From UHGV virus genome UHGV-0176771: a DNA stretch of 64,000 nt, one strand, 5' to 3'. Both the position numbers and the translations under genes were made by a program. The DNA comes from a virus. The notes beneath the pieces were generated by a model. That model saw only the letters and a list, made by a program, of their open reading frames with translations. It ran no database searches and was not told the origin of the DNA. Shown piece after piece: positions 1 to 64,000 of the stretch (positions are counted from its first letter, which is position 1; each line of letters starts with the position of its first letter).

Positions 1-14
1 ATACCTATAAATAC

Positions 15-200
15 CTATATCCCTTTACTGTCCAGATCTGCCTTTATAAGTTCTTTTAAATAACTGTTTGCACTCTGTCCGGTATGTGCCAGATACTCTT
101 TTAACTTTTGTCCATACTCGATATCCGTAGGGTAGTATTTTACTAAAAAATTTATTGTTTTCTCTCTGTATTTTTTTTGAGCTTCTGCATTATATGCCAT
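15..200 (-). CDS. Small ribbon-helix-helix (RHH)-like DNA-binding protein (61 aa), divergent from downstream + strand genes
   Basis: ORF track. Predicted beta strand KTINFLV followed by two helices (DIEYGQKLKEYL / SANSYLKELIKADL), as in CopG/Arc RHH proteins. Only minus-strand gene besides the XRE at 22040. Confidence 0.45.
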   Translation of the reverse strand: MAYNAEAQKKYREKTINFLVKYYPTDIEYGQKLKEYLAHTGQSANSYLKELIKADLDSKGI

Positions 201-231
201 AAAACACCAACTTTCTTGTTTATTTTATATA

Positions 232-322
232 ATAGATTAACCTATAAAACAATATCAAATTGTGGTACATTACTAAATATAAAAAATATAGATTAATCTA
301 CTTGAAATATAGCTTAACCTAT
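232..322. repeat. Three iteron-like direct repeats (ATAGATTAACCTATA / ATAGATTAATCTACT / ATAGCTTAACCTATG) in the divergent intergenic region
   Basis: Repeats seen at 232-246, 288-302 and 308-322. Related CCTATA motifs at 1-23 and 402-420. Located between the minus-strand RHH gene and the first + strand gene. Confidence 0.4.
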
Positions 323-474
323 GATACCATAAGTACATCAAATGACAGAGACAAAAAGCTAAACAAAAACCATTTGACTGTACTTTGATAATTTAATAAG
401 GCTTTACACCTATAACTATATCCATTATAATATAGATAAATGTAAACCACAATATTTATATTATAAAAAAGGAT

Positions 475-660
475 GTGAGAGGAATGATACAAGGCATGAG
501 TGAAAACGAATTAAAACAAGTGACAATAGATTACTATGTTAACTTGCAACGTATTAAAAAGGCTGAAACAGGCAACAACCCAGAGCTTGATTATCAAATT
601 AAAGTTGTAAAAAATAAACTTGCTTCTTTAGGCATCCCGTCTGAAGAGTATGAAATGTAA
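475..660 (+). CDS. hypothetical protein (61 aa)
   Basis: ORF track. RBS-like AAAAGGATGTGAGAGGA precedes it. Followed by a hairpin AAAGGTGTA...TACACCTTT. Confidence 0.5.
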   Translation: MRGMIQGMSENELKQVTIDYYVNLQRIKKAETGNNPELDYQIKVVKNKLASLGIPSEEYEM

Positions 661-745
661 ACATTAAAATAAAAAGGTGTAAAGTCTTGTTAAGTTATTA
701 AAGGCAATACACCTTTTAATAAATTATAAGGTAGGTAGTAATAAT

Positions 746-970
746 ATGATAAAAACAAATGACGAGTTGCGACAGGCAGTAAACGATGCTATAAAAGAGT
801 CTGGTATTACTAAAACTGCATTGGCTAAAAAGTTAGGCACAAGTAGACAGGGATTTGATAAGCTCTTACAAAAAAAGCAATTTAGTCTCGATGATGCTAA
901 CTTAATATTAGATCATTTACAAATGTATGCAAGTGCTAATATAAAAAAATATGAAATAAAAAAGTATTAA
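746..970 (+). CDS. HTH DNA-binding protein (74 aa)
   Basis: ITKTALAKKLGTSRQGFDKLL matches the HTH helix-turn-helix pattern. RBS GGTAGGTAG upstream. Confidence 0.6.
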   Translation: MIKTNDELRQAVNDAIKESGITKTALAKKLGTSRQGFDKLLQKKQFSLDDANLILDHLQMYASANIKKYEIKKY

Positions 971-988
971 AAAAAGCATAAAAAAAGG

Positions 989-1017
989 TTGACAATATCG
1001 AGAGCATATGATATTAT
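989..1017 (+). promoter_or_regulatory. Near-consensus sigma-A-type promoter (TTGACA-17 bp-TATTAT)
   Basis: TTGACA at 989-994, 17-nt spacer, TATTAT at 1012-1017. No ORF immediately downstream. Confidence 0.5.
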
Positions 1018-1047
1018 AATTACAACGAAACGAGATAACAGTAAAAC

Positions 1048-1093
1048 AGGCAAGCGGTAAAGCCGTACAGATTCAATTCTAACTTGCCTTTTG
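1048..1093 (+). terminator. Hairpin plus T-run terminator about 30-75 nt downstream of the strong promoter (delimits a candidate short RNA)
   Basis: AGGCAAG (1048-1054) pairs with CTTGCCT (1084-1090). Internal sub-hairpin CGGTAAAGCCG. Followed by TTTTG. Confidence 0.4.
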
Positions 1094-1514
1094 AGGACAA
1101 TAAAAAAAGTCCTCATTCAAAATGAATAAGGACTTTCAGAAATGCGATAACGCACTTCTAATCTGAACAATTAGAATATATCACATTTCTGAATAGCTGT
1201 CAACTCTGACAGTGAAATTCCTTTTAAAAACTTTTGTACATTGAAAAATCGAAAAAGGTAAGTATCGCTGACGATAATTCGGGATAGCATTACAATAACA
1301 AGCCGTATCTGTACAAACTTGAGCATATAGCATCTAGCTTGTTAATTGGATGTAAAGGACATGAGATAAGATGATAGGCGAAAAAAACAGAGTAGACACA
1401 TAAAAACCGCTAAAAAATGTTATACAACACATTTTTAAATTGTGCAATGCGGTGGAACTAAAAAGAAATAAGCACATATAACTTTCACTTCCAACAGAAA
1501 GGAGGTGAAAACGT

Positions 1515-1628
1515 ATGTACTATATAACATACGACAACGAAACAGTCGTGTACAATTCCGATCACAAGCAACTTGTAAAGTGTCCAACGGAACAAGAGGC
1601 GAAAGAATATATACACGACAATTCATAA
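1515..1628 (+). CDS. small hypothetical protein (37 aa)
   Basis: Strong RBS AGGAGGTGAAAACGT then ATG. MYYITYDNETVVYNSDHKQLVKCPTEQEAKEYIHDNS. Below the ORF-track length cutoff. Confidence 0.4.
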   Translation: MYYITYDNETVVYNSDHKQLVKCPTEQEAKEYIHDNS

Positions 1629-2301
1629 AGATATTGTAACTTGTAAATCAGGACTTGTCAAGTCGGCAAGTCCTTTAAATAACAGGACGGAATAACAGAA
1701 ATTAAAACCTTGTATAGGCACGACAAGAATAAGACCTATCAAGTGCAACACTTCCGCATTAAGATTTTCCAGGAAGAAAAACAATGTGAAAGACGTGTGA
1801 CGGTGGCAAGGAGTGCACACAAAAATAACTAGGAATTGCAAAAGCATCGGAACGGCTCATACTTCCGGAAGGCTCAAGATCAGCAATGCCTCATAGTTGT
1901 GCTGACATTAAGGAGCTTGTATATCTCCTTTTTAAAACAGATTATACAAGGTTTATCGTAAGTAACTATTATCCTAAAAATAGTTGGAGCAGGAAGTCTA
2001 AAATTGACATGATGTTTGTATCTGTACCTGAAATAGAACTAAAAACAAACCGTGAGTACTTTAGTAGGCAACACGTAAAAACTTTATCAATCCTATAGAA
2101 TATGGATGTAATAAGCAAAAATTAAGCCACGCCTTAGTCACTGGCGTAGAATAATCTACAACAAACTTTGAAACCGCTTAAAATTATGCTTAATATCTGT
2201 TATCGGTATACGGTTTTCCAGTCCGGCATGAGTTCACGACTCTGACAGATATTTATTGTAACAGAGAATAAACAATCAGATAAGAATGAGAGGTAAACAA
2301 A

Positions 2302-2415
2302 ATGAGAAGCAAGAAAAGAAATCTGAAAAACAGAATTAACGAGATCACAACTCTGTTAATGCCGATTGTATTAACAGTCAGCATGGTTGGCTACTGGTTA
2401 GCTTTTGGATATTAA
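2302..2415 (+). CDS. small hydrophobic peptide (37 aa), putative membrane protein
   Basis: RBS AGAGGTAAACAAA then ATG. MRSKKRNLKNRINEITTLLMPIVLTVSMVGYWLAFGY, basic N-terminus plus one transmembrane (TM) helix. Confidence 0.35.
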   Translation: MRSKKRNLKNRINEITTLLMPIVLTVSMVGYWLAFGY

Positions 2416-2434
2416 AGAAATAGAGGTAGTAAAA

Positions 2435-2890
2435 ATGTATACTTTTAAAACATCAAATGAAAACATTGTTTTTTCTGCTGTATATTGTGACTGTTGCAAA
2501 CACAAATGGACAGCTACAAAATATGTTAATAAAGATGGTAAATGGATTGAAACAGATTTTTATAAACGTTTTGATACACTAGATGAACTGAAAGAATTTG
2601 TTGAAAATTATAAAGAAGCTGAAAACAGATATTATTTTTCAGAAGATAACAGGGAATCACACCCAGAAATAATGGATAAATCATTTACAGAAAATCAATT
2701 GAAAGAAGTCTATCGAGACATCATCGACAAAACAGAATATCATGACTTCCATGAATGGTTTTCGGATATGTTAAAAAGTGGACTGATCTTACATAAGGAA
2801 GAAAGAAAAACGACTAAATTAACAAATGAGCTTATGGACACAATTGCAACATATATGGATGATGAAAAAAAGAGAACAGGTGCATTTTGA
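2435..2890 (+). CDS. hypothetical protein (151 aa from ATG 2435; ORF track starts at a TTG at 2405)
   Basis: RBS TAGAGGTAG 8 nt before ATG 2435. Acidic protein with CDCC motif. Confidence 0.55.
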   Translation: MYTFKTSNENIVFSAVYCDCCKHKWTATKYVNKDGKWIETDFYKRFDTLDELKEFVENYKEAENRYYFSEDNRESHPEIMDKSFTENQLKEVYRDIIDKTEYHDFHEWFSDMLKSGLILHKEERKTTKLTNELMDTIATYMDDEKKRTGAF

Positions 2891-3031
2891 ACTAGCGCCA
2901 TGCAGCCAAGAAGAATTTTTAAAAAGGTATCTGGAATTGGATCCAGATTTTGCTAAACTGTTGTATAATGAGTTTGGGATTGAAATTTAAAGAATATCCA
3001 GCCTATCGGATGTGAAGAGAAAGAGGAAGAT

Positions 3032-3199
3032 ATGAAAGAGTATATTGTATATGAAGTTGGAAACGGTAGAAAATGGTTTGTTAAAAATTTAGGAACGGAT
3101 AAATTTACAGCAGAAGTTCTTTTTGATCACATGGTAACCGATTGGAATAACGGACATCATTCGACAGTTATTATTATGAAGGAAGAAATAACAGAATAA
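3032..3199 (+). CDS. small hypothetical protein (55 aa)
   Basis: RBS GAAAGAGGAAGAT then ATG. MKEYIVYEVGNGRKWFVKNLG... Confidence 0.35.
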   Translation: MKEYIVYEVGNGRKWFVKNLGTDKFTAEVLFDHMVTDWNNGHHSTVIIMKEEITE

Positions 3200-3286
3200 G
3201 CCGGACACGTTACGGCTCTGTCAAGAAATATATTGCACTGTAACGGGAAATCCTTTATAATATAGAAAGAAAGGGGATACAAAACT

Positions 3287-3547
3287 ATGACAAAAGAGCA
3301 GGAAATTGAGATATTAATGGAAGATTATTGTACTAGATCGGAAGCAGAAGATCATTTGAAATGTGGAACGATTGTATTTGAAGAATCTGATTTAAAAAAA
3401 CATTGTGAATTATATGTAAAAGAATGGAAATTTGATGAAGAAGAAGCCGAAAGTTTTCGGACTATGCTAAATGGTGGGAAGTTGTTTGCAGATTGGGGAA
3501 AGGTCGAAAAGGACGGTAATACATTCTATATCATGTATTGCTTATAG
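3287..3547 (+). CDS. hypothetical protein (86 aa)
   Basis: ORF track. RBS AAAGGGGATACAAAACT then ATG. Confidence 0.55.
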   Translation: MTKEQEIEILMEDYCTRSEAEDHLKCGTIVFEESDLKKHCELYVKEWKFDEEEAESFRTMLNGGKLFADWGKVEKDGNTFYIMYCL

Positions 3548-3555
3548 AATAGGAG

Positions 3556-3777
3556 GTGACGAAAATAACTCTAAAACAAAAAATTGAATCTGCATATACT
3601 ATGGCAGGAATGACACAAACAGAATTTGCGAAACGTATGGGAATGAGTCAACAAACATTTTCGAGCCGTTTAAAAGTGGGAAAGTTTACACAAGAGGAAC
3701 TTGAAAAAATGGCTAGTATTGTGGGTGCTGAATGGAAAAGTGGATTTTACTTTCATAATGGGAATAGGATCGAATAA
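3556..3777 (+). CDS. XRE-family HTH transcriptional regulator (73 aa; GTG start, start uncertain)
   Basis: MTQTEFAKRMGMSQQTFSSRL is a typical XRE HTH. GGAGGTG directly upstream. Terminator follows, then a promoter with palindromic operators. Confidence 0.6.
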   Translation: MTKITLKQKIESAYTMAGMTQTEFAKRMGMSQQTFSSRLKVGKFTQEELEKMASIVGAEWKSGFYFHNGNRIE

Positions 3778-3789
3778 AAAGAACTGTAC

Positions 3790-3812
3790 AGAACTTTGTA
3801 TAGTTCTTTTTT
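3790..3812 (+). terminator. Rho-independent terminator after the HTH gene
   Basis: AGAACT-TTGTAT-AGTTCT hairpin followed by TTTTTT. Confidence 0.45.
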
Positions 3813-3859
3813 AATACCTAAATTAACAAATAAAACTTTGTAAAATACAAATAAATATA

Positions 3860-3917
3860 TTGACACAAAGATTTCTTTGTGATATAGTAACATCAACGAT
3901 AACAAAGAAATCTTTGT
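3860..3917 (+). promoter_or_regulatory. Promoter TTGACA-17-TATAGT overlapped by palindromic operator CAAAGATTTCTTTG, with a second copy ACAAAGAAATCTTTGT 36 bp downstream
   Basis: TTGACA 3860-3865, TATAGT 3883-3888. Inverted repeats at 3866-3879 and 3902-3917 share half-sites CAAAGA/TCTTTG. Confidence 0.45.
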
Positions 3918-4069
3918 TAAGCGTATAGCACCTTGTCAACTTCATATAGTTAATCAAATACAACGCGTTTATACGAGCAGCCAACACTGTTTAGGTACAG
4001 AACTCTTATAAGCGGAAAATCAGCAAGTGAATTAAGGGAATAAACCGTAAACAGGCTGTGTTGTATGAT

Positions 4070-4123
4070 GTTCTAGTCTATCGGTAAAAGTCCGATACTG
4101 ATGAGCAGGAGCGAAACTAGAAG
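4070..4123 (+). ncRNA. Candidate type III hammerhead self-cleaving ribozyme
   Basis: Stem III UUCUAGU / ACUAGAA. Cleavage triplet GUC (4076-4078). Stem I UAUCGG-UAAAAGU-CCGAUA. Core CUGAUGA (4098-4104). Short stem II GC-AGGA-GC. GAAA (4113-4116). Confidence 0.55.
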
Positions 4124-4158
4124 AGAATAAGAAAACATACATAAAGAAAGGGCAAAGG

Positions 4159-4557
4159 GTGGAAATTATGAAAGAATTTAGAATTGAAAATAATAAAATT
4201 TACAGTAGTAGTGGACTTTGTGAAAAAACGGATATTTTTGAAATAGTGGATAAAATTCCGTCTGGCTTTTTTGTCTGGAATATCGGAGAAAATATGGGAA
4301 GTGATGAATATATTCCACTTGCACAGGATCTAAAGCCTGGCGATAAGGAAAGTTTTGAGATAAATCCATACACTCTTAAAGCTATCAAACTTGATTTCGA
4401 AGAAGTAAAACTTTTAAGAAATGCCGCAAGAGTTGGAGTTAATAACAGAATCACCGCAGAAAAAGCATTAAAAAGCAAAAGAAAAGGATATTGGAGTAAT
4501 AGAAAAAGAGAACAGGCAGAAAAAACAATTGAAATCTTTAATCGAATAACAGCGTAA
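4159..4557 (+). CDS. hypothetical protein (132 aa)
   Basis: ORF track. RBS AAAGGGTGGAAATT then ATG. Confidence 0.55.
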   Translation: MEIMKEFRIENNKIYSSSGLCEKTDIFEIVDKIPSGFFVWNIGENMGSDEYIPLAQDLKPGDKESFEINPYTLKAIKLDFEEVKLLRNAARVGVNNRITAEKALKSKRKGYWSNRKREQAEKTIEIFNRITA

Positions 4558-4635
4558 AACGAATTTGTTTCAGCATGGCTTTATCAAAAATTGTAAGAAA
4601 TACAAAACTTTATACTAGACAGGAGGAAAAATACA

Positions 4636-5253
4636 ATGTTAGCAAGAACAATCAAACACGAAGAATTAAAAGGCGGCTACACGATGGGAAAGAAAATCAT
4701 CATTGATGCCTGTGAGATTTTCGGAGAATTTGAAGTTATGGCAATGTATGAAGATGGTAAGGAGTTAGAAAGCAAAACCGTAACAACGGAAAGCGAAGCA
4801 ATTAAAGTATTTGATGAGCTGTTTTTAAAGTATGCGGAGCCGTTACAATGTGCGCTTTATAATAAATTACATTCTGGAAAGAAATATACACTTGTGTATT
4901 TGAATGACTTTGGTTTTCCGGTAGCTGAAAAGATCACTTTTCATTCTGTTAGATCATCCACATATGCACAACACAGCGATGTTATGGAAATGATTTTTAC
5001 ACCATACCGAAAAAGAACACAATATAGAAAACTCTTCTATAACTGTTCTATGATGATTTTTGAAGGTTGGCAGGATTTAAAAGAAGAGGAAATAAAAGAA
5101 ACTTTTGAAGATAATAAAAATGTAAAAATTACAAAATCAAAATATGGCTGCTTTGACAGTAGGTATATTGATGATTTAGAGAACTGTTTTAAAAATCCAG
5201 TTGTTATCTTTAAGAATTATAAAACAGGTGTAAATGGTAAAATTTACGCATAG
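4636..5253 (+). CDS. hypothetical protein (205 aa)
   Basis: ORF track. RBS CAGGAGGAAAAATACA then ATG. Confidence 0.6.
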   Translation: MLARTIKHEELKGGYTMGKKIIIDACEIFGEFEVMAMYEDGKELESKTVTTESEAIKVFDELFLKYAEPLQCALYNKLHSGKKYTLVYLNDFGFPVAEKITFHSVRSSTYAQHSDVMEMIFTPYRKRTQYRKLFYNCSMMIFEGWQDLKEEEIKETFEDNKNVKITKSKYGCFDSRYIDDLENCFKNPVVIFKNYKTGVNGKIYA

Positions 5254-5269
5254 TAAGGAGAAATAAACC

Positions 5270-5443
5270 ATGACAAAACAGTTTTTAAAACGTGTTATCA
5301 CTGAATCGATCGTTGATACAAAGATGCACAGATACATATACAATACAGGAAATGGAAATATTGAACGTTTACCACTGGAAAAGCTAAATACAACATATGC
5401 TTTAACAGATTGGGAAGTAGTCGGAAACGTAAGGGATTTATAG
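5270..5443 (+). CDS. small hypothetical protein (57 aa)
   Basis: Strong RBS TAAGGAGAAATAAACC then ATG. MTKQFLKRVITESIVDTKMHRYIYNTGNGNIERL... Confidence 0.45.
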   Translation: MTKQFLKRVITESIVDTKMHRYIYNTGNGNIERLPLEKLNTTYALTDWEVVGNVRDL

Positions 5444-5455
5444 AAAGAGGTTTGA

Positions 5456-5833
5456 ATGATGAAGCGGAAAATATTATATATCGGTGCTGTTGCAATTATT
5501 TCTTTTACCACATTTATAATAGGAAGAAACTCGGTTGAAAACACACCGAAACAAGCTCAGGAAACAGTCGCAGAAATGCCGGAAACATATATTGACACAG
5601 AAGAAATCGAAAGCGTTACTATTGGAACAGAGGGGTTTGAGTTAAATTTTTCGGACGGAACTGGCTATTATATCGAAACAGACGTTACACCGGATAGCGG
5701 ATATATCAATGTAAATGATATAAAAGGTTGGGAAACCTGGAACGATGATGAAAAAGTATATCTATCTGTAGGTGATTGGATAATCAGCAAAGAGCCATAT
5801 ACAACAAATACGAAAGCGGAAAGAATGGAATAG
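5456..5833 (+). CDS. membrane-anchored protein (125 aa, N-terminal TM helix)
   Basis: ILYIGAVAIISFTTFIIG hydrophobic segment after a basic N-terminus. RBS AGAGGTTTGA then ATGATG. Confidence 0.55.
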   Translation: MMKRKILYIGAVAIISFTTFIIGRNSVENTPKQAQETVAEMPETYIDTEEIESVTIGTEGFELNFSDGTGYYIETDVTPDSGYINVNDIKGWETWNDDEKVYLSVGDWIISKEPYTTNTKAERME

Positions 5834-5959
5834 GAAGAGACATGATGGAAAATTTTTATAACAAGCATCAGATACAGTTAATTAATATCACACAGAGGAA
5901 ACGCCAGATTGAGCTGATCTCGGTTGAAAGAAGTGGAACGAAGCAAAAGGAAAGGGGTC

Positions 5960-6184
5960 ATGATTATGATAACAGTAGGAAAATCTTTGGCAGATTATAC
6001 GTTTGAGGAACTGGAAAATTTAGACAAGAATATACTAACGAATGAAGAGTGTGAGCAGATTCGGGAGAATCCTCTCGTAACATTGGAGATTTTAGGAAGA
6101 AGTACATACAGACGCGGTAGAATATGGATTGATGTTCATATCGAAAATGAAGAAAGACAATGTAACATAGATGTATACGTTTAG
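5960..6184 (+). CDS. hypothetical protein (about 74 aa from ATG 5960; ORF track starts at 5924)
   Basis: RBS AAAGGAAAGGGGTC then ATG 5960. Terminator hairpin AAGCACTTGTA...TACAGGTGCTT follows. Confidence 0.45.
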   Translation: MIMITVGKSLADYTFEELENLDKNILTNEECEQIRENPLVTLEILGRSTYRRGRIWIDVHIENEERQCNIDVYV

Positions 6185-6251
6185 AAAGCACTTGTAATTA
6201 TACAGGTGCTTTTATTATAGAAAATTTTACATATTAAAGGAGATTAGAAAA

Positions 6252-7196
6252 ATGAGTAGAAACGGAAAACTTGAACCTATGGAAGTGGAAACAATGATGA
6301 ATGAAGCAAGAATGCTAAACAATATCATTGAAGTTGGAGAAAGAATGATCGTATCAGACAAAATGGAAGAAGCAAGATCGAAACATGATGGAAGAGAAAA
6401 GGCAATTATCAGCATCAATCCGTTGCTTATTCATGTTCCAGATTGGCAAAGAGATTTAACAGTTAATACAGCGAAGAAAATCGGTTCCGAATTTAGTCCA
6501 TATAAATGGGATTTACCAAAAATCATGCATAAGAATAATAAATTTTATGTTGTTGACGGTATGCACAGAATCATTGGCGCTTATTTTGGAAACATGAAAT
6601 TGATTCAGGTTGAAGTATTGATCGGAATTACAGAAGCAGAAGCGGTTGACTTATTCTTGTCACAGCAAGACGATCGAAAAACCATGACTCCTGTCGATAT
6701 CTACAGTGCGGCGCTTGTAGCTAAAAAAGAAGAATATGTTACATTAAAATCTATCTGTGACAGAAACCACATTGCTGTTAAGGGAGATAGGAGCCCAGTA
6801 AAAAATCCTATTGGTATTTTAACTTCTGTCTCTGACGGTGCAAAGATGTCGAGAGCTTGTCCGGATTTATTAGACAGAATTTTACAACTTATCGTAAAAC
6901 TACAATGGAACGGGGGCAAAACTTATCGTGAAGGAAAGGCATTTAGCGCGAAAGTATTAAGAGTATTTAGAAAATTATATGCCTACTACTCTGGAAGAGA
7001 GACAGACATGGAAAGGGTTCTGTTGAATAACTGTAAAGGAAGTAAATATTTTAATGATAATTTATCAGAGAAGTGGCAAGATTCATTATTCGATTTCCTT
7101 TCCGGTGTGATCGAAAGGAATATTGATATTCCGGCAATTGAGTCTAAGACAACACGAAAAAGAACATCAAGAAAAGCAGTAGCAAAGACTGCATGA
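6252..7196 (+). CDS. ParB/Srx-fold (ParB N-terminal nuclease-like) domain protein (314 aa)
   Basis: KFYVVDGMHRIIGAYFG matches the ParB/sulfiredoxin DGxxR motif region. RBS AAAGGAGATTAGAAAA then ATG. Confidence 0.65.
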   Translation: MSRNGKLEPMEVETMMNEARMLNNIIEVGERMIVSDKMEEARSKHDGREKAIISINPLLIHVPDWQRDLTVNTAKKIGSEFSPYKWDLPKIMHKNNKFYVVDGMHRIIGAYFGNMKLIQVEVLIGITEAEAVDLFLSQQDDRKTMTPVDIYSAALVAKKEEYVTLKSICDRNHIAVKGDRSPVKNPIGILTSVSDGAKMSRACPDLLDRILQLIVKLQWNGGKTYREGKAFSAKVLRVFRKLYAYYSGRETDMERVLLNNCKGSKYFNDNLSEKWQDSLFDFLSGVIERNIDIPAIESKTTRKRTSRKAVAKTA

Positions 7197-7301
7197 GAAA
7201 AACTTACATATTACGTTCTGTGAGTGTCACAGCTTGCAGAATGATTTCAGGGAAATAAAAAATACAACAAATAAACACAACAACAAAAGGAGAATAATAC
7301 A

Positions 7302-7442
7302 ATGGAGATTTTGAGCGAATTTACAATTTGCGGAAAGAAGTATTGCACTGTAAGAACAAAAGGCGGTGTATCAGTGGTGGAAAAATGGGAGTATAACAAC
7401 GTAGTGAACAAGTATATGAAGAACGGAGGACGTATGAAATGA
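7302..7442 (+). CDS. small hypothetical protein (46 aa)
   Basis: RBS AAAAGGAGAATAATACA then ATG. Stop overlaps the next start (ATGAAATGAATG). Confidence 0.4.
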   Translation: MEILSEFTICGKKYCTVRTKGGVSVVEKWEYNNVVNKYMKNGGRMK

Positions 7443-7687
7443 ATGTAGTTGAAACTGTTATGACGGAAAAGGAATGGAAGAAACATAATAAAGAATGGTT
7501 AGAAGGATATGTTATGGCTGCTACGAGTCAAAAATTTAAACAGTGGAAACGCAGACTGAACTTTCAGAAATTTTCTGGATTAGTTTTATTGCTGATCGCA
7601 CTGTTTATTGTAGAAACGGACGCTAAATTGTATGTTGCAATGTTTGGTGCAGCACTGATCGCATACTGGAAACCATTTTGCAAGTAA
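7439..7687 (+). CDS. membrane protein (82 aa)
   Basis: ORF track. C-terminal two TM segments LVLLLIALFIVETDAKLYVAMFGAALIAYW. Confidence 0.5.
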   Translation: MNVVETVMTEKEWKKHNKEWLEGYVMAATSQKFKQWKRRLNFQKFSGLVLLLIALFIVETDAKLYVAMFGAALIAYWKPFCK

Positions 7688-7718
7688 GAATTATTAGAAA
7701 GAAAGCAGAGGAAATATT

Positions 7719-8231
7719 ATGAATATCGAAGTAAATAAGACAAATGTAAAAGTAGAAGGAAATAATCTGGTTATCGAATTGACGGAAGAACTAAGGAAGT
7801 CTTTAGGAATGAGGCAAGAGAAACAGTTATATGAATGCAAGGTTGGAAACGTGATTGTAGACAACATTGGAAATGAATGGTATGTGGTGGAACATGATAA
7901 CAAGAACAATAGAACCAAAGTTTGGAGAAAAGAACTTCTTGACGGAACTTATAAATTCGACAGTGAATCAAATGATTTTAGAACTTCTGAAATCAAGAAT
8001 ATGTTGAATGATGAAAGAGAGAAGATTCTTACTGATATTTACAAAGGTTTTGGAAAAGAAAATGTATTAGTTGATACAGTTGATTTGCTTTCTATGGATG
8101 GACTGGATACTTACGGAATATGTAATTGTAAAGTACATTTAGGCACTTTTGATGATTACAGAAAAGCAAAAAAGAATGGTATGTTTAGGACAGAAAATGA
8201 AAAACCGTTTTGGTTAGATACACCAACCTGA
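7719..8231 (+). CDS. Second DGR target protein (170 aa). Ends at an in-frame TGA; the homologous variable repeat continues in the same frame to 8372
   Basis: C-terminus ...FWLDTPT* aligns codon-for-codon with target 1 ...YWLSTPNQT. The TGA aligns with a Gln codon. Downstream in frame is ...SSSFVQVVGGRGNVDYSVCGWGVRGVRPF, the VR. Confidence 0.65.
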   Translation: MNIEVNKTNVKVEGNNLVIELTEELRKSLGMRQEKQLYECKVGNVIVDNIGNEWYVVEHDNKNNRTKVWRKELLDGTYKFDSESNDFRTSEIKNMLNDEREKILTDIYKGFGKENVLVDTVDLLSMDGLDTYGICNCKVHLGTFDDYRKAKKNGMFRTENEKPFWLDTPT

Positions 8232-8250
8232 ACAAATGAAGGATGCTCAT

Positions 8251-8334
8251 CTTCCTTTGTTCAGGTTGTTGGCGGTCGTGGGAACGTGGATTACAGCGTT
8301 TGCGGCTGGGGCGTTCGTGGAGTTCGTCCGTTTT
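8251..8334 (+). repeat. DGR variable repeat 2 (VR2), cognate to the TR at 28394..28480, located 20 kb from the TR
   Basis: CTTCCTTTGTTCAGGTTGTTGGCGGTCGTGGGAACGTGGATTACAGCGTTTGCGGCTGGGGCGTTCGTGGAGTTCGTCCGTTTT. About 19 differences from the TR fall on TR adenines and one does not (C to T). Shares the VR-type 3' end GGAGTTCGTCCGTTTT. Confidence 0.75.
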
Positions 8335-8459
8335 GCTCTTTAGACTCTTCAATCTGTGTATCAGTTGAATAACGTAGAACTTTGGAACAGTCAGGAACAG
8401 CTTTTTGCTGTTCCGTATGTTATGGAAACAAATAATGATTTTATCGGGAGGAAATAGTT

Positions 8460-8672
8460 ATGACTTATGATGACTTGAATGTAGGAATGAATTTGATATG
8501 TGAACTATCAGATGGAACAAAAAAAGAAATGATAGTCGTTAGAAAAGGAATAGATGGTTTTGGAGAAAAATCAGTTGTATTTCAAAATAAGAGTTCCATT
8601 GCACAATTTTATTGTAAAGCAGCAGATGTTCCTAGATGGCATATAATGCCTAGTAAAAGAATAAAAAGATAA
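8460..8672 (+). CDS. hypothetical protein (70 aa)
   Basis: ORF track. RBS GGGAGGAAATAGTT then ATG. Confidence 0.5.
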   Translation: MTYDDLNVGMNLICELSDGTKKEMIVVRKGIDGFGEKSVVFQNKSSIAQFYCKAADVPRWHIMPSKRIKR

Positions 8673-8693
8673 TTTCAAATGGAGGAAATAGGT

Positions 8694-9020
8694 ATGAGAA
8701 AAGTAATTTTTAAAATTGATGATAAAGAATATTTCAGAAGAGAATTAGAAAAAGATAATTGTATAGGAAAACAGGCAGATGATATTCTGAAAGGTTTGGG
8801 AAATTTCAAAGCAATTTACACATTGTACGGAGTAGGAAATAATGTGGATAGATACGAATTAACAGATTATGACGGAAATAAAATCAGTATCAATGATTTA
8901 AACGGTTATGAAAAAGGAGTTGTTTTGAATGATTGCTGCGCCTATTTTACAGGTGGTAAATACCATAGTAATGCAAGTCAGCCTTGCGGTGTAGTGGAAA
9001 TTGTGGAAGAGGAGGTGTAG
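8694..9020 (+). CDS. hypothetical protein (108 aa from ATG 8694)
   Basis: RBS GGAGGAAATAGGT then ATG 8694. ORF track gives 8679. Confidence 0.5.
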   Translation: MRKVIFKIDDKEYFRRELEKDNCIGKQADDILKGLGNFKAIYTLYGVGNNVDRYELTDYDGNKISINDLNGYEKGVVLNDCCAYFTGGKYHSNASQPCGVVEIVEEEV

Positions 9021-9022
9021 AT

Positions 9023-9250
9023 ATGAAAATTCATTTATTTTGGATTGATAATAATTGGAGGAAAACAGGAGGAACGGCAAATAACTATAATCTTATTATT
9101 GATATGGAAAATAAAGTTTATAAGCAGTTTGTCAATCCTTTTTATGGGTATTATAAAGCGGAGGACATAGAAGTTAAAAGAAAGTCAGATATTGTAGATT
9201 ACATAAAATACTTAAAAGACAATGATTTTAAAGAAGTAGAAAAAATTTAA
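9023..9250 (+). CDS. hypothetical protein (75 aa from ATG 9023)
   Basis: RBS GAGGAGGTGTAGAT then ATG 9023. ORF-track start 8984 overlaps the upstream gene. Confidence 0.5.
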   Translation: MKIHLFWIDNNWRKTGGTANNYNLIIDMENKVYKQFVNPFYGYYKAEDIEVKRKSDIVDYIKYLKDNDFKEVEKI

Positions 9251-9283
9251 AGAACAGACGAAAGCACGATTTTAAGAGGTGAA

Positions 9284-9466
9284 ATGAGTATGAACATAAA
9301 TACCAGGAAGAAACAAAAAACGGACAAAATGTTATTAAGAAATAATGAACGCAAGATGTGTGGATTACCATTACATAGAAAGAAAAGTAAAAAGCGAAGA
9401 TATTTGACTAGGTGCGAAGCAGAAGAAACAATAGGCGCTTTTTTAGATTATTGTAACAGGGATTAG
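9284..9466 (+). CDS. small basic protein (60 aa)
   Basis: ORF track. Lys/Arg-rich (RKKQKTDK...HRKKSKKRRY). RBS AAGAGGTGAAATGAGT then ATG. Confidence 0.45.
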   Translation: MSMNINTRKKQKTDKMLLRNNERKMCGLPLHRKKSKKRRYLTRCEAEETIGAFLDYCNRD

Positions 9467-9485
9467 TTATTGGGAGGAAATAAAC

Positions 9486-9773
9486 ATGGAAATTAAAAAT
9501 TTATCACAGATAAAAAAAGCAATCAAAGAGGGACGTAAATTTATTATCAAAAAACACTATATTAGATCAGAATATGAGGGACAGATCAGAAAACCGAATG
9601 TAGTACAGACAAACGGATTTTACAGTATTGAAGATGGAAAACCAGGTAGCAAAATTACATTAGCTAACAATGGAAAAGGAAGTTGGATAGAATACGGAAA
9701 GGCTTCTGATTGGAAATTTGAAGATGGTGTTTGCAAACAGTCTAATGTGTGGGAAATCGAATTCGTGCAATAA
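9486..9773 (+). CDS. hypothetical protein (95 aa)
   Basis: ORF track. RBS TGGGAGGAAATAAAC then ATG. Confidence 0.55.
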   Translation: MEIKNLSQIKKAIKEGRKFIIKKHYIRSEYEGQIRKPNVVQTNGFYSIEDGKPGSKITLANNGKGSWIEYGKASDWKFEDGVCKQSNVWEIEFVQ

Positions 9774-9812
9774 GGAAAGTGATGTTTTATATAAGGAACA
9801 GGAGAGGTAATA

Positions 9813-10982
9813 ATGTTAAAATTTACAATGAATGCAAAATATTTAAAAGAAATTATGAGAAAAGGATTGGCAGCCATTGATAAGAAAGTAACACTTGACA
9901 GCTTGAAAAAGTTATATATGCAGGTCGAAGAAGATGGAACGGTGAAAATGTGGGGTACCGATATGGAACATTTTGCAGAAATAAGAACAAATAATGCATT
10001 TGACACAAGTCCAGGCGTTTTGGGGATTGACATTGACGATATCAAGATCATTTCCAAAATGAGCGGAGAAGTAACACTGGAAGATGTCAGTACGAAAACG
10101 CAGCAGAGAATAAACATAAAGTGCGGAAAAAAGATTGTTACTATTCCACGGTATGCGAATACAGATATTTTTCTTCCAGCAATGGATGATACAGAAGCAC
10201 ATATTATTACAACAACGGAGAGTTGGTTATTGGAAACAATCGCTAATCTTTCTTTATTTGTGGCAGGAGATGACGTTAATAAAATGCTGAATGTATTTAA
10301 CTTTAACACAAAGCGGAAACGTATAGAGGCGTTGGACAATCACAGAATTGCATTAAGATCACTTGATAGCCAGGAGATTATAACAGTGACGGAAAATCCA
10401 TTTGACACTGTAAAACTCCATGTGAAATGCTTGCCAGTATTCAAGAAAATCATGGATAAAAAATCAGATGCTGGAGTCAAAGTATATCAGGATCAGAAAT
10501 ATATCAGAATTTCCGGAAAAGATTTTACATACGTTATCAGAAGAATTGATGGACAATATTTCAATATTGAACAGATGTTGTGCGATAGCAGAGATTTTGT
10601 ATTCAATGCTGATAGAGAAGAAATGTTAAAAATTATGAAGTATAACGCAGATATGGTAAAAGAAGAAAAGGAACCTACTATCTTTCATAGTGAGAACGGA
10701 AAACTTTACACATATTTGCAGACTTCCAGATATCAAACTTTTGACGAGATTGAAACGAAAAATCTTGTAATGGACGAGGACTTATTTATTGGATTCAATT
10801 CACATTATCTTGTGGATGCATTATCAGTTATTGATTCAGAGAATCCGGTATTCAGAGGAAGCAAAAGAAATGCTCCAATGTACATTGATGGAAACGAGTA
10901 CAATTTCTTGATTCTTCCGATCAATATTGCTGAAGAAAGTTATATTATAAATTTTAGAACACAACTTGATAGAGCAGTTTAA
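9813..10982 (+). CDS. DNA polymerase sliding clamp (DnaN / beta-clamp-like), phage-encoded (389 aa)
   Basis: N-terminal MLKFTMNAKYLKEIMRKGLAAIDKK...LKKLYMQVEEDGTVKMWGTDMEHFAEI and ...RINIKCGKKIVTIPRYANTDIFLP follow the DnaN domain I pattern (TDLE / aedFP-like). Three-domain size. Confidence 0.65.
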   Translation: MLKFTMNAKYLKEIMRKGLAAIDKKVTLDSLKKLYMQVEEDGTVKMWGTDMEHFAEIRTNNAFDTSPGVLGIDIDDIKIISKMSGEVTLEDVSTKTQQRINIKCGKKIVTIPRYANTDIFLPAMDDTEAHIITTTESWLLETIANLSLFVAGDDVNKMLNVFNFNTKRKRIEALDNHRIALRSLDSQEIITVTENPFDTVKLHVKCLPVFKKIMDKKSDAGVKVYQDQKYIRISGKDFTYVIRRIDGQYFNIEQMLCDSRDFVFNADREEMLKIMKYNADMVKEEKEPTIFHSENGKLYTYLQTSRYQTFDEIETKNLVMDEDLFIGFNSHYLVDALSVIDSENPVFRGSKRNAPMYIDGNEYNFLILPINIAEESYIINFRTQLDRAV

Positions 10983-11038
10983 CGGCTGCTTTATCGTTTA
11001 TTTAATAAAAGAACGCTTTCATAGGAGGAAATGATAAT

Positions 11039-11257
11039 ATGTGTATTAATGAATTATGTGAACAGTTTGAAATTCAGGGGTGCTTCATAATTAAAGTATG
11101 GAAAGATGACATTTCAGATTATGAAATTTTGGCAAAAGGAAAAGATTTTGAACTTGATAAATTAGAAATTAATGATGAAATTTTAGAAAGAGAAATCACA
11201 TATATGTTTGCAAATGACGGAGTTTTGAATATCGAAGTTAAAGATATTGAAGAATGA
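11039..11257 (+). CDS. hypothetical protein (72 aa)
   Basis: ORF track. RBS ATAGGAGGAAATGATAAT then ATG. Confidence 0.5.
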   Translation: MCINELCEQFEIQGCFIIKVWKDDISDYEILAKGKDFELDKLEINDEILEREITYMFANDGVLNIEVKDIEE

Positions 11258-11789
11258 TAAGAAGATAATCTTAATGGAGGACGGAAATAATATGGAATTA
11301 AAAGATAGAATGGCGATTATTAATGATAAAGCAAGGAGAATCAATGATGAAAAAAGAATTAAAGAAGAAAAAATAGATATGGAAAGAAAAGAACTGTTGA
11401 ACAAAATTTCCTCACTTGAAGAAAGAATCCATGATCTAATCACACTTGTAAATGAATGTGCTAAAAATGGAATAAAACTTCCAGCTAATACAGAAAAATA
11501 TGGTTACGGAACCGGATATAGAAGTCATAATTTCTATGCTGACGGCATTTATCATCATGTTGGATTTATGGGGGGTAAAAAAGAAATGTGTAATTATATT
11601 GGAATATATAATGGCGGATTTTGTGGAGCATGGGATTTTTATACGAATGGAAAAGAAGTATTCTTGAAACATGAAAAAGATAAAAGTATAAGATATGATG
11701 TAGAAATCTATCATTTAGAAAAATTTCTTTCTGAGTTTGATATTTTCGAAAGTGCTTTTTATAAATGGATTAATTCATTGAGCGAATAG
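11247..11789 (+). CDS. hypothetical protein with N-terminal coiled coil (180 aa; alternative start ATG 11292 after GGAGGA)
   Basis: ORF track. Lys/Glu-rich heptad-like N-terminus, Gly/aromatic-rich C-terminus (GYGTGYRSHNFYADGIYHHVGFMGG). Confidence 0.5.
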   Translation: MKNDKKIILMEDGNNMELKDRMAIINDKARRINDEKRIKEEKIDMERKELLNKISSLEERIHDLITLVNECAKNGIKLPANTEKYGYGTGYRSHNFYADGIYHHVGFMGGKKEMCNYIGIYNGGFCGAWDFYTNGKEVFLKHEKDKSIRYDVEIYHLEKFLSEFDIFESAFYKWINSLSE

Positions 11790-11803
11790 AGTGAGGAAAA
11801 GTT

Positions 11804-12028
11804 ATGGAAGAACTAAAGCAGTACAGAGAAAATTCATATTATGACATTGAAGATGTAGCAGAACAGTTGATTGAATTATCTAATCTGGGACGATCAGAAG
11901 AATTGAAACAAGAATTGGAAGATGGTTTATGTCTTTTACAAGCAATGGCACAGAAAGAATATAATAAAGATTGCTTCAGAGTATTATATAATGTGCTGCT
12001 TGTGATTGCCGGGAATGAATTTTTATAA
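11804..12028 (+). CDS. hypothetical protein (74 aa)
   Basis: ORF track. RBS GAGTGAGGAAAAGTT then ATG. Confidence 0.5.
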   Translation: MEELKQYRENSYYDIEDVAEQLIELSNLGRSEELKQELEDGLCLLQAMAQKEYNKDCFRVLYNVLLVIAGNEFL

Positions 12029-12055
12029 AAATTTTCATGATAGGATTGAAAGGTT

Positions 12056-12268
12056 ATGAACGAAAATAAGAAAATAGTGACAGTAGGGGAATTAAGAGAA
12101 TTTATTAAAGATATTTCATACGATACGCAAGTTTTTGTTTGTTGTCAGGGATATAGCAATTACGATTTTCAAAATGAAAGGATGTATCAAGACAGTGATA
12201 CAAATGTAAGTATATATAATGGGAAACTTTTCATAGCGGATTCATGTGCAATAAGTGATTCTAAGTGA
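12056..12268 (+). CDS. hypothetical protein (70 aa)
   Basis: ORF track. RBS TTGAAAGGTT then ATG. Confidence 0.5.
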   Translation: MNENKKIVTVGELREFIKDISYDTQVFVCCQGYSNYDFQNERMYQDSDTNVSIYNGKLFIADSCAISDSK

Positions 12269-12295
12269 AATGCAGATTTTTAGAGAGGGAATAAC

Positions 12296-12505
12296 ATGGA
12301 CACACAGAAAATTGCGAAAATATTATATAATCTGTCTTTAGATATGGACTATGCTGACGCATTAGAATACAAAGATGAAGAAGTAAAGTGTATCACAGAA
12401 GAACTGGAAATTTTAAAACAAAATGAATGTTTCAGTACGCTGCAAATGTTGGAAATGATCGCATTAAAAAATGAAGATATGGAACATTGGAAAGAGGGAA
12501 AATAG
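12296..12505 (+). CDS. hypothetical protein (69 aa)
   Basis: ORF track. RBS AGAGAGGGAATAAC then ATG. Confidence 0.5.
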   Translation: MDTQKIAKILYNLSLDMDYADALEYKDEEVKCITEELEILKQNECFSTLQMLEMIALKNEDMEHWKEGK

Positions 12506-12506
12506 T

Positions 12507-12866
12507 ATGTCATTAAGAGAATATTTAAAAGAACTGAAAATTGATCAGATTGAAGATGATGCAGAATTTTGTGACAAGGAATACAACGCAATAATGGACT
12601 ATTGCACAGAACGGAAATTCTTAATCACAGATGATGATTTAGCATGTATTGTCAATCGTGGTATGAATGATAGTTATGAGTATAGACGCGCACAATATAT
12701 TAAGGATTTATGGTTAGACTTTGGAGACGTTCCAATGAATCCTGAAACAGAATGTATTGAAGAGGAATGGAGCGAATTTGCAGCAGGAACACACAGATAT
12801 GAAATCTGGTCGTGGTTTGAAGAAACTTATGGTGTTAGTGTTGCAAAAGATTTGATGGGATTATAG
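12507..12866 (+). CDS. hypothetical protein (119 aa from ATG 12507)
   Basis: RBS AAAGAGGGAAAATAGT then ATG 12507. ORF-track start 12471 overlaps the upstream gene. Confidence 0.5.
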   Translation: MSLREYLKELKIDQIEDDAEFCDKEYNAIMDYCTERKFLITDDDLACIVNRGMNDSYEYRRAQYIKDLWLDFGDVPMNPETECIEEEWSEFAAGTHRYEIWSWFEETYGVSVAKDLMGL

Positions 12867-12878
12867 GAGAAAATGATT

Positions 12879-13052
12879 ATGGCAAAATATATTGTAGATT
12901 ATTACGAAACATACAGTAAATCATATGAAGTAGAAGCGAATAGTAAAGAAGAAGCGGAAGAAATTGTAAAGAATGATATTCGCGAAGGACGTAGAGACGC
13001 GCCGTATAATTGTAGTAATTCATGGTGTGAAACGGAAATTATGGAAGAGTAG
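12879..13052 (+). CDS. small hypothetical protein (57 aa)
   Basis: RBS ATAGGAGAAAATGATT then ATG 12879. MAKYIVDYYETYSKSYEVEANSKEEAEEIVKND... Confidence 0.35.
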   Translation: MAKYIVDYYETYSKSYEVEANSKEEAEEIVKNDIREGRRDAPYNCSNSWCETEIMEE

Positions 13053-13091
13053 GAAATCAGTATTTTATCCTAGAATGGAGAATATATAATT

Positions 13092-13286
13092 ATGAATGGA
13101 AAACAGATTATACTTTATGATTTTGAAGATTTACCGCATGGAACGAAAGCTACTATCGTTTTAAACAAAACTGATTTAATGAGAGTGGTTTCGTTTGGAG
13201 AAAATTTTGGAACAAAAACAGGAGAAGTTATCACATCATCTGAAATAAGTAGAAAAAAATGGGAAGTTATTTTAGGATGGGATTAG
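13092..13286 (+). CDS. hypothetical protein (64 aa)
   Basis: ORF track. RBS AATGGAGAATATATAATT then ATG. Confidence 0.5.
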   Translation: MNGKQIILYDFEDLPHGTKATIVLNKTDLMRVVSFGENFGTKTGEVITSSEISRKKWEVILGWD

Positions 13287-13322
13287 AATGAATTCGGAAA
13301 TTTATCTAAAGGGGTTTTTAAT

Positions 13323-13505
13323 GTGGCTTTTCAAATAATCGAAAAAGATGGAAAAAGTTATAGAAAGAATATTAATAAAACAGGACAATGCAAACATTAT
13401 CCAGAAATACGGTGTGTTTGCTGCAATCCAGAATGTGACCATAATTGTAGTGTAGATGATGAATTGGAAGAAATGTTAGAAAATCAGTTGATGAATTTTC
13501 TTTGA
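13323..13505 (+). CDS. Cys-rich small protein (60 aa, GTG start)
   Basis: ORF track. CKHYPEIRCVCCNPECDHNC cysteine cluster. Confidence 0.4.
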   Translation: MAFQIIEKDGKSYRKNINKTGQCKHYPEIRCVCCNPECDHNCSVDDELEEMLENQLMNFL

Positions 13506-13534
13506 AACTCGTATTTTAAAAGGAGTGGTAAAGA

Positions 13535-13771
13535 GTGAAAATTGAAAAGATTATTTGTGATTGCTGCGGAGAAGAAATTCCGACAGTAAAGAAGAAAGAT
13601 ATTTTCGGAATTGAAAGAGAATATTATCGTTTTGGAAAATTAAATTACGGAGAACCTTTTACAGATATTAATTGCCATAATTTAGGTCTTGATTTATGTG
13701 AGCGGTGTGCCGGGAAGATCAGTTTAGAGATGTATAAAACTAGAATGGAAATGTTAAACGGTACAAAATGA
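13535..13771 (+). CDS. zinc-ribbon protein (78 aa, GTG start)
   Basis: CDCCGEE...CHNLGLDLCERCAGK, two CxxC pairs. RBS AAGGAGTGGTAAAGA then GTG. Confidence 0.5.
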   Translation: MKIEKIICDCCGEEIPTVKKKDIFGIEREYYRFGKLNYGEPFTDINCHNLGLDLCERCAGKISLEMYKTRMEMLNGTK

Positions 13772-13792
13772 TAAAAGAAGGATGTGGAGTTT

Positions 13793-13945
13793 ATGAGAAG
13801 TGTTAGTTGTGCAATAATTAGCTTTGTGCTGTTTTATATGGCATTATGTTTTAAGGGAAAATACTATACAGCAAAAGGAGTTTTGATTTTTATTTCGTTT
13901 ATTATGATCGGAATTGCAATTATACTAATGATATTAGGAATGTGA
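13793..13945 (+). CDS. small membrane peptide (50 aa)
   Basis: RBS AAGGATGTGGAGTTT then ATG. Two hydrophobic helices (ISFVLFYMALCF / VLIFISFIMIGIAIILMILG). Confidence 0.35.
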   Translation: MRSVSCAIISFVLFYMALCFKGKYYTAKGVLIFISFIMIGIAIILMILGM

Positions 13946-13980
13946 TGAAAGTCGCATTTCAAGAGAGGATGGAAAAATAA

Positions 13981-14202
13981 ATGAAAAATATTTTTATTAT
14001 TGATATAGACACAAAAGAAAGGGTTGGAATGATTGATTTTCTTCCACGTAGAGAAGAACGAATAATCATTAATTATCATGGTAGAAATTTAGAATACAAG
14101 GTTGGTTGTGTTGTATGCCATCCTTCCGAGAATGGTATACTTGTGTTTGTAAATTTAGTAGATAATTATTACGAGAAGATAATTAAAAATATCAAGTGGT
14201 AA
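13981..14202 (+). CDS. hypothetical protein (73 aa)
   Basis: ORF track. RBS AGAGGATGGAAAAATAA then ATG. Confidence 0.5.
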   Translation: MKNIFIIDIDTKERVGMIDFLPRREERIIINYHGRNLEYKVGCVVCHPSENGILVFVNLVDNYYEKIIKNIKW

Positions 14203-14279
14203 TGAACTTCACATTTCTTTTGCGCGAGAAATGACAACAATAAAAGAATTGGCAGCAGGAAATAAAGGAGTAAGAAATT

Positions 14280-14588
14280 ATGATGTGGACATTATTTGTA
14301 TTGGATTTTGATGGAACCTATAACAATGAATACAAAGAAGGTTACGGAGCAAGACCAGAAGTATATCAGATTCCATTAGATAGACAGAGAGAGGTGGAAA
14401 GTCTTGCCGGAGAAGCAACTAGAAAGTTTAATTCATGTACAGACGTATGTGAACCTATTGGAGATATTTTTAAAGGATTGCTCGAAGAGCATGGTATTAA
14501 ATTCCACTATGTTGGATATTTAAAAATACGTTTCAAAGAGAGACAAGAAGATTATCTTGCAGATTATATTCCTAGGGAGATTGTGTAA
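14280..14588 (+). CDS. hypothetical protein (102 aa)
   Basis: ORF track. RBS AAAGGAGTAAGAAATT then ATG. Confidence 0.5.
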   Translation: MMWTLFVLDFDGTYNNEYKEGYGARPEVYQIPLDRQREVESLAGEATRKFNSCTDVCEPIGDIFKGLLEEHGIKFHYVGYLKIRFKERQEDYLADYIPREIV

Positions 14589-14590
14589 GT

Positions 14591-15133
14591 ATGGCTCAAA
14601 GATGGACAGACAGAGAGATTAGGTATTTAGAATCGAAATATTTGAATCAGGCTGTGTCAATTACAGCAAAAAGACTTAATAGAACAGAACGTGCAGTTGT
14701 TAAAAAGGCTTTGGAAATAGGCTTGAGCAAGGTGCATGATATTTTAAGCGTGAATAAACTTGCTGAGTGTTTCAATGTTACTCATAAGGTGGTCATGAAG
14801 TGGATAAATCAATATGATCTTCCATGTCGGAAATTTAAATGTTCGTGCTGCACAAAATATATGATTGATCTTGAAAATTTCTGGAAATGGGCTGAACAGC
14901 ATAAGGATATTATCAACTGGTCTAGGTATAATTGTACGACATTGGCTTTGGAACCGGCGTGGGTAAGGTGTGAAAAATTCTCATATGACAGACCAAACAA
15001 AGGAAAATACTGGACAGATATGGAAATAAACTATGCAAAATCCATGTTACGTAGAGGAATGTCTTATAGAGAAGTTGCAAAAGAGTTAGGAAGAACGCAG
15101 AGTGGTGTTGCACATAAGTGTGCTTACATATAA
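14591..15133 (+). CDS. Tandem GcrA-like / Myb-like HTH regulator (180 aa, two repeats)
   Basis: WTDREIRYLESKYL...ITAKRLNRTERAVVKKALEIGL and WTDMEINYAKSMLRRGMSYREVAKELGRTQSGVAHKCAYI both follow the GcrA N-terminal pattern (W.d.e...L...w..G.s...IA..lgrt..av.gK..rlgL). Confidence 0.55.
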   Translation: MAQRWTDREIRYLESKYLNQAVSITAKRLNRTERAVVKKALEIGLSKVHDILSVNKLAECFNVTHKVVMKWINQYDLPCRKFKCSCCTKYMIDLENFWKWAEQHKDIINWSRYNCTTLALEPAWVRCEKFSYDRPNKGKYWTDMEINYAKSMLRRGMSYREVAKELGRTQSGVAHKCAYI

Positions 15134-15257
15134 TAGATAATGAAGGGAGATATGCATATGGGAGCGTTAATTGGAGGAATATTTTTATTGATGCTATGTG
15201 CGTTTTTGGAAAATCTCAGTGATAGTTTAAAGTAAAAAATATTTGGAGGTAAACATT

Positions 15258-15395
15258 ATGGGTGGAATTATTTTTGGGTTGATTGTTCTTGTTATTGGAG
15301 GTTTGTTTGCATTGGCAGAAGATCATAAGACAAGTAAAATGTCAGAAGATGAACGATGGGAATATGAATGGAAGAAAGCAAAAAAAGGAAGATAG
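15258..15395 (+). CDS. small membrane peptide (45 aa)
   Basis: RBS TTTGGAGGTAAACATT then ATG. MGGIIFGLIVLVIGGLFALAEDHK... Confidence 0.3.
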   Translation: MGGIIFGLIVLVIGGLFALAEDHKTSKMSEDERWEYEWKKAKKGR

Positions 15396-15527
15396 TGTAT
15401 GTATAGTTAGAAGTCATCAGAAATTGTCCTGGTGACTTTTGTAGTGTATATAAGAAAAAAATATGAATCAATTAAAGCAATCGGAAATATCTGATTGTTT
15501 TTTTATTGCAAAAATAGGAGGGATATT

Positions 15528-15704
15528 ATGAGAAGAGAAAAGGACAGCATGGAGTATTTATTTAAGAAACAAAGTAGAGGAATCAAAGAGAGAATAAGAA
15601 GAGAAGAAAATTCTGTGCATAATAGTCATAACATTTGCTGCATGGATTTTGAATTTTACGCAGAAACAAGGGTAGATGGACTGTTACATGGACGAAGAAT
15701 ATAA
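15528..15704 (+). CDS. hypothetical protein (58 aa from ATG 15528)
   Basis: RBS AATAGGAGGGATATT then ATG 15528. Two upstream hairpin+T-run terminators at about 15408-15440 and 15474-15500. Confidence 0.45.
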   Translation: MRREKDSMEYLFKKQSRGIKERIRREENSVHNSHNICCMDFEFYAETRVDGLLHGRRI

Positions 15705-15707
15705 ATT

Positions 15708-15971
15708 ATGAAAGGATGCTGTAAAGTGCAAGAACTTGAAAAAGAAGATATCCCATTGAGAGAATACGAAAAATTGTATTGTCGGAATGTATATGAATAC
15801 CTTACACGGAATAACAAGCCACAGGAACAGAAATATTATAGAACCGATGACGGAGAGTTATGGGAAATTAGTTGTTTTCACAGAAGAGAATCAAAAGAAT
15901 TTGCAGAACGATTGTCTGCATTAGAATATTTACAAAAGAAAATAGATATTGCAGAAGCGTTGGGATTTTAG
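15708..15971 (+). CDS. hypothetical protein (87 aa)
   Basis: ORF track. Starts 4 nt after the preceding stop. Confidence 0.5.
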   Translation: MKGCCKVQELEKEDIPLREYEKLYCRNVYEYLTRNNKPQEQKYYRTDDGELWEISCFHRRESKEFAERLSALEYLQKKIDIAEALGF

Positions 15972-15982
15972 GAGGACATTAT

Positions 15983-16978
15983 ATGTGTTATAAAATTGAA
16001 AAACAAAGAAAAATAGAACAAAAACTTGCAAAAGAATTAAAAGATATTCCTGATTTTATATCAGATTTTTTTGATAGATATAAATCAGCAGCTACAAAGA
16101 GAGTTAATTGGATATATATTAGAGATATGCTTAATTGGATGATCAATAATAAATATATAAATAAACAAAGCATAGCAGAAATCAATGAAACAGATATACA
16201 GATTATTACTAGTAATAATCTTATTAAATATCTTAACGAATTAAAAAATGGAATTTTAGGAAGAACAAATTCACTGGATTCTATCAATACAAAGAAGAAT
16301 GTATTCAGTGCTTTTTGGAATTATTTACGACAAAATAAATATGTCGATGATAATGTGATTTCACATATACCTGGCAATCTATATAAATCTGAAAAAAGAT
16401 ATAAAGAAGTAGAAATCCCAACAGATGAGCAAGTGGAAAAATTCTTAGTAAATATCACAGATGGAAATAAAAATGAATTTAATATTATTAGAAATATTGC
16501 CATTGTTCAACTTATAAAAGGAAGTGGTATTCGTTCAGAAGAGCTAATAAATATGGATATTTCCGATTTACATCTATACGAAGAAAAAAGACCGTATATG
16601 ATGATTCTTGGAAAGGGAAATATACAAGAATATGATAAAGTTTATATGTCTGAACAGGCTAGAATGAATATTGAGGAGTATTTGAAAATTAGAACTTTTT
16701 TCGTAACAGAGAGAAAAATTAAAGATAATGCATTGTTTTTATCAAATGAAAATAACAGATTAAGTAAAGGTGCAATTACAGGGTTTTTTAATTTATATTC
16801 GGAAGGTGAAATTTACCCACATATGTTAAGACATTGGGTTGGAAGTAAATTGTATGAAGAAACAAAAGATATTGTTCTTGTTCAAAGACAATTAAGGCAC
16901 AAGAATTTGGAAACAGCAGCAAGATACTATGTACACATGGATGAATCTACTATAGCAGATGCTGTACTCACGCTTTAA
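15983..16978 (+). CDS. Tyrosine recombinase / phage integrase family protein (331 aa)
   Basis: C-terminal catalytic signature HMLRHWVGSKL...LVQRQLRHKNLETAARYYVH (R..H-R-Y). RBS GGAGGACATTAT then ATG 15983. ORF-track start 15872 is an in-frame upstream extension overlapping the previous gene. Confidence 0.8.
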   Translation: MCYKIEKQRKIEQKLAKELKDIPDFISDFFDRYKSAATKRVNWIYIRDMLNWMINNKYINKQSIAEINETDIQIITSNNLIKYLNELKNGILGRTNSLDSINTKKNVFSAFWNYLRQNKYVDDNVISHIPGNLYKSEKRYKEVEIPTDEQVEKFLVNITDGNKNEFNIIRNIAIVQLIKGSGIRSEELINMDISDLHLYEEKRPYMMILGKGNIQEYDKVYMSEQARMNIEEYLKIRTFFVTERKIKDNALFLSNENNRLSKGAITGFFNLYSEGEIYPHMLRHWVGSKLYEETKDIVLVQRQLRHKNLETAARYYVHMDESTIADAVLTL

Positions 16979-17013
16979 AATATGGTAATATAGTATATAA
17001 CGGAGGAATAAAA

Positions 17014-17211
17014 TTGAGAGGAAAATATATTGGAAGAGACGGAAGTATGGGGTTTCGTACAGGACAAACATATGAGATAAGCACAGAACTTACGAAAATC
17101 TACAGAGATAAGAAAAAGATTGATGTGATTATGGTGCGTAGTGGGAAATTGTTTTGCCCATATGATTCTGTGGAAAGCATCTTGGAAAATTGGATTTTGG
17201 AGAAAATGTGA
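17014..17211 (+). CDS. hypothetical protein (65 aa)
   Basis: ORF track. RBS AACGGAGGAATAAAA then TTG. Confidence 0.45.
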   Translation: MRGKYIGRDGSMGFRTGQTYEISTELTKIYRDKKKIDVIMVRSGKLFCPYDSVESILENWILEKM

Positions 17212-17363
17212 TGGAAAATTTTATGAACGAGCCAGTGGAGTATAACTGGACAGAGAATGATATTATAAAAGAATTCCAAAAATATAATGATAAGAAGAAA
17301 GTTGCAAAGGTATATGGAATTACAGTGCAGCAGGTGACGAAAATTTTGAAAAGGAATGTATAA
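17211..17363 (+). CDS. small HTH protein (50 aa), candidate HipB-like partner of the downstream kinase
   Basis: MENFMNEPVEYNWTENDIIKEFQKYNDKKKVAKVYGITVQQVTKILKRNV. VAKVYGITVQQVTKIL is HTH-like. Start overlaps the upstream stop (TGATG). Its 3' end overlaps the next gene by 8 nt. Confidence 0.4.
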   Translation: MENFMNEPVEYNWTENDIIKEFQKYNDKKKVAKVYGITVQQVTKILKRNV

Positions 17364-18453
17364 TATGAATAATAATATTTTTGAGATTATGCATAAAGAT
17401 AGAAGAGTTGCAAGAGTTGACTCATCTTCTGGTAGATGTAAAATATATTATAAAAGCTTTATGCCGTATAACCTATATCTTGAAGAAGAAGAAGATGTTG
17501 ATACTCTTGTTAATAATATTACAAATTTCAATTATTGGTGTGCAACAAGAGTTCTCACATTGGATAGAAAATACGCTAAAGAAATTTTGAACAGTATAGG
17601 AATGAATCAGGCTGTAACGGATAAGGATCGTGCAAAAGTAGCATTATCATACAGGTGTACATCCTTGATAGATGTTTTCTGGGTAAGAAATAAAGGTGAA
17701 AAGATAACATTTTCTGAAGTGAATTTGTATGACAACCATCTTGAAAATATTTTTATAGATATTGCTCTGCGAGGAAAACAATATACGGTAAATAATGAAG
17801 ATCTGGCGAAAGACTTATCTACGAATGGTGTTTTCCCAAAAGCCTGGAAACGGACAGAAAAAGGATTTTCTCTGTTGAAAGACGGAGGGATAGAAGTTGT
17901 CGAGAAGGAACTTCTATCAAGTAAAATTTGTCAGTGTTTTGATGTAAAGCAGGTCATATACAACAGAAGTGTATTTGCTGAAGAACCGGTAACTATAAGT
18001 GAAAATATCACATCAAAGGACTTTTCCATTGTGTCTATGGAAGCATTTGAAGTGTATTCGCAAAATCATGACCGAAATATCCGAAAATATATTTTAGCAC
18101 TTGATAAGCATGATTACTACATGATGAACATTATTGATTACCTTGTGGGAAACACTGATCGTCACTGGGGAAACTGGGGAGTTCTGGTAAATAATGTGAA
18201 TAATAAACCAGTATCTCTTCATCCATTGATGGATTTCAATAAGACATTTAACTCGTATGAAACAATAGAAGGTTCTAATTGCCAGACTTGCTTTGGGAAA
18301 AGAATCAACCAGAAAGACGCTGCATTAGAAGCTGTAAGAAAAATTGGATTGAATCAAATCAAAGAAGTGAATTATGATTGGTTTGAATATTTTCCAGAAT
18401 ATGTTGGGATGTTCAAGAAACGGTATGGAATTTTGAAGAGAATAAATGATTGA
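17356..18453 (+). CDS. HipA-like / PI3-4-kinase-fold protein kinase domain protein (365 aa)
   Basis: IIDYLVGNTDRHWGNWGVLV matches the HipA_C catalytic loop (GNxDxHxxN; DRHxxN of PI3/4K-like kinases). HPLMDFNKT downstream resembles the metal-binding P.YD/DFG-like segment. Confidence 0.6.
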   Translation: MYNMNNNIFEIMHKDRRVARVDSSSGRCKIYYKSFMPYNLYLEEEEDVDTLVNNITNFNYWCATRVLTLDRKYAKEILNSIGMNQAVTDKDRAKVALSYRCTSLIDVFWVRNKGEKITFSEVNLYDNHLENIFIDIALRGKQYTVNNEDLAKDLSTNGVFPKAWKRTEKGFSLLKDGGIEVVEKELLSSKICQCFDVKQVIYNRSVFAEEPVTISENITSKDFSIVSMEAFEVYSQNHDRNIRKYILALDKHDYYMMNIIDYLVGNTDRHWGNWGVLVNNVNNKPVSLHPLMDFNKTFNSYETIEGSNCQTCFGKRINQKDAALEAVRKIGLNQIKEVNYDWFEYFPEYVGMFKKRYGILKRIND

Positions 18454-18472
18454 TTTCAAGTGAAGGGAAATT

Positions 18473-18667
18473 ATGGAGGAACAAAAAATATGCCCGTTTT
18501 GTGGTTCAGGGAAAGGATACTATATAACAGAAAGAGTAATTAGAGATTTGCTTTTTGATTACAATGATGAGCCATGTGGAGCTTCTGAAGATATTACAGA
18601 ATTTTGTAGTAGAAGACGAAGGTGTATAAACTGCAATAAAATACTCCCGAAAAAGATGTTTGAGTAA
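18473..18667 (+). CDS. zinc-ribbon protein (64 aa), paralog of 34474..34683
   Basis: MEEQKICPFCGSGKGYY...RRRRCINCNKILPKKMFE versus MEELKKCPFCGSNRGYY...RRKQCIDCGKILPRKLFE at 34474. Confidence 0.55.
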   Translation: MEEQKICPFCGSGKGYYITERVIRDLLFDYNDEPCGASEDITEFCSRRRRCINCNKILPKKMFE

Positions 18668-18698
18668 TATATAATCTAGGATATACAAGGAGAAATAT

Positions 18699-18968
18699 AT
18701 GTTTAAAATAGAAGTTGATTGTGTGAATGTGTGTACTTGTACCATTTCTGATGAAGACGAACAAAGAATAAAAGACTATATAAAGAATAATCCAGAAAAA
18801 TTTAAATTTATGTCAGATAAGGAGGCTATTGTAGAAGCTGTTTCTGAATTGGAAATTGATTTATATAATGATTATGTAGAGTCTGACAGTTATACAAATG
18901 ATATTCGATGGTCTGAATTTGAAGAACGTAGTGCGGAGGAAATATTGAATGGACAATCTAAAAGTTGA
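18699..18968 (+). CDS. hypothetical acidic protein (89 aa)
   Basis: ORF track. RBS ACAAGGAGAAATAT then ATG. A truncated copy of its N-terminus lies at 19731. Confidence 0.5.
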   Translation: MFKIEVDCVNVCTCTISDEDEQRIKDYIKNNPEKFKFMSDKEAIVEAVSELEIDLYNDYVESDSYTNDIRWSEFEERSAEEILNGQSKS

Positions 18969-19116
18969 GCTTTGTAACCATTGTAAATCTAAATCGGATT
19001 ATAGTAATTTAACAATAGAAGAACAAAGAAAATATTTTGAAGAACATCAAGAGAAATTTAAGGAAAGAATTAGAAAATATAATTCAGGACAAATAGATGT
19101 TGGTGATTTTATATAA
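18949..19116 (+). CDS. small hypothetical protein (55 aa)
   Basis: RBS GCGGAGGAAATATTGA then ATG 18949. MDNLKVELCNHCKSKSDYSNLTIEEQRKYFEEHQEKFKERIRKYNSGQIDVGDFI. Overlaps the 3' end of the previous gene. Confidence 0.3.
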   Translation: MDNLKVELCNHCKSKSDYSNLTIEEQRKYFEEHQEKFKERIRKYNSGQIDVGDFI

Positions 19117-19333
19117 AGAATGGGGCAACAATTATGGTTAAATGTAATAGTCCTTTCGCATATTGCGAAAAATGTATAATAGATATGGACGGCATGGATA
19201 GCCAGGGTGGAATAATCAGTTGCGACACCGCAGAAGATCTTGATTTTGATAAGAAAGAAATATTAAATCAATGTGAATATGCTGAAGAAATATAGGTTTC
19301 ATGCCGGTTTAGATGACAGAAAGTGAGGATAAT

Positions 19334-19714
19334 ATGACTACACAAGAAAGATTTAATATTGTAAAACAGATTTTGGAAGAAAACGATTTGCCTGTTTGCA
19401 CTTTGAATATTAAACAGTTTGACAAAGTATCAGAGTTACAGTTAATTGCAGGTGCAAAGGATATTGTAAAAAAAATAAAGAGATATGAAGAGCATATTGA
19501 TTCTAATAACATGAAATACCCTGAATATATTATGAGGTGTGTGAGGAAGAATTTAGACTTAGACGAAATAGATGTGAGCAGAGATATGGAAATCTATTCG
19601 ATGAGCAGAAAAGAAATTTTTAACGCAGTATGCACATGGAACGGATTAATTGGATATGGAAATAAAATAGCAGATTGGGTAGAAGATATTTATCAAATTA
19701 GCTTAAACGATTGA
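19334..19714 (+). CDS. hypothetical protein (126 aa from ATG 19334)
   Basis: RBS AAGTGAGGATAAT then ATG 19334. ORF track starts at 19313. Confidence 0.5.
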   Translation: MTTQERFNIVKQILEENDLPVCTLNIKQFDKVSELQLIAGAKDIVKKIKRYEEHIDSNNMKYPEYIMRCVRKNLDLDEIDVSRDMEIYSMSRKEIFNAVCTWNGLIGYGNKIADWVEDIYQISLND

Positions 19715-19730
19715 TTGAATGGAATAATAT

Positions 19731-19805
19731 ATGTTTGAGATAGAAGTTGATTGTGTTCAGGTATACATTTGTAAGATATCTGATGAAGATGAACAGAGAA
19801 GCTGA
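19731..19805 (+). pseudogene. Truncated duplicate (24 codons) of the N-terminus of gene 18699..18968
   Basis: MFEIEVDCVQVYICKISDEDEQRS* versus MFKIEVDCVNVCTCTISDEDEQRIK... at 18699. Confidence 0.35.
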
Positions 19806-19834
19806 AGAAATCTAAGTTTTATTCAGGAGGATAT

Positions 19835-20104
19835 ATGGTTAAATATAGACCGCATAGAGGATCATTGAGTGAATCAATGGATGAAGTAAAAGAATTTGAT
19901 ACTATTGATAAGATGTATGATTTTATTTTAAGAGACTGGAATACTGGACACAAATTTTTCGACAGAGAGGATTTGAGCGTTTCGGAAGATTTTGGAAGAG
20001 ATGAGAGAATTAATTGGAAAGAGTACAGATATGTGTGTACTAAAAGGATTGGTAAAGATAAATATGACATACCTCAATGTATTGGATATTGCAGCATAGA
20101 ATAG
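19835..20104 (+). CDS. hypothetical protein (89 aa)
   Basis: ORF track. RBS TTCAGGAGGATAT then ATG. Confidence 0.5.
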   Translation: MVKYRPHRGSLSESMDEVKEFDTIDKMYDFILRDWNTGHKFFDREDLSVSEDFGRDERINWKEYRYVCTKRIGKDKYDIPQCIGYCSIE

Positions 20105-20128
20105 TTATGTTTTCTTGGAGGTGTATAA

Positions 20129-20362
20129 TTGCAGTATAAAATAGCAGATGCCAACAATCCTAGAATGGGAATAGATAATAAAATATGTATTGATCCGGAA
20201 TATTGGTGTAGATTACATCAAGTATGGTTATCTGAAAATGATGTAAAGAAAAAAGAATGTCTTAATAAACCAACGATTGATATGATCTCATATGAAAAAT
20301 GTAGATGCTTGGAGAAAGTAGATTATTATTCAGAACTCAAGAAGAGAGGATGGAAGAGGTAA
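20129..20362 (+). CDS. hypothetical Cys-containing protein (77 aa, TTG start)
   Basis: ORF track. RBS TTGGAGGTGTATAA then TTG. Confidence 0.45.
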   Translation: MQYKIADANNPRMGIDNKICIDPEYWCRLHQVWLSENDVKKKECLNKPTIDMISYEKCRCLEKVDYYSELKKRGWKR

Positions 20363-20411
20363 GTTTGTTAATATGTGTTGTGAAACAAGTTTGAAAGGAT
20401 AAGAGAATATC

Positions 20412-20744
20412 ATGTTAAAATATAGAGAGTTTCTTGATTTGACTGATGAAGAAATTGAATTTATTCTTACTGAAATGTTCAATCCTACTAAGATTGAAAA
20501 TATTGAAAGAAACAAAGAATACAACGAAATCACAGCAGAAATTACAACTGATGGTTGGGATGATGGTGAGGGTGGAGAATTTGAAATAGAGGATGTAATC
20601 ACTTTAAATATTCCAACAATTGATAGTTGTGGTTTGGAAGTGGATTTCTATTTAACAAGTGAAAATAAATTGAAATGGAGACAGTTTCTTTTGGCAAAGG
20701 GTTGCGATTACAGGTTGAAAGATAATCCGTATATGGAAGAATAG
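20412..20744 (+). CDS. hypothetical acidic protein (110 aa)
   Basis: ORF track. RBS AAAGGATAAGAGAATATC then ATG. Confidence 0.5.
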   Translation: MLKYREFLDLTDEEIEFILTEMFNPTKIENIERNKEYNEITAEITTDGWDDGEGGEFEIEDVITLNIPTIDSCGLEVDFYLTSENKLKWRQFLLAKGCDYRLKDNPYMEE

Positions 20745-20755
20745 AGGCGAGTATT

Positions 20756-21130
20756 ATGAAATGGAAATGTCCAGTATGTGGAAAAGAGTATGAGCAATTT
20801 GGTCTTAAAGATTTTGCTATGTGTTCAAAAACAACACTGTTTGGGAATTTTAAAAAGAAAGATATCAATGAGAACATCATAACATTTAATAGAAGAGTCA
20901 ATGCTCCTGTATGTTCCGAAGGGTGTAAAAGAAAAAATGAAGATCAATATTTTGTGGAAGAGTATAAAGGAAACAAAATTTATTGTGTAGATGGAAAATA
21001 TATGCCATATCTGGAGTGCGATTATTGGTACGATAGTATTGATGGAGTGAAAGATAGGATTGATAGTCCACATTTGACACCGGTTACACCAAATCTTTTA
21101 AGAGGTTTGAAATCTGCAATTAGTGGATAA
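20756..21130 (+). CDS. zinc-binding protein (124 aa)
   Basis: MKWKCPVCGKEY...CSEGCKRK cysteine pairs. RBS AGAGGCGAGTATT then ATG. Confidence 0.5.
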   Translation: MKWKCPVCGKEYEQFGLKDFAMCSKTTLFGNFKKKDINENIITFNRRVNAPVCSEGCKRKNEDQYFVEEYKGNKIYCVDGKYMPYLECDYWYDSIDGVKDRIDSPHLTPVTPNLLRGLKSAISG

Positions 21131-21178
21131 TCTGGAAATATAAAATAAAGTAAAGTCTGAATTTTATAAGGAGATAAA

Positions 21179-21391
21179 ATGAAAGTGATAGAAAAGATAA
21201 AGGAAGAAATTAAAAGTATTGATAGTGCTGTAGAAATGGCAGGATTTTTAGACGGAATTAGAGTATCTGCGGCGCTGTATTGTAAGAAAGAATATCCCGA
21301 TGAAGTAATTATTGAAAATGGAGAGTTGAAGGATATTTCTATTTATGGGATGATTCGGTATATCGAAAGTGATATTTTAGATGAATTTTAA
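21179..21391 (+). CDS. hypothetical protein (70 aa)
   Basis: ORF track. RBS TAAGGAGATAAA then ATG. Confidence 0.5.
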   Translation: MKVIEKIKEEIKSIDSAVEMAGFLDGIRVSAALYCKKEYPDEVIIENGELKDISIYGMIRYIESDILDEF

Positions 21392-21421
21392 CTTTCATTT
21401 TTTGTTTAGAGGTGTAAAATT

Positions 21422-21595
21422 ATGTATAATCAAAGAAAAGTTATCCTGGAACCTCATAAAGAAAAGACAAATTTGTGGTGCTGGAACGTATTGCAATATA
21501 GTGAAAAACAAGATACATGGTACAGTATTGGTTCCGGAATAGAAGTAAGTTGGGACATAGCAGTTAGAAAAGCAAAGGATACAATTCAAAGATAA
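21422..21595 (+). CDS. small hypothetical protein (57 aa)
   Basis: RBS TAGAGGTGTAAAATT then ATG 21422. MYNQRKVILEPHKEKTNLWCWNVLQYSEKQDTWYSIGSGIEVSWDIAVRKAKDTIQR. Confidence 0.4.
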   Translation: MYNQRKVILEPHKEKTNLWCWNVLQYSEKQDTWYSIGSGIEVSWDIAVRKAKDTIQR

Positions 21596-21621
21596 TTTCA
21601 AAGAAAGAAGAGGTGTAATGT

Positions 21622-22014
21622 ATGAAGAAAAGAGATGCAGTAGTGATAAGCGCATACACAGGAGAATTATGCTGTGATTTTAAGGATGTACAAAAGTACG
21701 TGGAGAAAGTTACCGGCAGAAAAATTACGAAACAAGATTATGAAAACGAGAATATTATTGAGTCATTGAAGGAATTCATTAAGCCAGATTTTGTTGCGAC
21801 ATGTGATAATTTAAGCTCAGAAGAGGCAGCAGTTATAACTATACATACAGATACGGTTTGCTGCAATTTTGATTACGCACAGAAGTATGCAAATAAATTA
21901 CTTGGTGAATCAACATGGACTCATGAGTTTGCTGATAAGAAACTTGTTGCGAAGCTCAAAGAGTTGAGTAAACCGGATTTTATTAAAATCTTTGAAAATC
22001 TTACAGATGAATAA
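21622..22014 (+). CDS. hypothetical protein with internal tandem duplication (130 aa)
   Basis: ORF track. Two repeats (...ISAYTGELCCDFKDVQKYVEKVTG...LKEFIKPDFV / ...IHTDTVCCNFDYAQKYANKLLG...LKELSKPDFI). Confidence 0.5.
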   Translation: MKKRDAVVISAYTGELCCDFKDVQKYVEKVTGRKITKQDYENENIIESLKEFIKPDFVATCDNLSSEEAAVITIHTDTVCCNFDYAQKYANKLLGESTWTHEFADKKLVAKLKELSKPDFIKIFENLTDE

Positions 22015-22029
22015 TTGAAGATATATGTA

Positions 22030-22056
22030 AAGACGATACTTATTTGGTATCGTCTT
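22030..22056. terminator. Bidirectional hairpin terminator between convergent genes
   Basis: AAGACGATAC-TTATTTG-GTATCGTCTT followed by TTTTC. The 3' arm also encodes the last codons of the minus-strand XRE gene. Confidence 0.45.
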
Positions 22057-22306
22057 TTTCAATAGATTCATGTAACTTGCAATAATATAAAAGAAGTCTA
22101 TTTAACGCTGGATCGTCAGATTTGAATAAATCAGTTGGAGTACATTCTAGTGCGATACATATTCTTTCTAGTGTGTCAAAATTTATTTTGCTTGTATCTC
22201 CATCGTAAAGTTTACAAGCAGCAGGATATCCAACACCGATTGCTTTTGCAAATTGATTTTTATTTTGGAATTTTTTATCCACTAAATCTTTAATATCTAA
22301 GCGCAT
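22040..22306 (-). CDS. XRE-family HTH transcriptional repressor (88 aa), divergent from the MazF gene
   Basis: NQFAKAIGVGYPAACKLYDGDTSKINFDTLERICIALECTPTDLF is a typical XRE/Cro-CI HTH domain. Palindromic operator in the divergent intergenic region. Confidence 0.65.
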   Translation of the reverse strand: MRLDIKDLVDKKFQNKNQFAKAIGVGYPAACKLYDGDTSKINFDTLERICIALECTPTDLFKSDDPALNRLLLYYCKLHESIEKDDTK

Positions 22307-22388
22307 GTATCCATCTCCTGTTCTTCGTATATTGTTTACAGTATATAGTTTAGCATATATTCTTGAGAAAATAAATATATTTTATAGA

Positions 22389-22425
22389 ATATACTCTTGA
22401 CAATATACTGTAAAGAGTATATACT
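22389..22425. promoter_or_regulatory. Perfect 10-bp inverted repeat operator (ATATACTCTT-14 bp-AAGAGTATAT) overlapping a promoter TTGACA-17-TATACT that reads toward the MazF gene
   Basis: Inverted-repeat arms at 22389-22398 and 22413-22422. TTGACA at 22397-22402, TATACT at 22420-22425. Confidence 0.5.
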
Positions 22426-22480
22426 TATAACAACGAAAGAGAGAAGTACATAGATTCAAAAGAAAGGAGGATGCGTAATT

Positions 22481-22852
22481 ATGAAAATTAAATTTGAAAA
22501 ATTTGATATTGTAATGGTTGACTTTGGAGATAACACTATAGGAAGTGAACAAGGCGGGAAAAGACCAGCAATTATTGTACAGAATGATATAGGAAATCAT
22601 TTCGCTGCAACAACCATCGTTATACCATTTAGTACAAAATTAAAAAAGATAAACCAACCTACGCATACTCTTATCAAAAAGGGAAGAGGTACAGGGTTGG
22701 TAAAAGATTCTATTGTTTTGTGCGAATGCATAAGAAATATTTCAGAATTAAGAATAGAAAAATACCTTGGAAAGATAACATCTATGGACGATAAACGTGC
22801 AATAAAGATTGCATGTGACGCAAATTTTATGTGGGGAGATGATGTGGCATGA
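22481..22852 (+). CDS. PemK/MazF-family endoribonuclease toxin (123 aa)
   Basis: FDIVMVDFGDNTIGSEQGGKRPAIIVQNDIGNHFAATTIVIPFSTKLKK matches the MazF/PemK/Kid signature. RBS AAAGGAGGATGCGTAATT then ATG. Confidence 0.8.
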   Translation: MKIKFEKFDIVMVDFGDNTIGSEQGGKRPAIIVQNDIGNHFAATTIVIPFSTKLKKINQPTHTLIKKGRGTGLVKDSIVLCECIRNISELRIEKYLGKITSMDDKRAIKIACDANFMWGDDVA

Positions 22853-23184
22853 GATATGTATTGATGGACATTGAAGAAGCTGTTAAGCACTGTAAAGGGA
22901 AAAAAGTTTTAGTTGCAGAACAAGACCTTGCAAATAATGAGGTAGTAGGTTTTGAAAGAAAAACTTTTCAAGAATGCAAGGATATTATCGAGCGATCTGA
23001 AACAATAGCAAAAATTTGTGATGACTTTTTAAACCAGTTGAGAGTGTTTTCTGAAAAACAATTAGATTTGATGAACATAAAACCTATCGGAACCATGAGT
23101 ACAATATTAGTTCATGATCCTTTCCCGGATACAGAAGCGCAGAAAAAGAACAAAAAATCGAACAAACGTTCTGGCGACTATTGA
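22849..23184 (+). CDS. hypothetical protein (111 aa) overlapping the MazF stop (ATGA), candidate downstream-encoded partner
   Basis: ORF track. 4-nt overlap with the toxin gene. No recognisable antitoxin fold. Confidence 0.5.
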   Translation: MRYVLMDIEEAVKHCKGKKVLVAEQDLANNEVVGFERKTFQECKDIIERSETIAKICDDFLNQLRVFSEKQLDLMNIKPIGTMSTILVHDPFPDTEAQKKNKKSNKRSGDY

Positions 23185-23503
23185 CAAGAACAAGTGTTCG
23201 TGTTAATATACATTTTGTAAACATAATAAAAAAGAAGAGACGGAAATCCATCACAGGTGCGCCAACACCTCCGGTTCCGGCTCTTCTAAAACCAAAAAAC
23301 GCATTTCCCAAAATGGGAGTGCTAAGAACAGCTTACGCTATCCCTACTAGTATAATACATATTTTTTTCACAGTAGTCAAGCGTATCAGCTAAAAATTCC
23401 AAATATTGGAAAACTGAATATTGAAATTTACTTTTTATTCGTGTGGACAAGTTTCTAAACGTTTATTTCTGATGCAATTTTTTAAATAGGAGTGAAATAA
23501 ACA

Positions 23504-24190
23504 GTGAATAACGTAATGAAAAGTAAAAAAGAAAGGGTGGTTGAAATGAATTATGTCGTGACGAACGACAAATTGTACATTAGGTTAAGTTCTGATGGTT
23601 CTCCTGTAACTTGTTCTAAACGCAACGCTCAAGTATTTGAAAAGGACAAGGCGGATAATATTCTAAAGAATCTTCCAAAAGTATTGAAGAACTTTCGTTT
23701 TAAAGTAAAACCTGCTCCACAATCTGAACAGGAAGTTCCTCAGGGCAAAACAAAAACAGATAATGTGCAATCAGAAGAGAAGAAATACATAAGAAAAGAT
23801 TCGTACATACCGTGCGACGAGGTTGTTCAGTGGATCGAAAAATCAAGACAGTGTAGCGAATTTGTGGAAGACGCTACGAGAAGAAGAACAGTATTACATA
23901 AAAAATTGGCAAATGTTGATCGTGAATTGTCAAACTGTATGCATCAGATTGAATTAGAAAAATGGAAGTCAGGTTGTGATGGATACAAATTATATAAGTT
24001 GGAAAAAGAAATTCTTGAAAAACGAAGACAGATTAAAGATGAGTTGGTAATTATTCAATCCGTCCTGGACAATACAAAATGTACGATTGGGATTAAGAAC
24101 ATCGAAAAAACTTTTAATCGTCTTGGTACTAGAAGATTTGAGATAAGAATCATTGAAGACGATGATTTCTTTGATGAGGAGCATACATAA
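23504..24190 (+). CDS. hypothetical protein with coiled-coil C-terminal half (228 aa, GTG start; alternative ATG 23516)
   Basis: ORF track. RBS AATAGGAGTGAAATAAACA then GTG. Confidence 0.5.
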   Translation: MNNVMKSKKERVVEMNYVVTNDKLYIRLSSDGSPVTCSKRNAQVFEKDKADNILKNLPKVLKNFRFKVKPAPQSEQEVPQGKTKTDNVQSEEKKYIRKDSYIPCDEVVQWIEKSRQCSEFVEDATRRRTVLHKKLANVDRELSNCMHQIELEKWKSGCDGYKLYKLEKEILEKRRQIKDELVIIQSVLDNTKCTIGIKNIEKTFNRLGTRRFEIRIIEDDDFFDEEHT

Positions 24191-24220
24191 ATATTGTGAC
24201 ATTGTGAGAGGTTTATAAAG

Positions 24221-24847
24221 ATGGACAAGAATAAAATTCTCGAAGATTATATCGGAAATGACATGAAAAAAATTCGTAAGATTTGCAAAAAGATTATTTC
24301 AAAAACAAATGTTCCAGATGGATATCTTGAAGAATATTACGACAAAGCAGTTGATGTTTTAATGGAAAGTATGAATACCTATGATGAATCAAGAAATTGT
24401 AAATTCAGTACATATTTTTATGGAAATCTTGTACGAAGAACAGGAACGTGGATAAGAGATTGTATGAGATTTAAAAGATGCAATCTTGAAACAGATAGTA
24501 AAGGAAAAATTAAAAGAGACGAAGATGGAAATCCGATAGTTATTCCAGATATGTCCATCAATATGCAAATTGATTTAGACGAAGATTATACATTAGAAAA
24601 CAGTATTGCTTCTGATTTTAATCTGGAAGGGGAAATTATAAATAGACTTCACCCCACAACAGATAAAATTGAAATGTATAAGAGCAATTTATCTTATAAG
24701 CAACAAAAGGCGGTCGATCTCATATGCGATGGATACACTCAAGATGAAATTATTGAAGAATTAAACATAACAGAAAGAGAATATAAAGACAATATACTTG
24801 GGACTATGCGTCTTTATGAAAATGTAAAAGTGTTGTTGTGCGAATAA
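24221..24847 (+). CDS. Sigma-70-family sigma factor-like protein (208 aa)
   Basis: KFSTYFYGNLVRRTGTWIRD (region 2-like) and QQKAVDLICDGYTQDEIIEELNITEREYKDNILGTMRLYENVK (region 4 HTH-like). Confidence 0.55.
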   Translation: MDKNKILEDYIGNDMKKIRKICKKIISKTNVPDGYLEEYYDKAVDVLMESMNTYDESRNCKFSTYFYGNLVRRTGTWIRDCMRFKRCNLETDSKGKIKRDEDGNPIVIPDMSINMQIDLDEDYTLENSIASDFNLEGEIINRLHPTTDKIEMYKSNLSYKQQKAVDLICDGYTQDEIIEELNITEREYKDNILGTMRLYENVKVLLCE

Positions 24848-24867
24848 AAAATTGGAGGAATATAATC

Positions 24868-26331
24868 ATGGCAAAGAAAATTAGAAAAAAGACATTATCG
24901 CTAGATTCCTATTTAGAGAAGATTGTGGAAGAAGATATTAGTGATAATCAGGACGTTCAAAGACTGTTTTGTTGGGAAAATGGAATGGTGAATGAGTTAA
25001 TCAAAACTGTATTAACTGATGATTATATTCCACCAATTATCTTAGGAGAAGAAGATTTGGACGAAGACGTTGTGCAGCAATACATTGTTGATGGAATGCA
25101 AAGAAGTTCTGCGTTGGTTAAATTTAAGCATGAAAACTATAAAATTACAGCTACTTTAGAAGATCCGATTATCCAATATCAGAGAAAAAAGAAAGATGAA
25201 AATAATAAAATCTGTAAAGATGAATACGGAAAAGTTATTTGGGAATCTGTTGAATATGATTTGAGAAGAAAAACATATGAAATGTTACCGCCAGAATTGA
25301 AAAAAATGTTTGATGATTATCAGATTGACATTACAATACATCAGCATTGTACGATGTCACAGATTAGTAAATTGGTGAGAAGATACAACAATCATTTGGG
25401 AATGAATACATCTCAGAAAGCATTTACTTATATTGATTTACATGCAAGAAAAATAAGGACAATATCTGAGAAAAATAAATTCTTTAAAAATTGTATGTCT
25501 TGTTCCGGTAAGCAGCAATCGAAAGGTATTAGAGAAAGACTTGTATGTGAATCTGTCATGACAACGTTTTTCTTTGATAACTGGAAAAGTGCAATAAAGA
25601 ACATGAGCAAATATCTAAATGAGAACGCAACGGAAGAACACTTTGATACTGTAAATGAATATTTTAGCAGGATTGAATCTGTGTGCAAAGATAATTTCAC
25701 AGAAGTGTTTGTGCCAAAAAATGTTATTGTTTGGATCCCTGTGTTTAAAGAGTTTGCTAAATTTGGATTAGATGATATTAAGTTTAAGGATTTTGTAGAA
25801 GAATTTGAAAAGTCTTTATATAAAAAAGATGTAAATGGAGTAACATTTGACAAATTAAATGAGGATCGACATACAAAAGGCAAGGCTATTTTAAAAGAGA
25901 AAATTAACATCTTAACTGCTCTCATGAAAGAGTATTTACATATTAAAGAAGATGAAGAAAGTCTTGTCAAAGTGGGAGAGAATAATGTAATAGATAATGC
26001 TTCTTCAGACCAGAACGCTCTTGAATTTATCAAAGAAAATGTTAAAGAAGATGTGATTGATGAAGACATCGAATTATATAAAATTCAGTTAGATGACTGG
26101 ACAGTAGAGGTTGATAACTCATCGAAACTTCTTGAACCTGAAAACATGAATTCTTTACTTGCTGTTGTTGCGTACAGCTTTGAAACAAACATAGATTTAG
26201 AAATTCCGGAGTGGATGGTAAGTTTCTTTAACAGAAATTCTACATATATTAAAGATCAAAAAGAAAATTATACATACATGGTAAATGATATTGGTGAATT
26301 TTTAAGGAACAAGTATGAACTTGTAGGATAA
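24868..26331 (+). CDS. DUF262 (ParB/Srx-fold; GmrSD N-terminal-type) domain protein (487 aa)
   Basis: QQYIVDGMQRSSALVKF matches the DUF262 DGQQR motif. RBS ATTGGAGGAATATAATC then ATG 24868. ORF-track start 24838 overlaps the sigma-like gene. Confidence 0.6.
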   Translation: MAKKIRKKTLSLDSYLEKIVEEDISDNQDVQRLFCWENGMVNELIKTVLTDDYIPPIILGEEDLDEDVVQQYIVDGMQRSSALVKFKHENYKITATLEDPIIQYQRKKKDENNKICKDEYGKVIWESVEYDLRRKTYEMLPPELKKMFDDYQIDITIHQHCTMSQISKLVRRYNNHLGMNTSQKAFTYIDLHARKIRTISEKNKFFKNCMSCSGKQQSKGIRERLVCESVMTTFFFDNWKSAIKNMSKYLNENATEEHFDTVNEYFSRIESVCKDNFTEVFVPKNVIVWIPVFKEFAKFGLDDIKFKDFVEEFEKSLYKKDVNGVTFDKLNEDRHTKGKAILKEKINILTALMKEYLHIKEDEESLVKVGENNVIDNASSDQNALEFIKENVKEDVIDEDIELYKIQLDDWTVEVDNSSKLLEPENMNSLLAVVAYSFETNIDLEIPEWMVSFFNRNSTYIKDQKENYTYMVNDIGEFLRNKYELVG

Positions 26332-26346
26332 GGTGGTGAATTACAT

Positions 26347-26511
26347 ATGGAGAAAACTTTTTGGAACATAATGTCAATTGGTGGGTTGATTACATCCTGT
26401 TTAGCCGGTGCCAGATTATATGAACTTGGAGAAGAGGCATTTTTCTACGGGTTTGTACTAGGAGTTGGAGCATTGATGTTTGTAGCAAAATATATAAAAG
26501 AGGAAGAATGA
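26347..26511 (+). CDS. small membrane protein (54 aa)
   Basis: MEKTFWNIMSIGGLITSCLAGARLYELGEEAFFYGFVLGVGALMFVAKYIKEEE, two TM segments. RBS GGTGGTGAATTACAT then ATG. Confidence 0.3.
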   Translation: MEKTFWNIMSIGGLITSCLAGARLYELGEEAFFYGFVLGVGALMFVAKYIKEEE

Positions 26512-26776
26512 GGTAAAAAAGATGAGATTTAACTGGGAAGAATTTAAGGATGCAGATAATAAGATTGCGGTGCATTGCAAGACCGAGGAAGAAGCGAAAG
26601 ATTTTTGCAAGCAGATGAATGAGAAAGGGATGAAGTAGAGAGCTGGAGATAGTTATTTAGAGTATACAGAATATGGAAAATATCTCAGTAAAACATGCTA
26701 TACAGGAACCGGAGGGTTTGGATATTACGAATATTACGAAAGTGAAGGATATAAAATCTTAGAATGGAGCGACTAC

Positions 26777-27118
26777 ATGAGCAAAGAATTTACCAAAGCA
26801 GATTTAAAAAGTGGGATGGTAGTGGAATATAGAAATGAGTCATTGGGTAGAAGAGTTGTTATTGAAGACCTTTTGATTGGTGCAGATACTTATACAGATC
26901 TTAAAAATTACAATCATGATCTCACTAACAGAGCAAGAATAGCTGATCTTGATATTGTGAATGTGTACAAAATCAAACAAGGATATCCGTTTAGAAGTAT
27001 CATGTATGATGACAATCTCGAACTTATCTGGGAGCGCAAAGAATCAAAGAAAATGACAGTGGAAGAAATGCAACAGAAGCTTCAAGAGCTGACAGGAGAA
27101 GAAATTGAAATTGTCTAA
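26777..27118 (+). CDS. hypothetical protein (113 aa)
   Basis: ORF track. RBS AATGGAGCGACTAC then ATG. Confidence 0.5.
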   Translation: MSKEFTKADLKSGMVVEYRNESLGRRVVIEDLLIGADTYTDLKNYNHDLTNRARIADLDIVNVYKIKQGYPFRSIMYDDNLELIWERKESKKMTVEEMQQKLQELTGEEIEIV

Positions 27119-27141
27119 ATAAGGGAAAGGAGAAATAAATT

Positions 27142-27906
27142 ATGTGTGAATTTAAAAGTGGGATTATTTTTAAGAATAGGGTGGAACTTGCACCATTAGG
27201 GAATGAAAGTCATTCAAGTTTACTTGAAAACTTGGGTGTAGAAGATAATGAATTTAATGCTTCTAAGAAATTTGTGAGAGCAGAATTAATTCCGCCAGAG
27301 AGATATGTTATCACTTCTGACATTTCAAAGTGGACTTATAAAGTCGATCAGGATATTGTGCCAGAATGGTATAGTAACGATCCAGAGAGATATGAAGAAG
27401 AATTTAGAGAATCCGTTAAAGATTTTATGAACAAGCACTTTAAAGAGGAATTTGGATACTATTGGACAAACATTCAAATGGATGGAAAGATATATCATTT
27501 TATGTATGGAGTTCTTACGAATATGACTTTCGGCAGCAACAATAATTATGGAGAGTCTTTAGTAAGAAAATATCTTAAAGAGTGTAAACTTGCAAAAGAT
27601 ATTAAAGAAAAATATGGAAATAGTATTGTTCCATTTGAAAATAACTTGCTTAGTATGTATGGATTTAATGATTATGGCGTTGTAAAAGACGATGTATTAT
27701 CTATTCCGACATTTGATTTATTTAGAAAATGTGGTGAAAAACTTCCATTAATCAATTATGCATACTGGCTGTCAACTCCAAACCAGACACCGTCAAGAAA
27801 AGATTCTTCCTATGTTCAGGTTGTCTACGGTTGTGGGGACGTGCATTACAACGATTGCTACTGGAACGTTCTTGGAGTTCGTCCGTTTTTTATCACCGAA
27901 TCTTAA
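27142..27906 (+). CDS. DGR target (variable) protein 1 (254 aa) with a C-terminal C-type-lectin-like variable region
   Basis: C-terminus ...SSYVQVVYGCGDVHYNDCYWNVLGVRPFFITES is encoded by VR1. RBS AAGGGAAAGGAGAAATAAATT then ATG. Confidence 0.8.
   Translation: MCEFKSGIIFKNRVELAPLGNESHSSLLENLGVEDNEFNASKKFVRAELIPPERYVITSDISKWTYKVDQDIVPEWYSNDPERYEEEFRESVKDFMNKHFKEEFGYYWTNIQMDGKIYHFMYGVLTNMTFGSNNNYGESLVRKYLKECKLAKDIKEKYGNSIVPFENNLLSMYGFNDYGVVKDDVLSIPTFDLFRKCGEKLPLINYAYWLSTPNQTPSRKDSSYVQVVYGCGDVHYNDCYWNVLGVRPFFITES
27806..27888 (+). repeat. DGR variable repeat 1 (VR1)
   Basis: Aligns with the TR at 28396-28478. All 11 differences are at TR adenines (A to G/T/C). 3' end GGAGTTCGTCCGTTTT versus TR GGAGTTCGTCCGTTCT (IMH versus IMH*-like). 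Confidence 0.8.
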
Positions 27907-28045
27907 ATCTGTTTATCTTGTCGATAACGTTTTGTGGAGACGAAGACAGAACAATGCGCAAGCGTTGTTCGTAAGTCTCCGAAGAACCAAACTCAGCAAG
28001 ATTGGAGTGATTTATGTGGAAGTTATTACAAAAGCTATCGACTTA

Positions 28046-28369
28046 ATGCAATATACATATTCTGTAACAGCGAATAAAAAGAGATATCCAGCAAAATATA
28101 AAATGCTTATAGAAAGAATTCAGAATGAATGTATGAATATATATGATTTTCTGATGAGTGCAAATAGAATACAAATAAATGCAGAAAAACAGAAAAGATT
28201 AGATTTACAAACTAGATCTATTTCCTCATGTGATAAATTGTCCTGCTATGTTGAATTATCAATGAATCTTAGCCTTATAGGATCAGATACAGTTGAATAT
28301 TGGCAGAAAAAGATATGCGATGTTAAGTACATGACAATAGCATGGAGAAGCAAAGATAAAACAAGATAA
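28046..28369 (+). CDS. Avd-like accessory variability determinant candidate (108 aa; alternative GTG start 28007)
   Basis: Small basic helical ORF between VR and TR (MQYTYSVTANKKRYPAKYKMLIERIQNECMNIYDFLMSANRIQ...YMTIAWRSKDKTR). Position and size fit an Avd four-helix bundle. ORF-track 27758 start is an N-terminal extension through the VR. Confidence 0.5.
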   Translation: MQYTYSVTANKKRYPAKYKMLIERIQNECMNIYDFLMSANRIQINAEKQKRLDLQTRSISSCDKLSCYVELSMNLSLIGSDTVEYWQKKICDVKYMTIAWRSKDKTR

Positions 28370-28393
28370 AATTTTTTTGGTTGTTTGCTATAC

Positions 28394-28480
28394 GACTTCC
28401 TATGTTCAGATTGTCAACAGTAATGGGAACATGAATTACAACGATTGCAACTGGAACGATCATGGAGTTCGTCCGTTCTG
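28394..28480 (+). repeat. DGR template repeat (TR)
   Basis: CTTCCTATGTTCAGATTGTCAACAGTAATGGGAACATGAATTACAACGATTGCAACTGGAACGATCATGGAGTTCGTCCGTTCTGG. Adenine-rich (AAC/AAT codons) where the VRs vary. Confidence 0.8.
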
Positions 28481-28552
28481 GATCGGAAGACGAAATAGAG
28501 TAAGAGAAACACTGAAATTAGAGTCCCGATATCAAAAGAGCAAACAACCTTT

Positions 28553-28572
28553 CCTGTCTAATCAAAGACAGG
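28553..28572 (+). other. Spacer hairpin between TR and RT (CCTGTCT-AATCAA-AGACAGG)
   Basis: Perfect 7-bp stem in the TR-RT spacer, where DGR RNAs carry structure needed for cDNA priming. Confidence 0.4.
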
Positions 28573-28596
28573 ATAAATACAAAGGTAAAATATATC

Positions 28597-29634
28597 ATGA
28601 TAAAAGATAACACAGATTTTGATAAGATTATTGATTTTGAAAATTTATATAAAGCATACAGAGATTCAAAAAGTGGCAAAGGTTTTACGAAAAGCAGAAT
28701 TAAATTTGAATTATCTGCTCTTGACGGAATTTATCAAATTAAGAAACTTTTAGAATCAAAGCAATATGAAGTAGATAGATATAATAGATTTAAAGTATAT
28801 GAACCGAAAGAGAGAATTATAGAAGCAGGAAGTTTTAAAGACAAAATTGTGCAGCACAGTTTATGTGATAATGTGCTTCTTCCTATTTTAAGTAATGAAT
28901 TTATATACACGAATTATGCCGGACAAATAGGAAAAGGAACATTGTTTGGTTTGGATTGTCTGAAATATCAAATTTATTTAGCATATCAGAAATACGGATA
29001 TGATTGTTGGATTATTAAAGGTGATATTAAAAAATTTTTCTATAATATTGATCATAATATTCTGAAAGATATTGTTCCATATTTTATATCTAATCCAGAT
29101 ACATACTGGTTATGTGAAAAATTTATTGATAGTACAAGTGAGAAAGGGTTGCCTCTTGGAAATCAAGTTAGTCAGGTATTTGCTTTATTATATTTGTCTG
29201 GTTTTGATCATTTTATAACTGGAGAGTTAGGTGTCAAATATTATGGAAGATATATGGATGATTTCTATTTAATTGTAGAATCAAAACAATATGCAAAATA
29301 TTGTTTGTGTGCAATAGAAGATTTTGTAAACACTCTAAATCTTGAATTGAACGGTAAAACTCAGATTATACCTTTTAAAAATGGAATTAAATTTTGTGGT
29401 TTTCATACACATGTCACAAAAGATGGAAAGGTAATTAGAAAACTTACAAATGAAAAGAAGAGAAAATCGAAAAAGAAATATCGAAAAATGGCAAAGATGG
29501 TAAAAGAGAATAAGTTATCAAAAGAAAAATTCATAGAATCTTATGAGTCTTGGAAGAATCATATTTCACATGGTAATTGTATCAAATTTACATATGAGAT
29601 GGATAAGATGATAGATGAGATATTATCAAGTTAA
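28597..29634 (+). CDS. DGR-type reverse transcriptase (345 aa)
   Basis: RT motifs RIIEAGSFKDKIVQHSL, GDIKKFFYNIDHN, YGRYMDDFYLI (YMDD) and the DGR-specific LGNQVSQ (SQ motif). Confidence 0.9.
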   Translation: MIKDNTDFDKIIDFENLYKAYRDSKSGKGFTKSRIKFELSALDGIYQIKKLLESKQYEVDRYNRFKVYEPKERIIEAGSFKDKIVQHSLCDNVLLPILSNEFIYTNYAGQIGKGTLFGLDCLKYQIYLAYQKYGYDCWIIKGDIKKFFYNIDHNILKDIVPYFISNPDTYWLCEKFIDSTSEKGLPLGNQVSQVFALLYLSGFDHFITGELGVKYYGRYMDDFYLIVESKQYAKYCLCAIEDFVNTLNLELNGKTQIIPFKNGIKFCGFHTHVTKDGKVIRKLTNEKKRKSKKKYRKMAKMVKENKLSKEKFIESYESWKNHISHGNCIKFTYEMDKMIDEILSS

Positions 29635-29732
29635 AATCTCGATTTCATTCGGAATTTGATACAATATATAGTTGTTTGTAACTTGTTTAAATACCATATA
29701 TAGCATATAAAAATTTGAAGGAGAATAGATGA

Positions 29733-30377
29733 ATGAGAAAAATTAAGAAAATTGTAACTATAGTAACAATGTGTTGCTTTATTACAGCTCTATCTGGATG
29801 TGCAATGTTGGAATCGGAATTTAACGATATCAAAGGTTCATTGATTGGAAATGGATATCGTATTGATACATATGATAATTATGGTTCAAAGGTACTAGAA
29901 ACATCAGGAGACAAAATCAATATTTCTGGGAACAAAGTGGAGACTACAAGTTACAGTAGTGATGGATCTACATCCACTAATTATGATTTATCATCTGTAA
30001 TTACAATTACAATTGACGGTAAAGAAATTGAAAGTTGCGGAGATACTTGTATTTTTGTACAGGATGGACTAAATAGCGAAGTTGATTTTACCGAAGAGAG
30101 AATTAAAAGTATGACAGATGGTTCATTTTCTGATAATACATTCGTTGCTGAGTTTGTAAATAAATACAAAAATATGTTTGGGAAGTCGCGGGTGGTCGTT
30201 ATTAAATCGCAGCTTGGACAACCTATTACAGCGTATTCCGGGGAAGAAGTATATTGGGAAATCCCGGATGATCTACCTAAAATGACAAAGCTAATGATTG
30301 ACGGAAAAGCATTGTATATACATAGAGCTAATTTTCAGATTATTGACAAAGCATTATTAGATCAAAAAGGAGAATAA
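29733..30377 (+). CDS. lipoprotein (214 aa)
   Basis: Signal peptide MRKIKKIVTIVTMCCFITALSGC with lipobox LSGC. RBS GAAGGAGAATAGATGA then ATG. Confidence 0.6.
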   Translation: MRKIKKIVTIVTMCCFITALSGCAMLESEFNDIKGSLIGNGYRIDTYDNYGSKVLETSGDKINISGNKVETTSYSSDGSTSTNYDLSSVITITIDGKEIESCGDTCIFVQDGLNSEVDFTEERIKSMTDGSFSDNTFVAEFVNKYKNMFGKSRVVVIKSQLGQPITAYSGEEVYWEIPDDLPKMTKLMIDGKALYIHRANFQIIDKALLDQKGE

Positions 30378-30381
30378 AACT

Positions 30382-30756
30382 ATGACAGTATGTGATTTAG
30401 TAGCAATTGTGAACTTACTAGAAGACCAGAACAAAAAAGATTATGGATTTGCATTATATAAGGAAGAATATGAATTACTTAGAACAGCAAATTTTAATAA
30501 TACACTTGTGGTTGTAAATGCAAGAAGTAAAGATAGGAGAGTATTAGGAAAAGTAAAAGTGGTTTTACCTGTGAGTGTATATGGCAAAAATCCTACAGCT
30601 CAGGTAGTTGGCGTTGTCAATATGAATGCATATATGAAGAGGAAAAAAGAAGAGGAAAAACGTATTAATAAAATCAATGAACTTAAATCGTTAATCAAAA
30701 AGAATGAAAGAGAACTTGCAGATCTTGTTATGGAATTGAGAATGTTAGAAGGCTAA
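30382..30756 (+). CDS. hypothetical protein (124 aa)
   Basis: ORF track. Starts 5 nt after the lipoprotein stop. C-terminal coiled coil. Confidence 0.5.
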   Translation: MTVCDLVAIVNLLEDQNKKDYGFALYKEEYELLRTANFNNTLVVVNARSKDRRVLGKVKVVLPVSVYGKNPTAQVVGVVNMNAYMKRKKEEEKRINKINELKSLIKKNERELADLVMELRMLEG

Positions 30757-30775
30757 AAGGAGAGAAATAAATAAT

Positions 30776-30958
30776 ATGAATTATCCATTTCAATGTCCAA
30801 AATGTGGACACAAAGAAATTATCACGATGTCGATGAAAGAGTATGCAGGAGAAGGACATATGTGTCCGGAATGTGGGGAAGAAATGAAACGAGAAATTGA
30901 CTCTATGGTTTGCAGGAGCATTGATAAAACTGGAGGTTTTTATAGAAGTTTCAATTAA
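30776..30958 (+). CDS. zinc-ribbon protein (60 aa)
   Basis: FQCPKCGHKE...HMCPECGEEM. RBS AAAGGAGAGAAATAAATAAT then ATG. Confidence 0.5.
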   Translation: MNYPFQCPKCGHKEIITMSMKEYAGEGHMCPECGEEMKREIDSMVCRSIDKTGGFYRSFN

Positions 30959-30966
30959 AAGATAGT

Positions 30967-31037
30967 TGTGGATTAGTGTAAATGGTAGCACGATGCGGCA
31001 TATAGCATTAGAAGAGGTTCGAATCCTTTATTCACAA
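30967..31037 (+). tRNA. tRNA-like gene (anticodon probably CAT, Met/Ile2-type) with an irregular anticodon arm
   Basis: Acceptor TGTGGAT/ATTCACA. D-arm GTGT-AAATGGTA-GCAC. T-arm AGAGG-TTCGAAT-CCTTT (GGTTCGAATCC). Anticodon stem GATGC/GCATT encloses an 8-nt loop GGCATATA instead of 7. No encoded CCA. Confidence 0.45.
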
Positions 31038-31283
31038 TTCATATGCGGAATAAATTTCTATACATGTTTCATACCTCCAATAAAATAAGATACATAAAGT
31101 TCTGCATATGATTTTCATCGGTGTTTATAATCAAATATCACCTGCAGTAAATCAAATATTTAGAAACTGTAAACGTTGATTCAACAAACTATTTCATTTG
31201 TCGCTATTTGAAAATGTTTGTGAACAGCATGTGATATAAGATCGTAAATACCGATGTGATTAATATTAAAAGAGGTAAATAAA

Positions 31284-31832
31284 ATGAGCAGTTGGACATA
31301 TGTACATGGAACAATTGTTGTTTCTCCTCCAGGTAGGACACAACATGAAAAGAGATATATTCTTGAAACCGTACTCGATCATCTTCCTGTCGTAACAGGG
31401 TCAGAAAGAGATATGGAAGTATATGTGATTCAAAAAAGAGGACATAATTGTTCAAGTTTTTCTGACGAATTTCTTGAGAGAACAAATAACTTAAGAGATA
31501 GATTTGGAGACAGAAGTCGAAAACGAGGATCGTTACAAACGCAAGACGAATATATTCTCGTAGTAGACGCTGCATTGCGTGATAGAGAATTTGAAGAAAC
31601 TTTTCAAGAATTCTTGAAGTGGATTTGCAGATTATCGAAAAGAATCATTGTAGATGATGTAAATGTGAAAATTAAAGGATTTGACAAGCAATATGTTATA
31701 GATGATCCTGATCCGTTTTACAACATGAGTGATTTCGATAAAGACAATTGGTGCGATTATTTGATGTGGAAATATGACAGAGATGAAGATGGAAATTTGT
31801 TAGGTGGAAAGCCAGCGAATAGAAATGTGTAA
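31284..31832 (+). CDS. hypothetical protein (182 aa)
   Basis: ORF track. RBS AAAGAGGTAAATAAA then ATG. Confidence 0.55.
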   Translation: MSSWTYVHGTIVVSPPGRTQHEKRYILETVLDHLPVVTGSERDMEVYVIQKRGHNCSSFSDEFLERTNNLRDRFGDRSRKRGSLQTQDEYILVVDAALRDREFEETFQEFLKWICRLSKRIIVDDVNVKIKGFDKQYVIDDPDPFYNMSDFDKDNWCDYLMWKYDRDEDGNLLGGKPANRNV

Positions 31833-31848
31833 TTTTATGGAGGTAATT

Positions 31849-32010
31849 ATGGCTAGTGAAGATATAACTTTTTGCATGTCAGATTGTGAGAACATGAAAT
31901 GTTTTAGGAATAAGAAACATATTAAACATCCTGAGTTCCCACATAGTTTCGCATTTTTAGAAAATACAAAGGATTGTATAAATAATAGAAAGGATTTTAA
32001 AAATGTGTAA
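31849..32010 (+). CDS. small Cys-rich protein (53 aa from ATG 31849)
   Basis: RBS TTATGGAGGTAATT then ATG 31849. FCMSDCENMKCF. Confidence 0.45.
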   Translation: MASEDITFCMSDCENMKCFRNKKHIKHPEFPHSFAFLENTKDCINNRKDFKNV

Positions 32011-32166
32011 TTACGACTATTTAAATGATTTATATGATCATTGTGATGAATGTAGAATTTATGGTGATGATTATTACGTAGATGAAAATGGAGAATGGAT
32101 TGATGCATGTGAAAATTGCTCTATGAATCCATCGAATTTTGATGATTAAAAAGTGAGGCATAGAAA

Positions 32167-32496
32167 GTGGACAAGAAAAAAGTTAGAGAAGCGATAGGAA
32201 GGCTTCAAGTTGGGATTAATGCGAAAAGAGAAAATATAAAACTCAACAAAAAATTTTATCCAAAACAAGACAATATTCAATTAGAAGAAGATATTACTGT
32301 TTATGAAACTGCAATCGAAGCACTGAAAAAGCAGTTGCCGAAGAAAGTGAAGATGCGAACAGAATACAGAGACTTAAACGATGAATTGATATGTTACAAA
32401 GGGTTTTGCCCTAGTTGCGGAAACGTTGTTGACTCTTACAGAAATAAAAGTTGCAATCATTGCACACAGATGCTTGATTGGTCGGAAGCGCATTAA
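32167..32496 (+). CDS. zinc-ribbon protein (109 aa, GTG start)
   Basis: ORF track. CYKGFCPSCGN...CNHCTQ. Confidence 0.5.
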   Translation: MDKKKVREAIGRLQVGINAKRENIKLNKKFYPKQDNIQLEEDITVYETAIEALKKQLPKKVKMRTEYRDLNDELICYKGFCPSCGNVVDSYRNKSCNHCTQMLDWSEAH

Positions 32497-32614
32497 AACG
32501 TGTTAGGAAGCGTTAGAACGTGTTAAAAGTGCGTTAGAGTCGAGTCAAAACAAATTGAGTTGGGTTTCCTGAGAACTCTCTTTAGAACTTGTATTGACTC
32601 AGGAAAGGAATGGA

Positions 32615-32794
32615 ATGTGCTGGAAGTATAAAAACAATCATGGAACAGTTTATATTTATTGCGATATTTTGAACGGAAAAAGGCATTCATCAAGTTATTT
32701 AACAGTGTTTAATGATTTAATAGATGGCTACGAAAGTAATTATAATTACTGCCCTTATTGTGGAAAGAAACTTGAAAACAAGGAGAGAATATAA
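32615..32794 (+). CDS. small zinc-ribbon protein (59 aa from ATG 32615)
   Basis: RBS AGGAAAGGAATGGA then ATG 32615. ...YNYCPYCGKKLENKERI. Stop abuts the next start (TAAATG). Confidence 0.45.
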   Translation: MCWKYKNNHGTVYIYCDILNGKRHSSSYLTVFNDLIDGYESNYNYCPYCGKKLENKERI

Positions 32795-32986
32795 ATGGAA
32801 GAACTAAAGAAATGCCCGTTTTGTGGCGGAGAAGCAAGCCTTATTAAAACAATTTGTTTGAATAATAATTACGAAGGATATTTTGTGCAACATGATTGTA
32901 AGATGACAATAGCACCTATTGAGACAAGTAATTTTACCACCGAGAAAATGGCAATCAGAGCATGGAATAGGAGAGTGGAAGAATGA
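32795..32986 (+). CDS. Lar-family restriction alleviation protein-like (63 aa)
   Basis: MEELKKCPFCGGEASL...CKMTIAP...EKMAIRAWNRRVEE follows the Lar pattern (CPFCGG near the N-terminus, AW-N-RR at the C-terminus). Confidence 0.55.
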   Translation: MEELKKCPFCGGEASLIKTICLNNNYEGYFVQHDCKMTIAPIETSNFTTEKMAIRAWNRRVEE

Positions 32987-33031
32987 AAGAACAAACATTT
33001 GAAAGCATCCTGTACATGATTAAAAGATCAT

Positions 33032-33343
33032 GTGACAAGAATTTTACACAAGGAACTGAAACCAGAAATTGTAAGGTGCGCCACAAACATTTACATAGAG
33101 CAGATGCGACAGAACGGAGGAAAGGAAGATGAGCAGAAGGCACTTGGAAATATGGGAGAATACGGTGGAAGAATGACAAATTCAGAAAAAATAAGGAATA
33201 TGACAGATGAAGAACTCGCGACGGTGCTCATATGTCCAGCGGGATTCGATTTGAATTATAATATTAATTATGAGTGTAAAGGTGAAGAAGAATCTGATTG
33301 TTTGGAATGTATAAAACAGTGGTTACAGTCAGAGGAGGTTTAA
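33032..33343 (+). CDS. hypothetical protein (103 aa, GTG start; start uncertain)
   Basis: ORF track. A 49-codon ORF (32983-33132, RBS GGAGAGTGGAAGA then ATG) overlaps its 5' part in another frame, so the true start may be an internal ATG. Confidence 0.4.
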   Translation: MTRILHKELKPEIVRCATNIYIEQMRQNGGKEDEQKALGNMGEYGGRMTNSEKIRNMTDEELATVLICPAGFDLNYNINYECKGEEESDCLECIKQWLQSEEV

Positions 33344-33345
33344 TT

Positions 33346-33888
33346 ATGAACAGACAAATCCTTTTTAAAGCAAAGAGAACAGATTGGGAAGAGCTTCCAA
33401 AAGATCAGTGGTGGGTGGAAGGTGATTTGTTGCACACGAGGTATGATGATATAGTTCTGATAAGCAATTTCGAAGACCAATTATTTAGATGTGACGGTAA
33501 TACAGTCTGCCAGTTCACAGGATTACATGACAATACAAAATGGGGAGATCTTACCGAAGCAGAAAAAGAATCATTTCTTTCCGATTGGAATTATAGAGAA
33601 GACAGAAAAAATAAAATTGAAGATTGGAGTGGTCGGAAGATTTGGGAGAATGATATTCTTAGATATAGCTATGACTATGATGGAAGTCCGTTTTTAAAAG
33701 ATGGCGAAGAGATAAAATATCGTGTAGGTGCTGTGTTTTGGAGCGAATGGAGGGGATCATGGGCAGTATGTGGACGAGGAAATAAAAAATATACTAATAA
33801 CGATGTTTTTAAATATAATCGGAATCCAAATAGAGCGGAAGTTATCGGAAACATTTCCGATAATCCAGAGCTGTTGGAGGTGGAATGA
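33346..33888 (+). CDS. hypothetical protein (180 aa from ATG 33346)
   Basis: RBS CAGAGGAGGTTTAATT then ATG 33346. ORF-track start 33298 overlaps the upstream gene. Confidence 0.55.
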   Translation: MNRQILFKAKRTDWEELPKDQWWVEGDLLHTRYDDIVLISNFEDQLFRCDGNTVCQFTGLHDNTKWGDLTEAEKESFLSDWNYREDRKNKIEDWSGRKIWENDILRYSYDYDGSPFLKDGEEIKYRVGAVFWSEWRGSWAVCGRGNKKYTNNDVFKYNRNPNRAEVIGNISDNPELLEVE

Positions 33889-34100
33889 TGGATCTAAAAA
33901 TGGAATATTTAGGAATGGACACTATGACTTACAATTGTCTTCTTCGTGCAGGCGCAAGATCAATATTAGATGTATGTGATATTTTAAATGGCAAGAGAGC
34001 AATGCAGAGAAAAATTCCAGAATACGTTTTGAGAAAAGCGAAGGAATATGTTGAGACACAAGAAAGTATTTTGGGAGTCCGGTTGTTGGGAGAAGAGTAA
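33885..34100 (+). CDS. hypothetical protein (71 aa)
   Basis: ORF track. Start within the conserved junction TTGGAGGTGGAATGATG. Confidence 0.5.
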   Translation: MMDLKMEYLGMDTMTYNCLLRAGARSILDVCDILNGKRAMQRKIPEYVLRKAKEYVETQESILGVRLLGEE

Positions 34101-34285
34101 TGAAGTATAACAGGCTGAAGTATAACAGACAAAAGTTTTGCGATTGTAGCGACAAAGAAAAGTTGCGAATTGTAAAGGAAGAATTAGCACTTGAAACACA
34201 CGACAGAACTACGAAAGATGATTTATTGATGCTGCTTGATTGGACGTATAACAGATTAATAAAAGGTGATTTGGAGGTGGAGTGA
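34100..34285 (+). CDS. hypothetical protein (61 aa)
   Basis: ORF track. Start overlaps the previous stop (TAATG). C-terminus ...KGDLEVE. Confidence 0.45.
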   Translation: MKYNRLKYNRQKFCDCSDKEKLRIVKEELALETHDRTTKDDLLMLLDWTYNRLIKGDLEVE

Positions 34286-34467
34286 TGAACGTATTAGAGA
34301 AAATCGTGGAAGAAATCGAATCCATGAAAAATGACGCCTACGAAACGCTGAAAGAAGAAAGGAAAAGACATGGATCAAGCAAAACAGCAGAAGAGCTGGA
34401 AAGTTATATCTATAGGTTGACCAGTGCAGAAGATATTGTGGAGAAGTATGCAGATAAGGAGGAATAA
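34282..34467 (+). CDS. hypothetical protein (61 aa); N-terminus paralogous to 34932
   Basis: ORF track. MNVLEKIVEEIE... versus MNVLEKILEEIE... at 34932. Start within TTGGAGGTGGAGTGATG. Confidence 0.45.
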   Translation: MMNVLEKIVEEIESMKNDAYETLKEERKRHGSSKTAEELESYIYRLTSAEDIVEKYADKEE

Positions 34468-34473
34468 CATAAC

Positions 34474-34683
34474 ATGGAAGAATTGAAGAAATGTCCATTT
34501 TGTGGTTCCAACAGAGGGTATTACCAGATTGAAAGAGTACATAGGGCGTTGCTGTTTGATTTTGACGGCGAACCGATCGGAGGAACAGAAGATGTTACAG
34601 ATTATGCAGGACGTAGGAAACAGTGTATCGATTGTGGCAAGATACTCCCGAGGAAACTGTTTGAGGAAGTGATGGAAAAGTAA
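34474..34683 (+). CDS. zinc-ribbon protein (69 aa), paralog of 18473..18667
   Basis: MEELKKCPFCGSNRGYYQIERVHRALLFDFDGEPIGGTEDVTDYAGRRKQCIDCGKILPRKLFE. Confidence 0.55.
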   Translation: MEELKKCPFCGSNRGYYQIERVHRALLFDFDGEPIGGTEDVTDYAGRRKQCIDCGKILPRKLFEEVMEK

Positions 34684-34746
34684 ATTATTATTCCAAATTT
34701 CAGAAGAGCATTTGGAAAAATATTTTGAACTGTTGGAGGTGGAGTG

Positions 34747-34923
34747 ATGAAAATTCCAGATTGTGATTTTGTAGAGTCTACAGAATATGGGAATTATTGT
34801 TGTTTGGAACACTGTTCTTGTACCGAGGAAGAATGCGAAGTTCTTAGATATGGACTCGGGAAAGCGGATTTAGAAATAGCAGCCGAAGAGATGATGTTAT
34901 TGAAATCGAGCATGAATAGGTAG
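34747..34923 (+). CDS. small Cys-rich protein (58 aa)
   Basis: RBS/junction TTGGAGGTGGAGTG then ATG 34747. MKIPDCDFVESTEYGNYCCLEHCSCTEEECEVLRYGLG... Confidence 0.4.
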   Translation: MKIPDCDFVESTEYGNYCCLEHCSCTEEECEVLRYGLGKADLEIAAEEMMLLKSSMNR

Positions 34924-34931
34924 GTGAAATT

Positions 34932-35399
34932 ATGAACGTATTAGAGAAGATTTTGGAAGAGATTGAAGAACGTGTGAACATGGTTGAAAACATTCCAGTA
35001 GATGAAGATGATGGTTTTCTGGATGGCGAGGAGTGTTATGAAGCCGGAAGAATACAAGGTCGATATGAAGAGCTAGTATGGTGCAGAAATATAATTCGTT
35101 CTCACATGGATGAAGTTCAAAATTGCGGAGATTGTAGCCGAAGAAAATGGTATCAGAAAGGATATGAAGACAGTAAGAAAGATAATGGGTGGATTCCTTA
35201 TACAGAACAAAATATGCCTAAGAAAGAAGGTATATATCTTGTAACGTGTGACGATAAAGAATATCCGGTAAAGAGAATGAGATTTAAAAAAGAGGATGAA
35301 TATGGTCTCTGGTATGACGATTATGGGATTTATGACGGGGTAATATTTGCATGGCAGCCACTTCCAAAACCGTACAAAATGAAGAATGAAGGAGAATAA
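34932..35399 (+). CDS. hypothetical protein (155 aa)
   Basis: ORF track. RBS AATAGGTAGGTGAAATT then ATG. Confidence 0.55.
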   Translation: MNVLEKILEEIEERVNMVENIPVDEDDGFLDGEECYEAGRIQGRYEELVWCRNIIRSHMDEVQNCGDCSRRKWYQKGYEDSKKDNGWIPYTEQNMPKKEGIYLVTCDDKEYPVKRMRFKKEDEYGLWYDDYGIYDGVIFAWQPLPKPYKMKNEGE

Positions 35400-35402
35400 A
35401 TA

Positions 35403-35585
35403 ATGTCTGAAAATGCGAAAGAGCAAATAGAAATTGTTCTTGAATTATTGAGAAAATCATTGATAGATAATGGTGTTTCTATGGGGATATCAGAAAAGAA
35501 AATAATGTTTTTTGATACGGAAGAATATTTATCAACAGGAAAGTTTGATGGATTTTCTGTAAATATTGATAGCTTAGTTAAATAA
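35403..35585 (+). CDS. hypothetical protein (60 aa)
   Basis: ORF track. Starts 4 nt after the previous stop. Confidence 0.45.
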   Translation: MSENAKEQIEIVLELLRKSLIDNGVSMGISEKKIMFFDTEEYLSTGKFDGFSVNIDSLVK

Positions 35586-35625
35586 TGAAAGCAGAATTTC
35601 AAAAGGAGAAAGAGAGAGCTAATAT

Positions 35626-35907
35626 ATGAAGAAAAACAATGTAAAAACAGCCACCATCAGATGTGATGATAATGCAGAAGCAGTTGTGTTTTCTAAATAT
35701 ATAACGGAAAATTCAACTGATTTTGAAATCTCTTTTGAGGATTCATATTGCGGTGGAGATTTTAAAGGAATTATTGGAAGATTTAAAAGAGCATGGATGG
35801 CGTTCTGGAATAAGCCGGTATGTTATACAGGTATATATTGTGAAAGTGGGCGTGATAGAGTAAGAAACTTTCTGAAAGAATGCTTGGAATTGGTAGAAGG
35901 AGAATAG
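35626..35907 (+). CDS. hypothetical protein (93 aa)
   Basis: ORF track. RBS AAAAGGAGAAAGAGAGAGCTAATAT then ATG. Confidence 0.5.
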   Translation: MKKNNVKTATIRCDDNAEAVVFSKYITENSTDFEISFEDSYCGGDFKGIIGRFKRAWMAFWNKPVCYTGIYCESGRDRVRNFLKECLELVEGE

Positions 35908-35912
35908 GGAAT

Positions 35913-36452
35913 ATGAAGGTTTTAGTTGTAGTAGATATGCAAAACGATTTTGTGAGTGGAAATTTGGGAACAAAAGAAGCAGTTGCAATTGTTCCGGATG
36001 TAAAGAAAAAAATTGAAGAATATTACAATAACGGTGATGTAGTTTTCTTCACAAAAGACACACATTTGGATGGTTATTTAGATACTCAGGAAGGTAAAAA
36101 ATTGCCTGTAGAGCATTGTGTTATTGGAACAAACGGATGGGAAATTGTAGACGAATTAAAATCTTACGCAAAACACGTAATTAATAAAAATAGATTTGGA
36201 AGTAATTACCTTGCAGAATGTATCCATGGCGGTTTTGCTAGTAATGATTATGATAGCGTTGAACTTGTTGGTGTATGTACTGATATTTGTGTAGTGTCGA
36301 ATGCTCTATTAATTAAAGCATGGGTGCCAGAAATGGAAATTACAGTCGATGCGTCGTGCTGCGCTGGTGTCACTCCTGAAAAGCATAGAGCTGCGTTAGA
36401 AGTGATGAAATCTTGTCAAATTAATGTGATTGGAGAGAAAACTTATGATTAA
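35913..36452 (+). CDS. Isochorismatase-family cysteine hydrolase, nicotinamidase (PncA)-like (179 aa)
   Basis: MKVLVVVDMQNDFVSG...KDTHLDGY...VELVGVCTDICVVSNA matches the PncA/isochorismatase catalytic Asp-Lys-Cys pattern. RBS GAAGGAGAATAGGGAAT then ATG 35913. Confidence 0.7.
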   Translation: MKVLVVVDMQNDFVSGNLGTKEAVAIVPDVKKKIEEYYNNGDVVFFTKDTHLDGYLDTQEGKKLPVEHCVIGTNGWEIVDELKSYAKHVINKNRFGSNYLAECIHGGFASNDYDSVELVGVCTDICVVSNALLIKAWVPEMEITVDASCCAGVTPEKHRAALEVMKSCQINVIGEKTYD

Positions 36453-37260
36453 AATTAACGGAGAGGTGTTAAATACAAAGAAGTTTCCAGACGGAACACT
36501 TTTGATTAAAGAGGATGTTCCTTATAATTTTGAAAATTATAGAGAGGCAACTATTACATGGTTGTTTGAAAATAATGAAGAATTAGTGACGCTAATTTAT
36601 ATTGTAAAGCATCTTAATTCTCATGGTATTGCAAGTCTGTATCTGAATATGCCATATATCCCAAACAGTCGTCAAGACCGTGTTAAAACAACTGAAGACG
36701 TATTTACATTAAAGTATTTTGCGGAAGTTATTAATTGGTTGGATTTTGATTCTGTAACAGTATTAGATCCACATTCATCTGTAAGCGAAGCTCTTATTGA
36801 TAGAGTTTTAATTAAATATCCAGACAAATATGTGTGGAAAGCGATTGAAAGTGAATACATTGGTGGCACAAATAATCTTACAATGTTCTATCCGGACGAA
36901 GGAGCTATGAAACGTTATTCTACAATGTTTGATCTTCCTTATGCTTTTGGTATTAAAAAGCGCGATTGGGAAACAGGGGAGATTAAAGGACTAGATGTTT
37001 CAGGCATGACAAATCTGATTAAAGGAAGAAAAATTTTAATTGTAGATGATATTTCAAGTCGTGGCGGAACATTTTATCATTCAGCTATTAAGTTAAAGGA
37101 ACTGGGAGCAAAGGAGATTTATCTATATGTATCTCATTGTGAAAATACAATCCTCGAAGGAGAAGTATTGAGTAGTGGATTGATTGACAGAGTGTTCACG
37201 ACAAATAGTATTTTTACAAAAGAACATGAGAAAGTAGAGGTATTTGAATATGACGAATAA
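36445..37260 (+). CDS. Ribose-phosphate pyrophosphokinase (Prs)-like protein; candidate ADP-ribose pyrophosphate synthetase (Adps) of an NAD+ reconstitution pathway (271 aa)
   Basis: PRPP-synthetase fold with PRPP/ribose-phosphate binding loop ILIVDDISSRGGTF. Overlaps the NAMPT-like gene by 11 nt. RBS GGAGAGAAAACTT then ATG 36445. Confidence 0.7.
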   Translation: MIKINGEVLNTKKFPDGTLLIKEDVPYNFENYREATITWLFENNEELVTLIYIVKHLNSHGIASLYLNMPYIPNSRQDRVKTTEDVFTLKYFAEVINWLDFDSVTVLDPHSSVSEALIDRVLIKYPDKYVWKAIESEYIGGTNNLTMFYPDEGAMKRYSTMFDLPYAFGIKKRDWETGEIKGLDVSGMTNLIKGRKILIVDDISSRGGTFYHSAIKLKELGAKEIYLYVSHCENTILEGEVLSSGLIDRVFTTNSIFTKEHEKVEVFEYDE

Positions 37261-38734
37261 GACAAATCCAATGTTATTAATTGACTTTTATAAAGCGGTT
37301 CATGCAGAAATGCTACCTGAAAATATTACAAAATCAGTTTCCTATTTTACTCCTAGAATGAGTCGTGTAAAACGATGGGATAAAGTAGTAATGTTTGGAT
37401 TACAGGGGTTTATTAAAACGTATCTGATTGATTATTTCAATGAAGAATTTTTTGACAAACCTTTTGAAGAAATTATTTATGAATATAAAAGAATTATGGA
37501 TGCATCACTTGGTAAGGATGCGTATAAAATTGACAAGATTGAAAGTCTACATAAATTGGGATATTTGCCAATTGAGATTGTTGCATTGCCAGAAGGTACA
37601 ATTGTTCCAATGCATGTGCCTATGTTTGGTATTACAAATACACATAAAGATTTTGCATGGCTGCCTCAGAGTTTAGAAAGTCTTATCTCGGCAGAAATGT
37701 GGCATCCAATGTTAGCAGCAACAGTAGGAATGACCTATCGTGGCATCGTTAATCACTATTATGGTCTAACTTGTGATGACTATATTCCAAGATCAAAAGC
37801 TCTTGGTGCCTTTGACTTCCGGGGAGAAGAGTGTTTGGAATCAGCGGTAAAAGCAGGCGCTGGGTGGTGTTTATCATTTTTGAATACAGCAACCGTTCCA
37901 ACTATTCCTTATCTTGAAAAGAATTATTTTTGTGATTGTACAAAAGAACCTGTTGCATATGGAAGTCCTAGTACAGAACATTCTGTAATGTGCAGTAATT
38001 ATGCAGTAGATGGAGACGAGATTACATTATTAAGAAGATTACTTACTGAAATCTATCCAAACACAAGTTTTTCAGCAGTTCTTGACTCTTATGATTATTG
38101 GAATATCATCGATAATATTCTTCCTCAATTAAAAACAGAAATCATGAATCATAACGGATGCATGTTGATGCGTGGAGATTCTGGAGATTGTGTAGAAGTT
38201 GTAACAAAAACTGTATTTAAATTATGGGAAGAATTTGGCGGGACAGTTAATAGCAAGGGGTATAAAGTGTTAGATCCACATGTAAAAGCAATTTACGGTG
38301 ACTCAATTACAGTACAGAGATGTGAAAAAATTTACAGAATTCTTATGGAAAATGGATTTGCGTGTTCAAATGTAGCACTAGGAGTTGGATCGTTTTCATT
38401 TCAGTGCATCGAAGAAGATGGAGTATTAAAACCATTTACAAGGGACACTTTTAGTTCTTGTATTAAAGCAACATATTGTGAGATTGATGGAAAAGCTACT
38501 CCAATTTTTAAAAATCCTAAGGACGGTGGTTTTAAGAAATCACAGAAAGGATGCTGCAGAGTATATACACGATGTGATGGAAGTATTTATTACGAGGATG
38601 GGCTTACATGGAAACAGGCTATTGATTATGAAAAACGTGGAAATATGTTAATTCCAGTCTTTAAAGATGGAGAATTATTAAAAGAACAATCGTTAAAAGA
38701 AATTAGAGATAGACTACATGGAGGAGAATTTTAA
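37250..38734 (+). CDS. Nicotinamide phosphoribosyltransferase (NAMPT/NadV)-like protein; candidate nicotinamide ADP-ribose transferase (Namat) (494 aa)
   Basis: N-terminus NPMLLIDFYKAVHAEMLPENITKSVSYFTPR...VMFGLQ parallels NAMPT ([29 protein letters not shown]...YGLQ). Type II PRTase size. Confidence 0.75.
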   Translation: MTNKTNPMLLIDFYKAVHAEMLPENITKSVSYFTPRMSRVKRWDKVVMFGLQGFIKTYLIDYFNEEFFDKPFEEIIYEYKRIMDASLGKDAYKIDKIESLHKLGYLPIEIVALPEGTIVPMHVPMFGITNTHKDFAWLPQSLESLISAEMWHPMLAATVGMTYRGIVNHYYGLTCDDYIPRSKALGAFDFRGEECLESAVKAGAGWCLSFLNTATVPTIPYLEKNYFCDCTKEPVAYGSPSTEHSVMCSNYAVDGDEITLLRRLLTEIYPNTSFSAVLDSYDYWNIIDNILPQLKTEIMNHNGCMLMRGDSGDCVEVVTKTVFKLWEEFGGTVNSKGYKVLDPHVKAIYGDSITVQRCEKIYRILMENGFACSNVALGVGSFSFQCIEEDGVLKPFTRDTFSSCIKATYCEIDGKATPIFKNPKDGGFKKSQKGCCRVYTRCDGSIYYEDGLTWKQAIDYEKRGNMLIPVFKDGELLKEQSLKEIRDRLHGGEF

Positions 38735-39486
38735 TGTTTAATGCAAATGAAATTAAAACTGAAATTATTGAATGGATCCAGAACTTCTTTAAAGAGAACG
38801 GGAGTGGTTGTAAAGCAGTTGTTGGTATTTCAGGAGGGAAGGATTCGACGATTGTTGCTGCACTCTGCGTTGAAGCTCTAGGAAAAGAAAGAGTGCTTGG
38901 AGTCCTAATGCCAAACGGTAAACAAAAAGATATTGATGTTGCAAAGAAGGTGGTTGATCATCTTGGAATTGAAAATATCGAGGTGAATATTTTCAATGCA
39001 GTAAGAGATATTAAACATGAAGTGAAGTCTGAATTGGACGATCACTGGAGCAGACAGTCTTCTATCAATCTGCCGGCGCGAATTAGAATGGCTACATTAT
39101 ATGCTGTGTCTCAGACTGTAAATGGAAGAGTTGCGAATACATGTAATTTATCTGAAGATTGGATTGGATATAGTACAAGGTGGGGAGATAGTGTTGGTGA
39201 TTTCAGTCCATTGTCTAATCTGACTGTTACGGAAGTTAAGGAAGTCGGATATGCACTTGGACTTCCGAAAGAGTTCATTGAGAAAATTCCATCAGATGGT
39301 CTTTGTGATAAAACAGATGAAGATAATTTAGGATTTACATATGAAGTTCTCGATAAATATATCAGAACAGGCGTAATTGATGACAAACAATTAAAGAAAA
39401 AAATTGACCAGATGCACGAAAAGAATTTGTTTAAATTGCAAATGATGCCGTCATTTAGTTTTAAACACGAGAGTGATAAAAGTTGA
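38734..39486 (+). CDS. nadE: NH3-dependent NAD+ synthetase (NadE) (250 aa)
   Basis: PP-loop motif VVGISGGKDSTIVAAL (SGGxDS). NadE-type length. Start overlaps the NAMPT-like stop (TAATG). Confidence 0.8.
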   Translation: MFNANEIKTEIIEWIQNFFKENGSGCKAVVGISGGKDSTIVAALCVEALGKERVLGVLMPNGKQKDIDVAKKVVDHLGIENIEVNIFNAVRDIKHEVKSELDDHWSRQSSINLPARIRMATLYAVSQTVNGRVANTCNLSEDWIGYSTRWGDSVGDFSPLSNLTVTEVKEVGYALGLPKEFIEKIPSDGLCDKTDEDNLGFTYEVLDKYIRTGVIDDKQLKKKIDQMHEKNLFKLQMMPSFSFKHESDKS

Positions 39487-39517
39487 TAACAAAAATAAAA
39501 TAATGGAGAGATTAAAT

Positions 39518-40000
39518 ATGAGAACAGTATATATTGCAGACGATGGAAAACAGTTTGAAGATGAGTATGAATGCGAACATCATGAATTTGAGTTGAAACA
39601 TCCACATCTTCAAACAATTGAAGCGTACAATAAAGACGGAGAAAAAATGACAGATCTCTTGGATGAAGATACATATAATAATTGTGAAAAAATTATTCTT
39701 CATTCAGAAGAAGAGTTATCTGATTTACAATATGCCGCAGACTATTTAGGATTTTATTCATACAATGACATTACCGAAATCGGGGAATGGATTTTTGATT
39801 ATGAAACAGAGAATTTTAGTAAAAACAAAAAGTCTACTTTTGTACAGGAGTTATCTGACAAATATGTGGAGATATTAAATGAATGTAGATCAATAAATTA
39901 TCATGAATATGCGGATAATACACTATTAAAATTGTTATCTGATTTAGGATATGCAGATGTTGTTAAAGAATATAAACATATTCCAAAAGTATATTTTTAG
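39518..40000 (+). CDS. hypothetical protein (160 aa from ATG 39518)
   Basis: RBS ATGGAGAGATTAAAT then ATG 39518. ORF track starts at 39473. Confidence 0.5.
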   Translation: MRTVYIADDGKQFEDEYECEHHEFELKHPHLQTIEAYNKDGEKMTDLLDEDTYNNCEKIILHSEEELSDLQYAADYLGFYSYNDITEIGEWIFDYETENFSKNKKSTFVQELSDKYVEILNECRSINYHEYADNTLLKLLSDLGYADVVKEYKHIPKVYF

Positions 40001-40035
40001 TATGAATCTGTGATTTCAATCGAAGGGGAATTAAA

Positions 40036-40377
40036 ATGAACGAGATTATTTTAAGAAAAAGGGAACCAAACATAATCAATGTAGAGTATTGCTGTGAGAT
40101 TACAGAATATTTAAATGAAAATGTTAGATATAATTTTAGGGATGTACATCCATATTCGTTCTGTTATATATATGATTCAAGAAATTTTTGTAATAACACA
40201 GTTGTAATACGTATGCCAGGATCAACAATTGGATGTATTAGATTTAATGATGAAAATGTAATTACAGAATGTTGTATTTATGATGATGTAATGTCTAAGA
40301 GTAGATGTTTTTCCGAAGATATAAATGAGCGGCTGAAGCGATTTGTTGGAAGTGTATTAAAATTTCCGGAAGAATAG
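40036..40377 (+). CDS. hypothetical Cys-rich protein (113 aa)
   Basis: ORF track. RBS GAAGGGGAATTAAA then ATG. Confidence 0.5.
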   Translation: MNEIILRKREPNIINVEYCCEITEYLNENVRYNFRDVHPYSFCYIYDSRNFCNNTVVIRMPGSTIGCIRFNDENVITECCIYDDVMSKSRCFSEDINERLKRFVGSVLKFPEE

Positions 40378-40387
40378 AGGTGATAGA

Positions 40388-40987
40388 GTGAATTATTATA
40401 TTAGTGATCTACATTTATTCCATAAAAATGTGACGAATGAAGGTTCTAATTTTGACAATAGACCGTTTGATACAATGGAAGAAATGCATAAAGTGATTAG
40501 AGAAAATTGGAACTCAAAAGTGACGAATGCAGATCATGTCTATATTTTAGGAGATCTGGCATGGAAAGAAAATGAAGATGCTATTGCATTTGTAAGTACA
40601 TTACGCGGAAACAAACATCTGATTCTTGGAAACCATGATAAAGCGACAGATCAAAGGTATAAACAGTTATTTGTAGAAATAGCAAATTATAAAGAAGCGA
40701 AAGATATGATTGACGGAAAAGAGTATCATGTCGTAATGTCTCACTTTCCATTGGCCTTTTGGAATCATCAGCATCATTACAGAAGAGATGGAAAAGAGCA
40801 TAAAGTGTGGTCTGTTCACTTATATGGGCACGTACATAATTCTGTAGAAGAAGGTTATTATCAAGAATTTATCAGAAAACTAAACATGGAATACGGAATT
40901 AAGTGTATTGCAAAAAATGTAGGATGTATGTTATGGAATTATACTCCAGTAACATTAAAAGAAATTTTAGATAACAAAGGAGAATAA
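40388..40987 (+). CDS. Calcineurin-like metallophosphoesterase (199 aa, GTG start)
   Basis: YYISDLHLFH, ILGDLAWK, GNHD and MSHFP match the metallophosphoesterase motifs D-x-H, GD, GNHD/E. RBS ATAGAGGTGATAGA then GTG. Confidence 0.65.
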   Translation: MNYYISDLHLFHKNVTNEGSNFDNRPFDTMEEMHKVIRENWNSKVTNADHVYILGDLAWKENEDAIAFVSTLRGNKHLILGNHDKATDQRYKQLFVEIANYKEAKDMIDGKEYHVVMSHFPLAFWNHQHHYRRDGKEHKVWSVHLYGHVHNSVEEGYYQEFIRKLNMEYGIKCIAKNVGCMLWNYTPVTLKEILDNKGE

Positions 40988-40991
40988 GAAT

Positions 40992-41309
40992 ATGAGAGCA
41001 ATGATTTGTCAGCCGATGCCGGGGAAAACAGATGAAGAGATTGTGAATACAAGAGAAAAGGCAGCGCAGTATCTGTTAGATAGAGGATGTGAAATTGTCG
41101 ATACCTTGTTTACAGATGAATGGTATTCAAAAGAGAAGAACGAACGTGATATTTCAAATAGAGCACTTTTCTTTTTGGCAAAGTCTTTAGAGAAGATGTC
41201 GTTATGTAATATTGCTTATTTCTGCAAAGGTTGGGAAGATTACAGAGGATGTCGTATTGAACATGCTGCAGCATCTGCTTACGGGCTAGATATTATTTAT
41301 GAGGAGTAA
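40992..41309 (+). CDS. Nucleoside 2-deoxyribosyltransferase-like (DUF4406-type) small protein (105 aa)
   Basis: MRAMICQPMPGKTDEEIVNTREKAAQYLLDRGCEIVDT resembles the DUF4406 N-terminus (ISGPMTG...G.EVVNP). Weak call. Confidence 0.4.
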   Translation: MRAMICQPMPGKTDEEIVNTREKAAQYLLDRGCEIVDTLFTDEWYSKEKNERDISNRALFFLAKSLEKMSLCNIAYFCKGWEDYRGCRIEHAAASAYGLDIIYEE

Positions 41310-41314
41310 TTTTA

Positions 41315-41623
41315 ATGGGTAGTTTTGGACTATATGGAATTCAAAATGTAAGTTTTATTGATCTTGAAACTGGAAAGAAGATTAATATAGATAATGCTTC
41401 AGTGTCGATTGAGGATGAAAAAAGAAATTACAATAATAGTAAACTAAATTTCAAGAATATGAATTTAAAGGATAAAACCTTCGTGTGTGAACTTCCTTAT
41501 ATTAATAAGAAGAAATTGTACAATATATTATATGGGATTACAAATAATTACAGACGTTTGCATGGTGGACATGCTTTGAGAGAAGTAACTAGAAGAAGAT
41601 ACATAATGAAAAATAAAAGATAA
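41315..41623 (+). CDS. hypothetical protein (102 aa)
   Basis: ORF track. Starts 6 nt after the previous stop. Confidence 0.45.
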   Translation: MGSFGLYGIQNVSFIDLETGKKINIDNASVSIEDEKRNYNNSKLNFKNMNLKDKTFVCELPYINKKKLYNILYGITNNYRRLHGGHALREVTRRRYIMKNKR

Positions 41624-41647
41624 GCAAGAAAAAGAGAGGTAATAAGT

Positions 41648-43705
41648 ATGGAATTTAAAGAATTTAGAAATATGATTTCTGATCATTTTAAAACAATGAC
41701 AAAAGATGTTGATAGGTTGTTTGAAGTTGGTGTAGATAAGGATGAAATGTGGAATACATATCTTGATAGTTTTCCGTCAGGAACAAATGAGATTTACAGG
41801 AAAAGAAGGGAATATGATTGTAGTTGTTGTAGACAGTTTATCAAGCAAATTGGTAATGCTGTAGTAGTTAAAGACAATAAGCTGGAGACAATTTGGGATT
41901 TAGACATTCATGATAATAAATTTGAAACTGTTGCAAAAGCTATGTCTGATTTTATAAGAAGGCACTGTGTGACAGACGTGTATGTAAGCAAATTCAAAAA
42001 AATTGGAACAGAGTCCAACTATGAACAGTATGAAGACGGAACAATGAAAAAGTGGGAACATTTTCAAATTATTTTAGACGATAAATTTGTGGACAAAACT
42101 ACTCGATCAATTGGTGATATTAAAGGCGGATTTAGAGACACGAAAAATGTATTTAAAAGGTCTCTTGATGAAATTTCTATGGATGCGTTAGAGACAGTGC
42201 TTGAGCTTATCAATTCCAACACTCTATACAAAGGAGAAGAGTGGAAGTCTATCCTGATGGAATTTAAGAGATATAAGAAAGAATATGAAAAATTAAATTC
42301 TGATGAGGATCGCGATTTATATGCATGGGAGAATTCTGTAAAAGCAGGTATTGCAATTGGACGAATTAGAAATCACAGTATCGGAACACTTCTTGTGAAT
42401 GTAAGTAATGACATGGATCTTGATACAGCAGTAAAAAAATATGAACAGATTGTAGCACCGGCAAATTATAAAAGACCTAAAGCAATTTTTACGAAAAAAA
42501 TGTTAGAAGATGCAAAGAAGACAATTTCTGAATTAGGATATATGGATTCTCTCAATAGAAGATTTGCAACTTTGGATGATATTACGGTGAATAATATTTT
42601 GTTCTCAAATAAAGATGCAGCGAAACGAATTTCAGATTCATCTGACATCTTTGGAGAATTAGAAAAACAGGTTGTAGTTAATCCAAGAAAATTTTCAAGA
42701 GTAGAAGAAATTTCTGCAAATGATTTCATTAAAAATGTCTTACCATCAGCGAAAGAAGTAGAAGTGCTAGTGGAAAACAAGCATTCGAATAATTTTGTTT
42801 CTCTAATTGCTCCTTGCAACAAAGATTCTAAATCAATGTTTAAATGGAACAATGGATTGAGTTGGGCTTATTCAGGCAATATTACGGATTCTGACATGAA
42901 GCAGAATGTAAAAGCTGCAGGTGGAAATGTGGATGGTGTTCTTAGATTCTCTATCCAATGGAATGAAGATGGAAGAGACAATTGTGATTTAGATGCACAT
43001 TGTATTGAACCAAACGGAAATGAAATTTATTTCAGTAATTGTAGAAAACCATCAATGTCATATATGACAGGTCAACTTGATGTAGACATTATTCATCCAA
43101 ATGGCAAGGTTGCTGTGGAAAATATTACATGGTCAGATAAATCAAAAATGAAACCAGGTGTTTACAAATTTTTTGTAAATCAGTATTCAGGAAGTGCTAG
43201 AAATGGATTTAGAGCAGAGATTGAATTCAATGGAGAAATTTATTCTTTTGATTATAGCAATTCAATGAGAACGGGACAAGATGTTTATGTAGCTGATGTA
43301 ATTTTGGATACTAATGGGGAATTTACAATCAAGGAAAAAATTTCCGGGAACTCTAAAGTCTCAAGTAGAACAGTTTGGGGAATTTCAACAAATGAGTTTA
43401 CGCCGGTATCGGTAGTTTGTTATAGCCCAAATTATTTTGACGAACAGGACGGTATTGGTCATAGACATTTGTTCTTTATGTTGAACGGATGTAAAAATGA
43501 TGAAGAACCAAATGGATACTATAATGAATTCTTAAAGAGTGAATTAGAAAAGCATAAAAGAGTATTTGAAGCTCTAGGATCAAAATGCCATGTAGAAGAT
43601 TCTGAGGATCAGCTTTCTGGAATTGGTTTTAGCATGACAAAAAGAGCAGAGCTGGTTGTAAAAGTAAAAGGTGCAACAGAGAGAATTTTAAAAATTAAGT
43701 TTTAA
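41648..43705 (+). CDS. large hypothetical protein (685 aa)
   Basis: Longest ORF in the window. RBS AAAGAGAGGTAATAAGT then ATG. No family recognised. C-terminal third is beta-rich (GGNVDGVLRFSIQWNEDGRDNCDLDAHCIEPNGNEIYF...). Confidence 0.6.
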   Translation: MEFKEFRNMISDHFKTMTKDVDRLFEVGVDKDEMWNTYLDSFPSGTNEIYRKRREYDCSCCRQFIKQIGNAVVVKDNKLETIWDLDIHDNKFETVAKAMSDFIRRHCVTDVYVSKFKKIGTESNYEQYEDGTMKKWEHFQIILDDKFVDKTTRSIGDIKGGFRDTKNVFKRSLDEISMDALETVLELINSNTLYKGEEWKSILMEFKRYKKEYEKLNSDEDRDLYAWENSVKAGIAIGRIRNHSIGTLLVNVSNDMDLDTAVKKYEQIVAPANYKRPKAIFTKKMLEDAKKTISELGYMDSLNRRFATLDDITVNNILFSNKDAAKRISDSSDIFGELEKQVVVNPRKFSRVEEISANDFIKNVLPSAKEVEVLVENKHSNNFVSLIAPCNKDSKSMFKWNNGLSWAYSGNITDSDMKQNVKAAGGNVDGVLRFSIQWNEDGRDNCDLDAHCIEPNGNEIYFSNCRKPSMSYMTGQLDVDIIHPNGKVAVENITWSDKSKMKPGVYKFFVNQYSGSARNGFRAEIEFNGEIYSFDYSNSMRTGQDVYVADVILDTNGEFTIKEKISGNSKVSSRTVWGISTNEFTPVSVVCYSPNYFDEQDGIGHRHLFFMLNGCKNDEEPNGYYNEFLKSELEKHKRVFEALGSKCHVEDSEDQLSGIGFSMTKRAELVVKVKGATERILKIKF

Positions 43706-43724
43706 TCAAGAAGGAGAAAGTAAT

Positions 43725-44102
43725 ATGAGTACGAACATGTTTGAAATTGCTACTAGAAACAAATTTAGATTTCCATTTAAAGGTGTGATTTCTACCGAAG
43801 ATTTATGGGATTTAAGTGTAGAGAGTCTTGACAATGTGTTCAAGACGCTTAACTCTGAGATGAAGAAAACAAAAGAAGAAAGTCTTTTGAGTACAAAGAG
43901 CAAGGACGATGAAGTGCTTGAACTAAAAATTGAAATTGTTAAACATATTGTTACGGTAAAACAGGAAGAAAAGGAAGCAAGAGAAAGGAAATTCTTGGAT
44001 AGAGAACGTAATCAGAAAATTATGTCTATTATTGCTGCGAAGCAGGATGAACAGTTACATAATATGTCAGTAGAAGAATTGCAGAAATTGCTTGTAGAAT
44101 AA
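43725..44102 (+). CDS. hypothetical coiled-coil protein (125 aa)
   Basis: ORF track. RBS AAGAAGGAGAAAGTAAT then ATG. Confidence 0.5.
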   Translation: MSTNMFEIATRNKFRFPFKGVISTEDLWDLSVESLDNVFKTLNSEMKKTKEESLLSTKSKDDEVLELKIEIVKHIVTVKQEEKEARERKFLDRERNQKIMSIIAAKQDEQLHNMSVEELQKLLVE

Positions 44103-44260
44103 GTGAATAATAAAACAGACACTCATCTCCGCGACCAAACTTTGATGGGTGTCTGAAAACACAATACATTGGACAATTAGGAATCCAACGCAACTAATAT
44201 ATTACATATCTTTACATGTTTAGTCAAGCATGGATTCCAAATTTACAAAATTAAATATAG

Positions 44261-45100
44261 GTGGGAGTGATTATTATCGGAGAGTACAAGCCAATTAATT
44301 TTACATATTATAATCCGAGAACCAGCATTTTTAAATCTGGGAAAAGTGACAGAGAACGTATTTCTGTTTATAAGTGTAATAATTGCGAAAATTGCGATGC
44401 TTATAAGCGCAAATGTTGTGTGATGCTGAATGGATTATGGTGGCATAAGTGTCCTTACGGCACAATTGAAAAGAAAGAAGGTTTTACAAAAGCAGCACGT
44501 AAATGCGGATATTTAGTAAGTGAATATAAGGAAAAATACGGAGATGTTGAATATGCGTTAAAACCATTAAATTTTGTATGCGAAATTGGAGATTATGTTT
44601 ATCTTGGATTGCCACATCTTAATGGTTATAATAATCCGATTCGAAATAGTGATTTCTTTGTAGATGATGACATGATTAAGAAAGAAGATTTTACGCCTGA
44701 ATTTATTGTGGGACTTATTAAATATAGACCATATGCACTTATGGGCGGAGAAATATCTTCTTATCAGAAAGAATATGTCCCAAAGTTCTGTGATCAACTT
44801 AAAAGATTTATGCCTGATATGTATACAAGAGTGTGTGAAATTTATCCGGAAATTAGGTCATTGGTAGAGAATATTGATTATACAGGCAAGAGAGCAAAGT
44901 TAATGACACTTCTTCCTGGGGAAGTTAAATTATCGACAGATGTTCTTGAATGGGATGGTGAATTATTACACGGGAAAGGTAAACAAATTTCATTTTGGGG
45001 ATTAGACGACGAAGAAGTAACTATTATTCCAAATGAAAATACAATCGTGACGATTTGTGATAATTCGACAGTGACAAATGAAACAGAATTCGAGGAGTAA
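44261..45100 (+). CDS. Cys-rich hypothetical protein (279 aa, GTG start)
   Basis: ORF track. CNNCENCDAYKRKCCVM...WHKCPYG cysteine cluster. Confidence 0.5.
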   Translation: MGVIIIGEYKPINFTYYNPRTSIFKSGKSDRERISVYKCNNCENCDAYKRKCCVMLNGLWWHKCPYGTIEKKEGFTKAARKCGYLVSEYKEKYGDVEYALKPLNFVCEIGDYVYLGLPHLNGYNNPIRNSDFFVDDDMIKKEDFTPEFIVGLIKYRPYALMGGEISSYQKEYVPKFCDQLKRFMPDMYTRVCEIYPEIRSLVENIDYTGKRAKLMTLLPGEVKLSTDVLEWDGELLHGKGKQISFWGLDDEEVTIIPNENTIVTICDNSTVTNETEFEE

Positions 45101-45178
45101 AGAAGACAAGAAAAGATACGATGCAGAACGCCGCAGCGACTAGAACATGGTTTGATGAATATGAGAAAGGAAAACAAA

Positions 45179-45505
45179 ATGGTAACTAAAGAATTAGGGA
45201 AAATCACTTTCGCTGAATATGGAACCATTAGAGATTACCCATATTATATAGGTTTGCAACTCGGTTTTCGTATGAATGGAAGTGCTGTTATGGACGGCGG
45301 AAAATATACAGTAAATATTAGTCCAGAATGTAAATGGTGGAAAACGAACCGAGAAGAGTCTATTACGAAATCTGTTGAAGAAGTTAATCGGATTTTAAAA
45401 GATGCAAAAGTAAATTATGTATCTGAGTTAGTAAATAAACCGGTTGAAGTAACTATTGAAAATAACACATTTAAAGACTTCAGGATTCTTACTGAGGTGT
45501 TGTAG
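45179..45505 (+). CDS. hypothetical protein (108 aa from ATG 45179)
   Basis: RBS GAGAAAGGAAAACAAA then ATG 45179. ORF track starts at 45152. Confidence 0.5.
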   Translation: MVTKELGKITFAEYGTIRDYPYYIGLQLGFRMNGSAVMDGGKYTVNISPECKWWKTNREESITKSVEEVNRILKDAKVNYVSELVNKPVEVTIENNTFKDFRILTEVL

Positions 45506-45514
45506 GGGTGAAAT

Positions 45515-45979
45515 ATGTTTTTTAAAACAAAGAAGAAAGAAAAACAAAAAACATTTATTTATTGTCCAAAATGCAATACTGAATTAATTAAAAATGGATT
45601 GTTCATAAAAGATGAAGATGGAGTGCTCGAATACGGATGTCCGAAGTGCGGAACAACATCTTTTTGGGATTTTAGTTTCCCGGCTCCGTATTTAAGAACA
45701 TGTAAGGATTGTATGCATATACATGATAATGATTTTGGTTCACCTTATTGTGAAAAAGAGGTAAACAAAAAATGTAGTCCAAATACACAAAAAATGTTTG
45801 ATGTGCGAGGATGTGAATATTGTGATACCGGACTTCCTTTTGCATATGGAAGAACAAACTCTCAAGGAATCTCTATTCAATATCCAAATGAATTAACTGC
45901 TTATGCGTATGACAAAAATATAGCTACTATGAAAATTAAATATTGTCCTATGTGTGGCAAGAAATTGAAAGAGGGATAA
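45515..45979 (+). CDS. multi-zinc-ribbon protein (154 aa)
   Basis: CPKCNTE...CPKCGT...CKDCMH...CEYCDTG...CPMCGKK, five CxxC pairs. RBS GTAGGGGTGAAAT then ATG. Confidence 0.5.
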   Translation: MFFKTKKKEKQKTFIYCPKCNTELIKNGLFIKDEDGVLEYGCPKCGTTSFWDFSFPAPYLRTCKDCMHIHDNDFGSPYCEKEVNKKCSPNTQKMFDVRGCEYCDTGLPFAYGRTNSQGISIQYPNELTAYAYDKNIATMKIKYCPMCGKKLKEG

Positions 45980-46045
45980 AACAAATAATGGATAAGTTAT
46001 CAAATAAAAACTGGATTTCAAATTATGTTTTAAAAGGAGATATAA

Positions 46046-46327
46046 ATGAAACCTAAAATCGGTAGAAAAGTATATTGTATTTATGGTACAGGAATCATGG
46101 TTGATTATGTTGGTTATGTAGGGAAAGATAGCTTTATAGTTGATAGTTATGGGGGGTGTAAAGAATCAGATAGCTGGGAATGGGATTATGATTTATATGG
46201 TGAAAAATGGTTCACAAGTTTGTCTAAAGCTAAAAAGAAACTAATTGATATGTATAAAGATAAATATGAAAACAAATTAAAAATAGTGAAAATTGCAGAT
46301 GATTGGTATGCACTTGAGTTTTGTTAA
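46046..46327 (+). CDS. hypothetical protein (93 aa)
   Basis: ORF track. RBS AAAAGGAGATATAA then ATG. Confidence 0.5.
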   Translation: MKPKIGRKVYCIYGTGIMVDYVGYVGKDSFIVDSYGGCKESDSWEWDYDLYGEKWFTSLSKAKKKLIDMYKDKYENKLKIVKIADDWYALEFC

Positions 46328-46350
46328 TATGGGAGAAGGTGGTATAGAAA

Positions 46351-46629
46351 ATGAATAAAGATTGGACTTCAGTTAAAAAGACGGGGTTGCCTGAATTAGA
46401 AGAAGTTTCAACAACAAATTTCAGTTCTGTATATAAAAGCAAAGAAGTTTTAATTCAAACCAAACGAGGCGAGCGATTTGTGGCATATTGTAGAAAAGAA
46501 ATGTACGCGAATAAGAAATGGAAAGATGAAGTTTATTGGTTTATATATGGAACAGGCGGAAGGAAAATGAAAGTAATTAGTAAAGTGATTGCTTGGATGG
46601 AATTACCGGATAGATATGAAGGAGAATAG
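46351..46629 (+). CDS. hypothetical protein (92 aa)
   Basis: ORF track. RBS GGGAGAAGGTGGTATAGAAA then ATG. Confidence 0.5.
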   Translation: MNKDWTSVKKTGLPELEEVSTTNFSSVYKSKEVLIQTKRGERFVAYCRKEMYANKKWKDEVYWFIYGTGGRKMKVISKVIAWMELPDRYEGE

Positions 46630-46633
46630 TACA

Positions 46634-47272
46634 GTGAACAAATATTTAAGTATTATTACAAATTTTGGGTGTCATTATACATGTCCGTATTGCATTGTAA
46701 AAGAAAATAATTTAAAGATCCCTAAAACAACTATCAAAGGTCTTCACAAGTTGTTGCCTGATATTAATAAATATTGTTGTGATATTATCTCTGTTTCGGG
46801 TGGTGGTGATCCGTTACATAATTACGAAGAAAACAAAGATTGGTGGGATGTACTTTTTAAAAAAGCCGATTCGTATCATTTGCCAATAGAGATTCATACA
46901 TCTTATATTGATAATTTAGCGGTGAACAAATTAGCAGCGAAAACAAAACGAATGGTGTATCATCTTAGAGATTTTTCGCAACTTGAAAAAATTAAAAGGT
47001 TTGGAGATGAAATCATTCGTGTTGTATATGTTGTAACGAAAGATTTTACATTACAGCAGTTAATGGATATTAGTTTATTCGTTAAGAACTCAGACTGTAT
47101 TGATGAATTGAGTTTTAGACAAATGGTGAACGAGGATTACCAAGAAGAACATTATTTAGAAGATTACTTGAAATTAGGACATAAGAAATTATGGCACTAT
47201 ATTGAGCAAAATGATTACAACTTATATTATGCGGAGAATAAAATTTATACAAGTTTTGAAGAGTTTAATTAG
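46634..47272 (+). CDS. Radical SAM domain protein, COG0602-like (QueE/NrdG-type organic radical activating enzyme family) (212 aa, GTG start)
   Basis: CxxxCxxC cluster motif GCHYTCPYC and glycine-rich SAM motif SVSGGGDPL. RBS GAAGGAGAATAGTACA then GTG 46634. ORF track starts at 46589. Confidence 0.65.
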   Translation: MNKYLSIITNFGCHYTCPYCIVKENNLKIPKTTIKGLHKLLPDINKYCCDIISVSGGGDPLHNYEENKDWWDVLFKKADSYHLPIEIHTSYIDNLAVNKLAAKTKRMVYHLRDFSQLEKIKRFGDEIIRVVYVVTKDFTLQQLMDISLFVKNSDCIDELSFRQMVNEDYQEEHYLEDYLKLGHKKLWHYIEQNDYNLYYAENKIYTSFEEFN

Positions 47273-47425
47273 TGATATGGATTTAAAGAGAGAGCAAGAA
47301 TACATTAAGAATTTTTTTTGAAGAGTTAACGTATAAAGAGTTTACGCAGATGCTTGATGAATGTGGAAATAATCTAATATTACCTACAAAACAAATTTAT
47401 TCGGAGTTGGTTAAGGAAGGATTTT

Positions 47426-47854
47426 ATGATTAAAGAATTTTGTTTAGCATGGGAGAAAAATAAAGACAAGCTTGAGGAGTATTTTAAGAATACAAAACAA
47501 GACGAGTATAGTGAGTATATGGATTTAGTTGGGTTACTATTTGATATTGTTATTAATCCTGAACTTGGGGGTTGGGATACTAACAAATTTGATACGAAAA
47601 ATATTTTGAAAATTGATGACGGAGATTATCAAGGAACAGAAATTTATATTTTACATAGGGATGTGTATCAGCCAGGTATCGAAGATTATGTATATACAAA
47701 TACATATTATGGTTCATGCAGCGGATGTGATACTTTGTTATCAATTAACGAATACGAAGATGGATTACCAAGTGAGTCTCAGGTTAATGATTACATGGAT
47801 CTATGTTTACATCTTTTACAAAGATGTCATTATATGATTGACGAGGAGAAATAA
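47426..47854 (+). CDS. hypothetical protein (142 aa)
   Basis: ORF track. RBS GTTAAGGAAGGATTTT then ATG. Confidence 0.5.
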   Translation: MIKEFCLAWEKNKDKLEEYFKNTKQDEYSEYMDLVGLLFDIVINPELGGWDTNKFDTKNILKIDDGDYQGTEIYILHRDVYQPGIEDYVYTNTYYGSCSGCDTLLSINEYEDGLPSESQVNDYMDLCLHLLQRCHYMIDEEK

Positions 47855-47958
47855 CAGGAAGTTAATAGAACAATAGATAATAACAAAAGAGTAAAAGTAA
47901 CAGAAAAATTATTCAAATACAAAGGATGAAATGTCTGTTTTATGAGGTGAAAAATAAA

Positions 47959-48513
47959 ATGAAAAGTTACAAAGAAGAGTATTTAAAAGTATTAGACACA
48001 CTGATAGAAGTACGGCAGATTCTAGAAGAAAATGGATTTGATAAAGGGATGTATAACAGTGACTTGTCAGAATTATATGCTCTAACGAAGAAGCTATTGA
48101 GTATTGCATATAAATATAAAAAATGGAACATTGATAAAAATGTTATGGCGTATAAAGGTTTTACAGAAATTGAATATGGAATAGGAATTTTCAGATTTAA
48201 AAATATTACAAATTATGGTGATATTGACGAGGAAGAATTATTAAAAATATCTTTTCCAACTGGAGGTTATATTTTTGGCGATTATTATGATGTTGAATAT
48301 TTTGAAGAGTTTTATAAAGAGCTACATAATGTAAAACCTAAATACGAAGACGTGTTGAATCACGCATTGTATTATTCAGTGGACAATGGAGATGAGGCAT
48401 ATGCTCATTATAAAAACACATATGATAAGTTTTTAAAAAAATATGACACCAGAAGAAAACAGATGCAGATTAAAGAATTGGAAGAACAGATTAGTAAACT
48501 GAAAGAAGAATAA
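47959..48513 (+). CDS. hypothetical protein (184 aa from ATG 47959)
   Basis: RBS TGAGGTGAAAAATAAA then ATG 47959. ORF track starts at 47926. Confidence 0.5.
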   Translation: MKSYKEEYLKVLDTLIEVRQILEENGFDKGMYNSDLSELYALTKKLLSIAYKYKKWNIDKNVMAYKGFTEIEYGIGIFRFKNITNYGDIDEEELLKISFPTGGYIFGDYYDVEYFEEFYKELHNVKPKYEDVLNHALYYSVDNGDEAYAHYKNTYDKFLKKYDTRRKQMQIKELEEQISKLKEE

Positions 48514-48561
48514 CATGACTGATAAAATACAATTTTCAAATTATTGTTGAGGTGAGAGAAA

Positions 48562-49251
48562 ATGAGATTTAAAGGAGACATTATTATCACGGATCCATGT
48601 TATATTTGCAAAGAAAAGAAAGAGGTAGGAAAATTTCCTAAAGCAAAAGATTATTTTTCTTATAGTAGAGAGAAATATTATCCAGATTACAGAAAAATGG
48701 ATGAAAACGAAATTGAAGCGTTAGAAGAAGATACTGGTTTTCCAAAAGAGTTTTTATTAGAAGAATGGATTCATAAATCTGAACAGTATGAAGAAGAGAA
48801 TAAAAGATATGAAGCAGCCATTCAGGAATATAGAAAAAATAATGTTGATGATTGGGAACTATGCAATTATGGGGAAGATATGGAAGTGTTAGGAATCAAA
48901 AATTATATTTGTAGAGACACATTGTATGGTGATTGGTCTTGCACTACTTACAATTCTGATACGCATGAAAAGATCGGAGAGTTCTGCGCGGATGCTGGGA
49001 TGGTAGGAGTATTTTTACTTGATGAAGTTTTAAAGTATAATCCAGATTTTAATTATCATATTGAATGTCCGTGGACAACAACACTGATTAAAGATTTTGA
49101 CGGAGAAATTGATTTTGAAATTATCCATACAGAAGGTGTATATGAAGATGATACGGAGTTTCATAGCAAGGGTGATAGATGGGAAGATGATTCTGTAAGT
49201 GTTATTGGAAGAGGGAATATTAATTTTGAAACAAGACAGACAGGATTTTAG
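48562..49251 (+). CDS. hypothetical protein (229 aa)
   Basis: ORF track. RBS TGAGGTGAGAGAAA then ATG. Confidence 0.5.
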   Translation: MRFKGDIIITDPCYICKEKKEVGKFPKAKDYFSYSREKYYPDYRKMDENEIEALEEDTGFPKEFLLEEWIHKSEQYEEENKRYEAAIQEYRKNNVDDWELCNYGEDMEVLGIKNYICRDTLYGDWSCTTYNSDTHEKIGEFCADAGMVGVFLLDEVLKYNPDFNYHIECPWTTTLIKDFDGEIDFEIIHTEGVYEDDTEFHSKGDRWEDDSVSVIGRGNINFETRQTGF

Positions 49252-49345
49252 AATTTGTAGTTTCATGGTTCCATAGACAACAGAATTTGGATTAAATAAG
49301 TGGGAATTAAATTGTGAGATTCGCTCATATGAAGTAGTCAGTAAT

Positions 49346-49651
49346 ATGTCTGATCCGGTTCACTTAGCAATAAATAAAGTAGAGGTGATTATATTGATTA
49401 ATAGTTTTAAAATTACAAACATTAATATCGATAAGTTGAACAAAAAAATAGATGAGTTTCAAGTTTCTAATCAACTTTCTCCATACATTTTTATGAATTC
49501 AGATACTATTGAAGAATTAATAAAAATAGCTGGATATAATCCAGACAAAGTGTGGGGAGTAATGGAACAAGAAGGTGTATATGGAACTTATAAAGGAAAT
49601 AAAATATTTTGTGATGAAGAAAAAGGTTTCGGAGAAGTCGAATTGAGATAA
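49346..49651 (+). CDS. hypothetical protein (101 aa)
   Basis: ORF track. Followed by the TTGACG-GTCATGAA-CGTCAA inverted repeat at 49690-49709. Confidence 0.5.
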   Translation: MSDPVHLAINKVEVIILINSFKITNINIDKLNKKIDEFQVSNQLSPYIFMNSDTIEELIKIAGYNPDKVWGVMEQEGVYGTYKGNKIFCDEEKGFGEVELR

Positions 49652-49830
49652 ATATTGTTTTGTTAAAAGCATAAAGAGAATAATATATTGACGGTCATGA
49701 ACGTCAAATAAAATATATTTTTCATTTGAATCAGATCAGTTGCAAATGGTCTAATTACATAGATATTTAAGAAAGGATAAATGAGCAATCCTAGGTAGAA
49801 TGTGTGTGCACACCTCTTATATAGAGGTAA

Positions 49831-51666
49831 ATGGTAGAAAATAAAGATAAAAAATATAATTCAGATAAACATTGGGAACTTGTAAATTTTTGTGAATTTG
49901 ATAAGTATGCAGCAAAGAGCTACTGTGCAATTCACAATGTAGATGAAAATTTGAATCTTGGTGATATCACAAAGGTCGATGAAACTGAATTAGATGATTT
50001 TAATATGATTTGTGGAGGGTCGCCGTGCCAGGATTTCAGCGTGGCAGGAAAACAAAAGGGGTCTGTATGGACTTGTAAAGATTGTGGACATGAATATAAT
50101 CCATTAACAGTTCATTGGAGTAAAAGAGATTGTTGTCCGAATTGTGGAAGTAAAAATATTGAAAAGACAAGATCTTCTCTCCTTGTAGAATATTTACGAG
50201 TAGTTAGATCAAATAGACCTAATTTTGGAATTTATGAAAATGTAAAGAATATTGTTGGAAAACAGTTTAAAGACACAACATTTAAATTATTTACTGATGA
50301 ATTAGAAGAATATGGATATAACGTATATTGGAAGGTTCTGAATGCTAAAAATTATGGAATTCCACAGAACAGAGAACGTGTGTATCTGTTATTTATTAAA
50401 AAGGATTTGGATAATGGTAAGTTTGAATTTCCAGAGCCTTTTGATAATGGATTAAGATTGAAGGATTTATTGGAAGATGAAGTCGATGAGAAGTTCTATA
50501 TTTCTGATGAGAAAGTTGAAAGATTTATTACAAATTTAAATGACAAAAATTCTTTATTATATGATCCATGCCAAGTGAAAAGAGAAGGAAAGAGCAGAGA
50601 ATATTCTGAATATGCACCAACATTAACTTCGAGAGATTATAAAGATCCAAGATTAGTAAATGAAAATGTTGTAAGACAAGTTGGAAATATTTCCGATTGT
50701 AATGGAGCATGGGACAATCCGCAAGTAGGGAGAGTTTATGATGTAAGTGGTTGCAGCCAAACATTGAATACATGTAGTGGTGGTGGTCATGAACCGAAGG
50801 TTATTACAGGAATTGATAAGTCATATAACAATCCAAAATTCATTGAAACGGCAAATTGTATTACTTCACGAGAAGATCGTGGTATTTCAAATAGGAAGTC
50901 TGAAGGTGCAGCAGTTTTAGAAACTCCAAATATTAGTTATTGTTTGGACTCTAACTATTACAAAGGAACAACAATAGAACAATATATGAATAAACATCGT
51001 AGACAATTGATAGTCGAAAATAATAAAGTTGCAATCAAACAAGCTACTAAACAAGGATATATCGAATGTGAAATTGGTGGTGTTGCAGATTTGTCTTATC
51101 CAGACAGTAAAACTAGAAGAGGCCGAGTGCAGGATAATGGGAATACACGCCCAACCATTACGGCTACAGAAACTTGTATTTGTAGAATTGAACCTAAAGA
51201 AAGATTTTTTAAACAAGCACTTGAAACTTTAAATGAAAATGATTGTAAACCAGGAGATACAATTAACGCATTTAATAAACATGTTGACAAAACTGGATTT
51301 TCTCCAACATTAACTACAAGACCAGAAGGATTTAAAACAGCAATTCTACCTGTTACAGATAATATTAGAATTCGTAAGCTAACGCCGAAGGAGTGCTTTA
51401 GGCTTATGGGATTTTCTGATGAAGATTTTGATTCAGCGCAGAAAGCAGGAATCTCAAACAGTCAATTGTACAAGCAAGCTGGAAATTCAATTGTAGTAGA
51501 TGTTCTTTATTACATATATGTAGAGCTTTATAAAGCTATGCCTTATTTGTTTGATGATCTGAAATTAAGTAGTTTCTTCTCTGGAATTGGCGCTTTTGAG
51601 ATTGCACTTGATAGATTATACAAAGGTATTAATTCCGGAAATTTTATCAATCCACAGACAGAGTAA
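49831..51666 (+). CDS. DNA cytosine-5 methyltransferase, apparently circularly permuted (motif I at the C-terminus), with a zinc-ribbon insertion after motif IV (611 aa)
   Basis: Motifs in order: EFDKYAAKSY (II/III-like), GGSPCQDFSVAGKQKG (IV), inserted WTCKDCGHEY...CCPNCGS, IYENVKN (VI), GIPQNRERVYLLF (VIII), long TRD, LTPKECFRLMGF (IX), LYKQAGNSIVVDV (X), then SSFFSGIGAFEIAL (motif I FxGxG) at the C-terminus. An in-frame TAA lies immediately upstream of the start ATG. Confidence 0.8.
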   Translation: MVENKDKKYNSDKHWELVNFCEFDKYAAKSYCAIHNVDENLNLGDITKVDETELDDFNMICGGSPCQDFSVAGKQKGSVWTCKDCGHEYNPLTVHWSKRDCCPNCGSKNIEKTRSSLLVEYLRVVRSNRPNFGIYENVKNIVGKQFKDTTFKLFTDELEEYGYNVYWKVLNAKNYGIPQNRERVYLLFIKKDLDNGKFEFPEPFDNGLRLKDLLEDEVDEKFYISDEKVERFITNLNDKNSLLYDPCQVKREGKSREYSEYAPTLTSRDYKDPRLVNENVVRQVGNISDCNGAWDNPQVGRVYDVSGCSQTLNTCSGGGHEPKVITGIDKSYNNPKFIETANCITSREDRGISNRKSEGAAVLETPNISYCLDSNYYKGTTIEQYMNKHRRQLIVENNKVAIKQATKQGYIECEIGGVADLSYPDSKTRRGRVQDNGNTRPTITATETCICRIEPKERFFKQALETLNENDCKPGDTINAFNKHVDKTGFSPTLTTRPEGFKTAILPVTDNIRIRKLTPKECFRLMGFSDEDFDSAQKAGISNSQLYKQAGNSIVVDVLYYIYVELYKAMPYLFDDLKLSSFFSGIGAFEIALDRLYKGINSGNFINPQTE

Positions 51667-51931
51667 AATCTGTTTGTGGCAAAGAATATTTATGTTTGAA
51701 ATATCAGAGAACTGAGTATGCAAAAAAAATCAGAAAAGAATATGAAGCGGGCAAAATCAAAGAACGTAGATGCAATATGAGAGAATATACATTTAGAACA
51801 GACAGATGCTGTAATACAATAACAACAGTTCAAAAAGATAATTATATTACAGAGATAAATAATTGAAACTCACGTTTCAAATGGAGAAAATATGAAGTAT
51901 AAAGCAAAATTTGTTTTTATTTGGAGGGATA

Positions 51932-52186
51932 ATGATGATTAAGACATTAAAAGATACAGTAGAATTGATGAACAGCGAAGATTATAGAGATCGGTTTGTC
52001 GCTGAATATAAACAGCTTGTAATTAGATATAAAGGATTAATGAATATGTTGGATAAATGGGATAGAGGAGAGTTGAATTTTGAACCGACTTGTCCAAGAA
52101 GTACATATAATATGCAGATTAAAGCAATGACAGATTATATTGTAGTTCTTGAGGCGAGAGCGGTTATGGAAGGAATTATATTATAA
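51932..52186 (+). CDS. hypothetical protein (84 aa from ATG 51932)
   Basis: RBS TTTGGAGGGATA then ATGATG 51932. ORF track starts at 51911. Confidence 0.45.
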   Translation: MMIKTLKDTVELMNSEDYRDRFVAEYKQLVIRYKGLMNMLDKWDRGELNFEPTCPRSTYNMQIKAMTDYIVVLEARAVMEGIIL

Positions 52187-52281
52187 AAATAGAATAAATA
52201 AGCACAACAGTTATGAATTTTTAAGAAAGGATAAATGTTCACATGTGAGTAAAGCTGCGCAGCTACTAAGGTGAACTAAAA

Positions 52282-53280
52282 TTGAAAAATTATATTCCCC
52301 AAAAGGCAAGTTCGATTGAAGAGTTAATCAAAGATTGTCCCAAAAATCAAGTTATTCTTGATAATCTAATAAGAGCGTGGGCGATTATTAATAGTCCTAA
52401 ATATAAAAAAATATTATGTAGTATTTCAGGTGGATCTGACAGCGATATTATGTTGGATATTGTTTGGAGATGTGATAAAGACAACAAGGTTGATTACGTT
52501 TGGTTTGATACTGGACTTGAATATCAAGCGACAAAAGACCATTTGGAATATCTTGAGAGAAAATATGATATAAAATTTATTCGCAAAAAAGCAATTAAGC
52601 CTATTCCTATTGCTTGTAAAGAACATGGGAAACCATTCATTTCTAAAAATGTTAGTGAATTTATACAAAGATTACAACGACATAATTTTCAATGGGAAGA
52701 TGAATCTTTTGATGTATTAATAAAAAAATATCCTAAGTGTCAATCTGCTCTTGAATGGTGGTGCAATACTAAAGGGGAAAATTCTCAATTTAATATAAAG
52801 AATAAGAAATGGTTGAAAGAATTTATGATTAAAAATCCACCAGTATTTAAGATTTCAAACAAGTGTTGTACTTACGCAAAAAAGAAAGTTGCGAATAAAA
52901 TATTAAAAGAAAATAAATATGATTTGAATATCATAGGTGTGAGAAAATCTGAAGGTGGTGCTAGAGCAACAGCATACAAAAATTGTTTTGATGATACTGA
53001 TGGAGACTATGATAATTACAGACCTATTTTTTGGTACAGAGATCAAGATAAGATTGATTATGAAAATACATATGGAATTATACATAGCAATTGTTATACA
53101 GAATATGGATTAAAACGTACGGGTTGTGTTGGATGTCCATATGGAAGAAATTTCGAGGATGAATTAGAAGTAGTAAAACAATATGAGCCAAAACTATACA
53201 AGGCTGTTTGTAATATATTTAAGGATTCTTATGAGTATACACGACAATACAAAGAGTTTATAGAAAATATGAAAGGTTAG
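52282..53280 (+). CDS. PP-loop ATP pyrophosphatase superfamily protein, PAPS-reductase-like (332 aa, TTG start)
   Basis: PP-loop ILCSISGGSDSDIMLDIV (SGGxDS). C-terminal cysteine cluster KCC...CVGCPYG as in Fe-S APS/PAPS reductase or DndC/QueC-type enzymes. Confidence 0.65.
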   Translation: MKNYIPQKASSIEELIKDCPKNQVILDNLIRAWAIINSPKYKKILCSISGGSDSDIMLDIVWRCDKDNKVDYVWFDTGLEYQATKDHLEYLERKYDIKFIRKKAIKPIPIACKEHGKPFISKNVSEFIQRLQRHNFQWEDESFDVLIKKYPKCQSALEWWCNTKGENSQFNIKNKKWLKEFMIKNPPVFKISNKCCTYAKKKVANKILKENKYDLNIIGVRKSEGGARATAYKNCFDDTDGDYDNYRPIFWYRDQDKIDYENTYGIIHSNCYTEYGLKRTGCVGCPYGRNFEDELEVVKQYEPKLYKAVCNIFKDSYEYTRQYKEFIENMKG

Positions 53281-53304
53281 TTTCGTTTGGAGGTGTATTA
53301 AGTT

Positions 53305-53550
53305 TTGACAGTTAAAGATCTGATTAAGAATAAAGATTACGATTACATCTCATGTAGATTAAAGATTCCAAAAGATAAAGAAAAATATTACGGAAAATCC
53401 ATATTCATTGGTTGCGCTGCGAGTAAGAATGGGAAACTGATTTCCATGGATGGAGACACCTATGAAGAAGATGATACAGTCTTGGAATATGAAGAGTGGA
53501 GTAAACCAGAAGAGAATATAAAGAGTGGATTAACTGTGGTGATAGATTGA
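53305..53550 (+). CDS. hypothetical protein (81 aa, TTG start)
   Basis: ORF track. RBS TTTGGAGGTGTATTAAGT then TTG. Confidence 0.45.
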   Translation: MTVKDLIKNKDYDYISCRLKIPKDKEKYYGKSIFIGCAASKNGKLISMDGDTYEEDDTVLEYEEWSKPEENIKSGLTVVID

Positions 53551-53579
53551 ATAGCATATAAAACAAGCGAGGTGATAGT

Positions 53580-54095
53580 ATGACCGATTATCAAAAACAG
53601 TTAGTAACTGACAATCATAATTTGATTTATAGATTTTTACAGAAAGAAAAATTAAATATGGAAGATTGGTATGATTTGGCTGCAATTGGAATGTGTAAAG
53701 CAGCGAAAACATTTAATGAAGGAACGTCCAAATTTTCTACATATGCATTCAAATGTATGTTTAATGAAGTGTATAGCGAAAAGAAAAAAGAATTGCGTCA
53801 GAGGGCAATTCCAAAAAATGAGATTCTATATTATAACACAGAGTACGAGAATGAATCCGGAAACAAGGTAGAATTTATTGATAAAATTCAATCGGATCAA
53901 AATGTTGAAAACGATTGTATTCATAAAGTTGCTATTCGAAATGCATTTAATAAAATGAAAGAAAAACATAAACCTATCATCTCATTATTTTTGCAAGGAT
54001 ATAAACAAGTGGAAATAATGAAAATTGCTGGATGTTCTCAGCCACATGTTTCGAGAGTAATGAAGAAATTTGTAGATGAATATGCGAGATGTTGA
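53580..54095 (+). CDS. Sigma-70-family RNA polymerase sigma factor (171 aa)
   Basis: Region 2-like NLIYRFLQK...DWYDLAAIGMCKAAKTFNEGTSKFSTYAFKCMFNEV and region 4 HTH ISLFLQGYKQVEIMKIAGCSQPHVSRVMKKF. RBS AGCGAGGTGATAGT then ATG. Confidence 0.75.
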   Translation: MTDYQKQLVTDNHNLIYRFLQKEKLNMEDWYDLAAIGMCKAAKTFNEGTSKFSTYAFKCMFNEVYSEKKKELRQRAIPKNEILYYNTEYENESGNKVEFIDKIQSDQNVENDCIHKVAIRNAFNKMKEKHKPIISLFLQGYKQVEIMKIAGCSQPHVSRVMKKFVDEYARC

Positions 54096-54115
54096 GATAA
54101 AAGGAGAATCAATTT

Positions 54116-54676
54116 ATGCCAATAGTAAGAAGCGTAGATAGTGTACATATTGAATATACAATTCCATCAGATATTAAAATTTTGATCACAGATGATTTTT
54201 TGAATGAATTTTTATATCAACTTATTCGAATTGCAGGAATTTCACCGTACGACTTTGCAGACGAAGGAATTGAGTATGTGACGGGAACGTGCTCGTGGTA
54301 TGCAGCTTTTGGAAAAGCTTGTATTGACACAGATAATAAGAAATTATTTGATTATAGAAATTCACTGGAATGGTATGATTCAGATATTTTTGATTCAGAA
54401 ATAATTGGGGTTTTAATTGAGAAAGAATTCATCCTAGGATATAAGATTGATATTATCAAAAGAGAACTTGATGTTGAATTTGAAGATGTAGATGTGTGTG
54501 ATAAATGCGGGATGCTAATGCGAACAGATATCCTTATTAAAAACGGAGAAGGATATATATGTCCATATTGTAAAGATGTAGATGATGGAGATAAATATGA
54601 AAATGGAACATCTGATTATTATAGGGAGATATGTAGAGAAGTAGACGAATATAGGGGAAATAATAATGAGCGATAA
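54116..54676 (+). CDS. hypothetical protein with C-terminal zinc ribbon (186 aa)
   Basis: ORF track. CDKCGM...CPYCKD. RBS AAAAGGAGAATCAATTT then ATG. Confidence 0.5.
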   Translation: MPIVRSVDSVHIEYTIPSDIKILITDDFLNEFLYQLIRIAGISPYDFADEGIEYVTGTCSWYAAFGKACIDTDNKKLFDYRNSLEWYDSDIFDSEIIGVLIEKEFILGYKIDIIKRELDVEFEDVDVCDKCGMLMRTDILIKNGEGYICPYCKDVDDGDKYENGTSDYYREICREVDEYRGNNNER

Positions 54677-55037
54677 AGAATTATGCGATGAGTACTTTCT
54701 GAATCGTGGATACAAAAAATACGACAAAACACAATTCCAGAGATCAGATATATATTTGTATAATTTTCAAAAAAGATTTGATGATGAAAAAGGCAAGAAA
54801 TATTTTATTGATGTACATAAAATATCGAACGAATGGATGCCGGAACACGATAAAAGTAAAGAGTGGTACAAGCCATTTCAATATACATATTCTTGTCAGT
54901 TATATAAGAAAGATACTCATGCACCTGTAAATATGGAATTCTTTTCTGATTGGACGATTGAGCAGGTAGAGAAGTTTGTTGAAAAACTATTTCAGAATGG
55001 TGAATTGGATTATTACGAAAGGTGGGATGAAGAGTGA
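54666..55037 (+). CDS. hypothetical protein (123 aa)
   Basis: ORF track. Overlaps the upstream gene by 11 nt. Confidence 0.5.
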   Translation: MSDKELCDEYFLNRGYKKYDKTQFQRSDIYLYNFQKRFDDEKGKKYFIDVHKISNEWMPEHDKSKEWYKPFQYTYSCQLYKKDTHAPVNMEFFSDWTIEQVEKFVEKLFQNGELDYYERWDEE

Positions 55038-55098
55038 ATAAATATTGTGCAAGCAAGGATGGATATATAGTTTTTGAAGATGGAGGGGGGTAAACCCA

Positions 55099-55326
55099 AT
55101 GTGTTATGGTGCTTCCGAAAGGTGGTTCCAGGATTACGATAAAGCAATGGAGTATGCCATAGGTATTGTATTAAAAAGAGTCAATGAATTCAAAGATCGT
55201 ATAGATTATAACTCCGTTGTAGTTTATGGGGGAAGCGAAGAACATTTGAAGTTAAATTCTGTTTCTGACAGGGGAAGGACAATCTTTCAATGGAATAATT
55301 ATGGAATGAATGTACGTAATAAATAA
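55099..55326 (+). CDS. hypothetical protein (75 aa)
   Basis: ORF track. RBS GATGGAGGGGGGTAAACCCA then ATG. Confidence 0.45.
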   Translation: MCYGASERWFQDYDKAMEYAIGIVLKRVNEFKDRIDYNSVVVYGGSEEHLKLNSVSDRGRTIFQWNNYGMNVRNK

Positions 55327-55341
55327 AGCGAGGTGTGAATA

Positions 55342-55644
55342 ATGAGAAAATTATCTGAAGAAAATTTCGATACAATTAGACAATATAACAAAAATTTGAG
55401 TGAATTATATTTGATGGTAGAAAACGGATGTCAATCAGATATTACTGTTAATGATATGACAGAATGTATGGAGTGTATTTGTTCATTGATAAAAACAAAT
55501 ACAATGGCTAATACATCTACTGACATGCATAAAAAAGATATTGAAATTTTACGCGAGATTATTTGTGATCAGGCAATTAAGATTCAGAAACAGAAGAAAG
55601 AAATGGAGCGATTTAAATATGAAGATTTGTACCGGAGCATGTAA
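55342..55644 (+). CDS. hypothetical protein (100 aa)
   Basis: ORF track. RBS AGCGAGGTGTGAATA then ATG. Confidence 0.5.
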   Translation: MRKLSEENFDTIRQYNKNLSELYLMVENGCQSDITVNDMTECMECICSLIKTNTMANTSTDMHKKDIEILREIICDQAIKIQKQKKEMERFKYEDLYRSM

Positions 55645-55789
55645 AAATTGTAGCGAAAAACCAGAGCCAGAGTGTGGAGAGATTTGCAGAGAAATGGCTG
55701 AATTGCAGCTTGATTTATTAAATGAGATTCTGCTTACAGAACTCACAGAAAAACAGGCGGATTTAGTAAATAAATGGTGTCATTTATAA
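55619..55789 (+). CDS. small Cys-rich protein (56 aa from ATG 55619)
   Basis: MKICTGACKNCSEKPEPECGEICREMAELQLDLLNEI... ORF-track start 55541 is an unlikely long 5' extension. Confidence 0.4.
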   Translation: MKICTGACKNCSEKPEPECGEICREMAELQLDLLNEILLTELTEKQADLVNKWCHL

Positions 55790-55812
55790 AAATAGGAAGG
55801 ATGACTGATTAT

Positions 55813-56055
55813 ATGAAAATTGTATCGAATAAGAAAATGATGACAAATGTAATGAATATTAAATCAGGACATGTATTTTGCTTCAGAGAAACTTACTATA
55901 TGAAACTTGCAGATATCGGAGAAAATTGTGCGGTGAATTTATTAGATGGACTTGTTTACAGTAACTCATTCTTTAAGTCGGATGTCTATGAAGTTTATGC
56001 AGAACTACATGTAAAAGATAATCCTAAAGATAATAATGTAATCGTGCAAGAATAA
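55813..56055 (+). CDS. hypothetical protein (80 aa from ATG 55813)
   Basis: RBS ATAGGAAGGATGACTGATTAT then ATG 55813. ORF track starts at 55774. Confidence 0.45.
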   Translation: MKIVSNKKMMTNVMNIKSGHVFCFRETYYMKLADIGENCAVNLLDGLVYSNSFFKSDVYEVYAELHVKDNPKDNNVIVQE

Positions 56056-56090
56056 TTTGAAAGAGAACTTTTATTCAGGAGAATAAAAAT

Positions 56091-56384
56091 ATGAACAAGC
56101 AATTTATTGATAAACAAAAATTGGCGGAGCAGTTTGTAAAAGAGACAGGATTTTCTCCTGGTCAAGTTGGAGTTGGATACATTGACGATTTGATTGATAA
56201 ACAGCCGGTAGCTTTTGATATGGATAGGGTTATTGATCAAATCAGATTGTATGCAGCATTAAATGGAGAATTTATTTGCGGAGATAATTCAATGGATGAA
56301 ACTGTTTATATTCCAGTTAATATTGCTATTGAGATTGTAAAGTTATGTGGAATTGGAGATCCGTATAGATTACTTAGAAAGTAG
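56091..56384 (+). CDS. hypothetical protein (97 aa)
   Basis: ORF track. RBS TTCAGGAGAATAAAAAT then ATG. Confidence 0.5.
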   Translation: MNKQFIDKQKLAEQFVKETGFSPGQVGVGYIDDLIDKQPVAFDMDRVIDQIRLYAALNGEFICGDNSMDETVYIPVNIAIEIVKLCGIGDPYRLLRK

Positions 56385-56391
56385 GTGAAAT

Positions 56392-57144
56392 ATGAAACAG
56401 GGATTTGAGAAAAGATTTAAAAATGGAGATATTGTTTATTGGTGTCATAGTGAAGGGAATGGAAGATACACAGTAAAATATGGAATGGTAGATGAGCAGT
56501 TTTCTGATGCGGTTGTGATTGATCATTTAACTGCAAGGGAAAGAAGATTAGTAAATGGAATCCCAATTGATGAGTTTGAGAGCGAAACAAAATACAAGAA
56601 GCTTCCAAAAGGTTGGACATATGATACTAGGTTATTTGAAATTACACATTCTGATTTAACAGACGAAGAAATTTCATTTCTTATCGATTTTAAGAAACCA
56701 GAAATGATTAAGAAAGGATATGATTTTGGATATTTGGTAAAGGATTGTACAATTTTCCACGGCGTAATTGAAAATGAAATTACAAAGGACGGATATAGAA
56801 TTGTAAAGAAATATCCAATGTGGAAACATCATATTGATCATGTATCTATTCGTCCGGACAAAGTCTATTTTACATATGAAGAAGCAAAATCCGAAGTAAA
56901 CAAAAATGTAAAAGAGTTTGAAAGACAATTATCGTTAACGGATTATGAATGGTCAGTAGAGCATATTTGTAAGAATTTAGACATTTTTAAAGCAATTCAT
57001 GGTTTATCCGAGAGAGATATTGATTCTTATAGAGAATTTATCCTTGGTATGGATAATGTAGAGAATATAGAAACCAGAATTTACCAAGGACAGATCCAGT
57101 GGAAATATGAAGATAAGAAAAGATGGAATTATATTGAATTGTAA
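56392..57144 (+). CDS. hypothetical protein (250 aa)
   Basis: ORF track. RBS AGTAGGTGAAAT then ATG. Confidence 0.55.
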   Translation: MKQGFEKRFKNGDIVYWCHSEGNGRYTVKYGMVDEQFSDAVVIDHLTARERRLVNGIPIDEFESETKYKKLPKGWTYDTRLFEITHSDLTDEEISFLIDFKKPEMIKKGYDFGYLVKDCTIFHGVIENEITKDGYRIVKKYPMWKHHIDHVSIRPDKVYFTYEEAKSEVNKNVKEFERQLSLTDYEWSVEHICKNLDIFKAIHGLSERDIDSYREFILGMDNVENIETRIYQGQIQWKYEDKKRWNYIEL

Positions 57145-57158
57145 GGGAGAATAAATGA

Positions 57159-57374
57159 ATGTGTGGAATATATAGATATGATAAATGTTTGAGATGTGGA
57201 CGTGGAAATATTTTATATATTTCTGAACAAGAACATGATTATGAGTGGACGTGTAAAAATTGTAATCATGTAAATAGAAAATTAAATAAATGGGTACAAC
57301 CTCCTAATTTAAAGAGAAGAGTTTCGTTAGGCTGGATTCCATTAGAGGAGTTAAAAAAATATGAAAAAAGTTGA
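57159..57374 (+). CDS. zinc-ribbon protein (71 aa)
   Basis: CLRCGRG...CKNCNH. RBS AAGGGAGAATAAATGA then ATG. Confidence 0.5.
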   Translation: MCGIYRYDKCLRCGRGNILYISEQEHDYEWTCKNCNHVNRKLNKWVQPPNLKRRVSLGWIPLEELKKYEKS

Positions 57375-57603
57375 AGAGAGATACTATTGTGATATATGCG
57401 GTAAAGAGTGTGAACATACGCCTGATTATGTGTTACCGGAGTTGTTTACAGGAGCTTTTCAAAATGTAAAAGTTAATTCTGTAGAAAAGGATTTATGTCC
57501 TGAATGTGAAAAAGAAATTGCTAGTATCGTGCGACTATTAAAAGGAAGCCATACTATCAGTATTGCGAATCAAAATGGAGAATCATTTACTATTGTAAAA
57601 TAA
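57361..57603 (+). CDS. zinc-ribbon protein (80 aa)
   Basis: CDICGKEC...CPECEKE. Overlaps the upstream gene by 14 nt. Confidence 0.5.
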   Translation: MKKVEERYYCDICGKECEHTPDYVLPELFTGAFQNVKVNSVEKDLCPECEKEIASIVRLLKGSHTISIANQNGESFTIVK

Positions 57604-57645
57604 ATTCTTGGTTTTATATTGCAGCAGAACGGAGGGTGGATTTTA

Positions 57646-57951
57646 GTGATTATTGTATCGTGGATTTTTGTAGGTTTTCTTTCATGGCTGTTTTTGCTTC
57701 TTAGTACTTTAAGGAAAAGTGAATATAACAAAGAAGATTTAAAGGATTATTTTAATGTAAGAGATTTATCGTGTATATGTTTATGCGGATGGTTTTCACC
57801 TGTAATTATATTTGTAATCATATTACTTTGCTACATAGCTGATAAACTTGAATCACGAAAGTGTAGTTTTCGTGAATGGTTATACGATATTCTTTATAAA
57901 ATAGCGAACGTTGGAGTAAATCAAAAAGAGAATAAGAAAAAAGAGGACTAA
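57646..57951 (+). CDS. membrane protein (101 aa from GTG 57646), two TM helices
   Basis: RBS GGAGGGTGGATTTTA then GTG. VIIVSWIFVGFLSWLFLLL and ICLCGWFSPVIIFVIILLCYIA hydrophobic segments. Confidence 0.45.
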   Translation: MIIVSWIFVGFLSWLFLLLSTLRKSEYNKEDLKDYFNVRDLSCICLCGWFSPVIIFVIILLCYIADKLESRKCSFREWLYDILYKIANVGVNQKENKKKED

Positions 57952-57953
57952 TT

Positions 57954-58367
57954 ATGCTGGTGAGATCAGAGAGAACATGTAGGACAGTTCAGGACGCAGT
58001 TGATTTTATTATGGACGAATGTAAAAACAAAAATATGCGCATTGACCGTCTTGTAAAAGAGAATAAAAGACTGACAGACGAATATAGCAAAGATGAAGAA
58101 ATTCAGAAGATGAATCAACAGTTAGATAATATGAGAGAAGATCTTCTGCGCGGATTTCCAATTACAGAGATTGAAAATGAGAGAATTAAGGAATGGAAGA
58201 ATGAACACGAAGAAAAAGTTCATGGAATTACAAAATCTTCTAAAAAGATTAGGTATGGTGGAGCAATTGGCGGAAGCTATACATATAAATTTACACCAAC
58301 ATCAATTGGAGTGTTTGGAACAGTTGAGTGTAGCTGCGGAGAGCGATTTGATTTTTCGGAATTGTAA
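57954..58367 (+). CDS. hypothetical protein (137 aa)
   Basis: ORF track. Starts 3 nt after the previous stop. Confidence 0.5.
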   Translation: MLVRSERTCRTVQDAVDFIMDECKNKNMRIDRLVKENKRLTDEYSKDEEIQKMNQQLDNMREDLLRGFPITEIENERIKEWKNEHEEKVHGITKSSKKIRYGGAIGGSYTYKFTPTSIGVFGTVECSCGERFDFSEL

Positions 58368-58470
58368 TTAAATAAAATGGAATAAAATTAATATGTATAT
58401 AGCTTTATTATTTTTTGACTAATTTTTGTTATAGATATTATAAAACATATAGATAAAAGGAGAATAGAGA

Positions 58471-58638
58471 ATGTGGGTAGTATTTTTACTTGCAGCAATG
58501 GGATTTGCGGTTGCTACCTTGTTAGTGATTTACATCGGAAATAAAGTTGTGATTGCAATGAAAAAAGATGATGCAAAATTGAACAAGGATATCAATAAAG
58601 AAAACACAAACGAAAAGGAGAATGTAGCACATGAGTAA
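58471..58638 (+). CDS. small single-TM membrane peptide (55 aa) immediately upstream of the SPFH gene, overlapping it by 8 nt
   Basis: RBS AAAAGGAGAATAGAGA then ATG 58471. MWVVFLLAAMGFAVATLLVIYIGNKVVIAMKKDDAKLNKDINKENTNEKENVAHE. Confidence 0.35.
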   Translation: MWVVFLLAAMGFAVATLLVIYIGNKVVIAMKKDDAKLNKDINKENTNEKENVAHE

Positions 58639-59473
58639 AAAGGGATTAGTATTGGGAGTTGTTGTAGCTGTAGCAGTTGTAGGAGGAGTGTTTACTGTTA
58701 AATCTGTAGAGAGAATTGGAACCGGTAAATTAGGAGTGCAGTATTCAGTAAATGGGATTAAAGAAGAGACATTGTCCGAGGGGTGGCATTTTATTAATCC
58801 ATTCTTAAAGATTAAGGAATTTTCCATTGGGAATGAACAGCTTGTACTTGAAAAGGGCAAAGAAGATAATTCAATTAAGGTTGCTACTTCAGATGATGCA
58901 AGTATTTCAGTAAGTTTTCAGATGTCGTATCGGTATAAACCAGAAGAAGTAGTTTCTACATATAAGAAGTTCCGCGGTATGGACGGAGAAGACATCGTTG
59001 ATCAGAGAGTGAAATCCGTACTCAAATCGAAAATTTCAGAAGTGACATCTGGATATTCCATGATGGACGTATATTCAGGAAGTCGTACTGAAATTAACAA
59101 TAAAATTACAGAATATTTAAATGAAGTATTTGGCAAAGAATATGGAATTGAAGTGCTTGATGCGTCTATTATTGATGTCCATCCGGATGACAAATTAAAG
59201 GAATCTATCGATGCTAGAGTTAAAGCGCTTCAGGAGAAACAGCAAGCAGAGGCGGAGCAGGAGAAGGTAAAAGTTCAGAAAGAGACTGAAAAAATTCAGG
59301 CAGAAGCAGATGCTCAGATTGAAATTACAAAGGCGAAAGCTGAAGCGGAGGCTAACAGATTAAAGTCAGAATCGATTACAGATGAACTGATCAGAATGAA
59401 AGAAGCAGAAGCTCACATGGAACATGGATTTGTAACAGTGAATGGAGCAAATACTGTTGTAACGGACAAATAA
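58631..59473 (+). CDS. SPFH / band-7 (stomatin-prohibitin-flotillin-HflKC) domain membrane protein (280 aa)
   Basis: N-terminal TM LVLGVVVAVAVVGGVF. SPFH-like core (GTGKLGVQYSVNGI...HFINPFLKIKEFSIGNEQLVLE...). C-terminal Ala/Glu/Gln-rich coiled coil typical of HflK/C/YqiK. Confidence 0.7.
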   Translation: MSKKGLVLGVVVAVAVVGGVFTVKSVERIGTGKLGVQYSVNGIKEETLSEGWHFINPFLKIKEFSIGNEQLVLEKGKEDNSIKVATSDDASISVSFQMSYRYKPEEVVSTYKKFRGMDGEDIVDQRVKSVLKSKISEVTSGYSMMDVYSGSRTEINNKITEYLNEVFGKEYGIEVLDASIIDVHPDDKLKESIDARVKALQEKQQAEAEQEKVKVQKETEKIQAEADAQIEITKAKAEAEANRLKSESITDELIRMKEAEAHMEHGFVTVNGANTVVTDK

Positions 59474-59551
59474 GAGAATAATATATTAGCTGCATATGGT
59501 GTCACAGCTATATGCAGTATTCCAAAATGACAAGTAAAAGGAGAATGAGAT

Positions 59552-60331
59552 TTGAAATCTATTTATGAAGTAAGTAAAAGATTGGTAATAAATGAAGAAA
59601 TATTTGTTTACATATCTGACGGCAATTTAAGATACATAGAGGATAAAGGCGATATGTACGATACGAAAGAAGTTGTTGATGTTGATTATATTAGGAAAAT
59701 GATAATTGATGAAATTATACCTTGGTCAAAAATAAAAAAATCTCTTATAAAAAAGGAAGAAGTATTTTGTTTTTGGGACGAGTTTGTCGTTAAGATAAAA
59801 AGTAAAAAAATACAAAATGCATATATACACACTCTTTTTAGTAAAAGGAATAGAGTGTTTACATTTGAAGATGCAAAAAAGAAATTGCCGTTAGATGAGT
59901 TTGTTGAGTATTTAAGTGAGCAGGATCAAAAGATTTTTTTAAATAAAACTTTCGTTTTATGGGAGGTGAATAAAGAAATGGGAAGAGATACTGAATTAAA
60001 AAATGCTGAATTGTATCGAGAAAACGGAGAATATTTTTTAGATTTGACGTATGTTGAAAAAGGTTGTGGCAATGAATGCGAATTGAAAATTCCAAAGGTG
60101 AGTTTAAATTTTTTGAATAGTGATTTTTATTTAAAACGTTCATCAGATGGTTATTTTGATAACTGTTCTATTGAATATTGTTATCCTAATCATGTCTCTC
60201 TTAATTTATTTCAAGATGATAATAAAGAATATTTTTATCAAAAACTACTAAAGAAAAAAATGACGATAAAAGACATCGAAAAAGAATTAGGATATGAAAT
60301 TGAACTAATAAATGAGGAAGAAGGTGAATAA
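59552..60331 (+). CDS. hypothetical protein (259 aa, TTG start)
   Basis: ORF track. RBS AAAAGGAGAATGAGAT then TTG. Confidence 0.5.
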   Translation: MKSIYEVSKRLVINEEIFVYISDGNLRYIEDKGDMYDTKEVVDVDYIRKMIIDEIIPWSKIKKSLIKKEEVFCFWDEFVVKIKSKKIQNAYIHTLFSKRNRVFTFEDAKKKLPLDEFVEYLSEQDQKIFLNKTFVLWEVNKEMGRDTELKNAELYRENGEYFLDLTYVEKGCGNECELKIPKVSLNFLNSDFYLKRSSDGYFDNCSIEYCYPNHVSLNLFQDDNKEYFYQKLLKKKMTIKDIEKELGYEIELINEEEGE

Positions 60332-60336
60332 ATAGC

Positions 60337-60861
60337 ATGTCAGAACACGGATTAGATTTTAGCAATATAAGACATGTTAAAGTTTGGCATGAACAGTTTG
60401 AAGCTATTAAAAATAAAGGGGAATTCTTAATTGTAGAAGATAAGACTAATGGTAAATGTGTGTCATTTACAAGAGATAATCCTGAAGGTCGTGAACAAGA
60501 TGAGTCTTATTTAAAATTAAAAAAGATATTAGAAGACACAAGAGAAATTGTAAGAAATTTAGAAAGAAAAAAGGAGAACAAGATTATGAGTAGTGAAAAA
60601 TTTATTGAATTATGTAAAGAAAATGTGGTGAAGTATTTTAATGAAAATGCTGATAAAACAGACAACGTACTTATTACGCAGGAAGATGTATATCTTGTGT
60701 GGTATTGCAAAACGCTACAGAATCATAAAGCATTATTAAGCACAAATATTTCTGACGGTATGTATTACGAACTTACATATAACGGTGATAAAAATGAATT
60801 GTATTTGGACGCTTATAAAAAATGGCAGAATGTAAAAATTAATTTGAACGAAGAGGAGTAA
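60337..60861 (+). CDS. hypothetical protein (174 aa)
   Basis: ORF track. Starts 5 nt after the previous stop. Confidence 0.5.
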   Translation: MSEHGLDFSNIRHVKVWHEQFEAIKNKGEFLIVEDKTNGKCVSFTRDNPEGREQDESYLKLKKILEDTREIVRNLERKKENKIMSSEKFIELCKENVVKYFNENADKTDNVLITQEDVYLVWYCKTLQNHKALLSTNISDGMYYELTYNGDKNELYLDAYKKWQNVKINLNEEE

Positions 60862-60867
60862 TTAAGT

Positions 60868-61371
60868 ATGGAGAATAACATTACAGTAAATATGGAGAAT
60901 CTTTCAGAAGAAGAAAGAGAACAGTTAATGAAATTGATTCAGAAATCCAATGGATCTAAAAGAAAGATTTGGAAGCCGAATTATGGGAGAAAATATTTTT
61001 ATATAAATGACTGCGGTGGAATTATGAATAGCGAATGGTACGATGATAGAATTGATAGTGAATTCTATAAAATTGGCAACTGCTTTAAAACTAAAGAAGG
61101 AGCAGAATTTGAATTAGAAAGAATAAAAGTAAAAACAGAATTGCGTCGATTTTCAGAAGAAAATAATGAGTATGAAATTGATTGGAAAGATAGGAAACAG
61201 GAGAAATGGGTCATTTTTTATAATTGTAAAGAAGAAATCATCAATCCAATGTATGTATATGATTTTTGTATTTGTAATATTTGTTTTACGTCAGAAGAGA
61301 TCGCACGACAGGCAATTAAATCTATTGGCGAGGAACGCTTAAAGAAATATTATTTTGGAATTGAGGATTGA
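60868..61371 (+). CDS. hypothetical protein (167 aa)
   Basis: ORF track. RBS GAAGAGGAGTAATTAAGT then ATG. Confidence 0.5.
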   Translation: MENNITVNMENLSEEEREQLMKLIQKSNGSKRKIWKPNYGRKYFYINDCGGIMNSEWYDDRIDSEFYKIGNCFKTKEGAEFELERIKVKTELRRFSEENNEYEIDWKDRKQEKWVIFYNCKEEIINPMYVYDFCICNICFTSEEIARQAIKSIGEERLKKYYFGIED

Positions 61372-61829
61372 TTATGTTGATTGGTAAGACAGAATATGAT
61401 ACATTGCTTCGAAGCGTAGAAGATACAAATAGATTAGTCAGAGAAATTTATGAAGACCTGTGGTACTATACTCATCTTTACGAAGATTTAAAAGAACAGT
61501 TTGATGAAATTAACAGATATTTTAGATACGGAAACGAAAAAGGCATCGTTGTTGTTAATCCAAAAGGAGACCATTTTGTAGAAACAGATAAAGGAAGAAA
61601 ATGCGTTCATGATTGTTTTTACATCTATAAGAATGGTAAAGAATATAAAGTAAAAGGTGTTCTTTTAGGTGGAAGAGATAATGATCCGGGAGCTATTTTT
61701 GAAGCCGAACAGGATATAGACGATGTGGATATTATTAGGCTGAAAGAAACTTATATGGATAAGTATAGAGAGAAGCATGTTAATAAATATGTAATTAACT
61801 TAAGAAACTGCAATTGTGTAAAGATTTAA
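61368..61829 (+). CDS. hypothetical protein (153 aa, TTG start; alternative ATG 3 codons in)
   Basis: ORF track. Overlaps the upstream stop. Confidence 0.45.
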   Translation: MIMLIGKTEYDTLLRSVEDTNRLVREIYEDLWYYTHLYEDLKEQFDEINRYFRYGNEKGIVVVNPKGDHFVETDKGRKCVHDCFYIYKNGKEYKVKGVLLGGRDNDPGAIFEAEQDIDDVDIIRLKETYMDKYREKHVNKYVINLRNCNCVKI

Positions 61830-61841
61830 AAAGGGGATGCT

Positions 61842-62051
61842 ATGAAAAAGAATTTTAAAATTACAGGATTCTCAGCATTTATATTTATCAGCATTCTGTT
61901 CTCCATTCAGTGTTTGCTTGTATGTGGAGCAATGAAATTATTAACGTTGATTTTACCTATTGACTTTAACCTGGAATTAACAGTTACAACATTTGTAGCA
62001 TGTAAAGCATTTCAGATTATTGGATATTTTGCTGGATTTAGAGGTGAATAA
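61842..62051 (+). CDS. membrane protein (69 aa), two TM helices
   Basis: ORF track. FSAFIFISILFSIQCLLVCGA / TTFVACKAFQIIGYFAGF. RBS AAAAGGGGATGCT then ATG. Confidence 0.4.
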   Translation: MKKNFKITGFSAFIFISILFSIQCLLVCGAMKLLTLILPIDFNLELTVTTFVACKAFQIIGYFAGFRGE

Positions 62052-62415
62052 AACGAAAGAGGTGTTAAAAGAAGTGTGGGTTAGCAAGGATAGATTTGTG
62101 GAGCTAGAAGAAAAATATAAGAAGTTAGAAGAAAAATGTGATCGTATTGAAAGGATTTTAGAATATTCAGATGAACCAACATGTGTGTGTACATCATATA
62201 TTAATAGTGAATATTATTTGTATCTTGATGGAAAAGAATATGAGCTTAAAATTCCAAGTGATTTGAATATATATTATTTAGATAAAACTAATGAGGATAA
62301 AATTGTTAAAGTTAAATGCTATGAAAAGTTATGTCCATGGAGAAAAAGATACTATCTTTTTGATTTAAAATCTGGTGAAAAGATAGAAGTAAATTCAGAA
62401 GATATGAAAATTTAG
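62020..62415 (+). CDS. hypothetical protein (131 aa, TTG start; start uncertain)
   Basis: ORF track. Overlaps the previous gene by 32 nt. An internal GTG after GAGGTG is an alternative start. Confidence 0.4.
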   Translation: MDILLDLEVNKTKEVLKEVWVSKDRFVELEEKYKKLEEKCDRIERILEYSDEPTCVCTSYINSEYYLYLDGKEYELKIPSDLNIYYLDKTNEDKIVKVKCYEKLCPWRKRYYLFDLKSGEKIEVNSEDMKI

Positions 62416-62441
62416 TTTCATTATAAATGAGAAGGGATAAT

Positions 62442-62732
62442 ATGAAAATAGGAAAATTATTAAATAAAGCCTACAAAAAGGGTGGGTATATTCGAATGAT
62501 TGACGGTCGTAAAAAAGGAGCTATTAGATATTCAAGAGCATGTGGAACTTTTGCTGAGGCAGATTATAAAACGGGTTCATTTATTTATAATGAAAATCAA
62601 AAACATAAGCCTGTTTATATAAATAATATAATGTTGCAATCTAAAGAATGGGAATATATACCTATGCCATGTAATTGTAGTTGTTGTGATATTTATAAAA
62701 AAGAATTAGTAGAGAAATATAATAATAGGTAA
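62442..62732 (+). CDS. hypothetical protein (96 aa from ATG 62442)
   Basis: RBS GAGAAGGGATAAT then ATG 62442. ORF track starts at 62427. C-terminal CNCSCCD. Confidence 0.45.
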   Translation: MKIGKLLNKAYKKGGYIRMIDGRKKGAIRYSRACGTFAEADYKTGSFIYNENQKHKPVYINNIMLQSKEWEYIPMPCNCSCCDIYKKELVEKYNNR

Positions 62733-62737
62733 AGAGT

Positions 62738-63766
62738 ATGAATCTGAAACAAATTAAAGAAACGATAAAGAAACAAGAATATGATTTCTTAAAAGAGAAT
62801 GAGCACTTAGGTAACAATATTGTCTTACTTACGCTTGGCGGCAGTCACGCATATGGAATGGATAAAGAGGACAGTGATTTAGACGTAAGAGGAGTTACAC
62901 TAAATAGCAAAGAGGAAATTCTTCTTGGAAAAGACTTTGAACAGGTTGTAGAGATTGATACAGATACGACAGTTTATTCATTTAATAAAATTTTACAATT
63001 ACTAAAATCAAACAATCCTAACACTATTGAAATTTTAGGATGCAAACCTGAGCATTATTTATATTTGTCTGATGTTGGGAGAGAATTATTAAATAATAGA
63101 AAAATGTTCTTATCCAAGATTTGTATTAATTCTTTTGCAGGATACGCATCAAGCCAATTACGACGTATGGAGAACAAAGCTGCTAGATTAGTTGGACAGG
63201 CACAAAACGAAGAGTACATTTTAAAATCAATCAATAATGCAAGCTATGACTTTAAAAACCATTACTTCCCAATGAGTGATGGATCACTCAATCTTTATAC
63301 AGATAAAGCAGTGCAGGAAGGTTATGACACTGAAATTTTTATGGACATTGATTTAAAGCATTATCCACTAAGAGATTGGACTGGTATGTGGAATGAGATG
63401 AAAGCTATTGTAAGTAGTTATAACAAAATTGGTAGGCGAAACGAAAAAGCAATGAACAAGGACAAACTTGGAAAGCATATGGCTCATTTGATCAGATTAT
63501 ACATGATGTGTATTGACATTCTTGAAAAAGAAGAAATTATCACTTATCGAGATAAAGAACATAATTTACTTATGAGTATACGAAACGGAGAATACTTAGA
63601 TAGCAATAGACAGCCAACTTCTGAATTTTATGATTTGCTAAATGAGTATGAAAAACGTTTTGATTATGCCAAAGAAAATACTTCGTTGTCAGATGTGCCG
63701 GACTACAAGAGAATTGAAGAGTTCAAAATGTATATAAATGAACGAATTGTGAAAGGAGATATTTAA
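62738..63766 (+). CDS. Polymerase-beta-superfamily nucleotidyltransferase domain protein (342 aa)
   Basis: LLTLGGSHAYGMDKEDSDLDVRGV matches the minimal-NTase motif (GS-x9-13-DxD). Substrate unknown. Both MNT-type and CD-NTase-type folds share this motif. Confidence 0.6.
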   Translation: MNLKQIKETIKKQEYDFLKENEHLGNNIVLLTLGGSHAYGMDKEDSDLDVRGVTLNSKEEILLGKDFEQVVEIDTDTTVYSFNKILQLLKSNNPNTIEILGCKPEHYLYLSDVGRELLNNRKMFLSKICINSFAGYASSQLRRMENKAARLVGQAQNEEYILKSINNASYDFKNHYFPMSDGSLNLYTDKAVQEGYDTEIFMDIDLKHYPLRDWTGMWNEMKAIVSSYNKIGRRNEKAMNKDKLGKHMAHLIRLYMMCIDILEKEEIITYRDKEHNLLMSIRNGEYLDSNRQPTSEFYDLLNEYEKRFDYAKENTSLSDVPDYKRIEEFKMYINERIVKGDI

Positions 63767-64000
63767 TGGATATTTCTGAAAAACTGAAAGAACGTTTCTG
63801 TAAAGATTGTAATATTCCATTGAAACTATTTAAGGAACCATATTTTACAGACAGACTTCAATTATATGATAACTATTACAATACATTGGATAAATGGAAT
63901 ATTTTTGTAAGAGAGTTAGAGAAATATAAGTGTGAGCAAGATTATCTTGAAGAATATAATCGAGTAAAGGATGCTGCAATAAAGGACATTAAAGATTCCG
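63766..64000 (+). CDS. hypothetical protein, 5' partial at window end (78 codons and more)
   Basis: ATG overlaps the previous stop (ATTTAATGG). MDISEKLKERFCKDCNIPLKLFKEPYFTDRLQLYDNYYNTLDKWN... continues past the window. Confidence 0.45.
   Translation, partial: MDISEKLKERFCKDCNIPLKLFKEPYFTDRLQLYDNYYNTLDKWNIFVRELEKYKCEQDYLEEYNRVKDAAIKDIKDS

Follow-up and report, generated by a model that had tools for sequence, protein, structure and literature searches.

A short segment upstream of a small gene in a 64,000-nt stretch of viral DNA (UHGV-0176771, hereafter the window), taken from the genome of an uncultured, phage-gene-bearing mobile element of ~174 kb, reads like a hammerhead ribozyme and raises the question of whether it is a genuine self-cleaving RNA and, if so, what it does for the transcript that carries it. 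The first-pass annotation had placed the candidate at 4062-4130, with all conserved core elements in the right order and spacing. Each of these elements was found, and a complete type III hammerhead of 52 nt can be read directly from the sequence (table 1); the element proper thus lies inside the span proposed earlier but occupies only 4071-4122. Helix III is open and helices I and II are loop-capped, a type III topology that is given by the element order and by the alignments to RF00008 and to a covariance model of the family described below (R1). The A15.1-U16.1 pair is formed by A4116 and U4077, the nucleotide at cleavage position 17 (C4078) is not a G, and the cleavage predicted earlier after C4078 agrees with the position of this site relative to the core. 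The 2-bp stem II is present as described, but calling it shorter than in most natural hammerheads was too strong, since stems of 2 bp are common and not unusual in bacteria and phages and such ribozymes are active (PMC3088659). The thermodynamic fold swaps this stem for a 3-bp alternative. A type III descriptor scan of our own found no second comparable candidate on either strand of the window.

Table 1. Features of the hammerhead element and its surroundings (window coordinates).
Feature	Position	Strand	Basis or detail
Small HTH (XRE-type) repressor-like gene	3556..3777	+	Pfam HTH_3 E 2e-5; PHROG transcriptional repressor families
Terminator-like hairpin and T-run closing the upstream unit	3776..3816	+	Inverted repeat 3776-3790 / 3797-3811, 93% complementary
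Sigma-70-type promoter TTGACA-17-TATAGT, TG extension	3860..3888	+	Promoter scan, 11/12 matches
Two perfect operator palindromes ACAAAGA-NN-TCTTTGT	3865-3880, 3902-3917		Weaker third copy 3826-3841
Predicted long leader hairpin	3969..4068	+	Minimum-free-energy fold of 3896-4078; z-score only -1.5
Type III hammerhead, whole	4071..4122	+	Sequence reading, descriptor scan, family model R1, covariation
Stem III 5' strand UUCUAGU	4071..4077	+	7 bp with 4116-4122; U4077 = position 16.1
Predicted cleavage site, C17 = 4078 / U1.1 = 4079	4078..4079	+	Position relative to the conserved core
Stem I hairpin UAUCGG / loop UAAAAGU / CCGAUA, 6 bp	4079..4097	+	4079-4084 with 4092-4097; loop 4085-4091
Core C3-U4-G5-A6-U7-G8-A9 (CUGAUGA)	4098..4104	+	Invariant positions in alignment A1
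Stem II, 2 bp, and tetraloop AGGA	4105..4112	+	G4105-C4112 (G10.1-C11.1), C4106-G4111 (C10.2-G11.2); loop 4107-4110
Core G12-A13-A14, then A15.1 and stem III 3' strand ACUAGAA	4113..4122	+	GAA 4113-4115; A15.1 = 4116
129-aa protein gene	4168..4557	+	SD-like AGGGUGG 4156-4162

A search of the whole window against Rfam at gathering thresholds returned no match, an outcome that the first-pass annotation had named as grounds for giving up the candidate, and at E <= 1 no ribozyme was matched anywhere in the window. When 3980-4200 was searched at E <= 10, RF00008 scored 20.3 bits against a gathering cut-off of 48.5; the E-value of 0.044 applies to this 221-nt search and scales to ~13 for 64 kb by our own calculation. 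Models for twister, twister-sister, pistol, hatchet and HDV-like ribozymes gave no match in the window at E <= 1 or in 3980-4200 at E <= 10. The gathering threshold is a curated operational cut-off and not a biological defining feature, and the score falls below it because stem II is short. The 14 family loci searched against Rfam at E <= 1 also yielded no hammerhead; Rfam is therefore uninformative on this subclass, and the missing match is a false negative, a blind spot of the models for hammerheads with a short stem II, and not counter-evidence. Among 400 windows of 64 kb simulated with a second-order Markov model, motifs whose stems I and III together reach at least 13 bp arose ~0.0125 times per window, and a stem I of at least 6 bp occurred jointly with a stem III of at least 7 bp in one window out of 400. 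A chance origin is unlikely for a single window, and the simulation is not decisive across many scanned windows; the decisive evidence for the element is the comparison with related sequences.

Relatives were gathered by pattern scans of viral (IMG/VR) and genome contig collections, resulting in 49 distinct sequences that share the core and the loops of the window copy and differ in the stems. The IMG/VR scans anchored on stem II and on loop 1 converged on one family, and all matches of the genome contig scan (8/8) are complete hammerheads; another ~17 sequences, which matched the loop-1 pattern by chance and lack a complementary stem I and GAAA, served as an internal control. The family is carried by viral contigs, by MAGs labelled Clostridia and Bacteroidota and by one Woesearchaeota bin, and one locus (L081) contains three ribozyme copies. 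Eubacteriales and Caproicibacter are among the labels of the family-carrying MAGs. BLAST searches with the region, with a 7.7-kb neighbouring stretch and with the family consensus found no match among deposited phages or plasmids, and the core and stem II strings were not found in the full-text literature. The family sequences are absent from the primer and descriptor supplements of PMC3088659, the part of that study to which the comparison was confined.

Overall, 89.4% of the cells in the 49 distinct sequences are paired and 143 carry changes on both sides, compared with 43 +/- 5 after shuffling, with a covariation score of 0.496 (0.119 in shuffled alignments, 0 out of 500 of which reached 0.496, and 0.05-0.14 in slid controls) and compensatory changes at 11 out of 15 pairs. 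Pairing in stem I reaches 99-100% across the family (99.3% in the 49 sequences), and five out of its six pairs are changed on both sides. In stem III both-side changes affect six out of seven pairs; the inner four pairs form, with compensatory changes, in nearly all 49 members, and the U-A pair (16.1-15.1) is present in 48 out of 48 scorable sequences. G-U wobbles occur in both stems of the 49 sequences and therefore only the RNA of the + strand fits, in agreement with the coding-strand placement proposed earlier. Stem II consists of a G-C pair in 49 out of 49 and a C-G pair in 48 out of 49 sequences; because it never varies, covariation lends it no independent support, and one member (L018) has a 3-bp version (GCU-UGG-AGC). 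In a 29-sequence alignment (A1) the CUGAUGA positions of the core, GAAA and columns 8-9 (U, C) are invariant; N7, which is C in one relative (L104), is the sole core position free to vary. The consensus of loop 1 is U-A-N-R-A-G-U and that of loop 2 is A-N-G-A, with all four bases occurring at N, and the two loop types always co-occur, whichever of them anchors the search. The family model R1 matched the window copy at 4070-4123 with 74.5 bits (E 2.7e-21), within the range of 56-79 bits across the family, and matched nothing else in the window. The subclass is defined by a 6-bp stem I with a UANRAGU loop, a 2-bp stem II with an ANGA tetraloop and an open stem III.

All contigs of the window's own phage lineage (8/8) retain the element. 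A relative with a downstream protein 94% identical to that of the window (L104) carries U-A in place of the C4073-G4120 pair of stem III, and its other ribozyme changes are confined to N7 (C) and to loop positions designated N. A chance match, which might be argued from the single copy in the window, from the RF00008 E-value at the 64-kb scale and from the weaker look-alikes that do arise in simulated windows, leaves the compensatory stems in 49 distinct relatives, the retention in the lineage and the compensatory change inside that lineage to coincidence; its probability is negligible and the comparative sequence data already refute it. The hammerhead identity proposed in the first-pass annotation is instead borne out by a family whose core is invariant at every catalytic nucleotide and whose stems I and III are compensatory. 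Very probably, then, 4071-4122 encodes a genuine hammerhead that cleaves itself and belongs to the leader of a small gene of a large phage.

The surroundings of the element suggest how it would be transcribed. The operator-controlled promoter placed earlier at 3860-3917 was recovered, together with its operator palindromes (table 1), and transcription would start near 3895, placing the ribozyme ~183 nt 3' of the promoter and 45 nt 5' of the ATG at 4168. The promoter hexamers are conserved in two relatives (L001 and L104) with different operators; relatives contain another palindrome (of the CCGAAAAC type) along with a diverged HTH gene, and the product of the HTH gene in the window is likely the operator-binding protein. 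The hairpin that closes the upstream unit is maintained by compensatory changes in L001; its G-C pairs were too few for the consensus terminator scan to list it. An intrinsic terminator or attenuator was rejected as a reading of the element: the + strand has no terminator-like site in 3400-4800 and no T-run follows 4122. The long leader hairpin stops 2 nt short of stem III, and its region is not conserved in L104.

The downstream gene had been annotated as 4159..4557. The gene is there, but ATG 4168 is a likelier start than GTG 4159 because most of the listed homologues (1110 homologues in total) are 129-130 aa long. The 129-aa protein has no match in Pfam or PHROG, and its AlphaFold model (pLDDT 83.6) has no fold match in the PDB at E <= 0.001. 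A tie between the ribozyme and this gene family was rejected: the 34 distinct proteins encoded downstream of family members fall into 22 similarity groups, and the ribozyme is missing where MobL/ParB-type mobile elements carry homologues of the 129-aa protein. Among the RNA-derived contigs that carry the 129-aa gene, none begins or ends at the cleavage site.

In the family as a whole the usual setting is between small, unrelated, co-directional genes, right before a ribosome-binding site. A same-strand ORF ends within 200 nt upstream in 42 out of 51 distinct copies (median 16 nt), and a downstream start codon is present in 45 copies, in 36 of which it lies no more than 25 nt from stem III (median 14 nt). 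The SD overlaps stem III in about 19 of these 45 copies; in L015 it sits within stem III (GAAACGGAGGU...AUG). Most members have a GC-rich hairpin just before the ribozyme, and the 50 nt upstream fold with a mean of -16.0 kcal/mol compared with -8.7 kcal/mol for control 50-mers. The window copy departs from this norm, with a promoter-proximal leader, 45 nt to the start codon and no SD overlap.

The element is, with high though not complete confidence, a compact phage-associated type III hammerhead that is transcribed from the promoter at 3860-3888 and would process the leader of the mRNA of the 129-aa gene. The repressor-controlled promoter would give rise to a transcript with the ribozyme in the leader of 4168-4557, and folding of the three-way junction would lead to self-cleavage between C4078 and U4079. 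A 5' leader of ~183 nt ending in a 2',3'-cyclic phosphate would be released, and the residual mRNA would start with a 5'-OH on a nucleotide paired in the stem I hairpin, giving the downstream message a hairpin-protected 5' end that is uncoupled from the upstream RNA. In most family members the same reaction would place the 3' end of the upstream message immediately after a stable hairpin and would set free the SD, which lies across or directly next to the 3' strand of stem III. The biological role is likely the processing of mRNA leaders or of intercistronic RNA.

The intact core predicts catalysis, and the invariant loops point to a putative tertiary contact between loop 1 and loop 2. Loop 2 (A-N-G-A) fits the published RNnA (RN2A) motif, and loop 1 fits the UNmYN motif in its 5' U, but its 3' pyrimidine is the last nucleotide and not the penultimate one as in viroid and satellite type III hammerheads (PMC2632901). 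Stem I exceeds stem II by 4 bp, which is unusual for a UNmYN/RNnA loop contact. No conserved complementarity that would support a pseudoknot or Watson-Crick pairing between the loops was seen in the family sequences. A dimeric "maxizyme"-type pairing through stem II was rejected because GCAGGAGC is not self-complementary.

Acceptance of the conserved structure leaves the issue of whether it cleaves and with what effect. Catalysis here is predicted from the sequence, stem II has just 2 bp, the Rfam scores are below threshold and inactive hammerhead-like RNAs are on record (PMC3088659 Figure S7), so that a conserved three-way junction that does not cleave, acting in protein or RNase recognition or representing a decayed ribozyme, could be envisaged. 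The invariant positions coincide exactly with the catalytic nucleotides of the hammerhead, N7 alone being free to vary, and this invariance argues for selection for catalysis and has no other explanation. The recorded inactive look-alikes deviate in the core, whereas the element in the window does not, and hammerheads with a stem II of 1-2 bp have been shown to be active (PMC3088659), which makes a non-cleaving junction quite improbable. It is very improbable, furthermore, that the ribozyme serves to free the leader (~3896-4078) as a functional small RNA by making its 3' end. The leader is ~95% identical between the window and L001/L010 and is predicted to form the long hairpin at 3969-4068, but this identity is no higher than that of the flanking genome (~93%) and the z-score of the leader fold is only -1.5. 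In L104 the ribozyme-to-ATG block is preserved, but the sequence 5' of the ribozyme has diverged or been lost and the leader is ~50 nt shorter. No Rfam match lies within the leader, and other family members have coding sequence and no leader upstream.

A real ribozyme might also down-regulate its gene if constitutive cleavage turned a stable 5'-triphosphate RNA into a 5'-OH RNA that is degraded by 5'-end-dependent RNases, as the analogy with glmS, which shares the location in a 5' leader, would suggest. In Firmicutes, RNAs that begin with a 5'-OH can be prone to decay, as described for the glmS cleavage product and cellular RNases (PMC6765202), and the sign of the effect on expression may therefore go either way. 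The G+C content of the window (32%) and the MAGs labelled Eubacteriales and Caproicibacter suggest Firmicutes-type hosts that have such RNases. However, the new 5' nucleotide (U4079) would be base-paired within a hairpin of 6 bp that leaves no unpaired overhang, and a 5' end that is paired in this way hinders 5'-end-dependent exonucleases. The location of the ribozyme directly before the SD and the start codon in most members also reads more easily as the making of a translatable message, and down-regulation is accordingly considered unlikely. A broader proposal, possible but doubtful, is that the subclass is a portable cassette of hairpin, hammerhead and ribosome-binding site that gates translation, with UANRAGU/ANGA forming a structurally undescribed contact and the ribozyme-to-ATG block marking a recombination boundary in the window's lineage. 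In many members the SD lies in or next to the 3' strand of a short stem III; release of the 5' fragment after cleavage would unmask it, and the upstream message would gain a 3' hairpin cap and the downstream message a stem I hairpin cap. In the window's lineage the ribozyme-to-ATG block is preceded by differing repressor/operator modules and followed by differing genes. The window copy has no SD overlap, and the unmasking idea is therefore inapplicable to it.

Processing of the leader by a compact hammerhead, the preferred reading, has close parallels in known systems. The hammerheads of bacteria and prophages (PMC3088659, PMC6155905, PMC6765202) share the catalytic core, often have a stem II of only 2 bp and are likewise located on the coding strand of phage or prophage DNA among small non-conserved ORFs, sometimes several per locus, and small non-conserved prophage genes flanked by hammerheads have been described (PMC3088659; PMC6155905). 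The role proposed for them, processing of long phage transcripts, is the same. The best-described prokaryotic hammerheads, however, are of type II with a pseudoknot between loop I and the 3' tail, whereas the present subclass is of type III, shows no obvious pseudoknot and is marked by an invariant loop pair of its own (UANRAGU / ANGA), and the window copy lies in a promoter-proximal leader and not at an intercistronic site. The type III hammerheads of viroids and satellites (RF00008; CChMVd, sTRSV, PMC2632901) have the same topology, an identical core, a U-initial heptaloop 1 and a purine-rich R-N-N-A loop 2, but their stem II has ~4 bp or more compared with 2 bp here, and they belong to rolling-circle RNA replicons whereas the present family is part of mRNAs from dsDNA phage genomes. 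The glmS ribozyme of Gram-positive 5'-UTRs also self-cleaves in a 5' leader and alters the 5'-end chemistry and the fate of the mRNA; it differs in its unrelated fold, its need for a metabolite cofactor and the destabilisation of its product, while no ligand is implied here and the 5' end would be buried in a hairpin.

Phage genomes have been known to contain hammerheads since 2010-2011, and the element is of a known kind in a known kind of place. It adds a well-supported, unannotated ribozyme to an uncultured phage-gene-bearing mobile element and reveals a detection gap: a compact type III subclass goes undetected by Rfam 15 at the usual thresholds, and routine annotation therefore undercounts phage ribozymes. 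Reviews still treat the biological role of phage hammerheads as an open question (PMC6155905, PMC6765202). The recurring order of hairpin, ribozyme, SD and start codon makes "transcript processing" testable as 3'-end protection, 5'-end protection and SD unmasking, and the window copy lends itself to such tests because its position behind a single strong, operator-controlled promoter allows the effect of cleavage to be isolated.

A complete type III hammerhead ribozyme is predicted on the + strand at 4071-4122, in the leader of a gene for a 129-aa protein. The sequence reads UUCUAGUC / UAUCGG-UAAAAGU-CCGAUA / CUGAUGA / GC-AGGA-GC / GAAA / CUAGAA, and every hammerhead part named in the first-pass annotation was found in it; the span proposed there (4062-4130) contains the whole element and the cut predicted after C4078 is placed correctly. 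The 2-bp stem II had been considered shorter than in most natural hammerheads, a remark to be tempered: stems of 2 bp are common among them, and fast cleavage is known even with a single base pair (PMC3088659). In sequence and structure the element has the features of a type III hammerhead, and it falls short of the Rfam operational score cut-off. A type III descriptor scan of both strands of the 64-kb window identified no second comparable candidate, and motifs in which stems I and III total at least 13 bp occurred ~0.0125 times per window in a set of 400 windows simulated to match its trinucleotide composition. A chance motif is unlikely in one window, yet the frequency is not compelling for a genome-wide scan. 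A thermodynamic fold of 4062-4130 recovered stems I and III (z = -2.1) and missed the 2-bp stem II.

Predicted features of the ribozyme and of the region upstream
Feature	Position	Strand	Detail
HTH protein gene	3556-3777	+	73 aa
Terminator-like hairpin	3776-3811	+	3' of HTH gene, plus a T-run
Near-consensus promoter	3860-3888	+	11/12 matches plus TG
Stem III	4071-4077 with 4116-4122	+	7 bp, A15.1-U16.1 pair included
C17	4078	+	read from sequence
Stem I		+	6 bp, heptaloop UAAAAGU
Core strand C3-A9		+	intact
Stem II		+	2 bp, G10.1-C11.1 closing pair, tetraloop
G12-A13-A14		+	after stem II

The first-pass annotation had named an Rfam covariance-model match as a check and its absence as a refutation of the finding. 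Rfam 15 gave no match in the window at gathering thresholds. In a lax search of 3980-4200, RF00008 (Hammerhead_3) aligned to 4075-4118 with 20.3 bits (E = 0.044 for the 221-nt search), its gathering score being 48.5; the deficit lies in stem II, where 4 positions are present and 12 are expected by the model. No ribozyme of any class was found in the entire window at E <= 1. By the proposed check the finding would stand refuted, but the comparative data (family and covariation) show that this would be a false negative. Rfam also misses this type III subclass as such.

Three viral scans reached one and the same family of relatives: the 19-mer CTGATGAGCAGGAGCGAAA is present in 14 IMG/VR contigs, the loop 1 and core pattern GTANAAGTCNNNNNCTGATGAG with stem II left free matched 62 contigs, and the stem II pattern with loop 1 left free matched 65. 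A 22-base pattern was found in eight contigs of GTDB species genomes, with a complete hammerhead in all of them (8/8). About 17 chance matches to the loop-1 pattern had neither a complementary stem I nor GAAA and therefore serve as an internal control. In this family stem I has 6 bp and stem III 3-9 bp, loop 1 reads U-A-N-R-A-G-U (one exception, UACAGU), and stem II is GC/GC with loop A-N-G-A (one exception, 3-bp GCU-UGG-AGC). The G+C content of the contigs ranges from 32% to >60%, and the family-bearing MAGs are labelled Eubacteriales, Caproicibacter, Paludibacteraceae, Prevotellaceae and Muribaculaceae, plus one Woesearchaeota bin. In topology and loop types the element is like the type III hammerheads of viroids and satellites, whereas its context and short stem II are like those of prophage hammerheads. 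The subclass had no match among deposited phages and plasmids; a full-text literature search for the core strings gave no match, and the full Perreault 2011 alignment may already include it.

Covariation was assessed in 29 distinct sequences aligned with MAFFT (A1) and in 49 distinct sequences aligned to the covariance model of the family (A6). In A1, 89.4% of the cells are paired under the hammerhead structure and changes on both sides occur in 11 of 15 pairs; the covariation score is 0.484 compared with 0.114 in shuffles (0/500 reach 0.484) and 0.06-0.14 when the partners are slid by 1-3 columns. A6 is likewise 89.4% paired (stem I 99.3%), with 143 doubly changed cells versus 43 +/- 5 in shuffles and a score of 0.496 versus 0.119. 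All sequences are equal in length, which makes their alignment trivial and leaves it unbiased with respect to the structure. Stems I and III of A6 each contain G-U and U-G pairs that would be A-C mismatches on the opposite strand, indicating that the functional molecule is the + strand RNA. Stem II is invariant and hence has no covariation support of its own.

The exact 129-aa protein is encoded on contigs that reach 174 kb in length, including Logan SRR5899003_10 (174,048 bp) and NCBI GCA_019412405.1 DXOZ01000049.1 (174,086 bp), and the ribozyme is present on every one. A slightly more distant member of the lineage (L104, protein 94% identical) carries U-A in place of the C4073-G4120 equivalent, C at N7, which is the sole hammerhead core position free to vary, and other bases at the N positions of both loops; upstream of the ribozyme its leader has diverged and is ~50 nt shorter, and the block from ribozyme to start codon is kept. 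At locus L001 and similar loci the ribozyme shows a single C-to-U change with a G-U pair preserved. Such variation is the pattern expected under selection on the ribozyme.

The surrounding region is a run of small + strand genes within a large mobile element with phage hallmarks (sliding-clamp-like protein, integrase, nicotinamide phosphoribosyltransferase, reverse transcriptase and methyltransferase genes), for which no similar deposited phage was found; the ~174-kb element may represent either a phage-plasmid or a temperate phage of large size. Elsewhere in the window, all on the + strand, lie an integrase-like gene (15872-16978), the nicotinamide phosphoribosyltransferase (37244-38734), the DNA methyltransferase (49831-51666, 611 aa) and a 345-aa ORF (28597-29634) matching PHROG 1423 'Reverse transcriptase' (E 5e-110), which could belong to a diversity-generating retroelement or another reverse transcriptase system. 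About 1.3 kb downstream of the latter, a tRNA-like sequence (30967-31037, +) scored 44.3 bits against RF00005 (gathering score 29) in an E-value search; it is absent from the gathering-threshold output and was not called by ARAGORN. It has a 4-bp anticodon stem, and with 8 nt between the arms instead of the 9 in the model its anticodon stem-loop is abnormal.

The operator-controlled promoter noted earlier upstream of the ribozyme was confirmed, with two perfect palindromes (ACAAAGA-NN-TCTTTGT) overlapping the promoter and 3' of it. L001 and L104 retain the promoter hexamers, but their palindrome is another one and their HTH gene has diverged, the signature of an exchanged repressor/operator module. 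Comparison of 3543-4176 with six relatives (L001, L003, L004, L013, L014 and L104) gave ~76% identity for the HTH gene and operators versus ~93% elsewhere in the genome; the relatives carry CCGAAAAC-type repeats in place of the window's palindromes, and the gene 3' of the ribozyme is also swapped, from after codon 5. The swapped modules on either side suggest that recombination took place at the conserved leader. The fifth codon is followed by a different gene in L001, and since the flanking modules differ in this way the ribozyme-to-ATG block represents a conserved unit between variable modules. In a close relative (L010) a skipping-rope RNA (RF02924, 1297-1377, -; 76.6 bits, gathering score 36.7) precedes the HTH gene, in window orientation, by a few hundred bases; no match to this RNA occurs in the window.

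The downstream gene annotated at 4159..4557 was retained with a different start, most likely ATG 4168, because most of the homologues listed are 129-130 aa long and AGGGUGG is located 5 nt upstream. The protein (4168-4557, +) belongs to a large family (1110 matches, no Pfam domain) whose members also adjoin MobL relaxase, ParB_N, Gp49/HTH and DUF4258 genes on contigs as long as 1.9 Mb (L087-L096), and for this reason it is taken to be a widespread cargo of mobile elements. The homologues in MobL/ParB-type mobile elements were without the ribozyme.

Across the family, a same-strand ORF (at least 50 codons) ends within 200 nt upstream in 42 of 51 distinct copies, a median of 16 nt from stem III, and the downstream start codon lies within 25 nt of stem III in 36 of the 45 copies having one (median 14 nt). 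An SD-like sequence and the 3' strand of stem III overlap in ~19 copies (e.g., GAAACGGAGGU-N6-AUG). The 50 nt upstream have a mean fold of -16.0 kcal/mol versus -8.7 for random 50-mers from the same loci, mostly a GC-rich hairpin without a U-run that ends 0-3 nt before stem III. The downstream proteins are ~50-150 aa long and mostly unrelated to one another. Prokaryotic hammerheads flank small non-conserved ORFs in prophages, and the architecture of the family agrees with this published account (PMC3088659; PMC6155905). The window copy is atypical in its promoter-proximal leader position and in its distance of 45 nt from the start codon. It shares with the family a predicted upstream hairpin, here a long one (3969-4068) ending 2 nt from stem III; this hairpin has weak support (z = -1.5) and is not conserved in L104.

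Some loci carry several copies, with three within 800 nt at L081 and one good and two degenerate copies at L008. The L081 hammerheads (1144-1984, -; ~840 nt) are full-scoring members of the subclass (66-72 bits) bracketing small ORFs, the 'multiple ribozymes flanking single genes' layout described for prophages. The three hammerhead-like modules of L008 (5472-5937, +; ~470 nt) comprise, in order, a full copy whose core position 4 is C rather than U (CCGAUGA), a truncated one in which stem I is shortened, and a divergent copy with A at the cleavage position; CCCUAUG immediately follows the first two. The set may reflect decay of ribozymes, or else core variants that are tolerated.

Transcription would start near 3895, so that cleavage would take off ~183 nt of leader. 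Based on established hammerhead biochemistry, the RNA would fold into a three-way junction in which G12 and G8 catalyse attack of the C17 2'-OH, leaving a 5' fragment with a 2',3'-cyclic phosphate and a 3' fragment with a 5'-OH at U4079. Both loops are invariant and always co-occur whichever loop anchors the search, which points to a tertiary contact between loops 1 and 2; activity at physiological Mg2+ depends on a contact of this kind. Loop 2 agrees with the RNnA motif, and loop 1 has the 5' U and 3'-side U of the UNmYN motif in a register that is not exact (PMC2632901). No contig end at the cleavage site was found among the contigs examined.

The favoured role is that the downstream message would receive a base-paired 5'-OH end and be separated from upstream RNA; in intercistronic members, cleavage would leave the upstream message ending after the hairpin and expose the SD sequence. 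The main rival reverses the sign of the effect: the 5'-OH end could instead speed decay, for which decay after glmS cleavage is a precedent (PMC6765202). Since L104 does not conserve the released leader, it is unlikely to act as a functional small RNA. Overall, the element is real and cleanly supported, yet it is what specialists would expect; it is of value for revealing a blind spot of annotation and for an architecture that brings the long-standing question of function within reach of experiment.

Follow-up and report, generated by a model that had tools for sequence, protein, structure and literature searches.

How a second variable repeat (VR2) of a DGR comes to lie in frame behind a stop codon, some 20 kb upstream of its template repeat (TR), is the question raised by this locus, and with it whether the gene concerned is broken, leaky or recoded. 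The window, i.e. the whole stretch of 64,000 nucleotides of the virus genome UHGV-0176771 that was analysed, probably holds an ordinary non-adjacent DGR target in the form of a nonsense allele which is still a substrate for retrohoming. Its source appears to be a large temperate phage of gut Firmicutes, with long-read contigs of ~172-175 kb and Mediterraneibacter gnavus as host label. This label rests on the labels of the sources; the peptide patterns used retrieved zero relatives among the GTDB species representatives, and a blastn search of the INPHARED phage collection with positions 7000-9500 yielded zero matches.

The DGR and its two targets

The phage appears to possess one DGR, consisting of RT, Avd and TR, and two paralogous DUF6273 targets of the C-type-lectin fold (Table 1). 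The translated RT contains LGNQVSQ and YMDD, the DGR-specific motif being read by eye. The Avd-like ORF is of the right size and in the right position, and its match to bAvd (E = 0.003, 18.5 bits) lies under the Pfam cut-off of 40. In target 1, 11/12 differences between VR1 and TR are located on TR adenines, and VR1 varies among genomes with an identical TR. The read-through product of target 2 aligned with target 1 over 110 residues with 39% identity (BLASTP, E = 1e-16).

Table 1 Features of the DGR and of the interrupted target-2 gene (positions in the window)
Feature	Position	Strand	Basis and remarks
Target 2, 5' part	7719..8231	+	Codons 1-170, then TGA; ORF list; residues 1-169 identical to intact 217-aa P0002, P0003 and P0124
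Target 2, in-frame continuation past TGA	8232..8372	+	46 codons and TAA (8370-8372); translation; last four beta-strands of the lectin-like fold
Perfect inverted repeat	8224..8268		Outer arms 8224-8236/8256-8268 (13 bp); inner stem 8238-8242/8250-8254
Derived cluster	8227..8231	+	8227 A>C, 8229 A>T, 8231 T>A; AAC AGT (Asn-Ser) to ACC TGA (Thr-stop)
VR2, second variable repeat of the DGR	8250/8251-8334	+	TR alignment; matching residues hypervariable in the 120 listed homologues
Latest conversion tract of the window allele, putative	8277..8321	+	TR base at 8282, 8291, 8306 and 8316, not at 8270
Hairpin GGAACAGC / TTTTT / GCTGTTCC	8394..8414	+	8 bp stem, 5-nt loop, z = -3.9
Target 1	27142..27906	+	Carries VR1 at 27806-27889
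Nested hairpin after VR1	27929..27987	+	Fold -28.1 kcal/mol, z = -4.95
Avd-like accessory gene	~28016..28369	+	Weak bAvd match; called as 117-aa gene in relatives
TR, template repeat	28395/28396-28479	+	Identical in 10 contigs with the same RT
DGR reverse transcriptase	28597..29634	+	RVT_1 match, E = 4.5e-14

VR2 (8251-8334) aligned without gaps to TR (28396-28479) with 19 differences, 17 of which are located on the 24 TR adenines and two on the 60 other bases (Fisher p = 1.9e-10). The initial annotation had counted about 19 differences on adenines plus a single C-to-T. The adenine bias survived the computational alignment, but the numbers did not, the two non-adenine differences being an internal C>T at 8270 and a C>T at the 3' end (8333) which is common to VR1. 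With the start moved to 8250, opposite TR A28395, the adenine-site differences amount to 18. When the non-adenine TR positions were scanned along the whole window, only VR1, VR2 and TR matched. The VR-type 3' end ascribed to VR2 was also found: both VRs end in ...CCGTTTT, whereas TR ends in ...CCGTTCT and diverges beyond, i.e. the distinction between IMH and IMH* is present. The TR alignment and the adenine specificity establish VR2 as a real second target of this DGR.

The system resembles the DGR of Bordetella phage BPP-1 (brt-avd-TR, with the VR in mtd) in its RT motif of the IGxxxSQ type, the Avd-like gene, the adenine-specific transfer from TR to VR, a VR at the C-terminal end of a protein with C-type-lectin fold, a VR 3' end unlike that of TR and a hairpin downstream of the VR. 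Unlike BPP-1, the window phage has a pair of targets, the more distant of which lies 20 kb away, and these are small DUF6273 proteins encoded in the early/replication region and not an identified tail fibre. According to the survey of Wu et al. (2018, PMC5758913), DGRs in phages often have non-adjacent targets at distances of up to 50 kb. Like these and the multi-target DGRs of Treponema denticola and Legionella, the present system combines one TR with several VRs whose 5' boundaries vary by target; in contrast to them, one of its targets has a lineage-specific nonsense allele with nested conversion tracts behind the stop.

A hairpin downstream of VR2 had been reported at a distance of about 70 bp and with a TTTT loop. 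It is present, but begins 60 nt after the VR and has a TTTTT loop. Relatives keep its stem, the loop being flipped or replaced. The hairpin also scores terminator-like and may serve in target recognition by the DGR or as an intrinsic terminator. In BPP-1 the hairpin is located about 4 bp from the VR and has a GRNA loop, whereas the hairpins after VR1 and VR2 begin ~40 and ~60 nt, respectively, past the end of the TR homology and have other loops.

Intact relatives and the origin of the stop codon

The TGA at 8229-8231 terminates the ORF 7719..8231, and translation confirmed that VR2 follows in the same frame, which is open up to the TAA. At the orthologous locus, relatives encode the same gene in an intact form and not an unrelated sequence. 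A total of 420 homologues of target 2 were found, and 120 of them were listed and compared. All of these (120/120) have 217 aa with a Ser at position 171 and belong to DUF6273, with a hypervariable VR (entropy of ~3 bits at the AAC-codon positions). The family was assigned from this homologue set; the window's own read-through product had zero matches in Pfam. The gene is intact in 31/31 IMG/VR loci, and the site of the TGA reads RAC/AGC AGT or is deleted in all 33 intact loci compared. Overall, Ser is encoded at codon 171 in more than 150 relatives and the TGA is confined to one recent lineage. The gene is hence nonsense-interrupted, as had been proposed, with a product of 170 aa here versus 217 aa in relatives. 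The stop had also been placed opposite a Gln codon of target 1; BLASTP reproduced this alignment, but the orthologous residue is the invariant Ser (AGT). For DGR annotation pipelines, the case is a warning that a VR located outside the called ORFs may belong to a real target recently hit by a nonsense mutation. As coding alternatives, a separate small ORF behind the stop (no in-frame start before mid-VR) and an out-of-frame ATG at 8243 (no usable spacing from a Shine-Dalgarno-like sequence) were rejected.

In an AlphaFold model, the intact allele adopts a C-type-lectin-like fold in which the C-terminal strands bear the VR (strands at residues 180-184, 190-194, 205-209 and 213-216). The truncated product would be deprived of the whole VR and of four core strands, so that the allele would be null or at best a leaky knock-down; the TGA allele has presumably lost its function. 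At least 20 contigs, obtained in different runs and with different assemblers, encode exactly this 170-aa product, which is deposited in RefSeq as well (WP_346304309.1). Since the allele is present on more contigs than its intact parent P0002 (at least 20 versus 6) and in mosaic backgrounds, it is not obviously counter-selected. The exact pattern of the TGA allele was present in Logan, ENA and NCBI data only, with 0 matches in IMG/VR and one unrelated chance match in JGI metagenome contigs. Independent frameshift alleles of target 2 (P0122, P0123) support the view that the gene may be a dispensable accessory gene.

The direct ancestor of the TGA allele was identified. Within 7719-8372, the intact P0002 (L053-L056) differs from the TGA alleles L004/L058 at positions 8227, 8229 and 8231 only, and the VR is identical in ancestor and descendant. 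The three positions are the only three mismatches of a 13-bp stem whose 3' arm coincides with the 5' end of VR2. Each of them now forms a Watson-Crick pair with the VR arm, the pairing changing from 10/13 plus the inner stem in the ancestor to 13/13 in the descendant. For the resulting hairpin (13+5 bp), the RNA fold has an energy of -24.7 kcal/mol (z = -4.0) and the DNA fold z-scores of -5.2 (+ strand) and -6.5 (- strand), versus z = +0.2 and -0.35 at this site in intact alleles. The hairpin with the TGA is absent from all intact relatives examined, and none of more than 40 loci has an allele with one or two of the three changes. The ancestor already forms an inner hairpin of 5+4 bp that is able to nucleate a fold-back, and the template TTTGTTCAGGTTG, which includes the VR-specific T8257 and G8265, sits 25 nt off in the same molecule. 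The hairpin enclosing the TGA had been absent from the initial annotation. A stop by a single point mutation is ruled out by the three-base cluster that perfects the hairpin. An origin during a retrohoming event is likewise ruled out, as the VR did not change between ancestor and descendant.

Quasipalindrome template switching homogenises the arms of inverted repeats and yields multi-nucleotide mutations (PMC7202029, PMC8604942). We infer that the three-base cluster is the signature of a single mutation of this kind. In the window's lineage, one replication error would have changed AACAGT to ACCTGA at once: a short hairpin would pre-form in the nascent minus strand, and the strand would fold back on it, copy 5-8 bases from its own VR-derived arm and then rejoin the normal template. 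The switch would perfect the inverted repeat, with the TGA at codon 171 as a by-product. Similar to the cases described with lacZ/thyA reporters in E. coli (PMC7202029) and in yeast coding sequences (PMC8604942), an imperfect repeat has become perfect by a clustered change, presumably templated by the other arm. Unlike in those cases, the template arm is a DGR VR, so that VR-specific bases (G8265) were apparently copied, and the outcome is a stop that detaches the VR. With its direct ancestor available and a VR as the template, the locus would be a clean example of such a switch in nature.

Changes in VR2 behind the stop

Six VR2 haplotypes were found on otherwise identical TGA alleles, with all differences located in 8277-8325. 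The ancestral VR2 has five non-adenine mismatches to the resident TR which are usable as markers. In the TGA haplotypes, these were changed to the TR base in a nested order from the 3' end (8316; 8316 and 8306; 8316, 8306, 8291 and 8282), the marker 8270 being converted in none. Adenine sites vary freely inside the conversion tracts. Loci spanning both VR2 and TR were obtained via a look-up with the ORF starting at 17365, and the window-type TR is present on the TGA contigs L058 and L059. On the grounds of the six haplotypes and of the 3'-anchored, nested changes to resident TR bases, VR2 appears to have been rewritten after the knockout. The five mismatches thus provide a natural marker-coconversion experiment in public metagenomes, which reveals 3'-anchored tracts of varied length.

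The latest tract of the window allele was delimited against both the ancestral TGA allele and TR. This tract (SVCGWGVRG) is common to the VR2 of the intact P0001, beyond chance and hence by shared descent. Positions 8311 and 8314 remain G inside short tracts, which needs coincidence or patchy repair. The T at 8270 had been regarded as drift since the last retrohoming; it is present in all TGA alleles, in the intact ancestor and in most relatives, the resident TR having C, and rather marks sequence 5' of the last conversion tract.

Retrohoming, not recombination, is the probable main source of the changes behind the stop, although some of them could derive from recombination with other VR2 alleles. 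Gene conversion from VR1 was rejected, VR1 in the same genomes having different bases at the adenine sites. Retrohoming would need only the VR 3' end, the downstream elements and the homology between TR and VR. Because it acts on DNA and does not need translation, the VR behind the stop would remain a substrate and keep gaining TR-derived sequence in tracts that vary in length and are anchored at the 3' end. In DGRs, mutagenesis has no fixed 5' boundary (PMC5758913). As in BPP-1, in which homology governs integration on the 5' side and the sequence upstream of the VR can be dispensed with, the 5' junction would be set by homology (PMC3240598). The changes behind the stop suggest that the DGR goes on rewriting a target which has ceased to be translated. 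Inactivated DGRs recorded in DiGReF (PMC3521204), such as that of Ruminococcus gnavus ATCC 29149 with a nonsense mutation in the RT, likewise combine a recent nonsense mutation in one component with seemingly clean VR/TR pairs. In our case, in contrast, the RT is intact and apparently active, and the damaged component is the target, whose VR is still changing.

Readings of the TGA codon

A pseudogene and UGA readthrough had been named as the two options for the interrupted gene, and both are indeed live. The better supported of them, i.e. the nonsense allele, removes an over-interpretation of the locus, which would harbour a knocked-out allele and not a recoded or programmed-readthrough gene.

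Functional leakiness, in which a few % of the ribosomes pass UGA171 (probably with Trp via tRNA-Trp) and the low dose is sufficient or advantageous, is unlikely. UGA is the leakiest stop codon, with a basal readthrough of 2-4% in an E. coli reporter (PMC10570021), and the open frame of 46 codons behind it shows zero secondary damage in nine or more alleles. Codon 171 is located in a loop of lower confidence in the AlphaFold model, and as this loop tolerates a deletion of 4 codons in relatives (L026, L028, L029 and L031), a read-through protein would probably fold. The allele is widespread as well, and the VR behind its stop is still changing; but homing is independent of translation, so that VR change does not imply function. 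Nor does the lack of decay inform, the allele being too young, with zero substitutions in the 5' 490 nt, and the mutational mechanism would explain the origin of the stop without selection. The 5' arm of the hairpin holds the stop and would be melted with the stop in the A site, a placement that seems unlike that of known readthrough stimulators. Where programmed readthrough would leave a stop conserved in relatives that keep the extension, a sense codon is present in 120/120 homologues and in the 33 intact loci. The coat gene of phage Qbeta has a leaky UGA that gives the A1 read-through protein, and this stop is conserved and essential. The window shares with Qbeta a phage UGA behind which a meaningful frame remains open; its stop, in contrast, is recent, derived and absent from more than 150 relatives.

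Rather improbable is the stronger proposal that the TGA allele is alive, i.e. that the leaky UGA supplies a small, possibly condition-dependent dose of the full-length lectin-fold protein and that the allele spread because it was favoured. If true, full-length homing would alter the VR-armed hairpin and VR rewriting would be coupled to target expression.

The template switch proposed for the nonsense allele competes with an origin by three separate point mutations, or by gene conversion from a different locus, beside a hairpin that arose by coincidence. Sequences similar to CAACCTGAACA also occur in VR1 and in mutagenised TR cDNA on the minus strand. However, the three changes fall within 5 nt and are the only differences in a gene of 654 nt. 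They hit exactly the 3 mismatched of 13 positions, each with the complementary base (~1/286 x 1/27, given three changes in the arm), and the ancestor itself provides the needed template nearby, which makes this explanation very improbable.

Recoded gut phages exist, and TGA might be reassigned to Trp or Gly, or read as selenocysteine by means of a SECIS-like hairpin; a stem-loop whose loop contains a G starts at the UGA, and an exchange of Ser for Sec would be conservative. Both versions are hardly credible. Reassignment is refuted for the window by 18 other genes that end in TGA, several of them with tandem stops or ATGA overlaps, and the hairpin would be a by-product of the event that made the stop, being absent from intact relatives. 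ARAGORN found no tRNAs in the 64-kb window (of a genome of roughly 174 kb), and hence none there for TGA suppression, Rfam gave zero families in the window at the gathering threshold, and no other window gene has a long homologous in-frame extension.

A sequencing or assembly error, or heterogeneity within the sample, at 8229-8231 is the default suspicion for a single in-frame stop and had been listed for a check, but its probability is negligible: three bases differ and not one, and independent runs yielded at least 20 contigs with the identical ACCTGA, among them Logan contigs, MEGAHIT-style k141 contigs and metagenome scaffolds, with the protein in RefSeq.

The DGR cassette and its remote target

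The window contains a single DGR cassette (see table), and a BLAST search of the window with positions 8200-8400 as query returned only VR1 and the TR. VR2 aligned to the TR without gaps and differed from it at 19 positions, 17 of them on the 24 adenines of the TR, a bias that held in the computed alignment (Fisher's exact test, p = 1.9e-10). The initial annotation had thus rightly recognized a variable repeat of the same TR, although its estimate of about 19 adenine differences has to be lowered to 17, accompanied by C>T changes at 8270 and 8333. The latter is common to VR1 and marks the VR-type 3' end already described. A scan restricted to the non-adenine TR positions revealed no further VR anywhere in the 64 kb.

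Features of the DGR and its two targets in the window
Feature	Position	Remarks
VR2	8251-8334	
Hairpin after VR2	8394-8414	GGAACAGC-TTTTT-GCTGTTCC; 60 nt 3' of VR2
Target 1 gene	27142..27906	
VR1	27806-27889	within target 1
Avd-like ORF	~28016..28369	weak bAvd match, E = 0.003
TR	28396-28479	
Reverse transcriptase	28597..29634	RVT_1, E = 4.5e-14; LGNQVSQ and YMDD read in the translation

As first read, the ORF 7719..8231 stops at TGA 8229-8231 and the same frame, with VR2, then remains open for 46 codons up to TAA 8370-8372. The read-through product shares 39% identity with target 1 over 110 residues (E = 1e-16). The stop faces a Gln of target 1 in this pairwise alignment, as initially stated, but orthologues have Ser there. 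Of the 420 homologues retrieved with the 217-aa read-through sequence as query, all 120 listed were uninterrupted 217-aa proteins with Ser at residue 171 and Asp or Asn at residue 170. In these 120 sequences, entropy reached about 3 bits at residues derived from TR AAC/AAT-type codons, while the remaining protein was almost invariant. The IMG/VR loci were likewise intact (31 of 31; codons 170-171, RAC AGT). Searching 1.8 billion cluster representatives without a profile retrieved 438 relatives, mostly of about 200 aa, and 59 of 80 aligned relatives matched the Pfam family DUF6273. The orthologous locus in these homologues and loci hence holds the same gene, intact, and no unrelated sequence. 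VR2 is a genuine non-adjacent target of the DGR and is actively diversified, which upholds the proposal of a remote second target; such targets are common among phage-associated DGRs (PMC5758913). Four beta-strands and the entire VR are contained in residues 171-217, so that the 170-aa product is missing part of the fold core and all of the variable surface. Four IMG/VR loci (L026, L028, L029 and L031) encode 214-aa alleles without codons 171-174 (AGT ACA AAT GAA; window 8229-8240), and therefore the stop-bearing loop tolerates deletion.

Judged by the DGR features tested, this is a standard DGR acting on a second, non-adjacent target, apart from the weak Avd match and the hairpins, which are putative DGR elements, sit farther from the VR than in the reference system of Bordetella phage BPP-1 and differ in their loops. 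The value of the nonsense allele is a mutational mechanism and a natural series of conversion tracts, not a new type of system. The hairpin reported after VR2 is present, yet at 60 nt instead of about 70 and with a loop of five thymines instead of four; it is also terminator-like by score. At the equivalent position of relatives (L009, L010, L037, L038, L039 and L012) the stem is kept and the loop flipped (TTTTT versus AAAA); L038 and L039 share a different, 9-bp stem (GGACTAGAC) with loops TAT versus ATA, and L012 misses the hairpin altogether. The pattern resembles inversion of the spacer by template switching, together with conservation of the structure.

At the end of target 1 (27895-27927), TAA 27904-27906 takes the place of a TCA in target 2. 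Six further codons, ICLSCR followed by a stop, remain homologous to the final strand SICVSVE of target 2, and the TAA recurs in 10 of 10 relatives (L042-L051). As the homology persists past the TAA, target 1 appears to have lost the C-terminal strand of the family via TCA>TAA.

Origin of the stop codon

At least 20 contigs, from independent runs and different assembly pipelines, encode the identical 170-aa product, all with ACCTGA, and the protein is deposited in RefSeq (WP_346304309.1). TGA terminates 18 other genes of the window, several with a second stop next to it or in ATGA overlaps, and none of these 18 is followed by a long homologous in-frame extension. Neither tRNA genes nor Rfam matches were found in the window. 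The sequencing error at 8229-8231 initially considered and a reassignment of TGA are therefore both excluded for the window.

The intact parent-type allele P0002, found on at least six contigs (loci L053-L056), is nucleotide-identical over 7719-8372 to the TGA alleles of loci L004 and L058 save for 8227 A>C, 8229 A>T and 8231 T>A. Positions 8224-8236 of the TGA allele are perfectly complementary to 8256-8268, the 5' end of VR2, and enclose an inner stem of 5 bp (8238-8242 with 8250-8254). The predicted RNA fold has -24.7 kcal/mol (z = -4.0) and the DNA folds reach z = -5.2 on the plus and -6.5 on the minus strand, against +0.2 and -0.35 for intact alleles. The ancestor pairs at 10 of 13 arm positions; its three mismatches are exactly the three changed positions, and each new base is complementary to its opposite in the VR arm. 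One of these partners, G8265, is VR-specific (A in the TR). Multi-nucleotide changes that homogenise the arms of an inverted repeat are the classical signature of quasipalindrome template switching (PMC7202029, PMC8604942), and the three-base cluster is such a signature, from which we infer the mechanism. According to fold prediction, the inner ACAAA/GAAG hairpin is already present on the minus strand of the ancestor. The nascent minus strand would fold back on it, copy TCAGG(TTG) off itself and resume its own template, a path whose product would be exactly the derived sequence. None of more than 40 loci carried one or two of the three changes. An origin during retrohoming is rejected because the VR is the same in P0002 and in both TGA alleles. 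The initial annotation had overlooked the hairpin around the stop, which accounts for it.

Rewriting of VR2 behind the stop

Between about 7500 and 8460, TGA alleles differ from one another only in VR2, where six haplotypes occur. Against the window-type TR, the ancestral haplotype carried by L004, L058 and P0002 is mismatched at five non-adenine positions, with T at 8270, 8306 and 8316 and C at 8282 and 8291. In derived haplotypes these markers are replaced by the TR bases in a nested series that starts at the 3' end, namely 8316 in L001 and L006, 8316 and 8306 in L003, L005, L007 and L008, and 8316, 8306, 8291 and 8282 in the window and L002. Marker 8270 is converted in no TGA allele; what had been taken for drift since the last retrohoming is ancestral sequence 5' of the last tract. 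Within the tracts TR-adenine sites carry new bases, and beyond them nothing is altered, with C>T 8325 in L001 as the sole exception. Contigs L058 and L059 combine the TGA allele with the window-type TR, seen over its first 58 nt, four marker sites included. Ten contigs with the same reverse transcriptase have an identical TR, and almost every one carries a different VR1, with differences spread over the full length. A fixed 3' end and a variable, homology-dependent 5' junction are known from BPP-1 experiments and a comparative survey (PMC3240598, PMC5758913). From nested, 3'-anchored tracts of this kind we conclude, by sequence comparison, that VR2 went on being rewritten once severed from its gene.

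The window tract SVCGWGVRG is common to the intact allele P0001 (product of residue frequencies, ~4e-5), and the 3' tracts (8277-8321) of the window and P0001 (L009/L010) differ at four positions, all TR-adenine sites. Since this sharing exceeds chance, at least the window haplotype was probably transferred by allelic recombination or descends in common with a P0001-type allele; the likeness points to such recombination or patchy repair as opposed to two independent homings. Sites 8311 and 8314 stay G in short tracts, which requires coincidence under a strong A>G bias or patchy repair. Among identical-TR genomes, VR1 varies throughout (27806-27830 included), whereas in the TGA lineage variation within VR2 is confined to positions 3' of 8276. 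The longest VR2 tract ends 2-9 nt from the 3' arm of the hairpin; the perfect hairpin and the marker mismatches are candidates for its 5' limit.

Standing of the interrupted allele and genome context

The choice initially posed, pseudogene or readthrough, was the right one. We consider it probable that the allele is null or near-null and merely still a homing substrate. A selected leaky stop is improbable, even though UGA is leaky in bacteria (2-4% readthrough in an E. coli reporter, PMC10570021), codon 171 falls within the loop deleted from four relatives, the region of lowest confidence in the structure model, and the TGA allele occurs in mosaic backgrounds and on more contigs than P0002. 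Against it, nothing in the sequence indicates readthrough, the stop is restricted to a single recent lineage and selection is not required to explain its origin. The 5' arm of the hairpin includes the stop and would be unwound once the stop is decoded. Moreover, frameshift alleles of target 2 (P0122 and P0123) exist independently, which suggests that target 2 is dispensable. These frameshifts, on ENA contigs, lie in an A-run around codons 150-153 (~8166-8180 window-equivalent) and may be genuine second knock-outs or homopolymer errors.

Long-read contigs with the same reverse transcriptase measure 172-175 kb. Among the products encoded in the window are an integrase, a sliding clamp, NAMPT, methyltransferases and toxin-like proteins, several with PHROG matches. 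Contigs bearing target-2 homologues are in some cases 0.4-1.6 Mb long, as would fit an integrated prophage. Host labels conflict, since an intact homologue is assigned to Mediterraneibacter gnavus and the truncated protein to 'Bacteroides sp.' (RefSeq). The GC content of the window, about 32%, is well under that of M. gnavus. Nearly all long ORFs lie on the plus strand, and GC skew is positive in each 2-kb bin (1-64000). Between the two targets lie genes for an integrase (15983-16978), a 362-aa protein with a weak PHROG match (17365-18453), a toxin pair, PemK-like by the Pfam label of relatives (22481-23184), and a GmrSD_N-like protein (24868-26331) of 487 aa, 722 aa in some relatives. Directly after the reverse transcriptase, some relatives have a 377-aa IS605 OrfB/TnpB-like gene along with a Cas12f1-like TNB fragment, or else a radical-SAM gene (L043/L050, 3639-5043; L047, 3646-4599); in the window a DUF5052 gene fills this position.

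Follow-up and report, generated by a model that had tools for sequence, protein, structure and literature searches.

The prototype diversity-generating retroelement (DGR) is that of Bordetella phage BPP-1 (mtd-avd-TR-brt), with the order target, avd, template repeat (TR), spacer and reverse transcriptase (RT). Sequence is transferred from the TR to a variable repeat (VR) with adenine specificity, the gene for a target of C-type-lectin fold carries the VR at its 3' end, and a GC-rich 3' element common to the repeats is followed by VR-specific sequence. In the published layout of DGR RNA, the TR has a stem-loop on its 3' side, and sequence upstream of the TR pairs with the spacer in a duplex, behind which come another stem-loop and adenosines (Handa et al., bioRxiv 10.1101/2023.10.23.563531). 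A second group of relatives consists of gut Firmicutes phages, namely the Faecalibacterium prophages Lelie, CP11, Roos and Pioen, which have DGRs with DUF6273 targets (PMC11792537), and phages nd4 and nd12, the 'tentaclins' (PMC10743442), likewise with DUF6273 targets. In these phages the variable region is at the C-terminal end of a DUF6273 lectin-like domain, some targets are small single-domain proteins, one TR may serve a pair of targets, and the hosts are gut Clostridia. Further known systems for comparison are Treponema denticola TvpA (PDB 2y3c) and the C-terminal domain of Legionella Lcl (DUF1566; PDB 8q4e), both cellular surface proteins with signal sequences and only 11-14% identity, and the IgA peptidase of Thomasclavelia ramosa, whose N-terminal DUF6273 domain (PDB 9qa6; PMC12402451) belongs to a secreted protease of 844 residues and is not diversified by a DGR.

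Composition of the locus and its relation to known systems

The window, by which we mean the whole 64,000-nucleotide stretch of DNA analysed, almost certainly contains a complete DGR in the order target gene 1, avd, TR, spacer, RT; a second, remote target gene is found 20 kb upstream (Table 1). The element adds a well-formed example to a known type of system rather than founding a new one; DGRs with DUF6273-type targets, small or paired, are already known in gut Firmicutes phages (PMC10743442, PMC11792537), and the general picture of DGRs is unchanged by it.

Table 1. Coordinates of the DGR components and associated sequence elements in the window.
Feature	Coordinates	Strand	Description
Target gene 2	7719..8372	+	ORF 7719..8231 (170 aa), TGA 8229-8231, frame reopens through VR2
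VR2	8251..8333	+	remote variable repeat, 20 kb upstream of TR
Flank motif of VR2	8331..8362	+	TTTTGCTCTTTAGACTCTTCAATCTGTGTATC; same conserved motif, 3' of VR2
8-bp hairpin	8394..8414	+	GGAACAGC / GCTGTTCC; DNA fold z -2.9
Target gene 1	27142..27906	+	254 aa; C-terminal C-type-lectin (DUF6273-like) domain ending in VR1
VR1	27806..27888	+	variable repeat at 3' end of target 1; 11/11 internal TR mismatches at TR adenines
Flank motif of VR1	27886..27917	+	TTTTTTATCACCGAATCTTAAATCTGTTTATC; AT-rich, directly 3' of VR1; contains target 1 stop 27904-27906
Composite stem-loop after VR1	27936..27980	+	between target 1 and avd; fold prediction; no T-run behind
avd-like accessory gene	28016..28369	+	117 aa from GTG 28016; basic, pI 9.3
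Long-range duplex, upstream strand	28379..28389	+	GGTTGTTTGCT; exact complement of 28539-28549; 11 bp; brackets TR
TR	28396..28478	+	template repeat, 83 nt; 24 adenines; 7 AAC/AAT codons in target frame
Composite stem-loop after TR	28480..28533	+	directly 3' of TR
Long-range duplex, spacer strand	28539..28549	+	AGCAAACAACC; partner of 28379-28389
Spacer hairpin	28552..28573	+	8 bp, 28552-28559 / 28566-28573, loop AATCAA; then A-rich AUAAAUACAAAGG
DGR reverse transcriptase	28597..29634	+	345 aa; YMDD and LGNQVSQ; RVT_1; phrog_1423 E 5e-110

The locus shares with BPP-1 the gene order, the adenine specificity, the position of the VR in a lectin-fold target, the GC-rich element with VR-specific sequence behind it, and an RNA resembling the cryo-EM structure in its post-TR stem-loop, its upstream/spacer duplex of about 11 bp and the stem-loop and adenosines that follow. 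It differs in its low RT identity (E 2e-33 overall) and in its short TR of 83 nt. The upstream strand of the duplex falls in the intergenic stretch between avd and the TR, whereas in BPP-1 it is inside avd, and the post-TR stem-loop is a composite of about 54 nt instead of an 11-bp stem with a tetraloop. The hairpins behind the VRs are 47-61 nt off, whereas those of BPP-1 type are adjacent (reported range 4-34 bp), and there are two targets, one of them 20 kb away, which are small, of DUF6273 type and distant from tail genes. Compared with the Faecalibacterium prophages and nd4/nd12, RT identity is at most 46% (the nearest annotated phage RT being that of nd12), the second target is distant and truncated, and the N-terminal modules of both targets are, as far as tested, unrelated. 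Those genomes measure 30-60 kb, whereas the element here is of about 174 kb, phage-like and from gut Lachnospiraceae-type bacteria. Contigs of 174 kb are SRR5899003_10 and DXOZ01000049.1, and run SRR5899003 contains one of 174,048 bp that matches the window exactly over the compared regions. Among species-representative genomes, relatives reach only 73% RT identity and belong to Lachnospiraceae, and a search of deposited phages and plasmids returned no similar element; the only closer hint to the host is a Ruminococcus gnavus phage that matches over 377 nt at 93% identity.

Two lectin-fold targets and the in-frame TGA of target 2

We are confident that the C-terminus of target 1 adopts a C-type-lectin (DUF6273-like) fold. 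This domain follows an N-terminal module of about 100 aa, and VR1 ends 18 nt ahead of the stop codon. Against Pfam DUF6273 (PF19789) the protein scores 13 bits (E 0.09), below the gathering threshold of 23.5, and 26 of its 36 close homologues match the model at E <=1 (best 9e-7); the kinship to DUF6273 is based on the fold and on family members. Both targets sit among replication and auxiliary genes, which agrees with the preliminary description, where target 1 was held to be no obvious tail fibre and its surroundings non-structural. Encoded among early, replication and auxiliary genes, both may act as lectin-fold binders that are soluble inside the cell or accessory, rather than as virion receptor-binding proteins. 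If so, their diversification would follow changing molecules of the host or of competitors, such as defence or exclusion factors.

Target 2 is 39% identical to the lectin half of target 1, and VR2 is in frame with its ORF, but a TGA lies between the two. Beyond this codon the frame runs for 46 codons via VR2 to a TAA (8370-8372), and the phrog_9958 match spans the TGA. The gene is intact in related genomes, about 30 of which have a sense codon (AGT or similar) at this site. Sequencing error is ruled out as the origin of the TGA, as the exact 170-aa product occurs on 20 public contigs from many runs, including one NCBI MAG. Global stop-codon recoding is likewise ruled out: TGA closes 12 tightly packed genes in the window, and recoding any single stop codon leads to no meaningful ORF merging. 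A tRNA search of the window found none, suppressor tRNAs included.

It is possible, though unlikely, that read-through or local recoding overcomes the TGA and yields a full-length variable protein of 216 aa, perhaps at a low, regulated level. The allele is established on the contigs mentioned above, all of which keep the frame open through VR2 to the ancestral stop, and contigs with this rare allele still differ in VR2. The stop context is UGA-A, a comparatively leaky one in bacteria. The open frame weighs little, however, because no stop can arise when a DGR mutates codons of AAC type, and continued rewriting of VR2 is expected of a pseudogene as well. The use of TGA as the real stop of the 12 tightly packed genes, the absence of a suppressor tRNA from the window and the sense codons of the relatives also speak against read-through. 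Otherwise target 2 would be a recent pseudogene which the DGR still rewrites, since homing takes place at the DNA level irrespective of translation. Should read-through nevertheless be correct, the persistence and rewriting of the interrupted gene could reflect its regulation and not decay.

Adenine-specific variation and the RT-Avd pair

The direct repeat extends over 27806-27894 and 28396-28484 at an offset of 590, and the alignment is ungapped. Over the 83 nt of the TR, VR1 has 12 mismatches, 11 of them at TR adenines (five A>G, five A>T and one A>C) and the last at the terminal base, which is C in the TR and T in both VR1 and VR2. Restricted to the first 80 nt, VR1 is changed at 11 of 24 adenines and at none of 56 other positions (Fisher p 2e-7). 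VR2 is changed at 17 of 24 adenines and 1 of 56 other positions (p 5e-11), the lone exception being a C>T at 8270. Of the TR adenines, 23/24 occupy codon positions 1 or 2. These counts bear out the 83-bp repeat, the adenine-confined mismatches (the terminal C/T had been mentioned apart) and the richness in AAC/AAT codons that had been noticed at first reading. The 3' end had also been described as different between VR and TR, in the manner of IMH and IMH*, and the difference is there: the GC-rich element GGAGTTCGTCCGTT, of which the window contains three copies in total, is common to TR, VR1 and VR2, and is followed by T in the VRs versus C in the TR and then, in the VRs, by a conserved flank motif. 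The T/C distinction is kept in all relatives except one. The element and the divergent sequence behind it may act as IMH in the VRs and as IMH* in the TR and thereby give directionality.

The same specificity is seen when samples and genomes are compared. Nine independent samples with an identical TR have 141 VR1 changes at A sites and none elsewhere. Across 21 related genomes, each compared with its own TR, VR1 shows 317 A-site changes and 4 others and VR2 324 and 3, giving a pooled 641 versus 7 (p 1e-209), and adenine specificity also holds over 30 related genomes. A second TR variant is constant in 20 of the 21 relatives, and the non-A positions of the VRs match the TR variant of the same genome. 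This pattern of a variable VR and a fixed TR, seen between samples and not inside one population, evidently reflects ongoing mutagenic retrohoming. The rate is another matter: an identical target 1 protein, VR1 included, is present on 11 contigs from several runs, so diversification is too slow for every sample to differ.

These identical copies would also fit a cassette that has become a relic and no longer diversifies, its VR differences being inherited from an active ancestor, as would the shortening of target 2 by a stop and the RT frames of some relatives (L028, L030), which are broken after about residue 254. We consider this very improbable. RT, Avd and TR are intact here, every conserved RNA helix is preserved, VR2 differs among contigs sharing the rare TGA allele, and among the nine VR1s from genomes with exactly this TR and Avd, eight differ, always at A sites.

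The closest solved relative of the RT is the Bordetella DGR RT (PDB 8ub7_A; E 2e-33, 119 bits), with all other solved RTs at E 5e-10 or weaker and the top group II RT at 42 bits. In the alignment with 8ub7_A, whose residues F66, R74, I76, I181, G182 and Q187 carry the bRT numbering of Handa et al. (bioRxiv 10.1101/2023.10.23.563531), the window RT has F, R, I, L, G and Q at these places, and the YMDD and LGNQVSQ motifs previously reported for the 345-aa protein are both in place. Sequence comparison supports grouping the RT with that of the Bordetella DGR, apart from the RTs of group II introns and retrons, in line with the initial assignment. The idea that the repeats are ordinary paralogous C-terminal segments under normal mutation, next to an unrelated group II intron or retron RT, is refuted by the substitution table and retains practically no probability: although TIGR04416, the group II intron RT/maturase model, scores best with the RT in NCBIfam (E 2e-28, 100 bits against a cut-off of 300) and generic RT and DRT models match weakly, the adenine bias is significant with a single VR and overwhelming when pooled, the TR copy lies outside any long ORF shared with the targets, the retron St85 model reaches 35 bits against a cut-off of 235, an Avd gene adjoins, and an Rfam scan of the window gave no family above threshold and no group II intron or retron RNA.

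The Avd ORF matches phrog_3206 'Avd protein of DGR' (E 4e-17), NF033474 DivGenRetAVD (E 2e-8; 34 bits, under the curated cut-off of 80) and PF22296 bAvd (E 0.003), and a sequence search against the PDB found no relative. The preliminary description was right to see avd in a basic ORF at this place, but took it as 108 aa (28046..28369). The most likely start is GTG 28016, which has GGAG ahead of it; the profile matches begin at residue 1 of the 117-aa form, public assemblies call the gene at that length, and ATG 28046 is less likely.

Acceptor-site flanks and RNA around the template repeat

The AT-rich flank motif is common to 63 distinct VR flanks of the clade, even where it is partly non-coding, and within the window it occurs at the two VRs and nowhere else, making it a candidate cis element for target recognition. 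Behind VR1, the composite stem-loop has an inner 9-bp stem (27949-27957 / 27962-27970) with a GCAA loop. Relatives also have a GC-rich hairpin 50-65 nt past VR1, with different stem sequences. The hairpin after VR2, whose loop is not GNRA, is 61 nt from the VR, which is the same distance as from VR1 to its inner stem. This DGR clade may recognise its acceptors by the motif of about 32 nt together with a hairpin at the fixed 61-nt offset, an arrangement that may replace the adjacent GC-rich hairpin used by BPP-1. A joint reading, in which the targets are non-virion binders, acceptor sites are recognised by motif and hairpin, and target 2 is expressed by regulated read-through, appears rather improbable as a whole.

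By analogy with the Bordetella phage DGR, we infer a route by which cDNA would be primed, halted and integrated, and the presence of a biological ligand for the targets. Transcription would yield an RNA of about 207 nt or more (28379-28585), in which the 28379-28389 / 28539-28549 duplex would bracket the TR while the post-TR stem-loop, the spacer hairpin and the trailing adenosines would dock the RT-Avd complex. This complex would prime cDNA from the spacer, and the upstream duplex would halt synthesis. The RT would copy the TR accurately save opposite adenines, where any base could be inserted, and the cDNA would then replace the VR, entering at the shared element GGAGTTCGTCCGTT, with the VR-specific flank motif and downstream hairpin probably marking the two acceptor sites. 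As a result, up to 17 codons could vary on the ligand-binding face of the C-type-lectin (DUF6273-like) domain, while scaffold residues (V, G, Y, C, W and GVRPF) would stay constant.

The element is a clean and internally controlled natural DGR. One TR serves two acceptors 20 kb apart, many independent samples agree in their TR, and mosaic conversion tracts in the VRs stem from two TR variants, which makes it a good system for open practical questions. One is how DGRs find remote targets, where the flank motif and the hairpin at a fixed offset offer concrete candidates. Others are the reach of 3'-to-5' conversion tracts and the role of small DUF6273 lectin proteins encoded outside the virion modules of large gut phages.

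The TR flanks and the spacer form a covarying RNA, which extends the layout solved for Bordetella to a Clostridia phage clade. The 11-bp duplex has an equivalent position in relatives, with compensatory changes in L113, L119, L120, L121 and L019. In the post-TR stem-loop, which consists of an outer helix (28480-28491 / 28523-28533) and an inner hairpin (28503-28506 / 28510-28513), 10 of the 10 + 4 pairs have changes on both sides, and the same is true of 6 of the 8 pairs of the spacer hairpin. The latter had been given as a perfect 7-bp hairpin; it is real, conserved and covarying, with a length of 8 bp. Taking the 26 pairs of the spacer RNA together, 93% of cells are paired versus 34-50% in slid controls, and 16 pairs are changed on both sides, a level reached by 0/500 shuffles; these helix counts refer to a 23-sequence subgroup and to a structure taken partly from the window sequence, and so are somewhat biased toward it. 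RNAalifold on 40 diverse DGR spacers recovers the terminal hairpin base alone, because the subgroups are out of register.

Judged by position only, these elements resemble those of Bordetella. The duplex, spacer hairpin and A-rich stretch are arranged as in the published 'cPRT Stop' element, and the post-TR stem-loop occupies the place of the Avd-binding stem-loop. Sequestration of the ribosome binding site by a CCUUU/AAAGG helix around the spacer hairpin was considered and rejected, since this helix is invariant and thus has no covariation support. Candidate TR:spacer priming pairings, drawn by eye between the spacer AGAGC and GTTCT or GTTC at the TR end, were likewise set aside; they overlap the long-range duplex.

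Adenine-biased repeats, reverse transcriptase and Avd-like gene

All the defining features of a diversity-generating retroelement (DGR) that can be tested in silico are present in the window. DUF6273-type lectin targets, small single-domain targets and target pairs on one template repeat (TR) have already been described for gut Firmicutes phages (PMC10743442, PMC11792537), and the window DGR thus belongs to a known type of system.

The stretch 27806-27894, which holds the variable repeat VR1 of target 1, aligns without gaps with 28396-28484, which holds the TR, at an offset of 590. The repeat pair is as given in the preliminary description, with all internal VR1 changes at TR adenines, except that the 83 nt hold 12 mismatches: 11 fall on TR adenines, and the remaining one is at the final position (C in TR, T in VR). 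Over the first 80 nt, VR1 is changed at 11 of 24 adenine sites and at 0 of 56 other sites (Fisher p 2e-7). Nearly all TR adenines (23/24) are at codon position 1 or 2 in the target frame, and seven AAC/AAT codons are present in TR. A scan of the whole window allowing changes at adenines found one further copy on the same strand, VR2, in which 17 adenine sites of TR are changed, in addition to one C>T at 8270 and, as in VR1, the terminal C/T (p 5e-11). In the 64 kb, there are exactly three copies of the GC-rich 3' element GGAGTTCGTCCGTT, one at each of VR1, VR2 and TR.

Among all PDB sequences, the best match of the reverse transcriptase (RT) is 8ub7_A (E 2e-33), compared with E 5e-10 for group II intron RTs, the next class in PDB, and still weaker matches for retron-type and DRT RTs. 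We regard 8ub7 as the Bordetella DGR RT (bRT), because its chain has 328 aa and its residues F66, R74, I76, I181, G182 and Q187 are numbered exactly as Handa et al. (bioRxiv 10.1101/2023.10.23.563531) give for bRT. Their counterparts in the window RT are F, R, I, L, G and Q, of which L, G and Q fall inside the LGNQVSQ motif that had been noted before. In NCBIfam and PADLOC, which lack models for DGR RTs, the RT has only sub-threshold matches, to group II, DRT and retron models; an Rfam scan of the window gave no RNA family, whether intron, retron or other. Among annotated phage RTs, the closest is that of phage nd12 (46% identical). In several close relatives (L028:10001-11080, L030:10001-11080), the RT frame breaks at about residue 254 and is closed by stop codons beyond it, which may reflect an insertion or a decayed RT; their VR1s are diversified nonetheless. 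The same break, judged by match length, is seen in L029 and L031-L034.

The small ORF 5' of TR matches DGR Avd profiles (phrog_3206, E 4e-17; PF22296, E 0.003) and, under the curated cut-off, NF033474 (E 2e-8). Its previously proposed start, ATG 28046, is probably ten codons too late, because the profile matches start at residue 1 of the form beginning at GTG 28016 and the public gene calls are 117 aa long; GGAG precedes this GTG. The protein is basic (pI 9.3), and sequence comparison with PDB detected no relative.

Features of the DGR and neighbouring genes
Feature	Coordinates	Strand	Remarks
Target 1	27142..27906	+	254 aa
VR1	27806-27888	+	83 nt
TR	28396-28478	+	83 nt
RT ORF	28597..29634	+	345 aa; RVT_1; phrog_1423 E 5e-110
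Target 2 frame	7719..8372	+	ORF 7719..8231, 170 aa
VR2	8251-8333	+	found by whole-window scan
Composite stem-loop	28480-28491 with 28523-28533, enclosing 28503-28506 with 28510-28513		pair counts; starts two bases 3' of TR
Spacer hairpin	28552-28559 with 28566-28573		pair counts, RNAalifold
Long-range duplex	28379-28389 with 28539-28549		GGTTGTTTGCT with AGCAAACAACC
Same duplex, related locus L120			GGTTATTCATT with AATGAATAACC
Same duplex, related locus L121			GGTTGCCTATT with AATAGGCAACC
Same duplex, related locus L019			GGTTGTCTATT with AATAGACAACC
NAD salvage cluster, four genes	35880-39486	+	isochorismatase-family protein (probable nicotinamidase), ribose-phosphate pyrophosphokinase, nicotinamide phosphoribosyltransferase, NAD synthetase

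Diversification across genomes and the truncated second target

Related loci were taken from IMG/VR via the RT and via target 2. In 21 genomes with both loci on one contig, TR is identical in 20, and comparison of each repeat with its own TR gave 317 adenine-site changes and 4 elsewhere for VR1, and 324 and 3, respectively, for VR2. The TR variant of the relatives has five non-adenine differences from the window TR, and every VR1 matches its own TR there; such agreement is the signature of TR-to-VR copying. A second, independent set was obtained from exact matches of the window Avd in public assemblies, where the VR1s of nine samples with exactly the window TR show 141 adenine-site changes and 0 elsewhere, counted between samples and not within one. 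The rate of diversification is not extreme, since a VR1 identical to that of the window is found on 11 contigs.

Target 2 is of some interest, as it is remote and truncated and yet still rewritten. Its ORF stops at a TGA (8229-8231) in frame with and just 5' of VR2, beyond which the frame stays open for 46 codons up to TAA 8370-8372. About 30 relatives have sense codons at this site (…DTPDSTNEG…), from which the TGA allele (in the window, L192-L199 and L214) differs by three substitutions in six bases (AACAGT to ACCTGA). The allele is real and established, since its truncated product is encoded on 20 public contigs that come from many runs, and also in an NCBI MAG. The favoured explanation is that target 2 is a pseudogene that the DGR still rewrites. 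VR2 still differs among the TGA contigs (L192-L199), with the first 26 nt in common and the 3' part variable, and its non-adenine marker positions are mosaics of two TR variants, a pattern that fits repeated conversion tracts of variable length starting at the VR 3' end. Read-through of the TGA is less favoured; nothing in the window points to reassigned stop codons, and no tRNA genes were found in it. Continued rewriting of VR2 is expected under both explanations, and VR2 change therefore does not separate the pseudogene from read-through.

RNA structure around TR and acceptor sites

Conservation of the TR-RT spacer extends to DGRs with RTs that share only 53-98% identity with the window RT, and the well-supported RNA structure of this spacer in a new clade is of some interest. 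RNAalifold on 40 diverse spacers recovered the base of the hairpin that had been proposed from the window alone, with compensatory changes in three of four pairs. Pairs were counted in a subgroup of 23 sequences in register with the window, using an explicit 26-pair structure that includes this hairpin: 93% of cells pair, versus 34-50% in controls with the partners shifted by one to three columns; both sides are changed in 16 pairs, and none of 500 shuffles reached any observed measure. A CCUUU/AAAGG helix around the hairpin is invariant among the compared sequences and hence unsupported. Additionally, a sequence between the avd stop and TR (28379-28389) is exactly complementary to one just 5' of the hairpin (28539-28549), and this long-range duplex is kept at the same place in relatives, with compensatory changes. 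The resulting layout starts with a stem-loop right after TR, continues with the pairing of TR-upstream sequence and spacer over about 11 bp, and ends with a stem-loop and adenosines. Handa et al. described this layout for the Bordetella DGR RNA, with its Avd-binding stem-loop and 'cPRT Stop', and predicted it for many other DGRs; the correspondence is only one of position and architecture.

Past the shared GC-rich element, the VRs have T where TR has C, followed by an AT-rich motif of about 32 nt, TTT[TG]NATCTTNNNATCTNNTATCT[TC]TG[TA]ATC, which directly adjoins the 3' end of each VR in this DGR clade but not that of TR. The two copies in the window (27886-27917 and 8331-8362) are alike, and the first contains the target 1 stop codon. 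The motif is carried by 63 distinct VR flanks (L052-L186), at remote as well as proximal targets, and in some of them its second half lies outside the coding sequence. This suggests a cis-acting DNA element, though a conserved C-terminal peptide could account for some of the conservation. On folding, a stem begins exactly 61 nt past each of the two VRs, and this fixed offset, together with the conserved motif, is of some interest. Relatives have a GC-rich hairpin 50-65 nt past VR1, often with a GNRA-type loop, whose stem sequences vary. We only infer a role of these stems in homing, because the corresponding hairpins of BPP-1-type elements are 4-34 bp from the VR (PMC3240598).

Target proteins and genomic setting

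Homologues of target 1 that match it in length number in the hundreds. When 36 of them are aligned, a fixed scaffold (V.G.V.Y..C.W...GVRPF) stands out, and hypervariable positions coincide with the adenine-containing codons of TR. The AlphaFold model of target 1 is confident (pLDDT 93, pTM 0.88). Residues 1-100 (27142-27444) form a separate module that in other phage records (MT835516.1, PP511522.1) occurs alone, with no lectin domain attached, and that has M1-C2, F4-K5-S6-G7, E22-S23-H24-S25 and V68-D69-Q70-D71 invariant or nearly so. Modelled by itself (pLDDT 90), it had no convincing structural relative in a structure search. The similarity of target 2 to target 1 is confined to the lectin half (39% identity over 110 residues), and both match phrog_9958.

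The genes of the window are all on the + strand, with GC of 29-36% and strongly positive GC skew throughout. Besides the NAD salvage cluster, their products include a sliding clamp, a tyrosine recombinase, sigma-factor-like proteins, a DNA methyltransferase, a PAPS-reductase-like protein, a nucleotidyltransferase and a Band_7 (PF01145) protein, for which the phrog_200 label is 'lipoprotein'. The 10 kb past each end encode DnaB, AAA_24, a CCA-adding enzyme, UvrD and a Y-family polymerase. Consistent with the non-structural setting described earlier, no virion gene was recognisable among the co-oriented replication, repair and auxiliary genes of about 84 kb (window plus flanks from L212 and L214). 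It is of some interest that, in a large element, neither target is located in a virion module. Four independent contigs measure 172-174 kb, which suggests a large phage or phage-plasmid whose entire length lies in this range. Many relatives are listed in IMG/VR as viral contigs; the deposited phages and plasmids searched include none similar to the element.

A GmrSD-N/DUF262-like gene (24838-26331), which adjoins a sigma-factor-like gene (24221-24847), is one or two small ORFs 5' of target 1, and its product has 497 aa here and 722 aa in several relatives. RT is followed, here and in most relatives, by a DUF5052 protein (29733-30377) with a lipoprotein-like signal (…ITALSGC…), and in some relatives (L203, L204, L209, L211, ~3220-3354) directly by an IS605 OrfB (TnpB-like) gene instead. 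Relatives at 73% RT identity are located in Lachnospiraceae genomes. Ruminococcus gnavus phage phiRgPS_6 matches 35001-35377 (93% over 377 nt, gp51) and 26528-27101 (74% over 574 nt, gp53), and no hints of the host range other than these matches were seen.
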